64,000 nucleotides of DNA from Octopus vulgaris (lineage: Eukaryota): the NCBI GenBank assembly GCA_951406725.2, contig OX597817.1, positions 48,422,001 through 48,486,000 on the forward strand. The letters are read 5' to 3'. Position numbers and translations under genes: made by a program. The notes beneath the pieces were generated by a model, which was not told where the DNA came from, did not search any database, and saw only the letters and a program-made list of their open reading frames with translations. Each line of letters begins with the position of its first letter. Within the stretch, counting starts at the first letter, position 1. Shown here one piece after another: positions 1-64,000 of this stretch.

Positions 1-280
1 TTTTTCCCGTTAAGAGTTGCTGAAGCATGGAACAAACTGCTGGCATCAGTTGTTAGTTGTCGGAGCACTGCATCCTTCAAAACTTACATGCTTCCTGAGA
101 TTCGCCAACACTACACCTGATTATCTCCCCTCCATACACACGCAATCATGTATCTGACTCATACACTGTTCACTGTTCACTGTACATTACTGCCTATGAC
201 TTTATACGCACATTTGACAAGTCGTGGTGCACCTATGCACTGTATACAATAATTTCATTATTATCATTATTATTATTAAT
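1..280 (+). mobile_element. CR1/L2-group LINE 3' end with (ATT)n tail; second copy 5970-6235, short inverted piece 1214-1285
   Basis: Encodes RVAEAWNKL.ASVVSCRSTASFK (R...WNxLP C-terminal motif); repeated within the window. Confidence 0.7.
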
Positions 281-525
281 TTCAAACTTACGAGTAAAGT
301 CTGAAATACAAGGATAATTAACGTGCACATGTCTGAGTTGAAGTATATTTAGGCTTGTAGACTATAGTTGAAGGGGAATAACTGTGTATTGCAAAATTCA
401 TAGGTAAACCATTCATAGACACTAAAAGTTAGGTTGAGATTATTATCAATTCCGGATATAAGCAGAAAGTATTCATGTTACGGTATAACTTAGGGAACGT
501 AAATAACCATATGTTGTATTATATA

Positions 526-940
526 GGCGTAGGGGTGGCTGTGTGGTAAGTAGCTTGCTTACAAACTACAAGGTTCCGGGTTCAGTCCCACTGTGTGGCA
601 TCTTGGGCAAGTGTCTTCCACTATAGCCTCGGGCTGACCAAAGCCTTGCGAGTGGATTTGGTAGAGGGAAACTGAAAGAAGCCTGTTGTATATATGCATA
701 TGTATATATATATATATATGTGTGTCTGTGTTTGTCCTTCCTCCCCCCCAACAACATCGCTTACAACCGATGCTGGTGTGTTTACATCCCCGTAACTTAG
801 CGGTTTGGCAAAAGAGACCGATAGAATAAGTACTAGGCTTACAAAGAATAAGTCCTGGGAGCGATTTGCTCGACTAAAGGTGGTGCTCCAGCATGGCCGC
901 AGTCAAATGACTGAAACAAGTAAAAGAGAGAGTAAGAGTA
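526..940 (+). mobile_element. tRNA-derived SINE family A (CORE-like ccttgggcaagt, internal (TA/TG)n). Other copies: 4570-4957(-), 5620-5965(-), 16245-16600(-), 44745-45113(-), 52160-52505(+), 59175-59758(-), 63678-64000(-); split copies 11168-14925, 54480-55115, 62765-63380
   Basis: A-box tggctgtgtggt, B-box ggttcagtccc; conserved tail gcagtcaaatgactgaaacaagtaaaagag; more than 12 copies. Confidence 0.9.
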
Positions 941-1452
941 CATCAGATTGTTAAGTTGCAACGATTGTAACTTTGTAACCATAAGGAGTTAATTATAGTT
1001 ACAATGGGGTTTCTCCTGGCTCATGTGGGGATAATGCGATATACAGGTAGTGTAGATGTTAGATGTATTTCAATCCACTTAGGTATACATGTACTAGTAG
1101 TTATACATATCCAGGCACATGGATAGATTCCTAATGAGTGCTTAAAATATAAATCTTGGAAAATGGAATGGTAAACTTCACACCAGATTTCTCAAGATGG
1201 AGGAAAGCAGTGCATGATAATAATAATAATAATAATGATAAATATAAATAATGAAATTATTGTATACAGTGCTCAGGTGCACCACTACCTTCCTCTCAAT
1301 GCTTCCTTTTTCTATACTGCCCCCTTAGGCACCAGCTCCCATCTGGACCATCTCAACGCCCACCAGTGGGTAGTAGCGCCCACTTTGAGAACCTATATTC
1401 TAAACTAAGAAATGGATTTATGTGTGTTCTCAAATATGCATAATTCACTTAC

Positions 1453-1587
1453 TTTATCGTAGACACGATTCAAAATTCGTGGAACTGCTGTGAATATTGT
1501 TGGTTTCAATTCCTGGAGGTCATCAAATAACTTTTTAACATCTCCTTGAAAAAAGCCAATTCTGCCACCTTTAGTATACGTCAGTAA
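1453..1587 (-). CDS. ACSL: ACSL coding exon 11 (135 nt; LLTYTKGGRIGFFQGDVKKLFDDLQELKPTIFTAVPRILNRVYDK); gene continues beyond position 1
   Basis: atctttttcag / gtaagt; GFFQGD...KPT..VPR.LNR motif. Confidence 0.97.
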
Positions 1588-2276
1588 CTGAAAAAGATAA
1601 AAATATGGTTTTAGGTATGTAACAGTAGTTATGGACCTGGGGCTTGTATGACACTTGGGGACCCATATAAGATTATGCTGTTAAAATTTATGCACAATAT
1701 TTTAACAATTTTTTAATACAATTTTTATTCTTTTATTCTTTTACTTGTTTCAGTCATTTGACTGTGGCCATGCTGGAGCATTGCCTTTAGTCGAGCAAAT
1801 CGACCCCAGGACTTATTCTTTGTAAGCTTAGTACTTATTTTATCAGTCTCTCTTGCCGAACCGCTAAGTGACGAGGACATAAACACACCAGCATCACCTA
1901 AAATTTCTGGCCTTGTGCCTAGAGTATAAAAAATTATTCAAAGGCAGCAAACTCGCAGAAATGTTAGCATGTCGGGCAAAATGCTTAGCGGTATTTTATC
2001 TGTCTTTACATTCTGAGTTGAAATACTGCCGAGTTTGACTTTGCTTTCATCCTTTTGGTATCGATAAATTAAGTACCAGTTGCATACTGGGATCGATCTA
2101 ATCGACTGCCCCCCTCCCCCAAAATTTCGGACCTTGTGCCTAGAATAGAAAAGAATATGGACAAAGTTGTTTTAATGTATGATAGAATAGTTTATACAAT
2201 GGCCAGAATGTCAAGTCTGCATATTTTTATTTGGATTAACATAATACAATTTCAAAGAAATTATCTAGCTATTTAC

Positions 2277-2354
2277 CTGATTTAATCTTTCAAATGCATG
2301 TGGTAATGGTAGATAAGAAAAGTTGACTGTGTCTGGATTATAAGGATTGTGGCC
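2277..2354 (-). CDS. ACSL: ACSL coding exon 10 (78 nt; GHNPYNPDTVNFSYLPLPHAFERLNQ), fatty-acid gate exon
   Basis: tttctttcag / gtaaat; SYLPLxHxFER motif. Confidence 0.96.
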
Positions 2355-3339
2355 CTGAAAGAAATAATGTCATTTGATTAAGGTATATATGTGTATGCAT
2401 ATACACACACATATATATGTATATATTTAATGTAGTTGTTGGTTATAGTTGGTAAGAAAGTCACCATTAGTTTTGCACTTATTATGCTCTTAGTAAAATC
2501 AGTGACTCATCATACCTGCTGGCACCTAACCAAGGATGTGAAAAAAAAACCTGAAACACAATTCTTTGAAGCAAAACCCCTTCAAGGTGAGACTGAGTTA
2601 TCTCCTTTCCACCAGTTCTAGTTGTGTCTGGCAAGGGTCAGTTTATATATAATTTCCATTCACTAGTCAGCAAGTTGGGAACTCCATTTCTCTAACATAA
2701 ATTTTCTCTCATGAGAGCACTGGCTAAACATCTCACTTTTGGAATTTAAGAAGGCCCCTGGGATCAAGGAAATTTTTTTAGGATCTTGGCCCTTTCAGTC
2801 AAGTAAAGTGTGTATCCTCTGCTCCCATTGAGGTATAGTACAGGTTGTTCCAGGAGCTTCCATTTAATCCTGTATGGTATACCCTATTCTTTTCAACACA
2901 AAGTTGGCCAAAGATAGAATGTAATGCCTCTCTGGGATCCTAAAAACAAGAACCTGTGGTTTTTTAGTCACCACTTAAAGGGGCTCTCCATTGCTCCAAC
3001 ATATATATTTCTGTATATGAGCCCTTGCATTATGGGTACTGGTGCTATTGTTACTGTCACTCTATCATTGCTGTTTTTGCTGCTGGACATATTACTGCTG
3101 CTGTCGGTGTTGCTGTTGCTATCACTGCTGTTACTGCTGGATGTGCTGCTGGTGGTCCTGCTGCTGCCATTTCTGCCATTGTTGCTGTTGCTGCCAGATG
3201 CCACCACAGCCTCAAAGTTGCATCGACCTCCCTCTTTTCCTGACTGGGCCTTCACTTTTAACTCTACATGAGCATCCTGCTTCTGTGTGTGTGTGGGGTG
3301 TAGATTTTAGTGATAATGAGAACAGTGAGAATGTCAATG

Positions 3340-3975
3340 AGGTTGATGACGATGGCAATGATGATGATGATGAAGATCATGACGATGATGATGGTGGTGT
3401 TGATGATGATGATGATGATGATGATTATGATGATATGATGACAATGATGATGATGGTGTTGATGATGATGATGATGATGATAATGATGACGATAATGATG
3501 ATGATGATGATGACGATGATGATAGTGGTGTTGATGATGATGATGGTGATGATGATGATGATGATGGTGATGATATTGATGATGGTGTTGATGATGATGA
3601 TGATGATGATGGTGTTGATAATGATGATGATGACGATGATGATGATAATGATGACGATAATGATGATGATGATGATGACGATGATGATAGTGGTGTTGAT
3701 GATGATGATGGTGATGATGATGATGATGATGGTGATGATATTGATGATGATGGTGATGATATTGATGATGATGGTGATGATGATGATGATGATGATGGTG
3801 TTGATAATGATGATGATGACGATGATGATGATAGTGATGACAATGATGATGATAGTGATAATGATGATGATGAGGATGATGATGACAATGATGATGATGA
3901 TAATGATAATGATGGTGATGAAGACAACGATGACAACAACGACAAAACTGATGATGGCGATGACAATGATGATAA
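3340..3975. repeat. (GAT)n-rich microsatellite; (CAC)n at 4272-4375
   Basis: Direct inspection; source of the poly-M/H/S ORFs. Confidence 0.97.
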
Positions 3976-4034
3976 TATATAATAAAAGTCACAAAAATGG
4001 TTTTAAAATGTGGTTATCCTGTGCAATGACTTAC

Positions 4035-4108
4035 TTTCATCAGTATTTCAGTTGATACAACCATACTCGTTACATTTCGGTGAGACGTGATGACTCCTTT
4101 CGGTAAAC
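4035..4108 (-). CDS. ACSL: ACSL coding exon 9 (74 nt; G-LPKGVITSHRNVTSMVVSTEILMK)
   Basis: attgcag / gtaagt; completes TSGSTGLPKG. Confidence 0.96.
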
Positions 4109-6419
4109 CTGCAATATAAAAAACAGAACCATTTTTAAAGCAGAGTTGATAAAATATCCACAAAAATGCTCCGAGTCTTGAATCAAATCTCCCTCAAGTC
4201 ATGCATTACTGCTTCATATTGGAAGCACATAGCGAATAATGTAATTTTTGCTTTGCTCTCCACCTCCTCTGCTCCACCACCACCACCACCATCACAATCA
4301 CCATCACCACCAACATCCACCACCACCACCACCACCACCACCACCACCGCCACCACCACCACCACCACCATCATCATTGCTTTATTATCTGCTTTGCCAT
4401 ATTTGCATGTGTCAGGTGGAATTTTGTGGAGAGTGATTTTTCTATGACCGAGTGCTTTACCTGTCCCTAACCCTCACTTGTTTCCAAATATGCTAATATT
4501 TCCCTTGGTCAGACATGTTTTCACAGCAGATTGGAAACAAAGGACACCACTCACACAGTTGTGACACTTACTCTTTTACTCTTTTACTGTTTCAGTCATT
4601 TGACTGTGGCCATGCTGGAGCACCACCTTTAGTCGAGCAAATCGCCCCCAGGACTTATTCTTTGTAAGCCTAGTACTTATTCTATCGGTCTCTTTTGCCA
4701 AACCGTTAAGTTACAGGGACGTAAACACACCAGCATCAGTTGTCAATCGATGTTGAGGGAGACACACAAACATATGCACATATATATACATATATACGAC
4801 GGGCTTCTTTCAGTTTCCGTCAACCAAATTCACTCACAAGGCTTTGGTTGGCCCGAGGCTATAGGAGAAGACACTTGCCCAAGGTGCCATGCAGTGGGAC
4901 TGAACCCAGAACCATGTGGTTGGTAAGCAAGCTACTTACCACACAACCACTCCTACGCGTTGTTTACAACTATCTTGTGATGTAAGGGTAAATAGACAAT
5001 AATTCATACATGCACACACAAACACACACACACACACAAATGCGTTGTTAAGAGAAACACCTCAGATTGGTTGGCAGCATGAATATGAACAACAAACAAA
5101 AGAAAGGTAGGCTAAATGAAATACAAGATAGATTTCTTGATTTCATCTTCAGCGACAACAGCAGCTGACATTAAGTGAGAAGGGGAGGTAATCTTTAGAA
5201 ATTGACAATCAGTATGTTGAATTAACTGGCAATTGGGGAAAAGAAAATGTTTTTCTTGGGACAAGAGGACGGCTATGAACATGCGCTTCTGGGTAAGTGG
5301 GTGCCCCCAGCACAACGTTGTCCTACTTTGACTCTAGCTAGATATGTGACTTAGACACCATGCACACACACACACACATACATATGTGTTTATACATATA
5401 TACATACATAACTTGTTTTAATTACACAAAAAGGATATAAAAGCGAAAATTTTTATTCATTTTCAAATTTTTCTCTGTATTTTTCCTACACACACATACA
5501 CACACACACATGCATACACATATTATGATGAAGATGATGATAATGAATCACCATTTAACATCTGCTTTCCATGCCGGCATGGGTTGGACAGTTTGACTGG
5601 AGTTGGCCAGCTTTAGTTTAGCATCGCCTTTAGTTGAGCAAACTGACCCCAAGACTTATTCTTTGTAAGCCTAGTACTTATTCTATCGGTCTCTTTTGCT
5701 GAACCGCTAAGTTACAGGTACGTAAACACATCAGCATCAGTTGTCAAGCGATGTTGGGAGGAAAAAGACAGACACACAAACATATATATACACATACACA
5801 CACACACATATATATATATATGATGGGCTTCTTTCAGTTTCCATCTACCAAATCTACTCACAAGACTTTGGTTGGCCCAAGGCTATAGTAGAAGACACTT
5901 GCCCAAGGTACCACACAGAGGGACTGAACCTGGAACCATGTGGTTTGTAAGCAAGCTACTTACCAATGCTAAGAGTTGCTGAAGCATGGAACAAACTGCC
6001 GGCATCCATTGTTAGTTGTCGGAGCACTGCATCCTTCTAAACTTCCATGCTTCCTGAGATTCGCCAACACTACACCTGATTTTCTCCCCTCTATTTACAT
6101 GCAAGCATGTATCTGACTCATACACTGTTCGCTTTCCAGACATTTGTACATTACTGCATATACTTTATATGCACTTTTGACAAGTTGTGGTGCACCTGAG
6201 CACTGTATACAATAATTTCATTATTATTATTATATTTAAGCGATGTCTATTGTGGCATAGCTTCTACAGCTGGATGCCCTACCTAATACCAACCCCTTTA
6301 TGGAATGTACAGGGTGATTTTATGCAGCACTGACATGAGTGCTCTTATGGTCACTGGTATGCGTACTTTTATGTGGCACCGGCACCCATGAGCCCACAAG
6401 ATTAGGAATGATCAGCTGA

Positions 6420-7085
6420 AGATGGATGCAGGGGTCATGCCTGCATGCAAGGACAACCATGGTTTTACTTAGCTTGACATGTCATCTCAAGCACAACAAA
6501 TCACCGGGAATCTTGGTCCCCTGTCATCCCCTGTGTGGGACCTAATGTCCGAAGACACTTTCTCACCACTTCGTCCCTCATCTTCCTTGGTCTACCCTTT
6601 CCACATGTGCCCTCCACAATTAGAGATCAGCATCTCTTGATAAGCAACCGTCCTCATTCATACGCATTACATGGCCATACCAGTGCAGTCTTCTCACTTG
6701 CATCTACATCTGAGGCCTCGTTTACCCAGTTTTACTTTCAAATCATTTACACTTTGTGGTGTATGCACACTGACATTACTGTATCAGGACAATTACACCC
6801 CCACCCACCTCATAGGACAATCCTCCCCAACAACAACTACCCACTAGGACAGTTACCCCACTAGGTTAATTACCCCCTCTCCAATATATTAAGAAGATTT
6901 AAATCAGCATCTGTTGTCCTCAGGGGTAATAGTCCTTGGGGCAGGGGGGGGGGGTGTTATTGTCCTTGGCTGGGTAAATGTCCTAAACTTAACATTACCC
7001 ATCCAGTGAAGCATCCTGGCATCATTTCTGTCAAGCCTTTGCGTATTCACATGACATGGACCATGTCTCATTACCATGGGTGGAA
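6420..7085 (-). mobile_element. Degenerate RTE-like LINE fragment interrupted by a small ggacaatt-repeat insert (6787-6983)
   Basis: RLDRNDARMLHWM (RTE-type MLRW motif). Confidence 0.55.
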
Positions 7086-7150
7086 ATGACATTGAACTTT
7101 CAGCTGGCTAGCCTTTGTCAGAGTGTTTGTCTGTCTGTCTCTCTTTCTCT

Positions 7151-7198
<48 letters not shown>

Positions 7199-7412
7199 CC
7201 TTGTGAGTGGATTTGGTAGATGGAAACTGAAAGAAGCCTGTTGTATATATACAAATATATATATATATATGTAGAAACCTTGCCAAATCAGTTTGGAGCC
7301 TGGTGCCGCCTTCTAGCTTGCCAGACTGCCCAACCCATGCCAGCATGGAAAACGGATGTTAAACGATGATGATGATGATGATAATTATGATATATATATA
7401 TGCTAAACTTAC

Positions 7413-7464
7413 CTGTGGAACCACTTGTGTAACAGAGGCAAAATAAATTTTCTGGTTTTGGTGG
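7413..7464 (-). CDS. ACSL: ACSL coding exon 8 (52 nt; PPKPENLFCLCYTSGST-G), AMP-binding P-loop
   Basis: tttctttcag / gtaagt; YTSGST(G) signature. Confidence 0.96.
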
Positions 7465-7576
7465 CTGAAAGAAAAAAATAAAGAGATGAACTTATGAACT
7501 TTAAAACTAATTAATTAATGTATTTATACTATCATAAATAAGTTTCATTTGAGCATTTCATTTTAACAAAAGTTTC

Positions 7577-7886
7577 GGATCTTTTCACTTTGACCAGCAG
7601 ATTTTAAAAATAATTTCTATGTAATTAAAAAATTTTAGTTACAAAATGACGCCACCAGAAAATGTTACGGCAGAAATTGAATTCACCTCAATAGACGTCA
7701 TTGATTGGTTGAAATTGCCGAAATGCAAGAAATTAAACAACAAATATGTTACAAACTACAGAATTTTCTCAATAAAGCCAAGAGAAAAAAGGTTTTATAA
7801 GCACATTCTACCAGTATACGAAGTATAAAATTTTTTAGTTACATAGAAATTATTTTAAAAATCTGCCGGTCAAAGTGAAAAGATCC
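7577..7886. mobile_element. MITE with GGATC..GATCC termini, long TIRs and 8-bp TSD aaagtttc
   Basis: ggatcttttcactttgacc / ggtcaaagtgaaaagatcc; TSD 7569-76 / 7887-94. Confidence 0.88.
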
Positions 7887-8508
7887 AAAGTTTCAAAATG
7901 AGTTATTATTTTAGACCTGGCAGAACCCATGAAATTCTTGGTTTGAACGTTTCTGATTTCTTTTAGAGATTAGAGAAAGTAGGGAAGATAGAATTGACCC
8001 AGCGCTGGATGGGTACTTTATCAACATTGAAAGAATTAAAAGCAAATTTGGCCTTGGTGGGATACAAACTTCAAAGGGCAAACAATCAGAATGAATATCA
8101 CAAGGTAATATGTGCTTGACACACAAACACAGAATGGCACGAGTATGAAAGCCAAAAAGGACTGTGATCATCAAAGTTGAAGGACTTAACTTCATGGAAG
8201 GTTGAGATAAGGTTCAGGCCTCTGGTGTGTCAGAAGAGATAATGGTTGGAGTGATAGTTTTAATCTTTTCTCTTATCTTTTGTTTCAGTCATTAGACAGT
8301 GGTCATACTGGAGCACCACCTTCGACCCCACCACCCAGTACTTCTCTTGTTTTTTTTTTCTGCAAGCCTGGTATTATTCTGTCAGTCTCTTTTGCCAAAC
8401 TGCTAAGTTACAAAGACGTAAACATACCAACAAAGGTTGTCAAGTGGTGTTGGGGGACAAACATAGACATGCATGCATGCATGCAGCATGGAAAATTTAT
8501 ATTAAATG

Positions 8509-8556
<48 letters not shown>

Positions 8557-8848
8557 GAGGTGCAATGACCTAGTGGTTAGGGCAGGGGACTCGCAGTCGT
8601 AGGATTGCGGTTTCAATTCCCAGACCGGGTGCTGTGAGCGTTTATTGAGCGAAAACACCCAAAGCTCTACAAGGCTCCGGCAGGGGCTGGTGGCGACCCC
8701 TGTTGTACTCTTTCGCTACAACTTTCTCTCACTCTTTCTTCTGTTGGCCTGCTCGCTTAGCCAGCAGGGTGGTGTCATTTGAAGGCTAAAACAATGTGAA
8801 GCGCATTGTGACCAGCAATGTGTAGCCTGGTCGGTCACGGTGATCATG

Positions 8849-8882
<34 letters not shown>

Positions 8883-8884
8883 GG

Positions 8885-9385
8885 ATAATAAAACAAATGG
8901 TTTATACCAGGTAGCTTACTGGTAAAGCACAGTTACTTTCACAGTAATCGTTAGGTAAATAACAAATGAAAGACGGAAGATGGAATATACGAGAATATAT
9001 TATTAATCACAACAATTGTTTTGACATATCTAGTATCGACTCCTCTTGTGGGACACACAAAAACTGGTACAGGAGCATCCGGCGGTGCGGATGTATCTCG
9101 TCGGGTGATAAATAAATAAAACATCTCGTTAAAGTAACAGTTCCATAATGCAGCTCTTCGCTTTGCAGAGAGACAAACAGCTAGACTGAGGAAGATTTGT
9201 CATATATATATAGAAGATCCAAAAATAAAATTTCAGAAGACAAAAAGAGAAATGAACACTTAATCCAGTGAGAAAAGTATTGAAAATAACCGTAAACAAG
9301 GGGAGTCAGTGCTAGATGTGTCGAAACAATTGTTGTGATTAATAATATATTCCTGTAGATTCCATCTTCTGTCTTTTATTTGTTA
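8885..9385 (-). mobile_element. (TA)n-flanked PLE-like terminus with ~90-bp inverted arms (8960-9048 / 9297-9385) and degenerate hammerhead at 9005-9110
   Basis: Minus strand atcac-CCGACGA-gatacatc...gatatgtc-aaaac aatt GTT-gtgat; the inverted arm retains GAAAC. Confidence 0.6.
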
Positions 9386-9476
9386 TATATATATATATAT
9401 ATATATATATTTCGTTTTTGTATTTGGTTTACAAGATTCTTTATGTGAATTTGTGTGTTGAAGCGTATTTTGTTGT

Positions 9477-9635
9477 GTCTGGAGAGAGTCATTCTCTTTT
9501 AGTGCCTTAATACTTAACATACTCACCTGTTCGATTTTTCACTCATTTATGAAAATTTTAGAAAAAATGAGTGGAAATCAAATTGGTGTATGTGTTATGT
9601 AATAAGACACTAAAAGAGAATGACTCTCTCCAGAC
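9477..9635. repeat. Palindromic MITE-like repeat; one arm recurs at ~19600-19675
   Basis: gtctggagagagtcattctcttttagtg / cactaaaagagaatgactctctccagac. Confidence 0.75.
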
Positions 9636-10014
9636 TGGCAACTGTACTAGTGGAGTGCTAAGAGCACCAATTTGAGTGTGATCATTGCCAGAGCAACAAA
9701 CTGGCTTCCGTGCTGGTGTCATGTAAAAAGCACCATTTGAGCATGATCGTTACCAGCGTCACCTTACTGGCACTTGTGCCGGTGGCATGTGGAAAAACAT
9801 TTGAGCGAGATCATTGCCAGTACCGTCTGACTGGCCCTTGTGCTGGTGGCATGTAAAAGTACCCACTACACTCTCGGAGTGGTTGGCATTAGGAAGGGTA
9901 TCCAGCTGTAGAAACTCTGCCAGATCAGATTGGAGCCTGGTGCAGCCATCTGGTTCGCCAGTCCTCAGTCAAATCGTCCAATCCATGCCAGCATAAAAAG
10001 CAGACGTTAAATGA

Positions 10015-10189
<175 letters not shown>

Positions 10190-10484
10190 TCCCTCTCTCT
10201 CTCTCTCGGAGAGGCACAAGCACCTACACACACATATACACACACAACAGTAACTTCCGCCTACCAAATTCAATCACAAAGCTTCGGTCGGCCCGGAACT
10301 ATAGCAGAAGACACTTGCCCAAAGTGTCACATGGTGGGACTGAACCCAAAACCATGTATCTAGGAAGTAGAGGTAATTAATGTCCTCAGTTTTTGATTCA
10401 CCTTTGCTCTAATTAAATATTCTAAATGATCTGAGATACTCATCCCGTCCTGGTTTTGTTTTCCTTTTCCGTCAATATATACCT

Positions 10485-10710
10485 ATTTCTTTATTACCCA
10501 CAAGGGGCTAAACACAGAGGGAACAAACAAGGACAGACATAGGTATTAAGTCGATTACATCGACCCCAGTTCGTAACTGGTACTTAATTTATCGACCCCG
10601 AAAGGATGAAAGGCAAAGTCGACCTCGGCGGAATTTGAACTCACAACGTAACGCAGACGAAATACTGCTAAGCATTTCGCCCGGCGTGCTAACGTTTCTG
10701 CCAGCTCGCC
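10485..10710 (-). mobile_element. SINE family B, young copy with 14-bp TSD gtcaatatatacct (10471-84 / 10711-24). Other copies: 1942-2155, 23633-23850, 25745-25967, 26788-27020, 29841-30072, 38615-38820, 62352-62540
   Basis: Head gagctggcagaaacgttagc, B-box gagttcaaattcc, body gactttgcctttcatcctttcggggtcgat; TSDs visible. Confidence 0.9.
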
Positions 10711-11338
10711 GTCAATATATACCTGCTGACTCGGATGCCTACAACGGATCCCTAGCTTCAGCCCCAGCTGTGAGCTTGGAACCTAACAGATGACTAATTA
10801 TAGCCCTCATGCAGCTTACCAATTAGTTTACACCATCGGTGAACTAAAACCCCTCATATCCTTTCTATATATTTCATGGAGGCAATGGCCGTGACGTGTA
10901 ACCTGCACAGCAGCAGAGATAATGGATGAAAGATTTGTGTCCCAGAAGGGCATCAGTTGAGTCCATGGAGCCAGAAAAATTGTTTGGTGAGTTTTTGTAT
11001 TATTTGATAGTATCTAAGGAAGCATAAGGCAGTAAGTTGGAAGAATCGTTACTGTTCCAGACAAAATGCTTAATGGTATTTCTTTCAGCTCTGAGTTCAA
11101 ATACCGCTGAGGTTGACTTTGCTTTTCATTCTTACAGGATTGATAAAATAAGTACTGGCAAAGTACAGGCACAAAAGTGGCTGTGTGGTAAGTAGCTTGC
11201 TTACCAACCACATGGTTCTGGGTTCATTCCCACTCCGTGGCACCTTGGGCGTCTTCTACTATAGCCTCGGGCCGACCAAAGCTTTTTGAGTGGATTTGGT
11301 AGACAGAAACTGAAAGAAGCCCATCATATATATGTATA

Positions 11339-11434
<96 letters not shown>

Positions 11435-11462
11435 TATATATGTATATATATATATATATATG

Positions 11463-11512
<50 letters not shown>

Positions 11513-11513
11513 G

Positions 11514-11600
<87 letters not shown>

Positions 11601-11683
11601 GGTCCCGGGTTGATTCGGGGTTAACCACAGTAAGTAAGGTACTCAATACATAGCAGAGTAAAATTAATTTATTATATAGAAGG

Positions 11684-11734
11684 AGCTTCTACAGGACTAG
11701 TACTGTTTCATTCAAGAGAAATCTTCAGGAAGCT
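11684..11734 (-). ncRNA. Identical hammerhead motif, sense to the ACSL pre-mRNA
   Basis: Exact reverse complement of 14524-14574. Confidence 0.75.
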
Positions 11735-12074
11735 ATTTAACAAGAATTGTATTAGCATTTATACATTTAGGCAGGTTTAAAGGAGTGGTGGTGGGGGACT
11801 TTTGGGGGTAGGCATAGCGCAAAATATCATACTTGGGGGAGTGGTCAAGGAGTCAGTGGTAAGTTAGATGAAAGAATAGATAAATAAAAAAATAAAAAAA
11901 TAAAAAAATAAAAAATATATATAAAAAAATATATATATAAAAATATATATATAAAAAAATATATATATAAAAAAAAGGGGGGATAGAGTTATAGGTAAAT
12001 AAGGAGATTCTCACTTATACCTATACACACATGTATACGTATCTACACACACATACATACATACACATATATAT

Positions 12075-12113
<39 letters not shown>

Positions 12114-12999
12114 TATACATATACATATATACACACATACATACATATCTACATACACACATACATACACCCGCCCACATATACAAATTTATACACATGC
12201 ACATGCCTATACCTGTCTACACATACACACACGTATATATGCATACACTCACTCCCATGCATGCACGCATACACACATGTATATATATATATATATATAC
12301 CCACGACCACACATACATATATACACATAAAAATATATATTCATACGCACATACACTCATGCACACACAACACACCCAGTTCCCTATATACACATATTTA
12401 CACCTATATATACATACACCCACATACACCTATGTACACATATATATATATAAACATATACACGCATACATATATATACATGTGTGCACATACATACATA
12501 CACACATATATACATACACATACACATGTGTACCTATACATACCTACACATACACACATACATACATACAAATATACATATACATATATATATATACAAT
12601 CCAATACAGGCCCATTCCCTAATTTTAATTTTATTATCTTCATTTATTACTTTTGTTATCTTTGATCGCTAGAGCTAAGAATCCTGGCAATGGCTGCATG
12701 TCCATTTGTCTGTCTACTAGAAGGCAAGTACTCATTCCCGCACGCACACTCATTAGCACGTACATTCACCCATTCGTACACTCATACACATACACGTACG
12801 CACGCGTTATATTCATACATACAAACATCTACATACGTTCACGTATATACACATACGTACTCGTACCTACAGATTCGTGTCTACACTTTAGGAGGCTAGT
12901 CTATACATATACACCAATAAATATACATATATATATATATATATACCCACATATACATACACACACACACATATATACTCATACATACAGATACATACC

Positions 13000-13063
<64 letters not shown>

Positions 13064-13241
13064 TACACATACACACATACATATACACACACATACATAC
13101 ACATATATATACATACACAAACATATATACACACATATATATATACGTACACACATACACACATACATACGTATACATACATACATACATCCATACATCC
13201 ATACTTACATGCATTTATACGCATACACACACCCATCTATA

Positions 13242-13292
<51 letters not shown>

Positions 13293-14143
13293 ATGTATAT
13301 GTGGGTATATATATATATATATATGTATATTTATTGGTGTATATGTATAGACTAGCCTCCTAAAGTGTAGACACGAATCTGTAGGTACGAGTACGTATGT
13401 GTATATACGTGAACGTATGTAGATGTTTGTATGTATGAATATAACGCGTGCGTACGTGTATGTGTATGAGTGTACGAATGGGTGAATGTACGTGCTAATG
13501 AGTGTGCGTGCGGGAATGAGTACTTGCCTTCTAGTAGACAGACAAATGGACATGCAGCCATTGCCAGGATTCTTAGCTCTAGCGATCAAAGATAACAAAA
13601 GTAATAAATGGAGATAATAAAATTAAAATTAGGGAATGGGCCTGTATTGGATTGTATATATATATATGTATATGTATATTTGTATGTATGTATGTGTGTA
13701 TGTGTAGGTATGTATAGGTACACATGTGTATGTGTATGTGTATGTATATATGTGTGTATGTATGTATGTGCACACATGTATATATATGTATGCGTGTATA
13801 TGTTTATATATATATATGTGTACATAGGTGTATGTGGGTGTATGTATATATAGGTGTAAATATGTGTATATAGGGAACTGGGTGTGTTGTGTGTGCATGA
13901 GTGTATGTGCATATGAATATATATTTTTATGTGTATATATGTATGTGTGGTCGTGGGTATATATATATATATATATACATGTGTGTATGCGTGCATGCAT
14001 GGGAGTGAGTGTATGCATATATACGTGTGTGTATGTGTAGACAGGTATAGGCATGTGCATGTGTATAAATTTGTATATGTGGGCGGGTGTATGTATGTGT
14101 GTATGTAGATATGTATGTATGTGTGTATATATGTATATGTATA

Positions 14144-14182
<39 letters not shown>

Positions 14183-14523
14183 ATATATATGTGTATGTAT
14201 GTATGTGTGTGTAGATACGTATACATGTGTGTATAGGTATAAGTGAGAATCTCCTTATTTACCTATAACTCTATCCCCCCTTTTTTTTATATATATATTT
14301 TTTTATATATATATTTTTATATATATATATTTTTTTATATATATTTTTTATTTTTTTATTTTTTTATTTTTTTATTTATCTATTCTTTCATCTAACTTAC
14401 CACTGACTCCTTGACCACTCCCCAAGTATGATATTTTGCGCTATGCCTACCCCCAAAAGTCCCCCACCACCACTCCTTTAAACCTGCCTAAATGTATAAA
14501 TGCTAATACAATTCTTGTTAAAT

Positions 14524-14574
14524 AGCTTCCTGAAGATTTCTCTTGAATGAAACAGTACTAGTCCTGTAGAAGCT
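14524..14574 (+). ncRNA. Type I hammerhead ribozyme motif
   Basis: agcttc-CTGAAGA-t ttc tctt gaa t-GAAA-cag tactagtc ctg-TA-gaagct: stems I and III pair, stem II has a U.U closing mismatch, GUA cleavage triplet. Confidence 0.75.
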
Positions 14575-14612
14575 CCTTCTATATAATAAATATATATATA
14601 TATATATATATG

Positions 14613-14745
<133 letters not shown>

Positions 14746-15967
14746 ATGTTTGTGTGTCTGTGTTTATGCCCCCACGATGGTGGTGTGTTTACATCCCTGT
14801 AACTTAGCGGTTCAGCAAAAGAGACCGAATAAGAGAAGAATAAGTCCTGGGATCGATTTACTCAACTAAAGGTGGTGCTCCAGCATGGCCACAGTCAAAT
14901 GACTGAAACAAGTAAAAGAGAGTACTACGGTTGCTATACTCAATTCTTCCGCCCTGAAAATTGCTGGTCTATGCTAAAGTTAGAAATTATTTGAAACTGG
15001 TATAAATCTTGAGAAAGTATCTCTTTTAGACATATAGTGTTAAAAACATAGAAAAATATCAGCAGCTGGTGAAGTTCATCAGCATTAGTGGTGGAATTGC
15101 TGGATCTGGTCAGCTTCTTCAGCAGCAGATTTGCTGCTTAGAAAGAATATGAAGGGAAGTGTAGAAGATGATGGGGCACTGTGTGGCCATGTTAATGATA
15201 ACACCTGGTGAGGAATTGTTTGTTCCTTATGCCTAGCCCATAAGGGCCGGTTTGCTGGTTTCGTTGGCATATAAGTTCCCCACCTTGACGGGACGCCGGT
15301 CCATCACAGATAAGTTGCTAGATGCAGGAGGAAAGAGTGAGAGAAAGTTGTGGTGAAAGAGTCAGCAAAAGTTCGCCATTAGCTTCTGCCGGAGCCGCGT
15401 GGAGCTTAGGTTTTTTCGCTCATAAACACACACATCGCCCGGTCTGAGATTCGAACCCACGATCCCTCGACCACGAGTCTGCTGCTCTAACCACTAGGCC
15501 ATGTGCCTCCACTACCTGGTGAGGAATGCCTAGTGATAACCCTTGTGGCAGGACAAACTCTATAAAAGGTCCCAATGAGATAAGAAATAATATTAAACTG
15601 GGTAGTGTAATGTACCAACTCCCTTCTGTCAACTAAAAGATAGGGGCTCTCTATACCCCACATAACAGGATGAAATTAGGCAATGCAGCATCAGTCAAAT
15701 GATGTTCCATGACCAGATAAGAGCATATCAATGATGCACATTAATAATTTCTTGTGTGAATATATTAATTGATAAATCGTTTTAGGGGTGAAAGTTGGTC
15801 TGTGTTTAGCAGCTATCAGTGAATTTTCTGCACAGGATATTATTGATGTTTTGTAAACAACTTGCACATGTGTGTGCTGCCAGTTGAGTGCACCACATAC
15901 TGCCTACCCCAGGTAAATAAAAATAAAAACAGGCAAAAATACAAAAGTAATTAACTGTAATACTTAC

Positions 15968-16000
15968 AACTAATTCTTCTAAATTATTTTTACCCATTTC
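15968..16000 (-). CDS. ACSL: ACSL coding exon 7 (33 nt; EMGKNNLEELV)
   Basis: ttattttcag / gtaagt; corresponds to the short xLGxxN exon of vertebrate ACSLs. Confidence 0.88.
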
Positions 16001-16052
16001 CTGAAAATAAATAAAGTTGAAATAATGAAATATGAAAGTCAAAGATATAGAA

Positions 16053-16089
<37 letters not shown>

Positions 16090-16428
16090 TTAGGAAATAT
16101 TAGGAGTACTGGAATTGGTTTTAATCAACTGTGACTCCTAACCCTAAAATATGTGAAATTGTACTGAAAATATTAATTTGAAGACTTAGGTGTTTGTCTT
16201 GTCTGATAGAATTGTTTTGTGTACAATGATCTTTTTTCAATTAAGTTGTTTCAGTCATTAGACTGTGGCCATGCTGGGGCACTAACCAGAAGAATTTTAG
16301 CTGAATGAATCAACCCCAGTCCTTAATATTTTAAAGCCTGCTACTTGTTCTATCAATCTCTTTTGCTGGACTGCAAAGCTACGGGGATATAAACACACCA
16401 ACACTGGCTGTCAATTGTTGGGGGAGTA

Positions 16429-16459
<31 letters not shown>

Positions 16460-17350
16460 GATGGGTTCCTTTCAGTTTCTGTTTACCAAATCCATTCTCA
16501 AAGCTTTGGTCAGCCTGAGGCTACACCTGAAGACACTTGCCCAATGTTCCACAAAGTGGGGTTGAACCTAGAACCTTTTGGTTGGGAAGCAAGCTTCTTA
16601 ATTCTTTATTGCCCACAAGGGGCTAAACATAGAGGGGGCAAACAAGGACAGACATAGGTATTAAGTCAACTACATCGACCCCAGTGCATAACTGTTACTT
16701 AATTTATTGACCCTGAAAGGATGAAAGGCAAAGTTGACCTTGGCGGAATTTGAACTCAGAACATAAAGACAGACGAAATACCTACTTCTTTACTATCTAC
16801 AAGGAGCTAAATACTGAAGGGACAAACAAGGACAGACAAATGGATTAAGTCGATTATATCGACCCCAGTGTGTAACTGGTACTTATTTAATCAACCCCAA
16901 AAGGATGAAAGGCAAAGTTGACCTCGGCGGAATTTGAACTCAGAATGTAAAGAGAGAAGAAATACTGCTAAGCATTCTCACCAAGTGCGCTAACATTTCT
17001 GCCAGCTCACCGCCTTTATTGACCAATACCAGAATAGTATACTGACCAAACTATTCTGTCTGACCTGATCTGGCCTCTCACACTGACCCTAAAAAATCAT
17101 TCTAAAAATAAACACTGACATCATCAATATCTCAATGTTATGAGATAATGCATAATCAATTCAAAACAATGTGAATGAAAAAGCATTACATTTGACGGAG
17201 TAATTAGAATGTTATTTGGTTGCATTAAAATAGTATCCAGCATTCTGAGGAAATTCTTATGCTCTTCTTACACCACAAATATTTCTATTTTAGAGAGGGC
17301 AAAATTTGAAAAGTTTTCTGTGTCATAAGGTTGTCAAAAAATTCAGCTGC

Positions 17351-17510
17351 AAACTAAACTGCTGTGACTAATTGCACTTTATGCAACTGTCATTTCATGC
17401 TAGCTAATAAAACTATCTAACAGTGGATTCAAACTAAACTGCTGTGACTAATTGCACTTTATGCAACTGTCCTTTCATGCTAGCTAATAAAACTACCTAA
17501 CAGTGGATTC
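17351..17510. repeat. 80-bp tandem duplication
   Basis: aaactaaactgctgtgac...cagtggattc twice, 2 mismatches. Confidence 0.95.
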
Positions 17511-17530
17511 ACCTGACAGTAACAATCTAC

Positions 17531-17948
17531 AGATCTTTTCGGTTTGAACGGCAGTTTTTAACATAATTTCTAGGTAACTAAACACTTTCAAATTTTGTAT
17601 ACTGGTAGAATGTGTTTATAAAACATCTTTTTCTCTTGGCTTTATTGTGAAAATTCTATAGTTTGTAAGATATTTGTTGTTTTTTTACTTCAATTTCTGC
17701 AATGTCAACCAATCAATGACGTCTATTGAGGTGAAAACATTCTGTGCCGTATGAATATGTCCCTCATTTAAGAAACAGATTGGGTTTATTTACATTTGTG
17801 AAGAAAAAAAGATACCCTTCCCCACCCCTAACCAACCCTAACCCTAAAAGAGATTGAAATGCAATAGATCGATACTAGGGTCATAATTATGGGTGACAAT
17901 TTCATATGACACCGCTAGAAAAAACTGCCATTCAAACTGAAAAGATCC
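17531..17948. mobile_element. Same MITE group; TSD caatctac/cgatctac; internal (CCCTAA)n
   Basis: TIR agatcttttcggtttgaacgg / ccattcaaactgaaaagatcc. Confidence 0.85.
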
Positions 17949-18000
17949 CGATCTACTAATAAAGATAACAAGTAAATAACTATAACTAAACTGCAAATAT

Positions 18001-18320
18001 GGAAGCACAATGGCCCAGTGGTTAGAGTAGCGGATTCGTGGTCAGAGGATCACGGTTTCGATTCCCAGACCGGGCGTTGTGTGTGTCTATTGAGCGAAAA
18101 CACCTAAAAGCTCCACGAGGCTCCGGCAGGGGGTGGAGGCGGCCCCTGTTGAACTCTTTCGCCCCAACTTTCTCTCACTCTTTCTTCCTGTTTCTTGGGT
18201 AACGCTGCGATGGACCGGCATCCTGTCCAGCTGCGGGGAACACATACGCCACAGAAACCGGGAAACCAGGCCCATGAGCCTGGCTAGGCTTGAAAAGGGT
18301 GTATAAATAAATAAAAAAAA
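18001..18320 (+). mobile_element. tRNA-derived SINE family C (ggaggcgcaatggcccagtggttagggcagcggactcg head). Other copies: 8557-8852, 22382-22728, 34502-34795, 15220-15512(-), 20600-20900(-), 59925-60203(-), 60350-60627(-)
   Basis: tRNA-like A/B boxes, shared body gaaaacacctaaagctccacgaggctccggcag. Confidence 0.88.
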
Positions 18321-20014
18321 AACAGCAAATAATCAGTCATGTGTTAATTTACCTCTACTGATTGACTAATTAATATTTGAAAATATCTTTTATATTATTT
18401 ACTGTATAAACCTTGTAAGTTTACTGACATATTTTAAGTGATATTGTATTTCTAGAGGTAATCAGACAAAAACCATCATGCTATATGATTTTACAATTTC
18501 AACAAAATTGTTTTTCATTAAGTACCATCAAGAACATAAGAAATATCTTTTATGTTGATTCACTAATATTTTTTATACAGGTAAAACTACCATGTAAACA
18601 AGGGTGAGCACCTGAGTGTAAAATGTTCATGGTACTGTGTAATTTCGCTCTATGGTTTTATTAGAGTGTGGAAATATTTTCATTCATCTCAAATTGTTTG
18701 AAGATAAAAATGTATATAGCCACCCAGACTTCTATTTCCACCCACCAAACATCAGTTTGGTTGATTGTGTGATTAGCTAATTGATCTAATTAGAAAATAC
18801 AAAATGACAAATGATCTTAATACATAAATTAGGAGGTAATCTTCAAGGCCTACTTAGGAAACGGAGCAGAAATCCACCCATGCAGGTGTGTCTGTGTGGT
18901 AAGAAGTTTGCTTCTGTGTGGTAAGGCAGCGAGCTGGCAGAAATGTTAGCACACTGGGTGAAATACTTAGAGGTATTTCATCTGTCTTTACGTTCTGAGT
19001 TCAAATTCCGCCAAGGTCGATTTTGTCTTTCATCCTTTCGGGGTCGATTAAATAAGTACCAGTTATGGACTGGGGTCGATGTAATCTACTTAATCCATTT
19101 GTATGCCCTTGTTTGTCCCCTCTGTGTTTAGCCCTTTGTGGGTAGTAAAGAAATAAGTATTTCGTCTGTCATTACATTCTGAGTTCAAATTCCGCCGAGG
19201 TCGACTTTGTCTTTCATCCTTTCGGGGTCGATTAAATAAGTACCAGTTATGCACTGGGGTCAATGTAATCTACTTAATCCCTTTGGGCAATAAAGAAATA
19301 AGAATAGTTTGCTTAAATGCTAGAGTGTTAAATCTGAAGAAATATGACATGTATTTCAGTGCCCCAAATTTTCAGTTCCCCCCTCTGCCAGGAGTAGAAG
19401 TCATTAATAATGTATCTGAGCAAGTTTCATTATTTAGTGTCTGTTTTTCATAGGTTGGATGGCTTCACAGGAACTGTCACAGCCAGGGCCCACACCAGGC
19501 ACCGCTGTCTGTTTTTGGAACGCAGTGTAAATAACGGACAGAGTCAAGACTATTGAAAAAGTTGCAAGATGCAACGAAAATTTTAGGTAAATAAAAATAA
19601 GAAATAAGTGAAAATTTTACCGGTGAGTGTGTTACATTATAAGGCATAAAAAGAAAATGACTCTCCCCAGACACAACAGAATTTAACTACTAAATTGTAT
19701 GATAAAAGCAACCATAACAGCTATGACAAAAGAATAAAGCATTATATGGAAATACATAATTATATATTACAGAGATGTACTTGCATAGCAAGTGACCTGA
19801 TCTGAGATCGTGTGCTGGAACGAAAACAATTGCAGCGTGGAAGGTGTTTTTAAGCCATTTAAGAAACACACAAAAGCCATTATTTTGACAAATTAAATTT
19901 AAATGTTGAAATGAATCTAATGGTTTTTGTGTGTTCCTTAAATGGCTTATAAACACCTTCCATGCTGCAATTGTTTTCACAATTATATAAAAGTCATTCA
20001 AAGCTTTTACTTAC

Positions 20015-20187
20015 TTGGACTGCATCCAGAGAAACTATTTTTACGTTTCTCTCCTTTTCGACATTAGTGAAGTCGTCTCCAGGGTGATCCACAAGAACTA
20101 TGGTCTTCAAATTCTCATAAGAACTTTTTGTACTGAACAACTTGTCCATTTTACTGACATTGTCACATATTAGAACTTTACTTTCCG
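20015..20187 (-). CDS. ACSL: ACSL coding exon 6 (173 nt; ESKVLICDNVSKMDKLF...LKTIVLVD...KIVSLDAVQ)
   Basis: ctttttcag / gtaagt; open frame, phase 1 to 0; LKxIV motif. Confidence 0.92.
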
Positions 20188-21765
20188 CTGAAAAAGAATG
20201 AATATCAATATTAATGGTTTGTGGAACTCATTTGTTTTCACTTAATTATTAAACCTACATATATTTCTAATTATGTATTTTGAAAATTTTTTTTTTTTTT
20301 TAGGCTTGGCTGTGTGGTTAAGTAGCCTGCTTCTCAAGCCCATGGTTTCAGGTTCATTCACACTGTGTGGCATCTTTGTCAAGTGTCTTCTACAATAGAC
20401 CCAAGCGACCTATGCTGTGTGAGTGAATTTGATAGATCAAGCGACCTATGCTTTGGGAGTGAATTTGATAGATGGAAACTGCATGGAAGCTCATCATATA
20501 TGTAAAAGGATGATGGATAAAGCTGATTCATGAGGAATAGAGACTCACAGGGCTGGTTTCCTGGTGGTCTGTGGCATATGTATCCCCTACTGGACAAAAT
20601 TTTTGTTCCTTCTCAGCCATGCCTGGCTCATAAGGGCCGGTTTCCCAGTTTCCTTGGCGTATAGGTTCCCCACCTGGACAGGATGCCAGTCCATCGCAGG
20701 TGAGCTGCAAGATGCAGGAGGAAAGAGTGAGAGAAAGTTGTGGCAAAAATGTCAGCAGAAGTTTGCCACTACCTTCTGCTGGAGCCGTGTGGAGCTTAGG
20801 TGTTTCGCTCATAAACACATACATCACTCGGCCTGAGATTCGAACCCGTGATCCCTCGACTGCAAGTCTGCTGCTCTAACCACTAGGCCATGTACGTCTC
20901 CTGGACAAAATGCCAAACCATTGCAGAGTTACTCATTTTTGCCAGCTGAGAGGACTGGCGCAACATGGAATGAAGTGTTTTGCTCAAGAACATAAAACAT
21001 TGCCTGGTCCAGGAATTGAAACCACAATCTTATGAACATGAATCCAACACTCTAACCACTAAGCTACATGTTTCCATTGTCATATACATGACACATCCTA
21101 TCCCTACTTAACAAAAGGGACACACCTAAAAATGCACACCTTGCTACAAAGTTCTACGTACATGAATAAATTCTAAACAATGGCATAACCCCAAATTTAA
21201 TCAATAAAAATTTCTTCAAAACACCACTCCATAACAAAATACCCCAAAACATAAATTACCACTCCGCTTAAATCCATGCACCCGATGAAGACTTTAATCC
21301 AACAGAAACTATATAAAGCCAAGATTAACTTCAATGCGTCACATTCTGATGATGGCTTAACTGGTTGAAACTTTGAAGTCACTATCAATAATAATCTTAT
21401 TTAAGAATAATTAATTTGTACTCTACAAAAGTATAGAGTAAGCTATCAGATATTAAGGTAAAATTGCTTATATTATAACTGAACATAAAAATAAACACAC
21501 ACACACACATACAGGGTGCAATGGGTAAACTGTTGTGATTTTATATTTTTAATTTTGGGCATGTGCATTGTTTGTTTTTGATTTTGTCAACTACACAGTA
21601 TAGTAGGGTCAGTTGGGTACCGTCTGTGAGAAAAACAGCAGCATGACAGAATTCACTCTGCTAGAAATTTGGAAAGATAAATATACACACATACATACAC
21701 ACACACATGTATACATACAAACATACACTTTATATCAAATTCAGAATAAAGGAATTAGCAGATAC

Positions 21766-21865
21766 TTTGTTCGATGACGTAGGATGAAGCTTCAGCACTT
21801 ATTGTGTCATAGAGACCCGCAAGGACCACTGTGTACATTGCACAAGCCAGGTCAATGAGTGTCCA
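21766..21865 (-). CDS. ACSL: ACSL coding exon 5 (100 nt; WTLIDLACAMYTVVLAGLYDTISAEASSYVIEQ-T)
   Basis: ctttcag / gtatct; LYDT motif; partly visible in ORF 21755..21946. Confidence 0.93.
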
Positions 21866-24356
21866 CTGAAAGCAGAAATAAACAGGTTCAAATGTTATCA
21901 GATGAAATAGAACCATAAACAGTAGACATGTGTTTATTTTATTCACTAGACAATAGACTTAAGTATGACATGGTTATGTAGTATTTGAAGACAAGTTTTT
22001 ATATAAACTATAAATGCACACTAAGAAAGAGAAAGAAGATATGAAAATATATTGAGGCTTACATCTACCAGCCGTAGAAATATTTATATATGATGTCTTC
22101 AACAAAAAATAGTCACATGGGAATTACATGTGGAAACACGACAGAAAAGAGAAAATAGAAAAAAAAAACATGTAATGTGTCCTACTTTTTATGTTTAGAA
22201 ATTTTGTTAAAAACAGAACAGGATGAGGTTTGGTAAATTGTCGTCAGTTTAGTTTAAAAAGAAATATTTAATTAGTTTAAAAACTAAGAAATCTAAGCAT
22301 AACAAATATGGAACCATCATCACCACCACCACTACCACAGCTGCTGCCTCTGCCACCACCATCACAACTATCATTTTCAGTGGAGGCGCAATGGCCCAAT
22401 GGTTAGGGCAGCGGACTTGCGGTCGGAGGATCGCGGTTTCGATTCCCAGACCGGGCATTGTGTGTGTTTATTGAGTGAAAATGCCTAAAGCTCCACGAGG
22501 CTCCAGCAGGGGGTGGTGGAAACCCCTATTGTACTCTTTTGCTCCAACTTTCTCTCACTCTTTCTTCCTGTTTATTGTCCCCGACTTCCTACGCAACCGC
22601 TGAGCCTGGATGCTCTCGGTCTCGGGGGTTGACCTGCTTTCTCTTCTGCGGGTTTTACGAATAGCAAAGGACCACGTTTCGAACTTCTAGGACGAAGACC
22701 GCTTCACTCAACAAACAAACAAACAAACTACCATTATCAACATCATTACCATCTAAAATCTGTGTTCGTGCTGGCATGGGTTGGATTGTTTGACACGATT
22801 TGACCGACCTGAGGGCAGTGTTGGTCTCCATTGCTTTCGCGTGGTTTCTCTGGCTTGATGCCTTTCCTAACTCCAACCACTTTACTCAACGTACTGGTTG
22901 CTTCTTTCTGTGACACCAGCACTTCAGGGTCACCAAGTAGTAGGCAAAATAAGACCCTTTCACAAAATAGGGGAGCAGTATTCAGCGGAGTGACATTGTA
23001 CGAGATGTAGAGAGGATAAAGTAGGAAAACCGGACGAGAGCATATACTTTGCTGTAGAGCAGATACTTGGATGCATCATCATCCACATCAACATCATCAT
23101 CATCATTTAACGTCTGTTTTCCATGCTGGCATGGGTTGGACGATTTGACAAGAGATGCCCAGGTTCCATGTATGCTTTGACATGGTTTTTACAGCTGGAT
23201 GCTCTTCCTAACACCAACCACCTTACTGAGTGTACTGGGTGCTTTTTTATGCAGCACTGACATGAGTGTGTTTACATACCGCTGGTAGGGGTGCTTTTTA
23301 TGTGGCACCAACACCTGAGAGCCCACAAGATTAGGGATGCTTAGCTGAGAAGGGATGTAGGGCACATGCCTGTATGTAAGGACAACCATGCTTTTGTTTA
23401 GCTTGATGTGTCTCGTCAAGCACCGTAAAAACCACCAGGAGTTTCACTCCCCTGCCATCCCCTATGTGTGTCCACTACCCTTGAGGTACAAGAAGGTGTG
23501 TAGTGGAAGAATAAGGGAGGTTGGTTCAGAGAATTGAGGATGGCTAGGTGGGGGAGGTAGAAGGATGAAATAAAGTGTGAGGTAGACAAGATGTGCAGTG
23601 ATAGAGTTCATGTGTACATAGGGATAGATATAATCTTTTCTACTCCAGGCACAAGGCCTGAAATTTTGGGGGAGGGGACCAGTCGATTAGATCGACCCCA
23701 GTATGCAACTGGTACTTAATTTATCGACCCCGAAAGAATGAAAGGCAAAGTCAACCTCAACAGAATTTGAACTCAGAATGTAAAGACAGACAAAATACCA
23801 CTAAGCATTTTGCCCAGCATGCTAACGTTTCTGCCAGCTTGCTGCCTTATAGGGATAGATATAATAATAAAAATCATCATCATCATTTAACGTCCGTTTT
23901 CCATGCTAGCATGTGTTGGACGGTTCGACTGGGATCTGGGAAGCCAGAAGGCTTCACCAGACTCCAGTCTGATCTGGTAGTGTTTCTGCAGCTGGATGCC
24001 CTTCCTAACGCCAATCACTCTGTGAGTGTAGTGGGTGCTTTTTACATGCCACCAGCACAGGTGCTAGGGGATATTGACAGTGGCCATGATCGGTTGGTGC
24101 TTTTTACGTGCCACCAGCACAGAAGCCAGTCAAGGAGGCGCTGGCATCGGCCATGTTCGGATCGTGCCTTTTACATGCCACCAGCACGGGTATCACAACT
24201 ACAATTTCCATTTAATATTTATTTTGATGTCGATGTACTTGACTCAATAGGTCTCCTCAAGCACAGCAGGTCACCCTACGATCCAAGGTAAGCACAGCGT
24301 GTTACAATAAAGGGGGCATCAGTAGCAATGAAGGGAGAGTAAAAATGACTTATTAC

Positions 24357-24458
24357 CTCAATTCTGTTTTTGCAGTATATACTGATAATTTCTTCAACAC
24401 CGGCTTTCACTCCTAACTGCAACAATCCACTTCCAATTTCATGGGCTCTGTCATAAGC
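24357..24458 (-). CDS. ACSL: ACSL coding exon 4 (102 nt; AYDRAHEIGSGLLQLGVKAGVEEIISIYCKNRIE)
   Basis: cctccag / gtaata; GSGL and NRxE motifs. Confidence 0.93.
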
Positions 24459-24544
24459 CTGGAGGATATTGGAGAGAGAGAGAAAGAAGAAAGAATAAAA
24501 TAAGTGAAACTCTTATTGGTTTCACTTGCATTTTGAAAGGTTTA

Positions 24545-25402
24545 TAGAAGGAGAAGATGAAGGGTGTTAGGAGAGTAAGTAGAAGAAGGAGAGACGGTTT
24601 GGTTAGAAGAAGGGGAGGTAGAGGAAGAGGAGGAGAAGAAGAAAAGAAGAAGGGTATTAGAAAAGAAAGTAGGAGAAACAGTTTGATTAGAAGGAAGAAG
24701 AGGAAGAGAAAAGGAGAAGAAGGAGAAGGAGGAGGAGATGAAGGATGTTAGAAAAGAAAGTAGGAGGAGAGATAGTTTGATTAGAAGATGAAAGAGGAGG
24801 AGGAAGAGGAGAAGATGGAAGAAGAGAAGAAGGAAGAGGAAGAGATGAAGAGTGTTAGAAAAAGAAAGTAGGAGAAACAGTTTGATTAGATGAAGAAGGA
24901 GGAGAGATGAAAGGTGTTAGAAAAGAAATGAGGAGAAACAGCTTGATTAAAAGGAGAAGAAAAAAGAGGTGGAAGAGGAAAAGTAAGGGAAGCAGAGGAG
25001 AGGAAGAAGAAGAGAAAGACGGGGAGGAGAAGAGCAAGATGAAGAAGGAGAAGAAGAAGGAGAAGAAAGAGAAGGAGAAGAAGGAGAAGAAGAAGAAGAA
25101 AAAGAAGAAAGAGAAGAAAAAGAAGAAGAAAAAGACGAAAAAGAAGAAGGAGAAAAGAAGAAAAAGAAGAAAAAGAAGAAGAAGAAAAAGAAGGAGAAGA
25201 AGAAGAAAAAGAAGAAGGAGAAGAAGAAAAGAAGAAGACGAAGAAGAAGAAAAAGAAGAAAAAGAAAAAGAAGACGAAGAAGAAAAAGAAGAAGAAGAAA
25301 AAGAAAAAGAAGAAGAAAAGAAGAAGAAAAAGAAGACGAAGAAGAAGAAAAAGAAGAAGAAGAAAAAGAAGAAAAAAAGAAAAAGAAGAAGAAGAAGAAG
25401 AA
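24545..25402. repeat. Polypurine / (GAA)n tract
   Basis: Direct inspection. Confidence 0.97.
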
Positions 25403-25503
25403 ATATGTATGATTCTATTATATCAATAATTTGAGTAAATCATTTTATATTCATTTTTTGTTTTTTTTGAGAAAAATTAATGGTAAAGCATAAAAGTGCC
25501 TAC

Positions 25504-25571
25504 CTCTTGATAAGTTATCCATTCATATGCGCCATTTGGACCACTTCGTTTACCCAGGAATGGTTTATTGC
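25504..25571 (-). CDS. ACSL: ACSL coding exon 3 (68 nt; NKPFLGKRSGPNGAYEWITYQE)
   Basis: ttctacag / gtaggc; matches ACSL NGPCLGxR...YEWLSY. Confidence 0.93.
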
Positions 25572-26599
25572 CTGTAGAATATAGAAATGTTGAGAAGTTT
25601 TAAATACCTCATGTGCTGCAATTCATGTAAAGTTGTATATGTGGAATTTTTTTTCTAGTAATCAAATAAATATAATTATACAAATCTGCACGTGCACTGA
25701 CTCCAAATACTAGAGACATACGCTCAGATATGCACTAATACCCTGTTTCTTTACTACCCACAAGGGGCTAAACACAGAGGGGACAAACAAGGACAGACAA
25801 GCGGATTAAGTCGATTATATCGACCCCAGTGCGTAACTGGTACTTAATTTATCGACCCCGAAAAGATGAAAGGCAAAGTCGACCTCGGCGGGATTTGAAC
25901 CCAGAACGTAACGGCAGACGAAATACGGCTACGCATTTCGCCCGGCGTGCTAACGTTTCTGCCAGTTCCCTGTGGTTGATGTTGAAATTCCAATGAAGGA
26001 AACTTGGATCTAGGTTAGAAACCGGTCCTTTCTCTCTTGGCAAGGAATCTTAAAATAAAACTGAGTAATTACATACATACGTGCGTACATAATACATACA
26101 GAAGTTTATCATTTAAATATGTACCAGCGTGTCTAGATATGCAACTATATGCATGAGAATACATATATGAAATATACAAATCTGCTCATACATACACACA
26201 TACATTGTGAGACCATGGGATTGCACCTAGAAAGTTACCCTCCCAGGCACAAGTCCGGGCAAGGTTGTTTGTGGAAGACCAGCAGTCACCCATGCATACC
26301 AGCCTCTCCTCTACACACTGATGTTATCCAAGGGAAAGGCAAAGGAGCCGATACAGCTTGGCACCTGTGACGTCGCAACTCATTTCTACAGCTGAGTGAA
26401 CTGGAGCAACGTGAAATAAAGTGTCTTGCTCAAGAACACAACACGCAGCCCGGTCCGGGATTCGAACTCACAACCTCACGATCGTAAGCTTGACGCTCTA
26501 ACCACTGAGCCATGCGCCTTCACACACACACACGCACGCACGCACGCACGCACGCCCCCCCCACACATACACACATACACACATACATACATACATACA

Positions 26600-27916
26600 T
26601 ACAGGATCTTACAGATAAATTGAGACCAATTTTAAGCAGTTGACTTAGTGGGTTTTACGTTTCATTTTTTGACAAAGCTTTGCTTGAAAATCTAATCCTC
26701 CTCTTTATTTTTCAGGTAAATAGCGAACTGATTTGACAACAGAAAGTCATGGAGCAACAAAATCGTCCCGCCATTGCCAATAGAATTTATTTCTTTACTA
26801 CCCACAAGGGGCTAAACACAGAGAGGATAAACACGGACAGACAAACGGATTAAGTCGATTACATCGACCCCAGTGTGTAACTGTTACTTAATTTATCGGC
26901 CCCGATAGGATGAAAGGCAAAGTCGACCTAGGCGTAATTTGAACTCAGAACGTAACGGCAGACGAAGTACGGCTACGCATTTCGCCTGGCGTGTTAACGT
27001 CTCTGCCAAGTCACCGCCTTCATTGCCAATAGAATCGTTAAGTTGACAAAACTTCCAAAAGCAACTGTTTATCGCGTGTATAAACAATGTAAAGAAGAGC
27101 GAAGATTGATAGAAAAGAAGACAAGACTCGATGAGATTCCAAGGGCAATCCAAAGTTCTCCCTGGCTTAAAACACTCGATTGAAGTCAACCCATCCACAT
27201 CCATAACAGTTCTTACAAAGAAACGCAATGTGTCCAAAGCTGTGAACAGGAACCTTGGCATGACTAGCTGTGTTCGACGACACCGTCACCTCCTGACAGC
27301 CAAAACCAAAGGAATCAGAGTTGAGAGATGCTCCAAGCTTCTGTCATTCATCATGAATCGAAGTGCTGGAAAATCTTTCATGTTTGTGGACGAGAAGAAG
27401 TTCACTGAGATGAATAGCAGAAATTCTCGAGTGATTGCATGTAACCCTTGGAGCCTCGGCGAGTGATGGAAGTGTCACGGATCCATGCTTCATTGAGTTT
27501 GGCTTGAAGATCGGCAAAAAAGAGTATATAGACATCCTGAAGAACTCTCTGTTACCTTGGACAGAGCAGAAGTTTGGGCTTGACAATGTAGTGCTTATCC
27601 AGGATTCTGTACCACGCCATGGGTCAAAAGCAACACAGGCATTCCTTCGTGAGAAGGTGCATCGCCCGTGTGACACGCACAATGCAGATCTTCAAACTTC
27701 AAAATAAAAAAGCCAGAGGTTGCGGCAGCTGCAAAAACAGTTCGTTCTCGCGTGGAAGCAGTAATTGCCAAAAAGGGAGGTTACGTAGACTGATAAATGT
27801 TTTTGTTGTAATAAATACTACATTAAAATAGTATCTGTCTACAACCATTATTTTAGTATTTATAACCAGTTTTATGCATCGTAAAAATTGTTTCAATTTA
27901 TTTAGAAGAGCTTGTA
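26600..27916 (+). mobile_element. Decayed Tc1/mariner-superfamily transposon (possibly maT/DD37D-like) with a SINE-B inserted (TSD cattgccaatagaat)
   Basis: TA-flanked TIRs tacagg..taaattgagaccaatttt / aaaattgtttcaattta..ttgta; peptides FVDEKKFT, YIDIL...LLPW, QDSVPRH. Confidence 0.85.
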
Positions 27917-28300
27917 CATACACACGTAACGACATAATGATTTAGGATGGAGAAGAGAAACTGTGTACAGTTGTGGAAACCAGCTGCCCGGCAGATGTTA
28001 ACATAAAGCTGAAGATCAGTGAAAAAGAAAATACCTACGTTGAACCATTGAGGAATTTGCGGTAACTCTATCCAGATTACAAGTTTAGCTTTATATGTGT
28101 AATTATTGGGGCATTGGGTGGGATACGTATCACACTGCCTAAATACCAATCTTGAGAAATTAGGCTTCTCAAAACCAGAAAGGAGAAAGCTGATTCGAAG
28201 ACTACAGATCCAATCCATCACTGGAACAGTAAAAATCTGTAAAACTTTCCAGAAGTTTACCATTTAAATATATATGAGTATGTCTAGATATGAAACTTTA
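27917..28300 (+). mobile_element. R4/Dong-like LINE 3' fragment (restriction-like endonuclease); related 3' ends at 25970-26170 and 28530-28640
   Basis: DIMI..EKLCTVVETSCPADVN...K.NTY...VIIGALG...LQIQSITGTVKICKTF. Confidence 0.65.
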
Positions 28301-28475
28301 TGCACGAGAATACATACGTACGTACATACATACATACATACATACATACATACATGCATGCATGCATGCATACATACATACATACATACGTACATACATA
28401 CATTCATAATACATGCATACATGCATACATACATACATGCATGCATGCATGCATGCAGGCAGGCAGGCAGACATG

Positions 28476-28523
<48 letters not shown>

Positions 28524-28649
28524 AAACTGCGTTGTTGATGTTGAAATTCTAATGAAAGAGCCTTGGATCTATTTTAGAAACCGGGTCTTTCTCTATTGGC
28601 AAGAAATCTTGAAATAAAACTGAGTAATAACATACATACATACGTGCAT

Positions 28650-28696
<47 letters not shown>

Positions 28697-28856
28697 CATA
28701 CATACATGCATGCATGCATACATAAGTGATAGCTGCTTCCACATTCTCAAGTATAGCCTTTGCTTATATCAAGCAACGCCTGTCCATGCTTCTTTTGAAA
28801 ACGAGGAAAGGCCTTTCACGCAAACAATCTCACTCTCTGAACAACGATGACAGATA

Positions 28857-29358
28857 TCCCCCTTCCCTTCCTCCCTTCCTTCCTACCTTCCTTCCTATCT
28901 TCCTCCCTCCCTTCCTTCCTTCCTTCCTTTTTTCCTTCCTTCCTCCCTCGCTTCCTCCCTTCCATCCACCCTCCCTCCCTTCCATCCTCCCTTCCATCCT
29001 CCCTCCCTTCATTCCTTCCTCCCTCCCTCCATTCCTTCCGTCTTTCCTCCCCCCTCCCTCCCTTCCTTCCTTCCTTCCTCCCTTCCTTCCTTCCTTTTTT
29101 CCTTCCTTCCTTCTTTCCTACCTTCCTTCCTTCCTTCCTTCCTTCCTTCCTTCCTTCCTCCCTACCTTCCTTCCTTTTTTCCTTCCTTCCTTCTTTCCTA
29201 CCTCCCTCCCTCCCTTCCTACCATCCTCCCTCCCTTCCTTCCTTCCTTCCTTCCTTCCTTCCTTCCTTTCTCCCCACCTGCCTTACTCCCTCCCTCCCTT
29301 ACTCCCCACCTGCCTTCCTCCCTACCTGCCTTCCTCTCTCCCTTCCTTCCTTCCTTCT
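28857..29358. repeat. (CCTT)n polypyrimidine tract
   Basis: Direct inspection. Confidence 0.97.
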
Positions 29359-31224
29359 CAAAAGTCTCAGAGGCCACGTAAAGTAACATGGTCACTGGTC
29401 TTTCATTCTGATCAAAATAAGCAAAACCACAGCGTTTCGTGAACCATTTACCTTTGGTGAGCGTTCGTATTGAGAGATGCAACAACCACTCAATGGTTCT
29501 CTGTTGTCAATGGTAGAAGTGGCAAGAGCTCATCGTGCATTTTGCATTTATAGTGTTCCAGTGAAGGCACGTGGCTTAATGGTTAGTGTGTTTGGCTGAT
29601 GATCATAAGGTCGTGAGTTCGATTCCCGGTAGTGTATCGTGTCATTGAGTATGACAGTTTTTTTTCCCCGTTGCTCCAGTCCAATCAGGTGGCAAAAATG
29701 AGCTGTACCTATAATCCAAAGGGCCAGCCTTGTCACACTGTGTCACGCTGAATCTCCCCTAGAACTATGTTAAGGGTACGTATGTCTGTGGAGTACTCAG
29801 CCACTTGTACGTTAATTTCATGAGCAGGTTATTCCGTGGAAGGCGGTGAGCTGGCAGAAACGTTAGCACGCCGGGCGAAATGCTTAGTGGTATTTCGTCT
29901 GCCGTTATGTTCTGAGTTCAAATTCTGCCGAGGTTGACTTTGCCTTTCGTCCTTTCGGGGTCGATTAAATAAGTACCAGTTACGCACTGGGGTCCATATA
30001 ATCAACTTAATCCGTTTGTCTGTCCTTGTTTGTCCCCTCTGTGTTTAGCCCCTTGTGAGTAGTAAAGAAATAGGTTATTCTGTTAATCGGATCAACTAGA
30101 ACCCCTATTGTTGTAAGCGATGGAGTGCCAGTTTTTTTTTATATTGCTCCTACTGGAGTTTCGATCCTAATACTGAACTAGCTGAGAAAGACTTTACTAC
30201 CTATCTCAAGAAAACAGGGATTACCATGGCTTTGAGTATTTGCTATATCAACTCTTTGAGTATTCGGTATTGTAGCTCAGGCTGTGATGACATTTCATTA
30301 ACATTCAAATGTCATCACGGTTTGAATGCTAATGAAATGTTCACTCGTTGTTCTCCTAATTAATGACACTATGACAAGCCGTTAGTCGGTTGTCTCTTTG
30401 CTATTTTATTTTTACTGTGTAGATTTCTCAGTGAAAACGCCACACATGGATCAAAGTTTTATTGTCGTTTCTCTCTTTTTTTTACTGAATGATGGCCAAA
30501 TCGATAATGCACCTTTCCGGTACAGAAACACGTGTACCGTTAATATAATTCACAAGCTAAATCAGTATGAGGCAGTGTATGATAAAACTGGACCTTTAAA
30601 TCACAGGTGTAATCCATTTGAGGGGCTTCCATACAGTTTCCCTTTACCCAATTTTCCTCCTAAGATTTCAGTCAACTGAAGTTTAAACCACTTCTCATGA
30701 ATGCCACCCACTAGGATTGAACTCAAGATTTAGTGAATTTCTAGGAACTAATCGGAGGAAGAAAAGAAATTTCTCGTCTTCCGATGAAGGACTTTGAGCA
30801 AAACGTTAAAATTCTCATCATCCCACAGGTTTCGTAGTGATCCAAACATGTGAACTTCACTGAAGATGCAGGAAGTTTGCTAAATTTCTCATAATGGCAC
30901 AAGATCAGCAATTTTCGGAGCAGGAGATAAAGCTAATCGATTATATGGACCCCAGTATTTGACTGGTATTTGTTATATCGACTCCGAAAGGATAAAAAGT
31001 AAAATCGACTTCTCTGACATTTAAACTCAGAACTAGAAAGAAAAAGCCACGAAACAGTTTGTCTAGCATGCTAACGATTCTGCTAGCTTGCCTCTATTTG
31101 GTACTTCTTACATTGAAAATCATTATATGAAGAAGAGTTGATAGGCACGCTTTTAACAGAGCTCTGCACTTCCAAAACATTTACTTAATAACTGCACGCT
31201 CAATTGTTATTAGGCGCATGTGTG

Positions 31225-31555
31225 AAGGCGCATGGCTCAGTGGTTAGAGCGTCGAGCTTACGATCGTGAGGCTGTGAGTTCGAATCCCGGACCGGGCTGC
31301 GTGTTGTATTCTTGAGCAAGACACTTTATTTCACGTTGCTTCAGTTCACTCAGCTGTAGAAATGAGTTGCGACGTCTCAGGTGCCAAGCTGTATCGGCCC
31401 TTGCCTTTCTCTTGGATAACACAGGTGGCGTGGAGAGGGTAAGCGGGTATGCATGAGCGACTGCTGGTCTTCCATAAACAACCTTGCCCGGACTTGTGTC
31501 TGGGAGGGTAACTTTCTAGGTGCAATCCCACGGTCAGTCATGACCGAAGGGAGTC
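31225..31555 (+). mobile_element. tRNA-derived SINE family D; second copy 26208-26522(-), related 29563-30130
   Basis: ggcgcatggctcagtggttagagcg...gagttcgaatccc; cttgagcaagacacttt domain. Confidence 0.85.
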
Positions 31556-31874
31556 TCAGCATTTGTTGTTACCACCGTTAAATATTTCTAGTTTCTCAAT
31601 GGCTGTTTGATTAAAAAATGCTAAAGTGATATTATTAAAAATGTAGATTGTTTGTTAAACTGAAGATCATTATATTGTAAAAGGCAAAGCCCTCAATAGA
31701 GACCCACAAGACCATTTCATTTCACAACTGCATGCTCATTGGTATCCCATTAACAATGGGTGGCAGCAAGCAAGGTGTGATCCCATCGAGGTGGAATGCA
31801 GAGGGTTTACGGATTTGTCCCTCAGTTTAGCATTACAGGGGCCAGTAGTTGGCAGGCATATATATATATATATA

Positions 31875-32276
31875 ACTCCAAGAAAGTTAGAAGTTGTGAA
31901 TCCAACCAACTAAGGGATAATATCTATCCAATATACTGCTGGTAGAATACCCAATTATTAATACACAAGTGTTTTTATTGCATTAGCTAGTATACTAAAT
32001 GGGTGAAGGTAAAGAGATAGTTTACCATTAATTTATATAGCAATAAGAAAATGGATGTGATCAATAGGTGGTTCATCAAATTTAGACATTTCATGTTTGT
32101 TATTTTATAATAATTACTGGTATCCTTATATATTACTATATTTTATATCTTACATAAAAGCATAATATGTTATATGTATGTATATTATTGTAATTATCAA
32201 TTTAGTAAATAAATTGAGATAATATAATATCTAAAAGTTGATGAACCACCTATTGATCCCCTCCATTTTCTTATTG

Positions 32277-32280
<4 letters not shown>
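31875..32280 (-). mobile_element. (TA)n-flanked PLE-like terminus with 50-bp inverted arm; second copy 35641-35925 (+)
   Basis: 32037-32087 vs 32230-32280 inverted; hairpin 35641-35747; shared body ggattcacaac..ctaact. Confidence 0.6.
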
Positions 32281-32330
<50 letters not shown>

Positions 32331-32332
<2 letters not shown>

Positions 32333-33625
32333 CCTTTTCTTTCTCCACGAAATTTAATCCTTTAATTCTTTAAACCCCTCCGGTATAAAAGTTAACTTCG
32401 TTCGTTTCTCTATGCTACCCTAAAACATCGCCATTTCCGCCATTCGTTCGTTTCTTTAAGGTACCTCAATCCTTTAATTAAATCTTCGCCATTCGCGGTG
32501 CCTTCTTCAAACCCGAAATCGCCATTACTATTCCCAATCAAACTTCCTTCTTCCCCAACACAGACTTCCGGTCAATCTGTTTAAATGCACCTTGTCTTCC
32601 CACTCCTATCATTCTTCTTCGATCACAGCGATGTCCATAGCAAGTTAAGATTTTCTCTCCTCCTCTTCCGTAACTCGTACAACATACATACATTTGCCTA
32701 CCGTTTAAATGTTTGAACTTATACACTAACGTGCTTTGCCTTCCTTTCTCCACGAAATTTAATCCTTTAATTCTTTAAACCCCTCCGGTATAAAAGTTAA
32801 TTTCGTTCGTTTCTCTATGCTACCCTAAAACATCGCCATTTCCGCCATTCGTTCGTTTCTTTAAGGTACCTCAATACTTTAATTCGATCTTCGCCATTCG
32901 CGGTGCGCCCGCCCTTTCCCACCCCCACCACCAATACCGGTGAACACTGTTCACACCATCTACACCGGATATGCCCTCCCCCACCACCATTACGTGTGTC
33001 TCTCCCTCCTACCCCTCCTCCTCACATGCTTTCACTGTGTATTACCCCTCCCTCCCACCAAGACAAGCAGCTAGCGCCGCAGCTCATCAACCGCCCCACT
33101 TATCCTACGTTTCCTCCTGTTTTGAATCTCTCACTGCCTCAACCGGCTATCTCCTTCCAGTCCCCTCCCCCACTCGTGATGTCCTACGTTTTATTTCCTA
33201 CGAACCTGCACCAACCCTACCTGTCATCGTTCCTCCTTACCCCAACCCGCCCCACTGGTGCTTCCCTATATTACCTGCACCCCCAAAAAGCACCATCCGA
33301 ACGTGGCCGATGCCAGCGCCGCCCCGACTATCCGAACGTTGCCAGCGCCGCCTTGGCTGGCTTCCGTGCCGCTGGCACGTTAAAAGCTCGAACCGATCGT
33401 GACCGATGCCGGACCCCCCCTGGCACCTGTGCAGGTGGCACGTAAAAAGCACCCACTACACTCGCGGAGTGGTTGGCGTTAGGAAGGGCATCCAGCCGTA
33501 GAAACTCTGCCAGATCAGACTGGAGCCTGGAGCAGCCCCTGGCTTCCCAGACCCCGGTCGAACCGTCCAACCCGTGCTAGCGCGGAAAACGGACGTTAAA
33601 CGATGATGATGATGATGATGATGAT
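32331..33625 (+). mobile_element. Long, CpG-intact non-autonomous retroposon with (GAT)n tail; 3' parts recur at 9640-10017, 23090-23460(-), 23873-24300(-)
   Basis: ggcgttaggaagggcatccagc domain and ggacgttaaacgatgatgat end; internal ~165-bp direct repeat 32339-32502 / 32744-32906. Confidence 0.7.
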
Positions 33626-33639
33626 ATATATGCAGGTAT

Positions 33640-35200
33640 AAGTTAGAGGTGTTTAAACCCTCTAAAAGATAGATGTATCCAAAGACAAATTAGAGTAGGC
33701 CATAGCCTGACTAGTAACTTAGCTACCATCATAGCGTCGATAAGCAATAATAAGCTAGACACTTTCTACGAAACTAGGAAAAATAGCAACATAAAACATA
33801 ACAGCCAACCGGCAAATACAATAAATCTCACTCTTAATGACGTACCTTGAAACAACACGGACAACGACCTGAGAAACAATAGTCCCCCCCCCTAAACACA
33901 ACACTAGCACAGATAAACTGAATAATTTATGTGGCTGCAGAGACAGAGATAAGTGTCAATTCTCTAATAGGTGTAAAACAAAAAATGTAGTATACCAATG
34001 CGATGTACTCGCAAATAACCATACAAAATCTTATGTAGGAGCCACAAAAAATCAAATGATACTTAGCTGCAATTCTCACCAATCTAGTTTTAGAAATAGA
34101 AGTAAAGCAAACTCTACAGGACTTAGTAGCTACATCTGGGATTTAAAGGACCAAAAAATTAATTATAGTTTAGAATGGCGTATCTTAGCAAAAACCTCGT
34201 CTTATAACACTACTAATAAGCGTTGTGATCTCCAAATTTTAATGGCTAAACCGCCTCTACTCAGTAAGAAATATGAAAATAATAACTTTTGTCTACATAA
34301 AGGGTAATTCGTCTTTTCTAAGTTTCGTTAAACTCGCTCAATCTTGTACACATCACTACCTCCTAGCTTTAACGCTACCAGTAGACCTACTTATCAGCGC
34401 ATTACCCCCACTTAACCTACCGGTAACTTAACTAGCTTACGCAAGTCCAAACTTACATTATAAATAAATAAACAATATACTTAATCTACATTCTACGCTA
34501 GTGGAGGCACATGGCCTATTGGTTAGGGCAGCGGACTCGCAGTCGAGGGATCGCGAGTTCGAATCTCAGACCGAGCGATGTGTGTGTTTATGAGCGAAAC
34601 ACCTAAGCCCCACGCGGCTCCGGCAGAAGGTAATGGCAAACTTCTTTTGAATCTTTCGCCACAACTTTCTCTTCTGCATCTAGCAACTTATCTGTGACGG
34701 ACCGGCGTCCCGTCTAGGTGGGAAACCTATACGCGAAGGAAACCGGGAAACCGGCCCTTTCGAGCTAGGCGTTGATCGAGAAGGAACAAACAACATTCTA
34801 CGCTACCCTACTCCAAACCCACATTATAACCCAATAGTTAATATACCTATTCTACATCCTACGCTTGCCTGTTTTTTCCTATAATTCTTTTTAGTCGGGA
34901 ACTACCAACGCTACTTACACGCTAAATTTCCCCTTTCTCTTTGCACTCTTACGACAATGAGTCTATCTACACGCTAGATTGGACCGACACTCGATTTAAA
35001 CTTTACACTTATATACGGCATCCTTTATAAATACACGAACTGCCTACAACCTATAATTTACTGACATATAGTTCCTCATAACCACACCGGATATCCCTAA
35101 TTACCACAGTCACACCTGCGCCTAAAATCATTATATAGTAAAAAGTAAAGCTCTCAGCAGAGATCCGTAAGACCAAAACATTCATTTTATAATTGCATGC
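33640..35200 (+). mobile_element. Degenerate PLE (Nematis/Naiad-type GIY-YIG) with C-rich 3' region, interrupted by a SINE-C
   Basis: C..C...C..NVVYQC...SYVGAT...H.SSF....TGLSSYIWDLK....W.IL....Y.....C.L. Confidence 0.8.
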
Positions 35201-35353
35201 TCATCGTTTGTTACAGTCACCATTTCTAGTTGTTTAATGGTTGTTTGAAATATTTCAGTGATATCTTTATTTCTCAATTTGGCATGATGTAAAAACAAAA
35301 CAAAACGAAATGGAATTAAGGGCGATAGTAATAACCATAAAGATTCTACTTAC

Positions 35354-35465
35354 GAGATATTTCCAAACCCCTCAAAAAACATTCATGCGCTGTAGAAAAG
35401 TTCTCATCAACAGCATCAAACAGATTATCAGGGTTTTCTAGTAGTGTGGATCGATATATTCCATC
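35354..35465 (-). CDS. ACSL: ACSL coding exon 2 (112 nt; DGIYRSTLLENPDNLFDAVDENFSTAHECFLRGLEIS-R)
   Basis: ctttcag acceptor, gtaagt donor; resembles ACSL1 GARRSALL...TLYEGFQRGIQVS; ends in phase 1. Confidence 0.9.
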
Positions 35466-35920
35466 CTGAAAGCAAAAAGGCAAAATTATTGATAGTAAAA
35501 GACTGCTTACATAAACGTATTCGTATACAAAACGTTGTAAGTTTCAGTACTGGCTCTGAATTCTGTTGAAAATCAGCAGAGATGAACTTAGAAATGAAAA
35601 TATCGCACTGGTTACACCAAAAGTAAGACACAATATATATATACGGCAATAAGAAAATGGAGGGGATAAAGAGCTGGTATTCATCAACTTTGTCTAAAAG
35701 TTGATGAATACCACCTCTTGACCCCTTCCATTTTCTTATTGCTGTATAAATTAAGGGTAAAATAACTTTTTACCCTCACCCATTTATTACATTCAGTAGT
35801 GTAATTGCCACGTAATAAAAAAGAAAACACTTGTGTATTAATAATTGGGTATTCTATCAGCAGTATATTGGATAGATATTATCCCTTAGTTGGTTGGATT
35901 CACAACCTCTAACTCTCTTG

Positions 35921-35990
<70 letters not shown>

Positions 35991-35994
<4 letters not shown>

Positions 35995-37150
35995 AATAGT
36001 AAAGAGTGAAAAAACTACAGAAGGATTAAATGTTAAAAAATATATATATTTGCGTCAATATGTCTGAAGAATATTAGAAAATTAAAAAAAAAATTTTTTT
36101 TCCCTCTTATAATGACATAATTTAAAAGAAAGACCGGTTTCGCGTGTAGCTTTTCAAATTTCTTGCGACGTTATGTTTATGTTGAATAGAGTTTTCGTTA
36201 TGTTTATGTTCAGGAGAGTTCTAAATAAGGGAAGGTAGTGAGTGATTTCTTCCGGTGTAAGGGAGATAATCGCTTTAAAATTTTTTCCTTTCCCTTGGTG
36301 TGAATTTCTCTGTATCGGTATGTTCGGATGGTTGAGTCTGGGCTTGTACTTTTCAATGAAGAATGTTTCCTTGTTTAGTATAATTTGTGTTGATGATCCG
36401 AAAGCACATTGGTAAAATGGAAATTGTGGTAGTAGTTGCTTTGCGCATTTCTCAATGTGCTCACTAAAAGGTATCATTCTATATTCTGGGAATGCAATCT
36501 GTTGTCGATGCAGTGTGCATCTACGTCTGAGTGATAGTCCCGTGGAACCCACGTAGTCTTGGTAGCAGCCCGAGCATTTTATGACATAAATTATGTTTTC
36601 AGAGGCACAAGTAAAGTTAGATTTGATCTTGAATTTCTGTCCCTCTTTAAAGAGGAATTCCGATCCTTCTAGCAGGTTAGGACATGTTGCACAGTTCGAT
36701 CTACCACATTTTTTTACTTTTGCATCCGTAATTTCAGAAGACAATTTTGCCTTTGTGAGAATCTTTTTGAGTGATTTAAGCTGTTTGTAGCTTTTAATGA
36801 TTTGGTGTATGTTTAGAATTTCCTTTAATTTGGGGTCTTTATGAAGTATTGGTAAATTCTGGGTGATGATGGTGAAGGCTTCTTTGTTTCTGGGGTTGTA
36901 TGTAGATATGTAAGGTAGTATTTTCGGGGAAAGTGTGTGGTTGTGTTGAACTTTTCTTAAAGTTTCTATGTTGATTTCTGTTGCACGTCTGATCCCATCC
37001 TCTATGAGTTGAGCTGGGTAATGTCTGTCAATTAGGGTGTTTTTGAGTTCTTGCAGTCTAAAGTTCCTGGTATTTTGTTCTGACACTATTGTGCATGTCC
37101 TTCTTGCAAGGTTGAAGGGGATGTTTGTTTTAGTGTGTCTTGGGTCAACT
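35991..37150 (-). mobile_element. Penelope-like element (Neptune-type) 3' portion: end of RT, Cys-rich linker and GIY-YIG endonuclease (ORF 36154..37086)
   Basis: KCGRSNCATC, NIIYVIKCSGC..DYVGST..LRRR..H, E..FI...P.LN; degenerate hammerhead 36126-36164; microsatellite flanks. Confidence 0.9.
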
Positions 37151-37156
37151 TTCTTG

Positions 37157-37242
<86 letters not shown>

Positions 37243-37259
37243 TTTAAGTTTATCTAAGT

Positions 37260-37316
<57 letters not shown>

Positions 37317-37359
37317 TATGTAAGTTTATCTAAGTTTATATATATATATATATATATAT

Positions 37360-37735
37360 AAACTTAGATAAACTTAGATATGTTACGACCAAAGATTGGT
37401 CCAGGCCATTTCTAGCTTAATAGCATCACCTGATAAGATTAGCTAAATGTTTTTAAGTCAAGTTTTGTGGTATCGTGGTCCATTCAAGTAGTGAGTTCTT
37501 GTTGAGTGAGTTGTATCCAGGTATAGGTGGCTTATCTGGTATTCCTTGAAGAAATTTGTCCAGACTCCGTTTAAAGGTGATGGGATCCTTTTTCTCTTTG
37601 ATCAGTTTTGGGACAATGTTAAATAGGGCAGGGCTTGTTGAGGAAAATAAATTTTCTCGCAGTGTACCTATATGTTGTGATCCTGAATTGGGCAGGAGAC
37701 CGTCCCGAAATAGAGTGATTTTTTTTTTACAGAGT
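37360..37735 (-). mobile_element. LINE (CR1/L2 group) 3' end
   Basis: PALFNIVPKLIK...FKRSLDKFLQGIPDKPPIPGY...NSLLEW followed by a tatctaagtt tail. Confidence 0.65.
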
Positions 37736-40241
37736 TAACTTTTAGGGACACACAAACACCCCCCCCCCACACACACACTATAAGAACAGTAGCAAGTTGA
37801 ATAGTAACAATAGCAATGATAAAAATAACAACAGCAACAATAAGGACAGCAACAGCGACGGTGACAAGTGCAGCAACAGCAGCATCCGTTCAAGAATTTG
37901 GTCCTGGAGATCTCCATTTCCAGCGACTTCGAGGGCGTCAACGAAGAACCCTCGACTACAACGAGACGACCAAAGTTTTTTTTTCCAAGGTCTGGGGTCT
38001 CCCGCCCCTAAGCCCTAGACCATCACCTAATCACCCTTACCCGTCTTGTTGCTTAACAACAACAACAACAGCAGCAGCAGCAGCAGCAGCAACAAGCACT
38101 CTTTGAGTCCTCCTTAGTCAGGAGAGCTTTCACTTTTTCCAATCGATTTTATATCATCATCTCTGTTTTTCGTAAAAATTTTTCTGAAAATTCCCCCTCA
38201 AAATAAAAAGTTATGAGAGGTTACATGGGGGGCTTAAACCAGAATTTTGTAAAGGGTTTTTGTTTTCTGTCATCTTTAGCTGCATTTAGTTATGAATAGC
38301 TCATTCAGTGGTGGACAGGGTCTAAAAATATTGGTTGACTAAGGGGGCCCAGCTGCAACTACAAAGGGGCTCACCCACAACTACAATACTATCATTTAAT
38401 TTTTTATTGTTAAAAATATTCTTTTCAATTGTCTACAAACACAGCCATGCTGAAATAATTAATGCATTCTTCCAGGAGTGAATAAAAAATTCTCAAACTT
38501 GAGGGGATGGGCCCCCATATATGAATTCTAACGGTGCAGGGGCCCACTTGCCATCGGGCAAGCTGGCAAGCTGGCAACCTGGCTCATTAATACATCACAT
38601 AAGGTTATTAATCTCAGCTGGCAGAAACGTTAGCACGTCGGGCGAAATGATTAGAGGTATTTCGTTCTGAGTTCAAATTCCGCCGAGGTCGACTTTGCCT
38701 TTCATCCTTTCGGGGTCGATAAATTAAGTACCAGTTACGCACTGGGGTCGACGCAATCGACTTAACCTCTTTTTTTTGTCCCCTCTGTGTTTAGCACCTT
38801 GTGGGCAATAAAGAAATAAATCTCAGCCAAAGTAAATTTATTCAAACGTGAAGAGTTGACATAAAAATAGAATATAACATAACGAATAGCAGAATGCGTA
38901 TTGTTTTATATAATTAACCACCTTACGATTATGTAAATGCGCCAACATTAAAACATTTTCTCATGATACTAGAAATAGCTTATACAACGACTGATATATG
39001 TGGAAAATACCTCAGGGTAAAAATTTGTATTTAAAATACATTAAAAACAAAACAACGGCAGAAATTGCTTCCTTTAAATAAAGGAAAAAGATAAAAGTCT
39101 GAAAAGAGATGTTGAAAAGCATAAAGTTTTCTCACTCGAGCAGGGGTTTGGTGACTGGATTTTTGCAAATTTAGAATAAAAACACTTCTTATCATTGAAT
39201 GTGTATTTGAATGCGCGCGCGCGTGTGTGTGTAAAATTATAAAAATAGTAATAAAAATATGCTGCCGAAATAAAGAAAATATGAAAAAATGTGGTTAAAA
39301 TAAGGCCAAGGAAAGTACTAAGTGACTTATGAACAAAAGAACGATGTGGAGGCTGTGTTGATGAATTGAGAACCTTATAAACTAGTTAGGAGGTGAATTA
39401 AGGATGTGAAATGTTTAATGAATGGAATAACAGAAACAGTGATGCAAAAATACGCGGGTTTATGAGTCTGAGTGCAAGAGCAATATATCATTTGTCAAGA
39501 AGTTGCGGTCGGTAAATCTATTTAAATAAGGTTTCATTTGCACCATCGATCTTTTATAAGCCTTGACAGAAGCAGGCAAATTTTTTGTTTTGATATATTT
39601 TGTTGCTGAAGAAAAATGAAATACTGTATTATCTTAAATGATGTATACATTCTTGAGCGAAAGCATATGAACAGAATAATAATCCATGCAAACATTGCAC
39701 TACAGAAGATACCACATAAATTTTGATAAAACCTCATTACACAACTACCACAAGACTAGCAAACTCGCTTGCTGTGCAGCGTTGGGGGACACATTTATAG
39801 AACTGATTTGCTTTTTTCAAGAGGTTGCATAAACACGACTAATTATAACTAATCAACGTACTTTATTAATCCTCTCAAATGTATAATGGGGAACTCTCTT
39901 TTAACTTCAGTCCTGAGTTATTTCGAAAACATGCAAACTTAATCCTAAAATATATAATCATACAACCAGCCTCCACTTCCTAGAATTACTGATTTGGTGC
40001 CAAAATTTGAAACCATTATTTTATATTCAATTATATTAATGCAATGTATTGTGATATTATTATCAGGTCTGCAAAGGTGGTAGAGACGGTAACACACTGA
40101 GCAGTAACGAATTTCGTTAATTAATTCAAATTACACCAGTCAACTTTAGCCTTGCATTTTATTCCACGAAATATTTACTATATTCAGTTCAATATACTAC
40201 AACTGCTCCAACACATCATTTGTGTGTGTTGGTACAAATTA

Positions 40242-40807
40242 TATGGGTTGTCCGGAAAGTTCGTGCCGGTTTTTAAAGGAAAGAAAAAGGTCAAATATTT
40301 GCCATTACATTTTTAATCAACCAAATATGAACCATTTTGATACACAATGCGTCTCCATCCTTCCTTTAACTTGAAAATACCCTCTTCCCAGAATTGAGGT
40401 GGTTTCATGGCAAAGAATTCATCAAGGTAACATTTTATGTCATCCAAGGAATTGAAATTTTTACCATTAAGACTATTCTGCAGAGACCTGAATAAGCGGA
40501 AATCCAAAGGAGCAAAATCTGTTGAATATGGAGAGTGGGGTAACACATCCCAGCCGAGCTGCAGCAATTTTTGTCTGGTTCCCAAAGCATCAAGCGCCGA
40601 AAATGAACTTTCTTATCTTCCATTTTAAAGGGTTACAGGATTAACACAGGTTATGGGAACATAAACATTCTTCCACTAAAAGATAGCTTAAACTGTGCTC
40701 TAAATGGAGGTGTAGTCAAATCCTATTTTATGGACTCAACCATGTTCTAAAATAAGTCGAAATGTAAGCTACTATAAATAGGCAGGAACTTTCCGGACAA
40801 CCCAATA
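40242..40807 (-). mobile_element. Internally deleted mariner element
   Basis: TIRs tgggttgtccggaaagttc; N-terminus MEDKKVHFRRLML abuts C-terminus WDVLPHSPYSTDFAPLDFRLFRSLQN. Confidence 0.92.
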
Positions 40808-41092
40808 TTATGAATTTGAAATTTATACAGGATTAAAAGGTCACCAACTGACTTGGGTACACCAAAACCCAAGTAACAGGACTTTTCGCTAAGTATAAAG
40901 GATTCCAAACTGTATGCACAGGAAATTATATTTTACATATTTCTTAAGTGTCTTGCACTGCTAGCAATGGCCTTTGCCTCTAAACACGTGCGGAAATCTG
41001 CTAGCGTGCGTGTGCATCAACGGTGATAAATCTACTACTATGGCCTCCGCATGAATATTTTTATGGATTTGTCTGTCAATATTTTTTTCCTC

Positions 41093-42620
41093 TTATTACC
41101 CTGCGTGCGTAAGCGAAAGCAGGGTATGGTAGTCGCTGGTCTTCGTTTGTCTGTGTGTTTGCAAAATTACCGGAAAATGGTTGAACGGATTTTCGCCAAA
41201 TTTGGCAGAAATATTTCATTGGTTGAGTGGCTTGAAATGATGAACATTTGGTTTGATTATCTTTAAACATATGTAAATACATACATAGATATGCGACTGA
41301 GTGTGTATGTGTGTGTGCGTGTGTATGTGTGTGTGTGTGTGTGTGAGTATGTGTGCAGTGATGAATTCGACAGTTTCGTTTATTTGCGACTTGATTTCAT
41401 AATTTCACCGGTGTATAACTACTTATAATGGTGATATTTAATTTTTTTGTAAATCGAACTTTAAAATTTCCCGATAAGCAAGTGTCATATTATTTATATC
41501 CTACAACAAACTACAGTACGTTTTATTCGCCTGCCATCATTGAAAGAGTTTGAAAGCACTTCTCAAATTCTATGCAATATTTTCTATAACTATTTCATTT
41601 TATTCACTTTCGTTTACATATGAATCGACCCTCGTATGTGTGTGTATATATATATATCATGGTGTACCTATGCGCGTAGACACGTGTGTGTGTGTAGAAA
41701 CGTGTGGGTGTGTAGACACGTGTGGGTGCGCGTAGACACGTATGGGTGTGAGAGTGTAGACACGTGTGGGTGGGTGTGTACACGCGCTCGTTAGTGTACA
41801 GTTATAAATTCGAGGGTTTCGTTTATTTATGAGTTGATTACTTAATTTCACTGGAGTATAAATACTTGTAATGGTGATATAAAAAAAAAACAAAAAAAAA
41901 CTTTAAAAAATAATCGAATTTACAATTTTCCCGATAAGCAGGTGGTCATATTATTTATATCCTACAACGAACTACAGTACGTTTGATTCACCTGACATTA
42001 TTAAAAGATGTAATACTTATCAAATTCTTATTTCTTTATTGCCCACAAGGAGGTAAACATAGAGGGGACAAACAAGAGCGGACAAACGGATTAAGTTGAT
42101 TATATCGACCCCAGTGCGTAACTGTACTTATTTAATCGACCTCGAAAGGATGAAAGGCAAAGTCGACCTAGGCGGAATTTGAACTCAGAACGTAACGGCA
42201 GACGAAATACCTATTTCCTTACTACCCACAAGGGGCTAAACACAGAGGAGACAAACAAGGACAAACGGTTTAAGTCGATTACATCGACCCCAGTGCGTAA
42301 CTGGTACTTAATTTATCGACCCCGAAAGGATGACAGGCAAAGTTGTCCTCGGCGGAATTTGAACTCAGAACGTAGCGGCAGACGAAATACGGCTCCGCAT
42401 TTCGCTCGGCGTGCTAACGATTCTTCCAGCTTGCAGCCTTAAATTCTATACAATACTCCTCAAATTCTATGCGATAATCCTCTTTTAGTCAAACACTTAC
42501 AAAGCTTAATTCAGTTCAATTAAAAAGCATAGGTAAGCAACGCATTGCAAGCCACACTATAATTTGCGAAAAAATTTATCTGAGCGCAGGGTAGTATTGC
42601 TCTTCCGATGCCTTGTTTTT
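41093..42620 (+). mobile_element. Helentron-associated non-autonomous element (HINE/DINE-1-like) with two diverged ~450-bp internal units and a SINE-B dimer
   Basis: 5' ttattaccctgcg..gcagggta stem-loop, then gtctgt core; 3' cgcagggta, small hairpin and T-run; 41400-41580 ~ 41843-42028. Confidence 0.7.
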
Positions 42621-42873
42621 TTTGTTTTTTTTTGTTTTTCATTTAATTTGATCCAATTACCATTTTAACAGATATCATTCACATGATATCTGTTTAAGCT
42701 TCATTCGATCTCGACAGGATCAGTATGGAATTATCGATTTTTACTTAGTGAACTAAACATTTTCACGATAAGCACATGCATGGGCAGACACACGCGTATA
42801 AACATGCCATTAGAAATAAGCAGTTTTATACCTGACATTTAAATTACGTGAAGAATTAGATAATGGTACATAC

Positions 42874-42915
42874 CTCAAGGACTACTGCTTGATTTTTGAT
42901 GTCAGTATGATTCAT
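42874..42915 (-). CDS. ACSL: ACSL1/5/6-like long-chain fatty acid-CoA ligase, first coding exon ([14 protein letters not shown]); whole exon probably 42874-42977 including 62 nt of 5'UTR
   Basis: Minus strand: acceptor tttcttttgcag (42978-80), acaaccATG, donor GAG|gtatgt. DIKNQAVVL resembles ACSL1 DLSMQSVEV. Phase 0 joins the next exon. Confidence 0.75.
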
Positions 42916-43118
42916 GGTTGTTGTTTTTTTATCTTATTGCACACGAATAACGACCGCTATGATATGTGTTATAGCAACTGCAAAAGAAATTGTTTAAGGA
43001 TTACATATATACACGAACAAATTCCTACATGCGAATTATATATATATATATATAATAATAATATAAATATATGCATATACACATACATATATGTACATCC
43101 CAATACACACATACACAC

Positions 43119-43158
<40 letters not shown>

Positions 43159-43183
43159 ATATATATATATATGTATATATATA

Positions 43184-43224
<41 letters not shown>

Positions 43225-43295
43225 TAATATAAATATATGCATATACACATACATATATGTACATCCCTATACAAACATACACACGTGTGTGTGTG

Positions 43296-43348
<53 letters not shown>

Positions 43349-43669
43349 ATATGCATGCATATATGGGTACAGGACATCAAAAAAAAAAAAGAAACGTTGA
43401 ACACAATGAGAAATGAAAACATAAAAACAAAAATATAGAAACGAACTTTTTTTCGAATAACGAAAAAACAAATAGAGAAACGAGACATACAATATAAAGA
43501 ATATTTCCCTTCTTCAATTGTCCCTGTTTCATGGATTTTTTTGCGGAGGGTGAAATTGGTAACAAGAACAGGACAGTGAGAAAAAAATATATATATATGT
43601 GACCGCGTGTGTACCGTTGGCGATTTTTTCCCCTCCGTCTTCCTTTCTTTGGATCTTTCCTTTTCCTAT

Positions 43670-43704
43670 GTTTCTGACGAAGAGCTCTGCTCGAAACGTT
43701 AAAC
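43670..43704 (+). ncRNA. Minimal hammerhead ribozyme motif (PLE type) within a (TA)n-flanked insert 43585-43795
   Basis: gttt-CTGACGA-a-gagc tct gctc-GAAAC-GTT-aaac; palindromic AACGTT replaces the stem III loop. Confidence 0.75.
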
Positions 43705-43814
43705 CCTCCTTTCCTGAGCGTTGAATAATACTATACTTGTTCCACGTCCTCGTGTTGTTGTGTTTTCTCTTTGTGTTTTCAAGTTTGGATTAACTATATA
43801 TGTATGTATGTATG

Positions 43815-43968
<154 letters not shown>

Positions 43969-43982
43969 AAAAAGACTACTAC

Positions 43983-44058
<76 letters not shown>

Positions 44059-44149
44059 CTGTATGTATTACTGCTTGTATTTATGTATGCTTGTATTTAT
44101 ATCAAGTTACACATAACAACAATTTGAAATTAAGCTGAATTACTTAACA

Positions 44150-44720
44150 CATGTTTATTAAACAATTACAACAAGCTGATAGTGACTTCAAAGTTTACGC
44201 CTGTTGGCCTTTGTCAGGCTGTGAAGCATTTATGTATAGTAATGCCCTTAATATAAATAAAATATTATACATATATACACACATATATATACGGTAAAAA
44301 AATAACTTTACATGTTTTTCAAGGAATTTCATATTCGCTATCAGGTGTGAAGGCTGTAATGAAGATTACGTAGGTCAAACAAAGCTTAACATTAGGAAAC
44401 TACACTGCCAACAACCTAAAATTTTAGCCATAAGATTACATACAAACCACTCCTGTTCACTCTCCCGTCAGACAGATTAAATGCCTTGTTTATAACTAAA
44501 CATGTTCAGTCAACCGTGTTGGCCTTCTTTGACACTAACGCACCTAATATACTGTCACATGACGCCAAAAGGTTCATACTCTACAAACATTTGACAGAAA
44601 ACATTCAGAGCATTGGAAATGTTCAGTCAACTGTGTCAGCCTTCACTTACGACCATCAACTTGCGCCAGAGCATAAGCTTCGAGAAGGCCGGACAGCCGG
44701 ATTTCTTCAGACGTTTGGAG
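44150..44720 (+). mobile_element. Degenerate Neptune-type PLE GIY-YIG fragment preceded by an inverted terminus
   Basis: 44298-44400 reads KNNFTCFSRNFIFAIRCEGCNEDYVGQTKL, matching ORF 36154; minus-strand hammerhead relic 44175-44220. Confidence 0.7.
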
Positions 44721-45129
44721 GTTTTCTTGGTAATATACTATTTACTATTTTACTTGTTTCAGTCATTTGACTGCGGCCATGCCGGAGCACTGCCTTTAGT
44801 CGAGCAAATCGACCCCAGAACTTATTCCTCGTAAGTCTAGTACTTATTGTATCGGTCTCTTTTACCGAACCGCTAAGTTACGGGGACGTAAATACACTAG
44901 CATCAGTTGTCAAGCGATGTTGGGGGGGGGGACAAACACAGACACACAAACACACACATATATACAGTTTCTGTCTACCAAATCCACTCACAAGGCTTTG
45001 GTCAGCCTAAGGCTATAGTAGAAGACACTTGCCCAAAGTGCCACGCAGTGGGACTGAACCCGGAACCATGTGGTTGGTAAGCAAGCTACTTACCACACAG
45101 CCACTCCTGCGCCTTGATCTTTAATTCTA

Positions 45130-46623
45130 GTGGGCAACTGGATTGACATCTTCGATGCAAGATTTTATTGTGTGGGGTTAGCTGTTAAAAGAGGAGGGTA
45201 CAAAAGCCTCGCAAACCTGCTCAGACACTTCCAACAGTCTGACAGATACCGATTTGGATTTCCCGAATGTGGACGTAGACGAACCGCATCGGGTTATGTA
45301 GGTCGTATCTAGATAGAGTTTTCTGTAGACCAGTAGATTAGGGTAGCATAAGTTGTCCACTGTTTAAAGACGTCGGCTATACAGAACGTAAATTTGTGAT
45401 CGACCTAGATAGGCTGTTTTGGTATGGAACCGGTTACTGGAAGCTGAAAGCGTCGCACCCGGAATGCCAAGCTTACAGAGACCGTATTAGCGAACTGGAT
45501 AAGCGGGCGTTGACGGAACAATCGGCAACAACAAATGGTGGTTTTCCCTGAAAAGAGCAATTAGGTTGATGAATCGATTAGGTTGATGAACTGTGAATAG
45601 GGAAAGTGTCTGGTTTGGATGGTCTGCCCTACTAGCTTTACTATTATGTTTCAGACTTGCTTGGAGGCCTCTTAGCAGGTGTCTACTACAACTGTCAGCA
45701 GAACGGGAGAATTCCTAGTTCTCTGAGTCGAGGAGCAGTGGTATTGCTAAAGAAGGACCCAAACAAGAGAGATCAATTAGAAAATTTTAGGCCTATAACT
45801 CTGCTGACGAAGATTTCAAAATTTTGGCCAAGGTGTTAGCAAAGAGGGTGGCGTTTGTCGTCGAGGAACTGACTCGTGATGTGCAAACATGCGCCATCCA
45901 AAGTAGATCTATCGATGACAACCTCCACCTTGTACGATACACCGGTGGTTAAAGAATTTGTCATGAGTGAGGCCCTGATCAATTTGGATCAGTCAAAAGT
46001 CTGCGATAGGGTCAACCACCAATATTTAACGGCCATTCTCACGACGGCTTGTCTTGATCCCGTTTTCCGTGGCTAGATTGCCGCAAAGTACAACCACATC
46101 TATTCGGTAGTTCGAATGAATGGCTACGTATCAGAAGCATTCAGCATCATGCGCTAGGTTCGTCAAGGTAGACCCTTCGTGTTTCTTTTGTATGTACTGG
46201 CTCTAGAGCCACTACTGCGGAAATTAGAGACGTTGAGAGATATCCTGCGTAAGCTAGTACGAGGGAGATCCGTGCTACTACAAGCAACAATGTTTTTAGT
46301 AGACGGTCTATTTCCACATTTACTCTTATCTTTTCAGCTCAGTTTGCAAGCTTGGTACCTGTAGTTCTCATTGCTCCAACAACAAATACAACATTCACCT
46401 TTAGGCCTATAACTCTGCTGACGATTTCAAAATTTTAGCCAAGGTGTTAGCAAAGAGGTTGGCGTTTGTTGTCGAGGAACTGACTGGTGATGTGCAAACA
46501 TGCACCATCCAAAGTAGATCTGTCGATGACAACCTCCACCTTGTACGATACACCGGTGGTTAAAGAAGTTGTCATGTGTGAGGCCCTGATCAATTTGGAT
46601 CAGTCAAAAGTCTGCGATAAGGT
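45130..46623 (+). mobile_element. Degenerate Tx1/L1-like LINE RT, with duplicated segment 45788-46012 / 46400-46623
   Basis: LLKKDP...ENFRPITLL, LDQSK..DRV.H, VRQG.P..LYVLALEPLL. Confidence 0.85.
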
Positions 46624-47035
46624 CTTTTTTGTTTCCATCTTCCAATTCCATATCTGATCTGCTGTTCTTTTCTTTCCGATACTCTGTTAGTACCAGGACA
46701 TGCAATATCTACTAACAGATTTTAAACTCTTCATTCGCAACCACCATATCCAACTTTCGAAGTTCAATTTCATGATCTCATTGGATTAGTATGTCCCACA
46801 GTATCTTTACCTTGTCATTCTTGATTATTCTTTTTGGAGTTTGCTCAAAGGTTCAATTGTTTTTCAGTTACTCGTCTTTTTACTAGTCGCACATTTTCTT
46901 TTTCAATTCTAATTCTTTTCTGTTGTAGACCAGAAACAGACTTCTTCAAACTTTGTAGCCTCTCAGAGGCATGCGTCTTTTCCTTACTCCATATCTCCAA
47001 AATACACGACTATACTCTGCAGCTTGAATAACTCG
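46624..47035 (-). mobile_element. R4/Dong-like LINE fragment
   Basis: NDKVKILWDILIQ.DHEIE.RK.DMVV motif. Confidence 0.6.
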
Positions 47036-47129
47036 TGTCAATACCAACCAATCAGAGTAGTGGACACAACAGGGTCCAAGCGGCCGAAGGTTAGCTGTTA
47101 TCAGCTACGTCCGTATTTATGTTATATAT

Positions 47130-47166
<37 letters not shown>

Positions 47167-47373
47167 TCACTAAGCGAACGATACAGTCCGGTCCAGGAAT
47201 CGAAACCACAATCTAGCGATCATGAGTACAACATCCTAACCAGTAGATCACGCGACTTCACTTTAGCTGTATCAAATCACTCAAAAATCTTTTACATTTA
47301 TTTTCAATTTATTGAATTCTAGTACTGCTTACTCTGAAGTGGCGAAAAATTTCATCGCATCTTTATAACCAGA

Positions 47374-48217
47374 CTAGCAGAATTGCCCGGCGTTGCTCGG
47401 GACTGAATTGCTTGAAAGTACTGTTAATGATTGCACTGAATTATGATGATTATTCAGGCAAATATTGATATAAGTTTACGGTGGGAGATAAGGACTTAAC
47501 GATCAAACGTGTGCCATTGCATTGTTTTGGGGGAACCAAATTTCTGATGAGCATTATAGGGGCACCAACTTTAAGTTTGAGAAAGTGTGGTGGTAGTCCG
47601 GGGTGCTCAAAGGAATTGAGTACCTCTATTGGATAGTTGATGACGTCCTCTGGGTCAGGAGTTGTATCGATAGACTGATATACATAGACTTCCCCAGGAA
47701 TGAGTTTTAGCATTTCATCATTAATATGGTGAACAGTTTTATTCCTCGGAGCCAGTATAGCCTTTTTGCCAATCCAATCCATATTCTGATAATTAGCTTG
47801 TAGATCTGGGAACACTGCATCTCTGAGATCAGAAGGCGTCGTAACAATGGTACAAATGGAATCGATGGCAATATTACCATTTTCATCCCCTGGTATTTTG
47901 CCTTCGCCAAGTTCAAGGAGGGTGTGAGGAAATGCTGCTGATGTGATATTACGTCGCATATGAGCACGCATATTGGTGTGAAGTTTGAGAGTTACTTCCC
48001 TTTATTTAAAAAAATATGCATTAAAATGGAAAAAATTATGGTAAATTATTTGTAAAATCATAGACTCATCGTAGACGCGCGCTAATACCCAGAAGGGCTC
48101 GATATGAATCACGACTATAAGATACCCGGTTTTGGTTAAACTGCATCGCAAAATGTGGGAGTAGTTAGGAATCTAAATCGGAGTAGACAGACACACAACC
48201 TTTCTTTTATATATAAA
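47374..48217 (-). mobile_element. Non-autonomous Helitron carrying a PIF1-helicase fragment (ORF 47450..47971)
   Basis: AILAPRN, GLPPH.L.LKVGAPIML.RNL...CNGTRL; 3' hairpin cccgagcaacgccggg then CTAG|T; 5' tttatatataaaag. Confidence 0.92.
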
Positions 48218-48903
48218 TATTTTCGTCCTAAAAAACTTTGTATGGATTGAATGGTTACCTCTATGGAAATATATACACGCACATTATACATACATGTGTG
48301 TATAGATGAATATATAAATACATTTAAATATCTATATACACTTTTGGGCGATCTTTCTGTTTCTTAGAGATAACTTTAGATCTTATTTTCGTCCTAAAAA
48401 ACTTTGTATGGAGTGAATGGTTACCTCTATGGAAATATATACACACACGTTATACATACATGTGTACATAGATGAATATATAAATACATTTATATATCTA
48501 TATACACTTTTGGTCGATCTTTGTGCTACTTAGAGATAACTTTAGATCTTATTTTCGTCCTAAAAAACTTTGTGCGGAGTGAATGGTTACGTCTATGGAA
48601 ATATATACACACACATTATACATACATCTGTGTATAGATGAATATATAAATACATTTAAATATCTATATACACTTTTGGGCGATCTTTGTGCTACTTAGA
48701 GATAACTTTAGATCTTATATTCGTCCTAAAAAACTTTGTATGGAGTGAAAGGTTACCTCTATGGAAATATATACACCCACATTATACATACATCTGTGTA
48801 TAGATGAATATATAAATACATTTAAATATCTATATACACTTTTGAGCGATCTTTCTGCTACTTGGATATACTTTAGGTCTTATATTCGTCCTAAAAAACT
48901 TTC
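48218..48903. repeat. 166-bp tandem repeat, ~4.1 copies
   Basis: cgtcctaaaaaact at 48224, 48390, 48556, 48722, 48887. Confidence 0.95.
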
Positions 48904-49739
48904 CTGTCACACACTCACACACACGCACACACACACACACACGCACCCTCACACACACACACACGCACCCTCACACACACACACACGCATACACACACAC
49001 TCACACACACGCACACACACACACACACGTTAGCTTACAATTTTATTTATATATTTGCGTGTCTATGTGTGTAAAGAGGAAGTGGGAATGCAGAGTGAAA
49101 GAGTCACTCACTACAAAAAGTGAATTACTTTCACTTTAATCGTTGCACACTTGCAAAGAGGAGAAATTAGGGTGATAGCGTCAGTGAAACAGTTCGCTCC
49201 GTTTATGTGTGTGTGCGTGTGCGTGTGCTGTAGCCCACACTAAGAAAAGCACTTGACTTAGACACCACAATGTGAGTTTTCTCTAAATTTTGCTTAATTG
49301 GGGTTGAAGTTTTAAAAACTGGACCTGGCACGACCCGATGCATTCTACTCTTAAAAATGCTAGGTAAATTGTAATTGAAGAAATCCTATATTGTAGATTT
49401 CTATAAGAGACAAAGGGAGGCAGATACAATCTGCCTTTTATAATAAGAGATTACTAACCCGCAGCAATGGAATTATTATTTTTTTGTTAAGCTATGTAAC
49501 TTGTCAAACAAGTTTAGATGTATGCTTTGACAGAGCAAGCAACAATTCAGGAAAAAACAATTAATCCAATTCGATATGTTTGAAGTTTGAGTCAACATAA
49601 AATGTGATCTTTGGTTTATTTACTTGATTTAATCAATGCTTTGGTAATAAAACTTAAAAGGGCATGGTTAGTTCATTTCATTCATTCAGGACCTGGTAAG
49701 AAAATATGGTTCAAGGTTACATGCAAAGTTGAGTACAAA

Positions 49740-49781
<42 letters not shown>

Positions 49782-49855
49782 GCATATATATTACACACAC
49801 ACACATATATATATATAGCTATATATTATACACATACACACACATATATGTAGAC

Positions 49856-49900
<45 letters not shown>

Positions 49901-49959
49901 ATACACACACACATATATATATATAGATATATATTATACACATACACACAGACATGTAT

Positions 49960-51018
49960 CCTTTCTACAATAGGTCAAGGAATGAAATTTTGTAGTAGAT
50001 TAGTTAATTACATCGATCCCTAATGCTCAAATGATACTTATTTCATCGACCCCAAAATAATGATAGGAAAAGTCGACCTCAGGGAAATTTGAACTCAGAA
50101 CGTAAAGACAGACAAACGCTTGGAAGCATTTTTTTCCAGCGTACATAAAACGATTCTTATTTTTTTGTTGCCCACAAGGGGCTAAACATAGAGGGGACAA
50201 ACAAGGACAGACAAAAGGATTAAGTCGGTTATATCGACTCCAGTGCACAACTGGCACTTAATTTATCGACTCCGAAAGGATGAAAGGCAAAGTCGACCTC
50301 GGCGGAATTTGAACTCAGAACGTAACGGCAGACGAAATACGGCTACGCATTTCGCCCGGCGTGCTAACGTTTTTGCCAGCTCGCCGCCTTTCCACAGTAT
50401 CAGATATTCTTTTCTGCTCTAGACATAAGGCCTGAAATTTTGAGGGTGGGGTCCAGTCGATTAGATCAACTCCAGAACGCAACTGGTACTTAATTTATCG
50501 ACCTCGAACGGATGAAATGCAAAATCGACCTCGGTGGAATTTGCACTCAGAACGTAATGGCAGTCGAAATACCTATTTCTTTACTACCCACACGGGGCTA
50601 AATACAGAGAGAACAAACAAGGACAGACAAACGGATTAAGTCGATTACATCGACCCCAGTGCGTAACTGGTACTTAATTTATTGACCCCGAAATGATGAA
50701 AGGCAAAGTCGACCTCGGCGGAATTTGAACTTAGAACGTAACTGCAGACGAAATACCTATTTCTTTATTACCCACAAGGGGCTAAACACGGAGGGGACAA
50801 ACAAGAACAGACATAGGTATTAAGTCGATTACATCGACCCCAGTGCGTAACTGGTACTTAATTTATCGACCCCGAAAGGATGAAAGGCAAAGTCGACCTC
50901 GGCGGAATTTGAACTCACAACGTAACGCAGACGAAATACCGCTTAGCATTTCGCCCGGCGTGCTAACGTTTCTGCCAGCTCACCGAGTACTTAAAACGAT
51001 TCTGCCAGCTCGCCGCTT
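49960..51018 (-). mobile_element. Tandem array of about 5 SINE-B units; dimers also at 16602-17015, 18925-19300, 42028-42440
   Basis: Repeated ~185-bp units, several joined at gaaatacctatttcttta. Confidence 0.85.
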
Positions 51019-51115
51019 TAATATACGTACATGCGTACCTCCATCTATCCACCTATCCCTCCCTCCATCCATCCATCCACACATAAGCAAATGAATAGGA
51101 CTGACAGTAAGAGTG

Positions 51116-51168
<53 letters not shown>

Positions 51169-53752
51169 GGGGAGAGGGAGGGGAAGGCAGTTATAACAAC
51201 GGTTACAGATTTGAGTAAAAAACTGCACAGCAGTACTATGCGACAATATAACATTACATGAAAGGGTAAAAATTAGAATGATGTCGTTGGTGATATATCT
51301 AGGGCAAACTGCAATCTGCAGGAATTAACTTTTAGCAAAGAGAACTATGGTAACGGCAGCAGTAGCAGCAGCAGCAGCAACAGCAGCAGTGGTGGGGGAG
51401 AGGACAATTGCTGTAGCTATTGTGAGGTCAACTTGTAAGTTAGTTTTATAAATAAGCTATTCTCAAAAAAGCTACTAACCGCCCTTCTACGAGTCAAATA
51501 TCTTCGGTGATAACTAAGATAAATGAGAGTGAGCGAAAGAAAAAGAGAGAGGGGTAGAGAGGGAGGGGTAGAGAGAGAGGAGAGGAGAGGAGAGTTCCTT
51601 AAACGGAAACAAACACATCAATAAACATGTAAACAAAGGGGCAATGATTGCTTGTGGTTTGCGTAATCGCCTCCATACGGCAAAACAATTAATTGGTTGT
51701 GGTATACAATAGAAAAAAACAAAGCAAAAACGAGCTGAAATAATGCTATGATTATACAGTAATGCCTCGACTATCGCGGGCGTTATGTTCCAAAAGCCAC
51801 CCCACCCCGCGATAGGTGAAAATCCGTGAAGAAGAAACAGAACGGTTTTTTCTTTATTCTTTCTTTTCTTTTACTTATTTCAGCCATTTGGCTGTGGCCA
51901 TGATGGAGCACCACCTTTTAGTCGGGTAAAAATCGACCCCAGGACTTATTCTTTGTAAGCCTAGCACTTATTCTATCGGTATCTTTTTGCCGAACCGCTA
52001 TGTTACGGGTACGTAAACACACCAGAATCGGTTGTCAAGCGATGTTGGGGGGGAAAAACATAGACACACACACACATACATACATACATACATACATACA
52101 TACATACATACATACATACATACATGCATACATAGAGAGATAGGCACACATATATGTGCATGTCTGTGTTGTGAAGAAACTCACTTTGTAACCACGTGGT
52201 TGCGAGTTCAGTCCCACTGCGCGGCACCTTAGGTACGTGTCTTCTATAGTCAAGAGCCGACCAATGTCTTGTAAGTGAATTTGGTAAACAGAAGCCCCTC
52301 GTACAACCCTAACATATATAAAAGTATATATGTGTGTGTCTATATTTATGTTTGTTTCACCATCATCGCTTGACAACCGATGCTGGTTTGTTTATGCTAC
52401 CGCAATTTAGCAGTTCGACAGAAGATCCTGATGGAATAAGTACCAAACTTTGGTTAAACTCTATAAAGCGGTGTTCCAGCTTGGCCGCATTCCAGTGACT
52501 GAAATATTTACTTAATTTTAGTAGTGAGTACAGGGTCAATAAACTTTCTCGGCTCCACCTAAGTTATTCACCAAAGTCAAAAAGGTAATTTTATCTGCTG
52601 GGAGTGGTATTTGACGTATAAAGTCTGCATGTCGATGACCTAGAAAAAAAAAAAAGACGAGGTAGAGAGACATGCCAGAATGCACATCCAATTGAATTTC
52701 AGATTAAAAGAATGTATGATACGTTCATTCTAAAGAGGTTCTCCAATTGCAGTTTATTGTCTCTAGTCAGTCAATAAAGAAAATAACTATGCTTATTTAC
52801 AGCGAACATAACTGATCCAGTTCAGATATATTATTGTTCTCACATAAATTTGCTCGCCCTTCCTCTTCTTTTTTTCTTGATATCTTTAAAAATATTTTAT
52901 CTTGAATCCATTACATTCTTATTTGAAATAACAACATCAAAAAAAAATCGTAGTGTTTTTATGTTTTTTAAATTCTGTTCTTTTTGCACAATTTTTGTTT
53001 ATCGTTTCGAAATTTTTTCTTCAGACATATGACACTGGGATAGCACGTAGAGAAAAACGAACGAATCTTTCCGACTGCCTAATATTTATTTTGTAATAGT
53101 CGAGCAATTGCTTTTTCTGTCCTTCCCGACCTCGTTTCTCCTCTTTCTCGTTCTCTAATAATTTAGCATTCTTTAGCACAGAAGTACTTCACAGCGAATT
53201 TGGTACCACATACTGAATTAAGCAATGGTTAAGTAATATTAAAGTATTATTTTTAATGTATCTTTTTCATATATTTATTTAAGCCTAATAGGAAATGCAG
53301 AGCCTGCAGCCTTCGTGGCTCCAAATTGAATGATGTCGATGTGGTTAGATGAACGAAGACTAATATCAACAGAGAATGTTTAATTTGGCCATGGAAACCG
53401 TTGACTTCGGATAAAAGAGTATGAAAATATAATCGGACACAGAAATATACCAGAGGAGATATGCAGAGCGTCCATAAATTCTCTTAACAACTTCCACAAC
53501 TTATTGCATCTGTTCATTGCGTGGAACCAATGGAGCTAACGAGGAATTATTTCTAATAAAGCTTCATTTGTTTGCCTCTATTTTTCAATAATCTCTGCTG
53601 AGTTATCCTTATTTTTAATTTTTTTTTCTCAATGTTTTAAATTGTAAAGATAATTTATTTCACCCTCAACGTTTAGCATGAAATTCATTGATCTCTGTTG
53701 TACACAAGTGTTAACAGATGCAACATAGAAACAATGTCACAATTCAATTTCG

Positions 53753-54168
53753 GGATCTTTTCGGTTAGAACGGCAGTTTTTTCTAGCGGTGTCATATGAA
53801 ATTGTCACTCATAATTATGACCCTAGTATCGATCTATTGCATTTCAATCCGTTTTAGGGTTAGGGTTAGGGGTGGGGGGAAGGGTATCTTTTTTCTTCAG
53901 AAATGTAAATAAACCCAATCTGTTTCTTAAACGAGGGACATATTCATACAGCACAGAATGTTTTCACTTCAATAGACGTCATTGATTGGTTGAAATTGCA
54001 GAAATTGAGGAAAAACAACAACAAATATCTTACAAACTATAGAATTTTCTCAATAAAGCCAAGAGAAAAAGATGTTTTATAAATACATTCTACCAGTATA
54101 CGAAGTTTAAAAGTGTTTAGTTACGTGGAAATTATTTTAAAAAACTGCCGTTCAAAACGAAAAGATCC
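53753..54168. mobile_element. Same MITE group, opposite orientation; perfect 8-bp TSD caatttcg; internal (TTAGGG)3
   Basis: TIRs and TSD 53745-52 / 54169-76. Confidence 0.88.
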
Positions 54169-54625
54169 CAATTTCGACGGGCCATAGATATGTGTGCGGT
54201 TTTTCAGGGACACTTGGTCCAGTTGTTTGGAGGAAACGATATACTTCAAAGGCCTGCATCGATGGACTGCTGCAAATTTCACCAGAAGTAAACATTGGGG
54301 ATATATAAGTGGTCAAGCGATGATCTCTACCTACAAGATTTATATTGAACAAAATTGGGACCTTTACCTTTTGACCTACAGATTTAAAAAATATTTTTTT
54401 GTAACTAAACACTTTCAAACTTCGGACACTAGTAGAATGTGTCATATAAAACATCTTTTACTCTTAGCATTTTTGTGTGGTTCGAGTGCGCTTTGCAATC
54501 ACATGGTTTCGAGTTCAGTCCCATTCTACGGCAACTTAAGCAAGCGTCTTCCACTACAGCCCCGAGCTACCTAATACCTTGTGGGTGGATTTGGTAGACG
54601 GAAACTGTATGGAAGCCCGTCGTGT

Positions 54626-54686
<61 letters not shown>

Positions 54687-54826
54687 AGAGAACAAGATGT
54701 ACGTTACGCCGCAAATCAGCCGAAATTGCGAGGATGATCCGGTTCTTGACTGAAGATAAGAGGCTTCGAATGACCCGTCCGTTTTTTGTGTCGTCTCTTT
54801 GAGTGTTTTGCGTTCTTGTCCCATTT

Positions 54827-54907
<81 letters not shown>

Positions 54908-56584
54908 ATCTTATGCTTGTGCTTGTCCCCACCCAACTCTTGACAACCGGTGTTGGTTTGTTTACGTTCTCGTAGCTTCGCGGCTCGGATAAAGAGCATC
55001 GAATCAATATGTATCAAATCTAAAAAAAAAAAACGAGCTGAGTCGATTTGTTCGACGCGACACTTGAAGTTGGTGCCCCAGCATGGCCGCCGTCCAATGA
55101 CTGAAACAAGTATTAAAAAAAATGGATGGGATAATTAATCTCTAGTGCATTTGATGTCATGAATACGTTTGTGAAAATGACGCCCGGTAAACTTTTCTCT
55201 TTTATTTTCTTTCAGTCATTGGACCACGGCCATGCTGGAGCACAATGCTTAGCGGCATTTCGTTCGACTTTACGTTCTGAGTTCCGATTCCGCCGAGGAA
55301 TTTAGTTGAAGTTTAGCCGAAGAAATCGATCCTGGAGCTTTTTTTTTTTTTTCAAGTCTGATATCTATTTTATCGGCATCTTTTGCCGAATTGCTAACTT
55401 GCGAAGACGTAAACAAACCAACACCGGTTGTCAAGTGATAGTGGGGGCGGATAAACACAAACACAAGGACACACATGCATAGAAACACACACACACACGC
55501 ATGCGCGCACACACACACACACACATTCTGAGTTCAAATCTCGCAGAGGTCACCGTTGCCTTTCATTCCTTCGAAGTGAAATTTTTGTCCGAATCATAAT
55601 GTCCGTATTTTTCCGCGTATTTAGAAAAAAAAATTTTTTCTTTTTCAAATTTTACAAAAATTTTTGGAAATATTTTTCAGAATCATAATGTCCGTATTTT
55701 CCGCATATTTTGAAAAAACACAAAGAATTTCTGAAAAAAAGTAAAAAAATGAAGGGAATGGAGGTGAGGTTAATTTTAAGATGCCGATTTTTGCCAATTT
55801 TTTTTCAGATTCGTATTCCCCGTAATCAAAAAGAGGGTGTGGGATTGTGTCGAAAAAAATAAAATTTTTCAAAAAGGGTGGTTTTGGGTAGGGGACGGGC
55901 AGAAGTCTTGCCCAGAACTAGTCCGGGAACATTTTGAAACCACCTCGTAGATATATGTGTGTGTGTGTGTGTGTCCTTGTATCTGTGTTTGTCCCCGCAT
56001 CATCGATTGACAACCAGTGTTGGTTAAGTTTACGCCGCCATAGCTTTGTGGTTCGGCAAGGCAAAATGAGACCTGATGGAATAAGCAACAGCCTTGAAAA
56101 AAGGGAAAAGTCCTGGAATCTATTCATTCGATTAAAATTCCTTAAGGCGGTACCCCAGCATGGCCGTAGTCTAATGACTGAAAGATGTAAAAGATAAAAG
56201 ATAACAACCAGCTCTTCGATGAGTCAAGTAGCTCTGATAAAAAATAAAGACATTTTAACTGCAAGATAAAGTTTCTTAACCAAATAAATAAATAAATAGG
56301 CAATGATTGCTTGCATAATCAGTAAACACGAGAATTAATTGGTATTAATTGGTTAGGTACTTGAAAAGACGCTGAAATATTATAATAATGTTAGAATTAA
56401 AAGTTATAGATTAGAGAGTCAAGGAGAATGTCTCGTAATCAAAGAGTGGCTGTTTAACTCTGTTTGAGGCTCTTTAGTTACAATAAACGTTTGATTAAAC
56501 CTTATCATGTTTGCTGTCAGATGACAGATAACTAGGTCATGTTTATGGACTGCGTGACAATTGTGACCCGAACCCACAAGAGCG

Positions 56585-57160
56585 AATAATAATAATAATT
56601 ATTATTATTATTATTAATATGCAGTACCAGACAGTAGCTCTCGTGGCTTCTGATCTTAACTGATTGGAAGTGTTATCATGTACATTGTTATGTCTTGGTA
56701 TAAAAGTTGGGTTACAGCAAATATTCTGCTCGATACCACAGATTTGCTTGTCAGTTGTTTGACCTTAACCGGTTGAGCATGTCCCTTAGTGGTTGACGAT
56801 ATGTGCATCTTTGATCACGAGCAGAAATAGTTGGGGAGCATCATAGCCATGAAATTAGAGGAATTCTTTGGGGTTTGAATAATTCACCTCTGGAAACATG
56901 GGTGTTTCGTTCAACATCCTTAAACAGCCCTTATTCAGGGACCTTTTGAGCGGGATGGGCTACTCAACCAGAAGAAAATTCTAACTGGGCCCCACCTGCA
57001 AGGTATGCGCTGTTTATGTCGATATGAGATCACCATGCAGCGCACATATGGTTGTGATGCATGTGCCTGATGTACCCTTATCAGATGGGTATACTGGGCT
57101 TCGTATATTTTACTCCAGTGTCACTTTGATGGCATGCACTGCTCTCTCACTCACTCAATG

Positions 57161-57210
<50 letters not shown>
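56585..57210 (+). mobile_element. Probable retroposon 3' end with (AAT)n tail
   Basis: Ends ctctctcactc..(aat)n; family not assigned. Confidence 0.5.
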
Positions 57211-57754
57211 CAAATTTTAGCAGAAGACTAGCAATCTCGTGGGGGAGGGAGGGAGGGGCTAAGTTGATTAAATCGACCCCAGTATTTGACTGGTACTTAT
57301 TTCATCAACCCCCGAAAGGATGAAAGGAAATTCAATGGAATTTGAGCCGAGAACGCAAAGACGGACAAAATGTCGCCACGAAGTCATTTTGGTAACGCTT
57401 ATCTCTATCCGAGTTGTTGCCACAGCAGGCTTATATGGTCAGTTGGTTTTAAAATAACCCCGTACACCTAGCTTTAATTAAGAACTCTGGCACTCCTTTA
57501 GAAATAAGCTGATTGGATCATTTGAAGGTGTAACGGGAACTCGTTGCTTCTTACACTTTTGGGGTGCAACTCAGGTGCAACACAATTTCCGTTCTTTAAT
57601 TTCCAGAATCTACCAGTCAAGGAACACGAACGCAACCTTAAAATATATATATATTCTTTATTTTCTTATTCACAGAAAGAAGTAAGGTGGTATATTGGTA
57701 TCCACTTGGTTCTGGTGTGGCAAGGCTGAACTTTAACACTTGTAAGAATCTTAC

Positions 57755-58095
57755 AACAAGTTCAGCAGCAAAACAGAGCAGGTCAAATCTTAGCGTCCAG
57801 AGACAGCGGAGAAAATAGGTCTGCCACAATCTCGTATGAAGGCGTTCTGCTACTGCTGCTATGCGTGTCTCTCTGTGCCCTTGTTAAGGGAACGCTGTTC
57901 CTCGCCTATCAGCTAATGCCACATCAGCAATTCCTTCTTCAGTCTTCGCGCATGTCCGAGAGGGCACTTCCCTTCTGCCTTTCCAGAAGGCTCCAACCCC
58001 GCACACGCACACTGAAGAAGGACGTTCCGCACCCGCACACTGAAAATGACGTTGCGCGCGCGCACTGTTGTATAACGTCACTACAAAGGCACGAA
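57755..58095 (-). promoter_or_regulatory. Possible promoter / non-coding first exon of the ACSL gene
   Basis: Non-repetitive, CpG-rich stretch. TGACGTT (58047) and AACGTCA (58074) flank a (GC)5 run; minus-strand donor-like gtaaga at 57749-54. The ATG exon has an acceptor, so an upstream exon is expected. Confidence 0.3.
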
Positions 58096-58380
58096 CCTAG
58101 TGCTTAGGGTGTGGTAAATAGATTGTAGTTTGGGGTCGATTATCGAACCGGGAGTACGTTGTATTCTTGAGCAAAACACTTCAGCTCGTGTCCTTCTAGG
58201 CCACACGGCTGTAAATAAGCAACCTTAAGATATTCCGGTGTGCCGTTTAAGCGGAGAGGTTGTGATCTCGATCAGTTAAACGACGTCAAGAGAAATTGGT
58301 AACCTGTTCTATAAGTCCCAAGACTCGGGGACAGTAATGAGCAAAACACTTTCATTCTACGATGTTCCTGTTCACTAAGT

Positions 58381-58697
58381 TGTAAATAAGTAACCCCGCC
58401 ACGGACTGGCGTCTCGTTAAAAAGGGGTTTTGTGGTCTCGATCCTTAGGGTGTGGTACATACGATTGTAAATAAGTAACCCCGCCACGGACTGGCGTCTC
58501 GTTAAAAAGGGGTTTTGTGGTCTCGATCCTTAGGGTGTGGTACATACGATTGTAAATAAGTAACCCCGCCACGGACTGGCGTCTCGTTAAAAAGGGGTTT
58601 TGTGGTCTCGATCCTTAGGGTGTGGTACATACGATTGTAAATGAGTAACCCCGCCACGGAGTAGCGTCTCGTTAAAAAGGCATTTTGTGATCTCTGT
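58381..58697. repeat. 85-bp tandem repeat, ~3.7 copies
   Basis: tgtaaat at 58381, 58466, 58551, 58636; first three units identical. Confidence 0.95.
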
Positions 58698-59877
58698 CAT
58701 TAGATTGACTCAAGGGCTTAGAGTTTCGTGCGTTACCACTTATCAAACTAGTTACACATCAAGGGCTTGTAAAGTTATATACCAGTAATAATCCTATTTC
58801 TCTGGATAGTTCATATGTTATGGATAATGACAATATCAGTTCATTCACGTTGAAGCAAACCTCAACGATCTTTCATTGAAATTCTTTTTTTAAAGCTGCA
58901 AGCAAACATTGTAATAAAAGCTTAGAGTTGCAAGAGAATGCTTCAGTCCTGGGCAGCTATTAATGGTTTTTGTCAATGTTTGTACTGTGTTGTCCCATAT
59001 ATCATCTTTCACGTTAACTCCCAGATTAAATATAATTTACGTGAAAACACTCTAGCTCAAACATGTAATACCAAAATAAACGTGCAGAAAATAAATTTGA
59101 TAGCTTAACAGCATTTCACTGGAGAAACAGAATGATCGAATGATTAACTATTCGTGAGGTTATTTGTCTTTTTTTATTCTTTTACTTGTTTCAGTCATTT
59201 AACTGCGGCCATGCTGGAGCACTACCTTTTAGTCGAGCAAATCGACCTCGGGACTTATTCTTTGTTAGCCTGGTACTTATTGTATCGGTCTCTTTTTGTA
59301 GAACCGCTAAGTTACGGGGACGTAAACACACCAGCATCGGTTGTCAAGCGATGTTGGGGGAGAGGGACAAACACAGAGACACAAACATATACACACACAC
59401 ATACATACATACATACATATCGACCCCAGGACTTATTCTTTGTATGCCTGGTACTTATTCTATTGGTCTCATTTTGCAGAACTGCCAAGTTACGGGGACA
59501 TAAACACACAAGAATATCATATCAAGCGATGTTGGTGGGGGGACAAACACACACACACACACTCACATATATGTATATATATATATATACATATATACGA
59601 TGGGCTTCTTTCAGTTTCCGTCTACCAAATCCACTCACAAGGCTTCGGTCGGCCCGAAGCAATAGTAGAAGACACTTGCCCAAGGTGCCACGCAGTGGGA
59701 CTGAACCTGGAACCATGTGGTTGGTAAGCAAGCTACTTAGCACGCACTCACTCCTGTTGTGAGGATCTGATAAAAAAGAAACTAATTAATAACAAAAAGT
59801 AGAAAACTTTTCAAATGTAAATAAAGAGGAAATAAACAAAAATAAACATTATTTTCCATCTTACTGTTAGTTTTCTT

Positions 59878-59927
<50 letters not shown>

Positions 59928-60287
59928 GTGGCACTCTGTACTTCTCGGGGTAGATTCAGCATGACGCAGAGAGTGACAAGGCTGGCCCTTTGAAATACAG
60001 GTACAAGACAAACAGGAAGGAAGAATGAAAGTTGTGAAAGAGTACAGCAGGGTTCGCCACCGTCCCCTGGCGAACCCTCGTGGAGCTTTAGGTGTTTTCA
60101 CTCAATAAATACTCACAACGGCCGGTTTGGGAATCGAAACTGCGATCCTACGATCCTACGATCGCGAGTCCGCTGCCCTAACCACTGGGCCATTGCGCCT
60201 CCACACACACACACACACACACAAGAAGGAATACATAGTGCGTGTGTTTATTTGACAGGAAAAAAATGACCTTCCCGAAATACAATA

Positions 60288-60320
<33 letters not shown>

Positions 60321-60625
60321 TGTATGTATGTATGTATGTATACGTATATTCTTCCTTTTCGCCCTTTTCAAGCATAGACAGCCCCATGGGCCCTGTTTCC
60401 CGGTTTCTGAGGCGTATGTGTCCATCGCAGCGTTACTCAAGAAACAAGAAGAGAGAGTGAGAGAAAATAGTGGCGAAAGAGTACAACAGGGGTCACCCCC
60501 ACCCCCTGTCGGAGCCTCGTGGAGCTTTTAGGTGTTTTCGCTCAATAAAGACACACGACGGCCGGTCTGGAAATCGATCCTCCGAACGCGAGTCCGCTGC
60601 CCTAACCACTGGGCCGTTGCGCCTC

Positions 60626-60670
<45 letters not shown>

Positions 60671-62839
60671 GTGTATATATATATATATATCTGTAAATTA
60701 ATGTTACCATTATTCAATAGCCAAGATAAAACTGAGTTTCGGATGCCAGGTTTCTTTCTTTCTTTTATCTTAACGTTTTTACCAATATATATATATATAC
60801 ACATACATATATGCAATTCTTTCGATATGAGTCCTATTTACATCGCGTGTATTTGTTTACATTTGAAGAAGATCATCACTTTCTGTAAAATTTAAAATTT
60901 TTGACGAAGTTTCGCCCATAACTGTCACTTATAAGCCCATGTGGGTTTATTTACATTTCTGAAGAAAAAAGATACCTTTTCCCCCACCCTTAACCCTAAC
61001 CCCACATCTATAAAAAAATTTGGCGATGTTTCGCTTACGACAACCGAAACTTCGCCCAGTTATGTTACTAGTACCGAATGATCGTTACATATATACATAT
61101 ATTTACACATACACACCCAGGTGAATGAGCATGCACACGGGTACACTCATTATTCATGAGAAAGTTCTCAAAATACTTTTTCTTAAAATATGTTTTTCTC
61201 ATATTAAACCCCGTGACCTTTTCAACATACGCACATAACACACACATACATATATATGCATGCATCTATACATACATACATACATACATACATACATACA
61301 TACATACATACATACATACATACATACGTAGATAAATAGATAGATCAATGTGTGCAAGTACAAGCGTACACAGACTTGGTGCTCCAGCATGGCCTTTGTC
61401 GAAATAGTTAAAGCAAACTAAAGAAGCGCAGAATATGAAAATGTATGTATGTACGTGTGTATGTAATGTGTTCACTAAAACATAATTGTATGCATATATC
61501 ACCGTGATCACCATGACCGACCAGGCTATCAGATGTTGCTACACATCGCTGGTCACAATGCGCTTCGCATTGTTTCAGCCTTCAAATGATGCCACCGTTA
61601 ATTGCTGTAAAAATTGTATATTTATTTACTTTTGCTTTCATGAACGTGTGGTGGGTGGAAGGCGACACTTGCTTTGAAGCCAGAGCAGACAGTGAAAGAG
61701 AGGTGAAATGAACGTGTGTGTGTGTGTGTGTGTATGTGTGTGTGAGGGAGAGAAAAAGAGAGAGAGAGAAAAAGAGAGAGAGAGAGAAAGAAGAGGGGAG
61801 TGGCGGGAGAGGAAGTGAAGGTATGTGTTGTCATGTATACGTACATATATACACATATGCATACATCGTTTTTTGTATGCGCGCGCGCAGGTGTGAGAGA
61901 GAGTGAGAGAGAAGATTTCTTTATTCACCATAAGGTTAAGAAAAAGAGGGAACGATACGAGGACAAAAAAAACAAACATTGGGGTCAGGGTATCGAATGA
62001 GACGAAACGTACGAATAAACAAACAATTAAAATATATACAATTAAATGAGAATGAGTGATTTACAAAAAATGAAACGGAGGATGCGGGTGACCCCACAAA
62101 CCACATACTCACACTGAAGACTTTGCTTTCTCCTTTTTTATATTCTCGCTTAATTGAGTGAGTGAGTGAGTGAGTGAAGGTGTGTTCTCATGTATGTATT
62201 TTTTTGCATGTATGTCTAAGTGGCATTCATTCTCACTCTGATACACACACAGACACACACGCACAAACACACACACAGACACACACGCACACATACGTAC
62301 AAAGATATGTGTGTACATGTATTTATGTATGCACGTGTATATGAAAGATATATTTCTTTACTGCCCACAAAGGGCTAAACATAGAAGGGCCAAACAAGGA
62401 CAGACAAAGGGATTAATTCGATTACATCGACACCAGTGCGAAACTGGTACCTTATTTATCGACCCCGAAAGGATGAAAGGCAAAGTCGATCACGGCGGAA
62501 TTTGAACTCAGAACGTAACGACAGACGAAATACTGCTAAGATAATGGTTGCAGGCTGGCCCTTTGAAATACAGGTACAACTGACTTTTGTCCGGATTCAT
62601 TTGAATGAAGTTATTTTAATATTCAGGGCACTGGGTTTGTCATAAACTCGTTTATGTTTGCTTAGGGACAATAATTTTCTTACATTCATTCGTTTGACGA
62701 AACGTTAAACGAATGACGTTTGATAACGTCATTTACATACATAAAAAATTAGTAAAGGAAGAGCCGCAGGCGTGGCTGTGAGGTAAGAAGCTTGCTTTAC
62801 AACTACATGGCTCCGGGTTCAGTCCCACTGCGTGGCAAC

Positions 62840-63155
62840 TTTTTTTCAGAATTTTTTTCTTTTTTTTTCAAAATATGCGGAAAAACACGGAGATTATGAT
62901 TTTGAAACAAAAATTTTCCGAAACTTTTGTAGTTAGGGTTAGGGTTAGGATTTTAGGGTTACGGTTACAGTTAAGGAAAAAAGTGAAAAATGAAGAAATT
63001 GGGGGTGGGGTAGGGTTAGGGGAAGCGGGTAGCAAAAATTTTAAAATGCAATTTTCCGAAATCTCCATATCCGAAAACGGGGGTTTTAGCAAAAACGAAA
63101 AAAAAAAAAAAAAATTATAATTTGTGAGAAAATGGTGGTAGGGAGAAAGTCTTTC
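62840..63155. mobile_element. TTAGGG-containing MITE-like insert splitting a SINE-A; related inverted copy 55575-55920
   Basis: aaaatatgcggaaaa.acgga.attatgatt shared with 55680-55715. Confidence 0.6.
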
Positions 63156-64000
63156 CATATATATGTATGTATGCTTGCGTGTCTGTGTTTCTACTCCCAC
63201 CATCGCTTGACAACCGATGTTAGTGCGTTTACGTCCTCGTAATTAATGGTACGGAAAAAGAGACGATAGAATAAGTACTAGGCATACAAAGAATATGTCC
63301 TGGGGTTGATTTGTTCGACTATAGGGTGGGGCTCCAGCATAGCCGCAGTCAAATGACTGAATCAAGTAAAAGAGTTATAGAGTAAAGGACTAAAAATTCT
63401 ATATTAGAAAGATCAAACTTGAACATAGTTGTGCTTTTAATATGTTTTACGAGGAATTTTTTCCCTATCTACATTAGAGAGAAAGAAGAAAGAACGAAAG
63501 AAAGGAGAAAGAAAGAAAGAGAGGGAGGGGAGAGACAGTCAGGAGGGAGAGAGTGAGAGAGATACAGAGAGAGAATGGGAGAGGGGAATACACATGCAAT
63601 GTACTTGTGTTAATAAAGATATGGATGATTAAATGTCAACAGAAGACTATATACATACATACATATATATATGTATACTCTTTTACTCTTTTACTTGTTT
63701 CAGTCATTTGACTGCGGCCATGCTGGAGCACCGCCTTTTAGTCGAGCAAATCGACCCCGGGACTTATTCTTTGTAAGCCCAGTACTTATTCTATCGGTCT
63801 CTTTTGCCGAACCGCTAAGTGACGGGGACGTAAACACACCAGCATCGGCTGTCAAGCAATGCTAGGGGGACAAACATAGACACACAAACACACACACACA
63901 CACATACATACATATACATATATGCGACAGGCTTCTTTCAGTTTCCGTCTACCAAATCCACTCACAAGGCATTGGTCGCCCGGGGCTATAGCAGAAGATG

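Follow-up and report, generated by a model that had tools for sequence, protein, structure and literature searches.

The insertions left by Penelope-like elements (PLEs) follow a recurrent pattern. Those compiled in PMC8557442 are 5'-truncated, often have a second, truncated copy in inverted orientation at their 5' end, carry a tail at one end only and are biased toward microsatellites, and the insertions described from Adineta have the same structure (PMC3846280). The Octopus PLEs in File S1 of PMC8557442 favour (TA)n, and among the Hydra-clade families of its Files S1 and S2, Penelope-13_HM is a 3,045-bp element with a (TA)n target, an inverted copy at nt 1-966 and a hammerhead on each strand. 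Nearby hammerhead pairs on opposite strands were also reported in Schistosoma (PMC4209133). The metazoan PLE hammerheads assayed in PMC4209133 and PMC11167929 showed weak cleavage, cleaved as dimers or needed the PLE protein to do so; a single motif of related type showed no cleavage in the in vitro assays of the former, and the Anolis motif required the protein and left no cleavage ends in the RNA-seq of the latter. The Anolis protein cuts AT-rich DNA and extends both strands, two internal start sites delimiting the tail (PMC11167929). Self-priming was proposed for PLEs in PMC3846280, and the origin of inverted one-tailed insertions is stated as open in PMC8557442.

The window examined here, a 64-kb stretch of Octopus vulgaris DNA, contains a unit (11598-14591) whose head-to-head, one-tailed layout is an already published kind of PLE insertion footprint. 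Self-BLAST and global alignment delimited a left arm of 1,305 nt (11667-12971, minus strand) and a right arm of 1,312 nt (13280-14591, plus strand) around a centre of 308 nt. The arms were 99.8% identical by substitutions (0.15% divergence), differing by two substitutions, at 12346/13911 (in a CpG context) and 12640/13611, and by three indels (1, 2 and 6 nt), all located within homopolymer or microsatellite runs. This agrees with the original prediction, which had placed a near-perfect palindrome at 11667-~12972 and ~13275-14591 and had noticed about two substitutions, at exactly these left-arm positions, plus repeat-length differences. Both substitutions are transitions, A/G on the sense strand of the element; an ADAR imprint was considered for them and rejected, as there are only two, one of them at a CpG, and they resemble ordinary transitions. 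When the window was filtered for inverted pairs with arms of at least 100 nt, identity of at least 80% and a gap of at most 2 kb, five pairs were retained, and none of the other four came close to the 11667-14591 palindrome in length or perfection (they measured 125-364 nt, with 80-91% identity).

The unit is asymmetric. Its left end carries 69 extra nt (11598-11666, minus strand) without a counterpart on the right, and end comparison identified them as a tail, the 3' extension of the longer copy, which occurs once within the 64-kb window. In the palindrome centre CA outnumbered TG by 66 to 1, the strand bias of the left arm, indicating that the centre is the 5' continuation of the longer left copy; the spacer of about 300 bp that had been predicted was thus right in size, but is not a separate spacer. 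Accordingly, the longer copy runs on the minus strand from ~13240 to 11598 and comprises the unpaired centre (12972-13237), the left arm, which is the part common to both copies, and the tail, with its 3' end 86 nt beyond the hammerhead. The shorter copy is the right arm itself, plus-strand, 5'-truncated and tail-less, and ends 17 nt beyond its hammerhead. Between them, TRF (Tandem Repeats Finder) and sequence inspection placed a TA run at the head-to-head junction (13238-13279). The right copy starts where the left one carries TATATA, and the junction is likely a microhomology join. The end sequence of the element was present in two copies in the window, both inverted, with no direct pLTR or partial tandem, and TRF detected no period above 64 nt in 10000-16500. 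A direct pLTR or partial tandem is optional in truncated PLE copies.

The sequences flanking the unit are the 5' half (11176-11325, plus strand; 85-89% identical to the corresponding halves of the best sister copies found there) and the 3' half (14736-14920, plus strand) of one dispersed SINE-like repeat, which the original prediction called SINE-A. The two halves lie collinear and in the same orientation, and are 78-89% identical to their best sister copies, which have a short TA/TG run at the insertion position; here, TRF delimited a (TA)n target split by the unit into a left tract of 272 nt (11326-11597) and a right tract of 144 nt (14592-14735). A target-site duplication is unreadable within (TA)n. 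Splice-site inspection and tblastn identified two minus-strand exons, one upstream (16000-15968) and one downstream (7464-7411, encoding the AMP-binding P-loop), with AG/GT ends and corresponding to consecutive residues 200-228 of Octopus bimaculoides ACSL5, which was also the best homologue (96%) of one exon. The unit therefore lies within an 8.5-kb intron of a minus-strand ACSL5 gene, to which its left arm is sense and its right arm antisense. Both the placement inside the (TA)n of a SINE-type repeat and that in the ACSL intron between the exons at 15968 and 7464 had been predicted correctly. A short match to the start of an upstream ACSL5 exon (9 of 11 residues) was seen elsewhere in the host intron (9340-9372, minus strand), and a similar frame near 8970 (plus strand); the match may be an exon fragment or due to chance.

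A descriptor scan of the window detected a type I hammerhead motif near each outer end of the unit, at 14524-14574 on the plus strand and at 11734-11684 on the minus strand, the latter being sense in the ACSL5 pre-mRNA. The motif has a stem I of 6 bp, all the core bases, a stem II of 3 bp over a U.U, a stem III of 4 bp and the cleavage triplet GUA, with a predicted cut after 14568 (plus) and after 11690 (minus). At a stem I of at least 6 bp and a stem III of at least 4 bp the pair gave the only two matches in the window, and none appeared in 60 dinucleotide shuffles, supporting the predicted hammerhead at each outer end. Rfam, which had been proposed as a check, did not recognise the motif: no family matched in the window at gathering thresholds, and the 142 matches obtained at E<=10 in 11300-15000 included no hammerhead, nearly all being miRNA models on microsatellites. 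The U.U stands at the base of stem II, where the G10.1-C11.1 consensus pair given in PMC4209133 is absent. Loop III comprises 8 nt with an internal palindrome, and stem III plus its loop is self-complementary at 14 of 16 positions (-15.2 kcal/mol between two molecules), and by this folding estimate could pair between molecules as in dimer-dependent PLE motifs, although the pre-mRNA carries a single sense copy. An AATAAA (11673-11668) lies directly 3' of the minus-strand hammerhead. At 14495-14525 (plus strand), and in its left-arm mirror, a TATA-like hexamer is accompanied by a branch-point-like pentamer and by an AG ending exactly at the 5' end of stem I; a similar arrangement has been described for the D. 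virilis Penelope intron (PMC4209133). The acceptor-like motif was rejected as evidence of an intron, given that the window contains 84 such motifs. The left copy presents it, together with the AATAAA, in the sense of the ACSL5 pre-mRNA, both within the duplex formed by the arms.

We consider it very probable that an endonuclease-dependent PLE gave rise to the unit in one recent integration event, its target being the (TA)n tract within an older SINE-like repeat of the ACSL5 intron. The link to PLEs made in the original prediction was supported by the inverted 5'-truncated copy, the one-sided tail, the hammerheads and the (TA)n target. Neither reverse transcriptase (RT) nor GIY-YIG remnants appeared in the three-frame translation of the element, and when 13 relatives of an endonuclease relic located nearby were used as tblastn queries, 11598-14591 was without a match. 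Membership therefore rests on non-coding features, and the PLE clade is unproven in an element lacking an RT or endonuclease ORF. Such an ORF is expected to be missing from a 5'-truncated or non-autonomous copy, and the unit is possibly a non-autonomous PLE derivative. No second copy was found elsewhere in the 64-kb window. Pattern scans of 73 metagenome and 12 viral loci produced chance matches (best BLAST E=0.2; marginal structure in 1/85). Words of the right arm were found in at least 20 sequencing runs among the 24 listed, 17 of them with at least half of the 136 words, and the runs came from seven studies (six apart from the possible source); since part of the words are simple repeats, these matches show only arm-like sequence in other samples, not the palindrome or its copy number. 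None of the runs listed with arm words was an RNA run, and the matches carry no information on expression.

The hammerhead comparison was confined to the Hydra clade, of which File S2 of PMC8557442 lists 25 families. By hand count, the core-U...U-GAA layout with a U.U at the base of stem II was present in 14 of the 25 families, and a stem III identical to that of the unit in four, suggesting at the sequence level that the layout is closest to the Hydra clade, although a (TA)n target and a canonical hammerhead are not exclusive to it. Of 24 families (Penelope-18, whose motif is listed near the 5' end, was left out), 10 have a consensus end at most 45 nt beyond stem I and 12 have theirs 60-150 nt beyond it, which fits two end sites like the 17 and 86 nt of the unit, in an indirect comparison between different families. 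Eight short motifs of the element had no match in the PMC8557442 supplement, a weak test on text with wrapped lines and shortened long runs, and by eye the 3' end displayed there before the Naiad_Ovul record differs from that of the unit. We did not find the Octopus family of the unit in the one PLE collection searched (Files S1-S2 and the consensus text of PMC8557442).

Several other elements were observed in the window. A 5'-truncated PLE with a C-terminal endonuclease (35990-37200, minus strand) is located in a different ACSL5 intron, where TA runs flank it, and has the same orientation as the gene. It contains a 335-aa open frame with a Cys-rich linker, which suggests by sequence the Neptune/Nematis type, and a GIY-YIG-like region whose relatives match Pfam GIY-YIG; an apparent decayed hammerhead was seen by eye at 36165-36125, and no nucleotide similarity to the palindromic element was detected. 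A second, unrelated hammerhead-like motif (43669-43725, plus strand) lies in a single-copy block of ~440 nt between TA runs (43361-43800), which probably represents the 3' terminus of a different PLE family. At 44298-44471 (plus strand) there is a broken GIY-YIG endonuclease relic, for which a word-indexed homologue search yielded nothing, while the full HMMER search yielded 13 relatives, with Pfam GIY-YIG in three of the five scanned; near 44215 and 44710, inspection by eye of the minus strand showed degenerate hammerhead-like cores. An open frame of 183 aa (47453-48001, minus strand), which contains a Pif1 2B domain (E 2.5e-15) and is adjoined by a tandem repeat of ~166 bp (48218-48902), is likely a Helitron relic, and short frames at 45118-46073 (plus strand) resemble by eye a decayed LINE reverse transcriptase, with no relevant Pfam match. 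Two inverted pairs within the ACSL5 transcription unit, 16653-17016/18923-19285 (86%) and 769-927/1737-1895 (91%), could form dsRNA too.

Two routes to the insertion may be envisaged, both starting with a PLE protein that would cut the AT-rich target. Both target strands could prime cDNA, one from a distal and one from a proximal internal start site, and the tailed and tail-less cDNAs would then anneal by TA microhomology. Alternatively, a single cDNA could snap back on its own TATATA and serve as its own template as far as the tail boundary, a route akin to the self-priming suggested in PMC3846280. The data from this locus fit two-template priming and snap-back alike and do not separate them; in a young family with 1.3-kb arms, arm differences collected over many loci could tell one from the other. 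The substitution divergence between the arms (0.15%), set against host-repeat halves only 78-89% identical to their sister copies, indicates that the insertion is recent, although gene conversion between the arms could lower its apparent age.

Transcription of the minus-strand gene meets the antisense copy first, as had been proposed. In the minimum-energy fold of a 3,031-nt pre-mRNA segment, all the nucleotides of the sense hammerhead (51/51) were paired to the antisense copy, so the proposed pairing of the antisense arm with the sense ribozyme stands as a folding prediction; the local duplex reached -92.9 kcal/mol against -7.3 kcal/mol for the hammerhead fold. When the antisense arm was omitted, folding predicted the active secondary structure at 2% for the minimal motif and at ~1e-4 for 200-240 nt of native context, its predicted competitor being a hairpin across the cleavage site. 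Read-through of a head-to-head PLE meets the antisense copy first in either direction; masking is therefore a by-product for which no selection is needed. A-to-I editing was simulated under 14 settings (rates of 0-100%, inosine either read as G or left unpaired, 300 molecules per setting) with a nearest-neighbour model that has no inosine parameters and leaves helicases and the PLE protein outside. In each of the 14 settings, none of the 300 edited molecules combined five intact core adenosines with a duplex weaker than -15 kcal/mol. Even with every antisense A made non-pairing, the most favourable case, the duplex remained at -34.2 kcal/mol. A-to-I changes in its core kill a hammerhead.

The structure of the unit lends itself to other explanations. 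Had the same young element inserted twice, independently and head to head, into one long (TA)n tract, the central TA run would be leftover target; the TA run at the junction, the differences between the arms and the repeated use of (TA)n as a PLE target in this window all agree with this. Such a history, however, requires two hits ~40 nt apart, in opposite orientation and from near-identical templates; it is also opposed by the start of the right copy at a TA microhomology with the left one and by the complementary tailed and tail-less ends, the published signature of one event (PMC8557442, PMC3846280), and we regard it as improbable. A fold-back of reads or assembly, with one arm only in the genome, is very improbable: it would mirror the flanks, whereas the flanks seen here are collinear and come from different halves of one repeat; moreover, only one side bears the tail, the ACSL5 exons stay in order across the site and two transitions, one at a CpG, separate the arms. 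In its favour are the near-identity of the arms by substitutions, the fact that three of the five differences involve run length, as sequencing errors typically do, and the trouble that complex PLE insertions are known to cause in assemblies (PMC8557442). The long inverted arms, the absence of an ORF and the TA target would also suit a hammerhead-carrying element of another kind, either a retrozyme or a fold-back or MITE-type DNA transposon whose terminal inverted repeats are very long. The termini of the unit nevertheless differ by 69 nt and its centre continues one arm, contrary to the DNA transposon; non-LTR retrozymes, as described in 10.64898/2026.07.22.740005, are direct tandem repeats with a hammerhead in each unit, whereas no period above 64 nt was present in 10000-16500 and the two ends of the unit are inverted, leaving either origin extremely unlikely.

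The remaining alternative concerns function. The original prediction saw in the unit a possible editing-sensitive cleavage switch: with the hammerhead silenced by the antisense arm, editing by ADAR would free it for cleavage of the ACSL5 pre-mRNA. In favour of this, the geometry is correct and folding predicts the masking; squid repeats undergo heavy editing, which outside coding regions concentrates on them (PMC9068888), and an intronic ribozyme can tune its host mRNA, as in CPEB3 (PMC10274809). The simulation did not bear the switch out, for no molecule was freed with an intact core under any setting and the most weakened duplex (-34.2 kcal/mol) was still more stable than the hammerhead fold (-7.3 kcal/mol). 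Moreover, the active fold is predicted to be rare even when the antisense arm is absent, any head-to-head PLE would produce the masking, the insertion is very young, and the related single motif and the Anolis motif were, respectively, without cleavage in vitro and protein-dependent in the studies cited above (PMC4209133, PMC11167929). The exapted switch is accordingly most unlikely, and the same holds for a version in which ADAR, with helicases or the PLE protein, would expose an active, masked hammerhead in some tissues and tune ACSL5 mRNA. Were the switch model correct, the unit would constitute a natural ribozyme gated by editing, of which a literature full-text search found no case, a weak result limited to the titles and abstract starts of the best 12 of 23 matches.

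Nothing in the evidence shows conservation of the very young unit, and for the host gene the PLE insertion is most likely a passenger. By analogy with the squid data, ADAR could plausibly act on the near-perfect duplex of 1.3 kb, and the pre-mRNA hairpin of ~1.3 kb is probably A-to-I edited, hiding the ribozyme and the AATAAA without regulated cleavage. It is conceivable, if rather doubtful, that intronic inverted PLE insertions are tolerated because their own ribozyme and poly(A) signal are masked; the inverted form should then be enriched genome-wide among intronic copies sense to the host gene.

Compared with known systems, the unit resembles the intronic CPEB3 ribozyme (PMC10274809) in having a self-cleaving motif in a long intron, in the sense of the host and blockable by antisense pairing; the CPEB3 ribozyme, however, is HDV-like, conserved and active, with a measured effect (PMC10274809), whereas the motif described here is young, transposon-borne, a predicted poor folder and predicted to be permanently masked. 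With the metazoan PLE hammerheads in PMC4209133 it shares the type I arrangement, a complete core, a palindromic helix III region and U-rich 5' and AU-rich 3' flanks; it departs from them in lacking G10.1-C11.1, in its short stem II (3 bp) and in a 4-bp stem III that can form in the monomer too. Head-to-head ends, an optional tail at one end, a microhomology junction and an AT-rich target are also described for Adineta Pen2a/Pen2 (PMC3846280) and Anolis Poseidon PAc (PMC11167929). Relative to these endonuclease-positive (EN+) PLEs, the unit has a longer tail (69 nt vs 30-40 nt) and longer arms (1.3 kb vs pLTRs of ~200 bp) according to the same sources, and has no readable target-site duplication. 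It differs from the Hydra-clade PLEs in having no ORF, in carrying at least 1.5 kb of microsatellite-rich non-coding DNA upstream of the hammerhead and in a loop III of 8 nt, against 1-3 nt in the Hydra-clade rows; the hammerhead of Hydra-1_Obim also differs by eye from that of the unit. Within this clade, Penelope-13_HM, as recorded in Files S1 and S2 of PMC8557442, is like the unit in its length of ~3 kb, its inverted 5'-truncated copy of ~1 kb and its opposite-strand hammerheads near the outer ends, and is the closest precedent of the unit.
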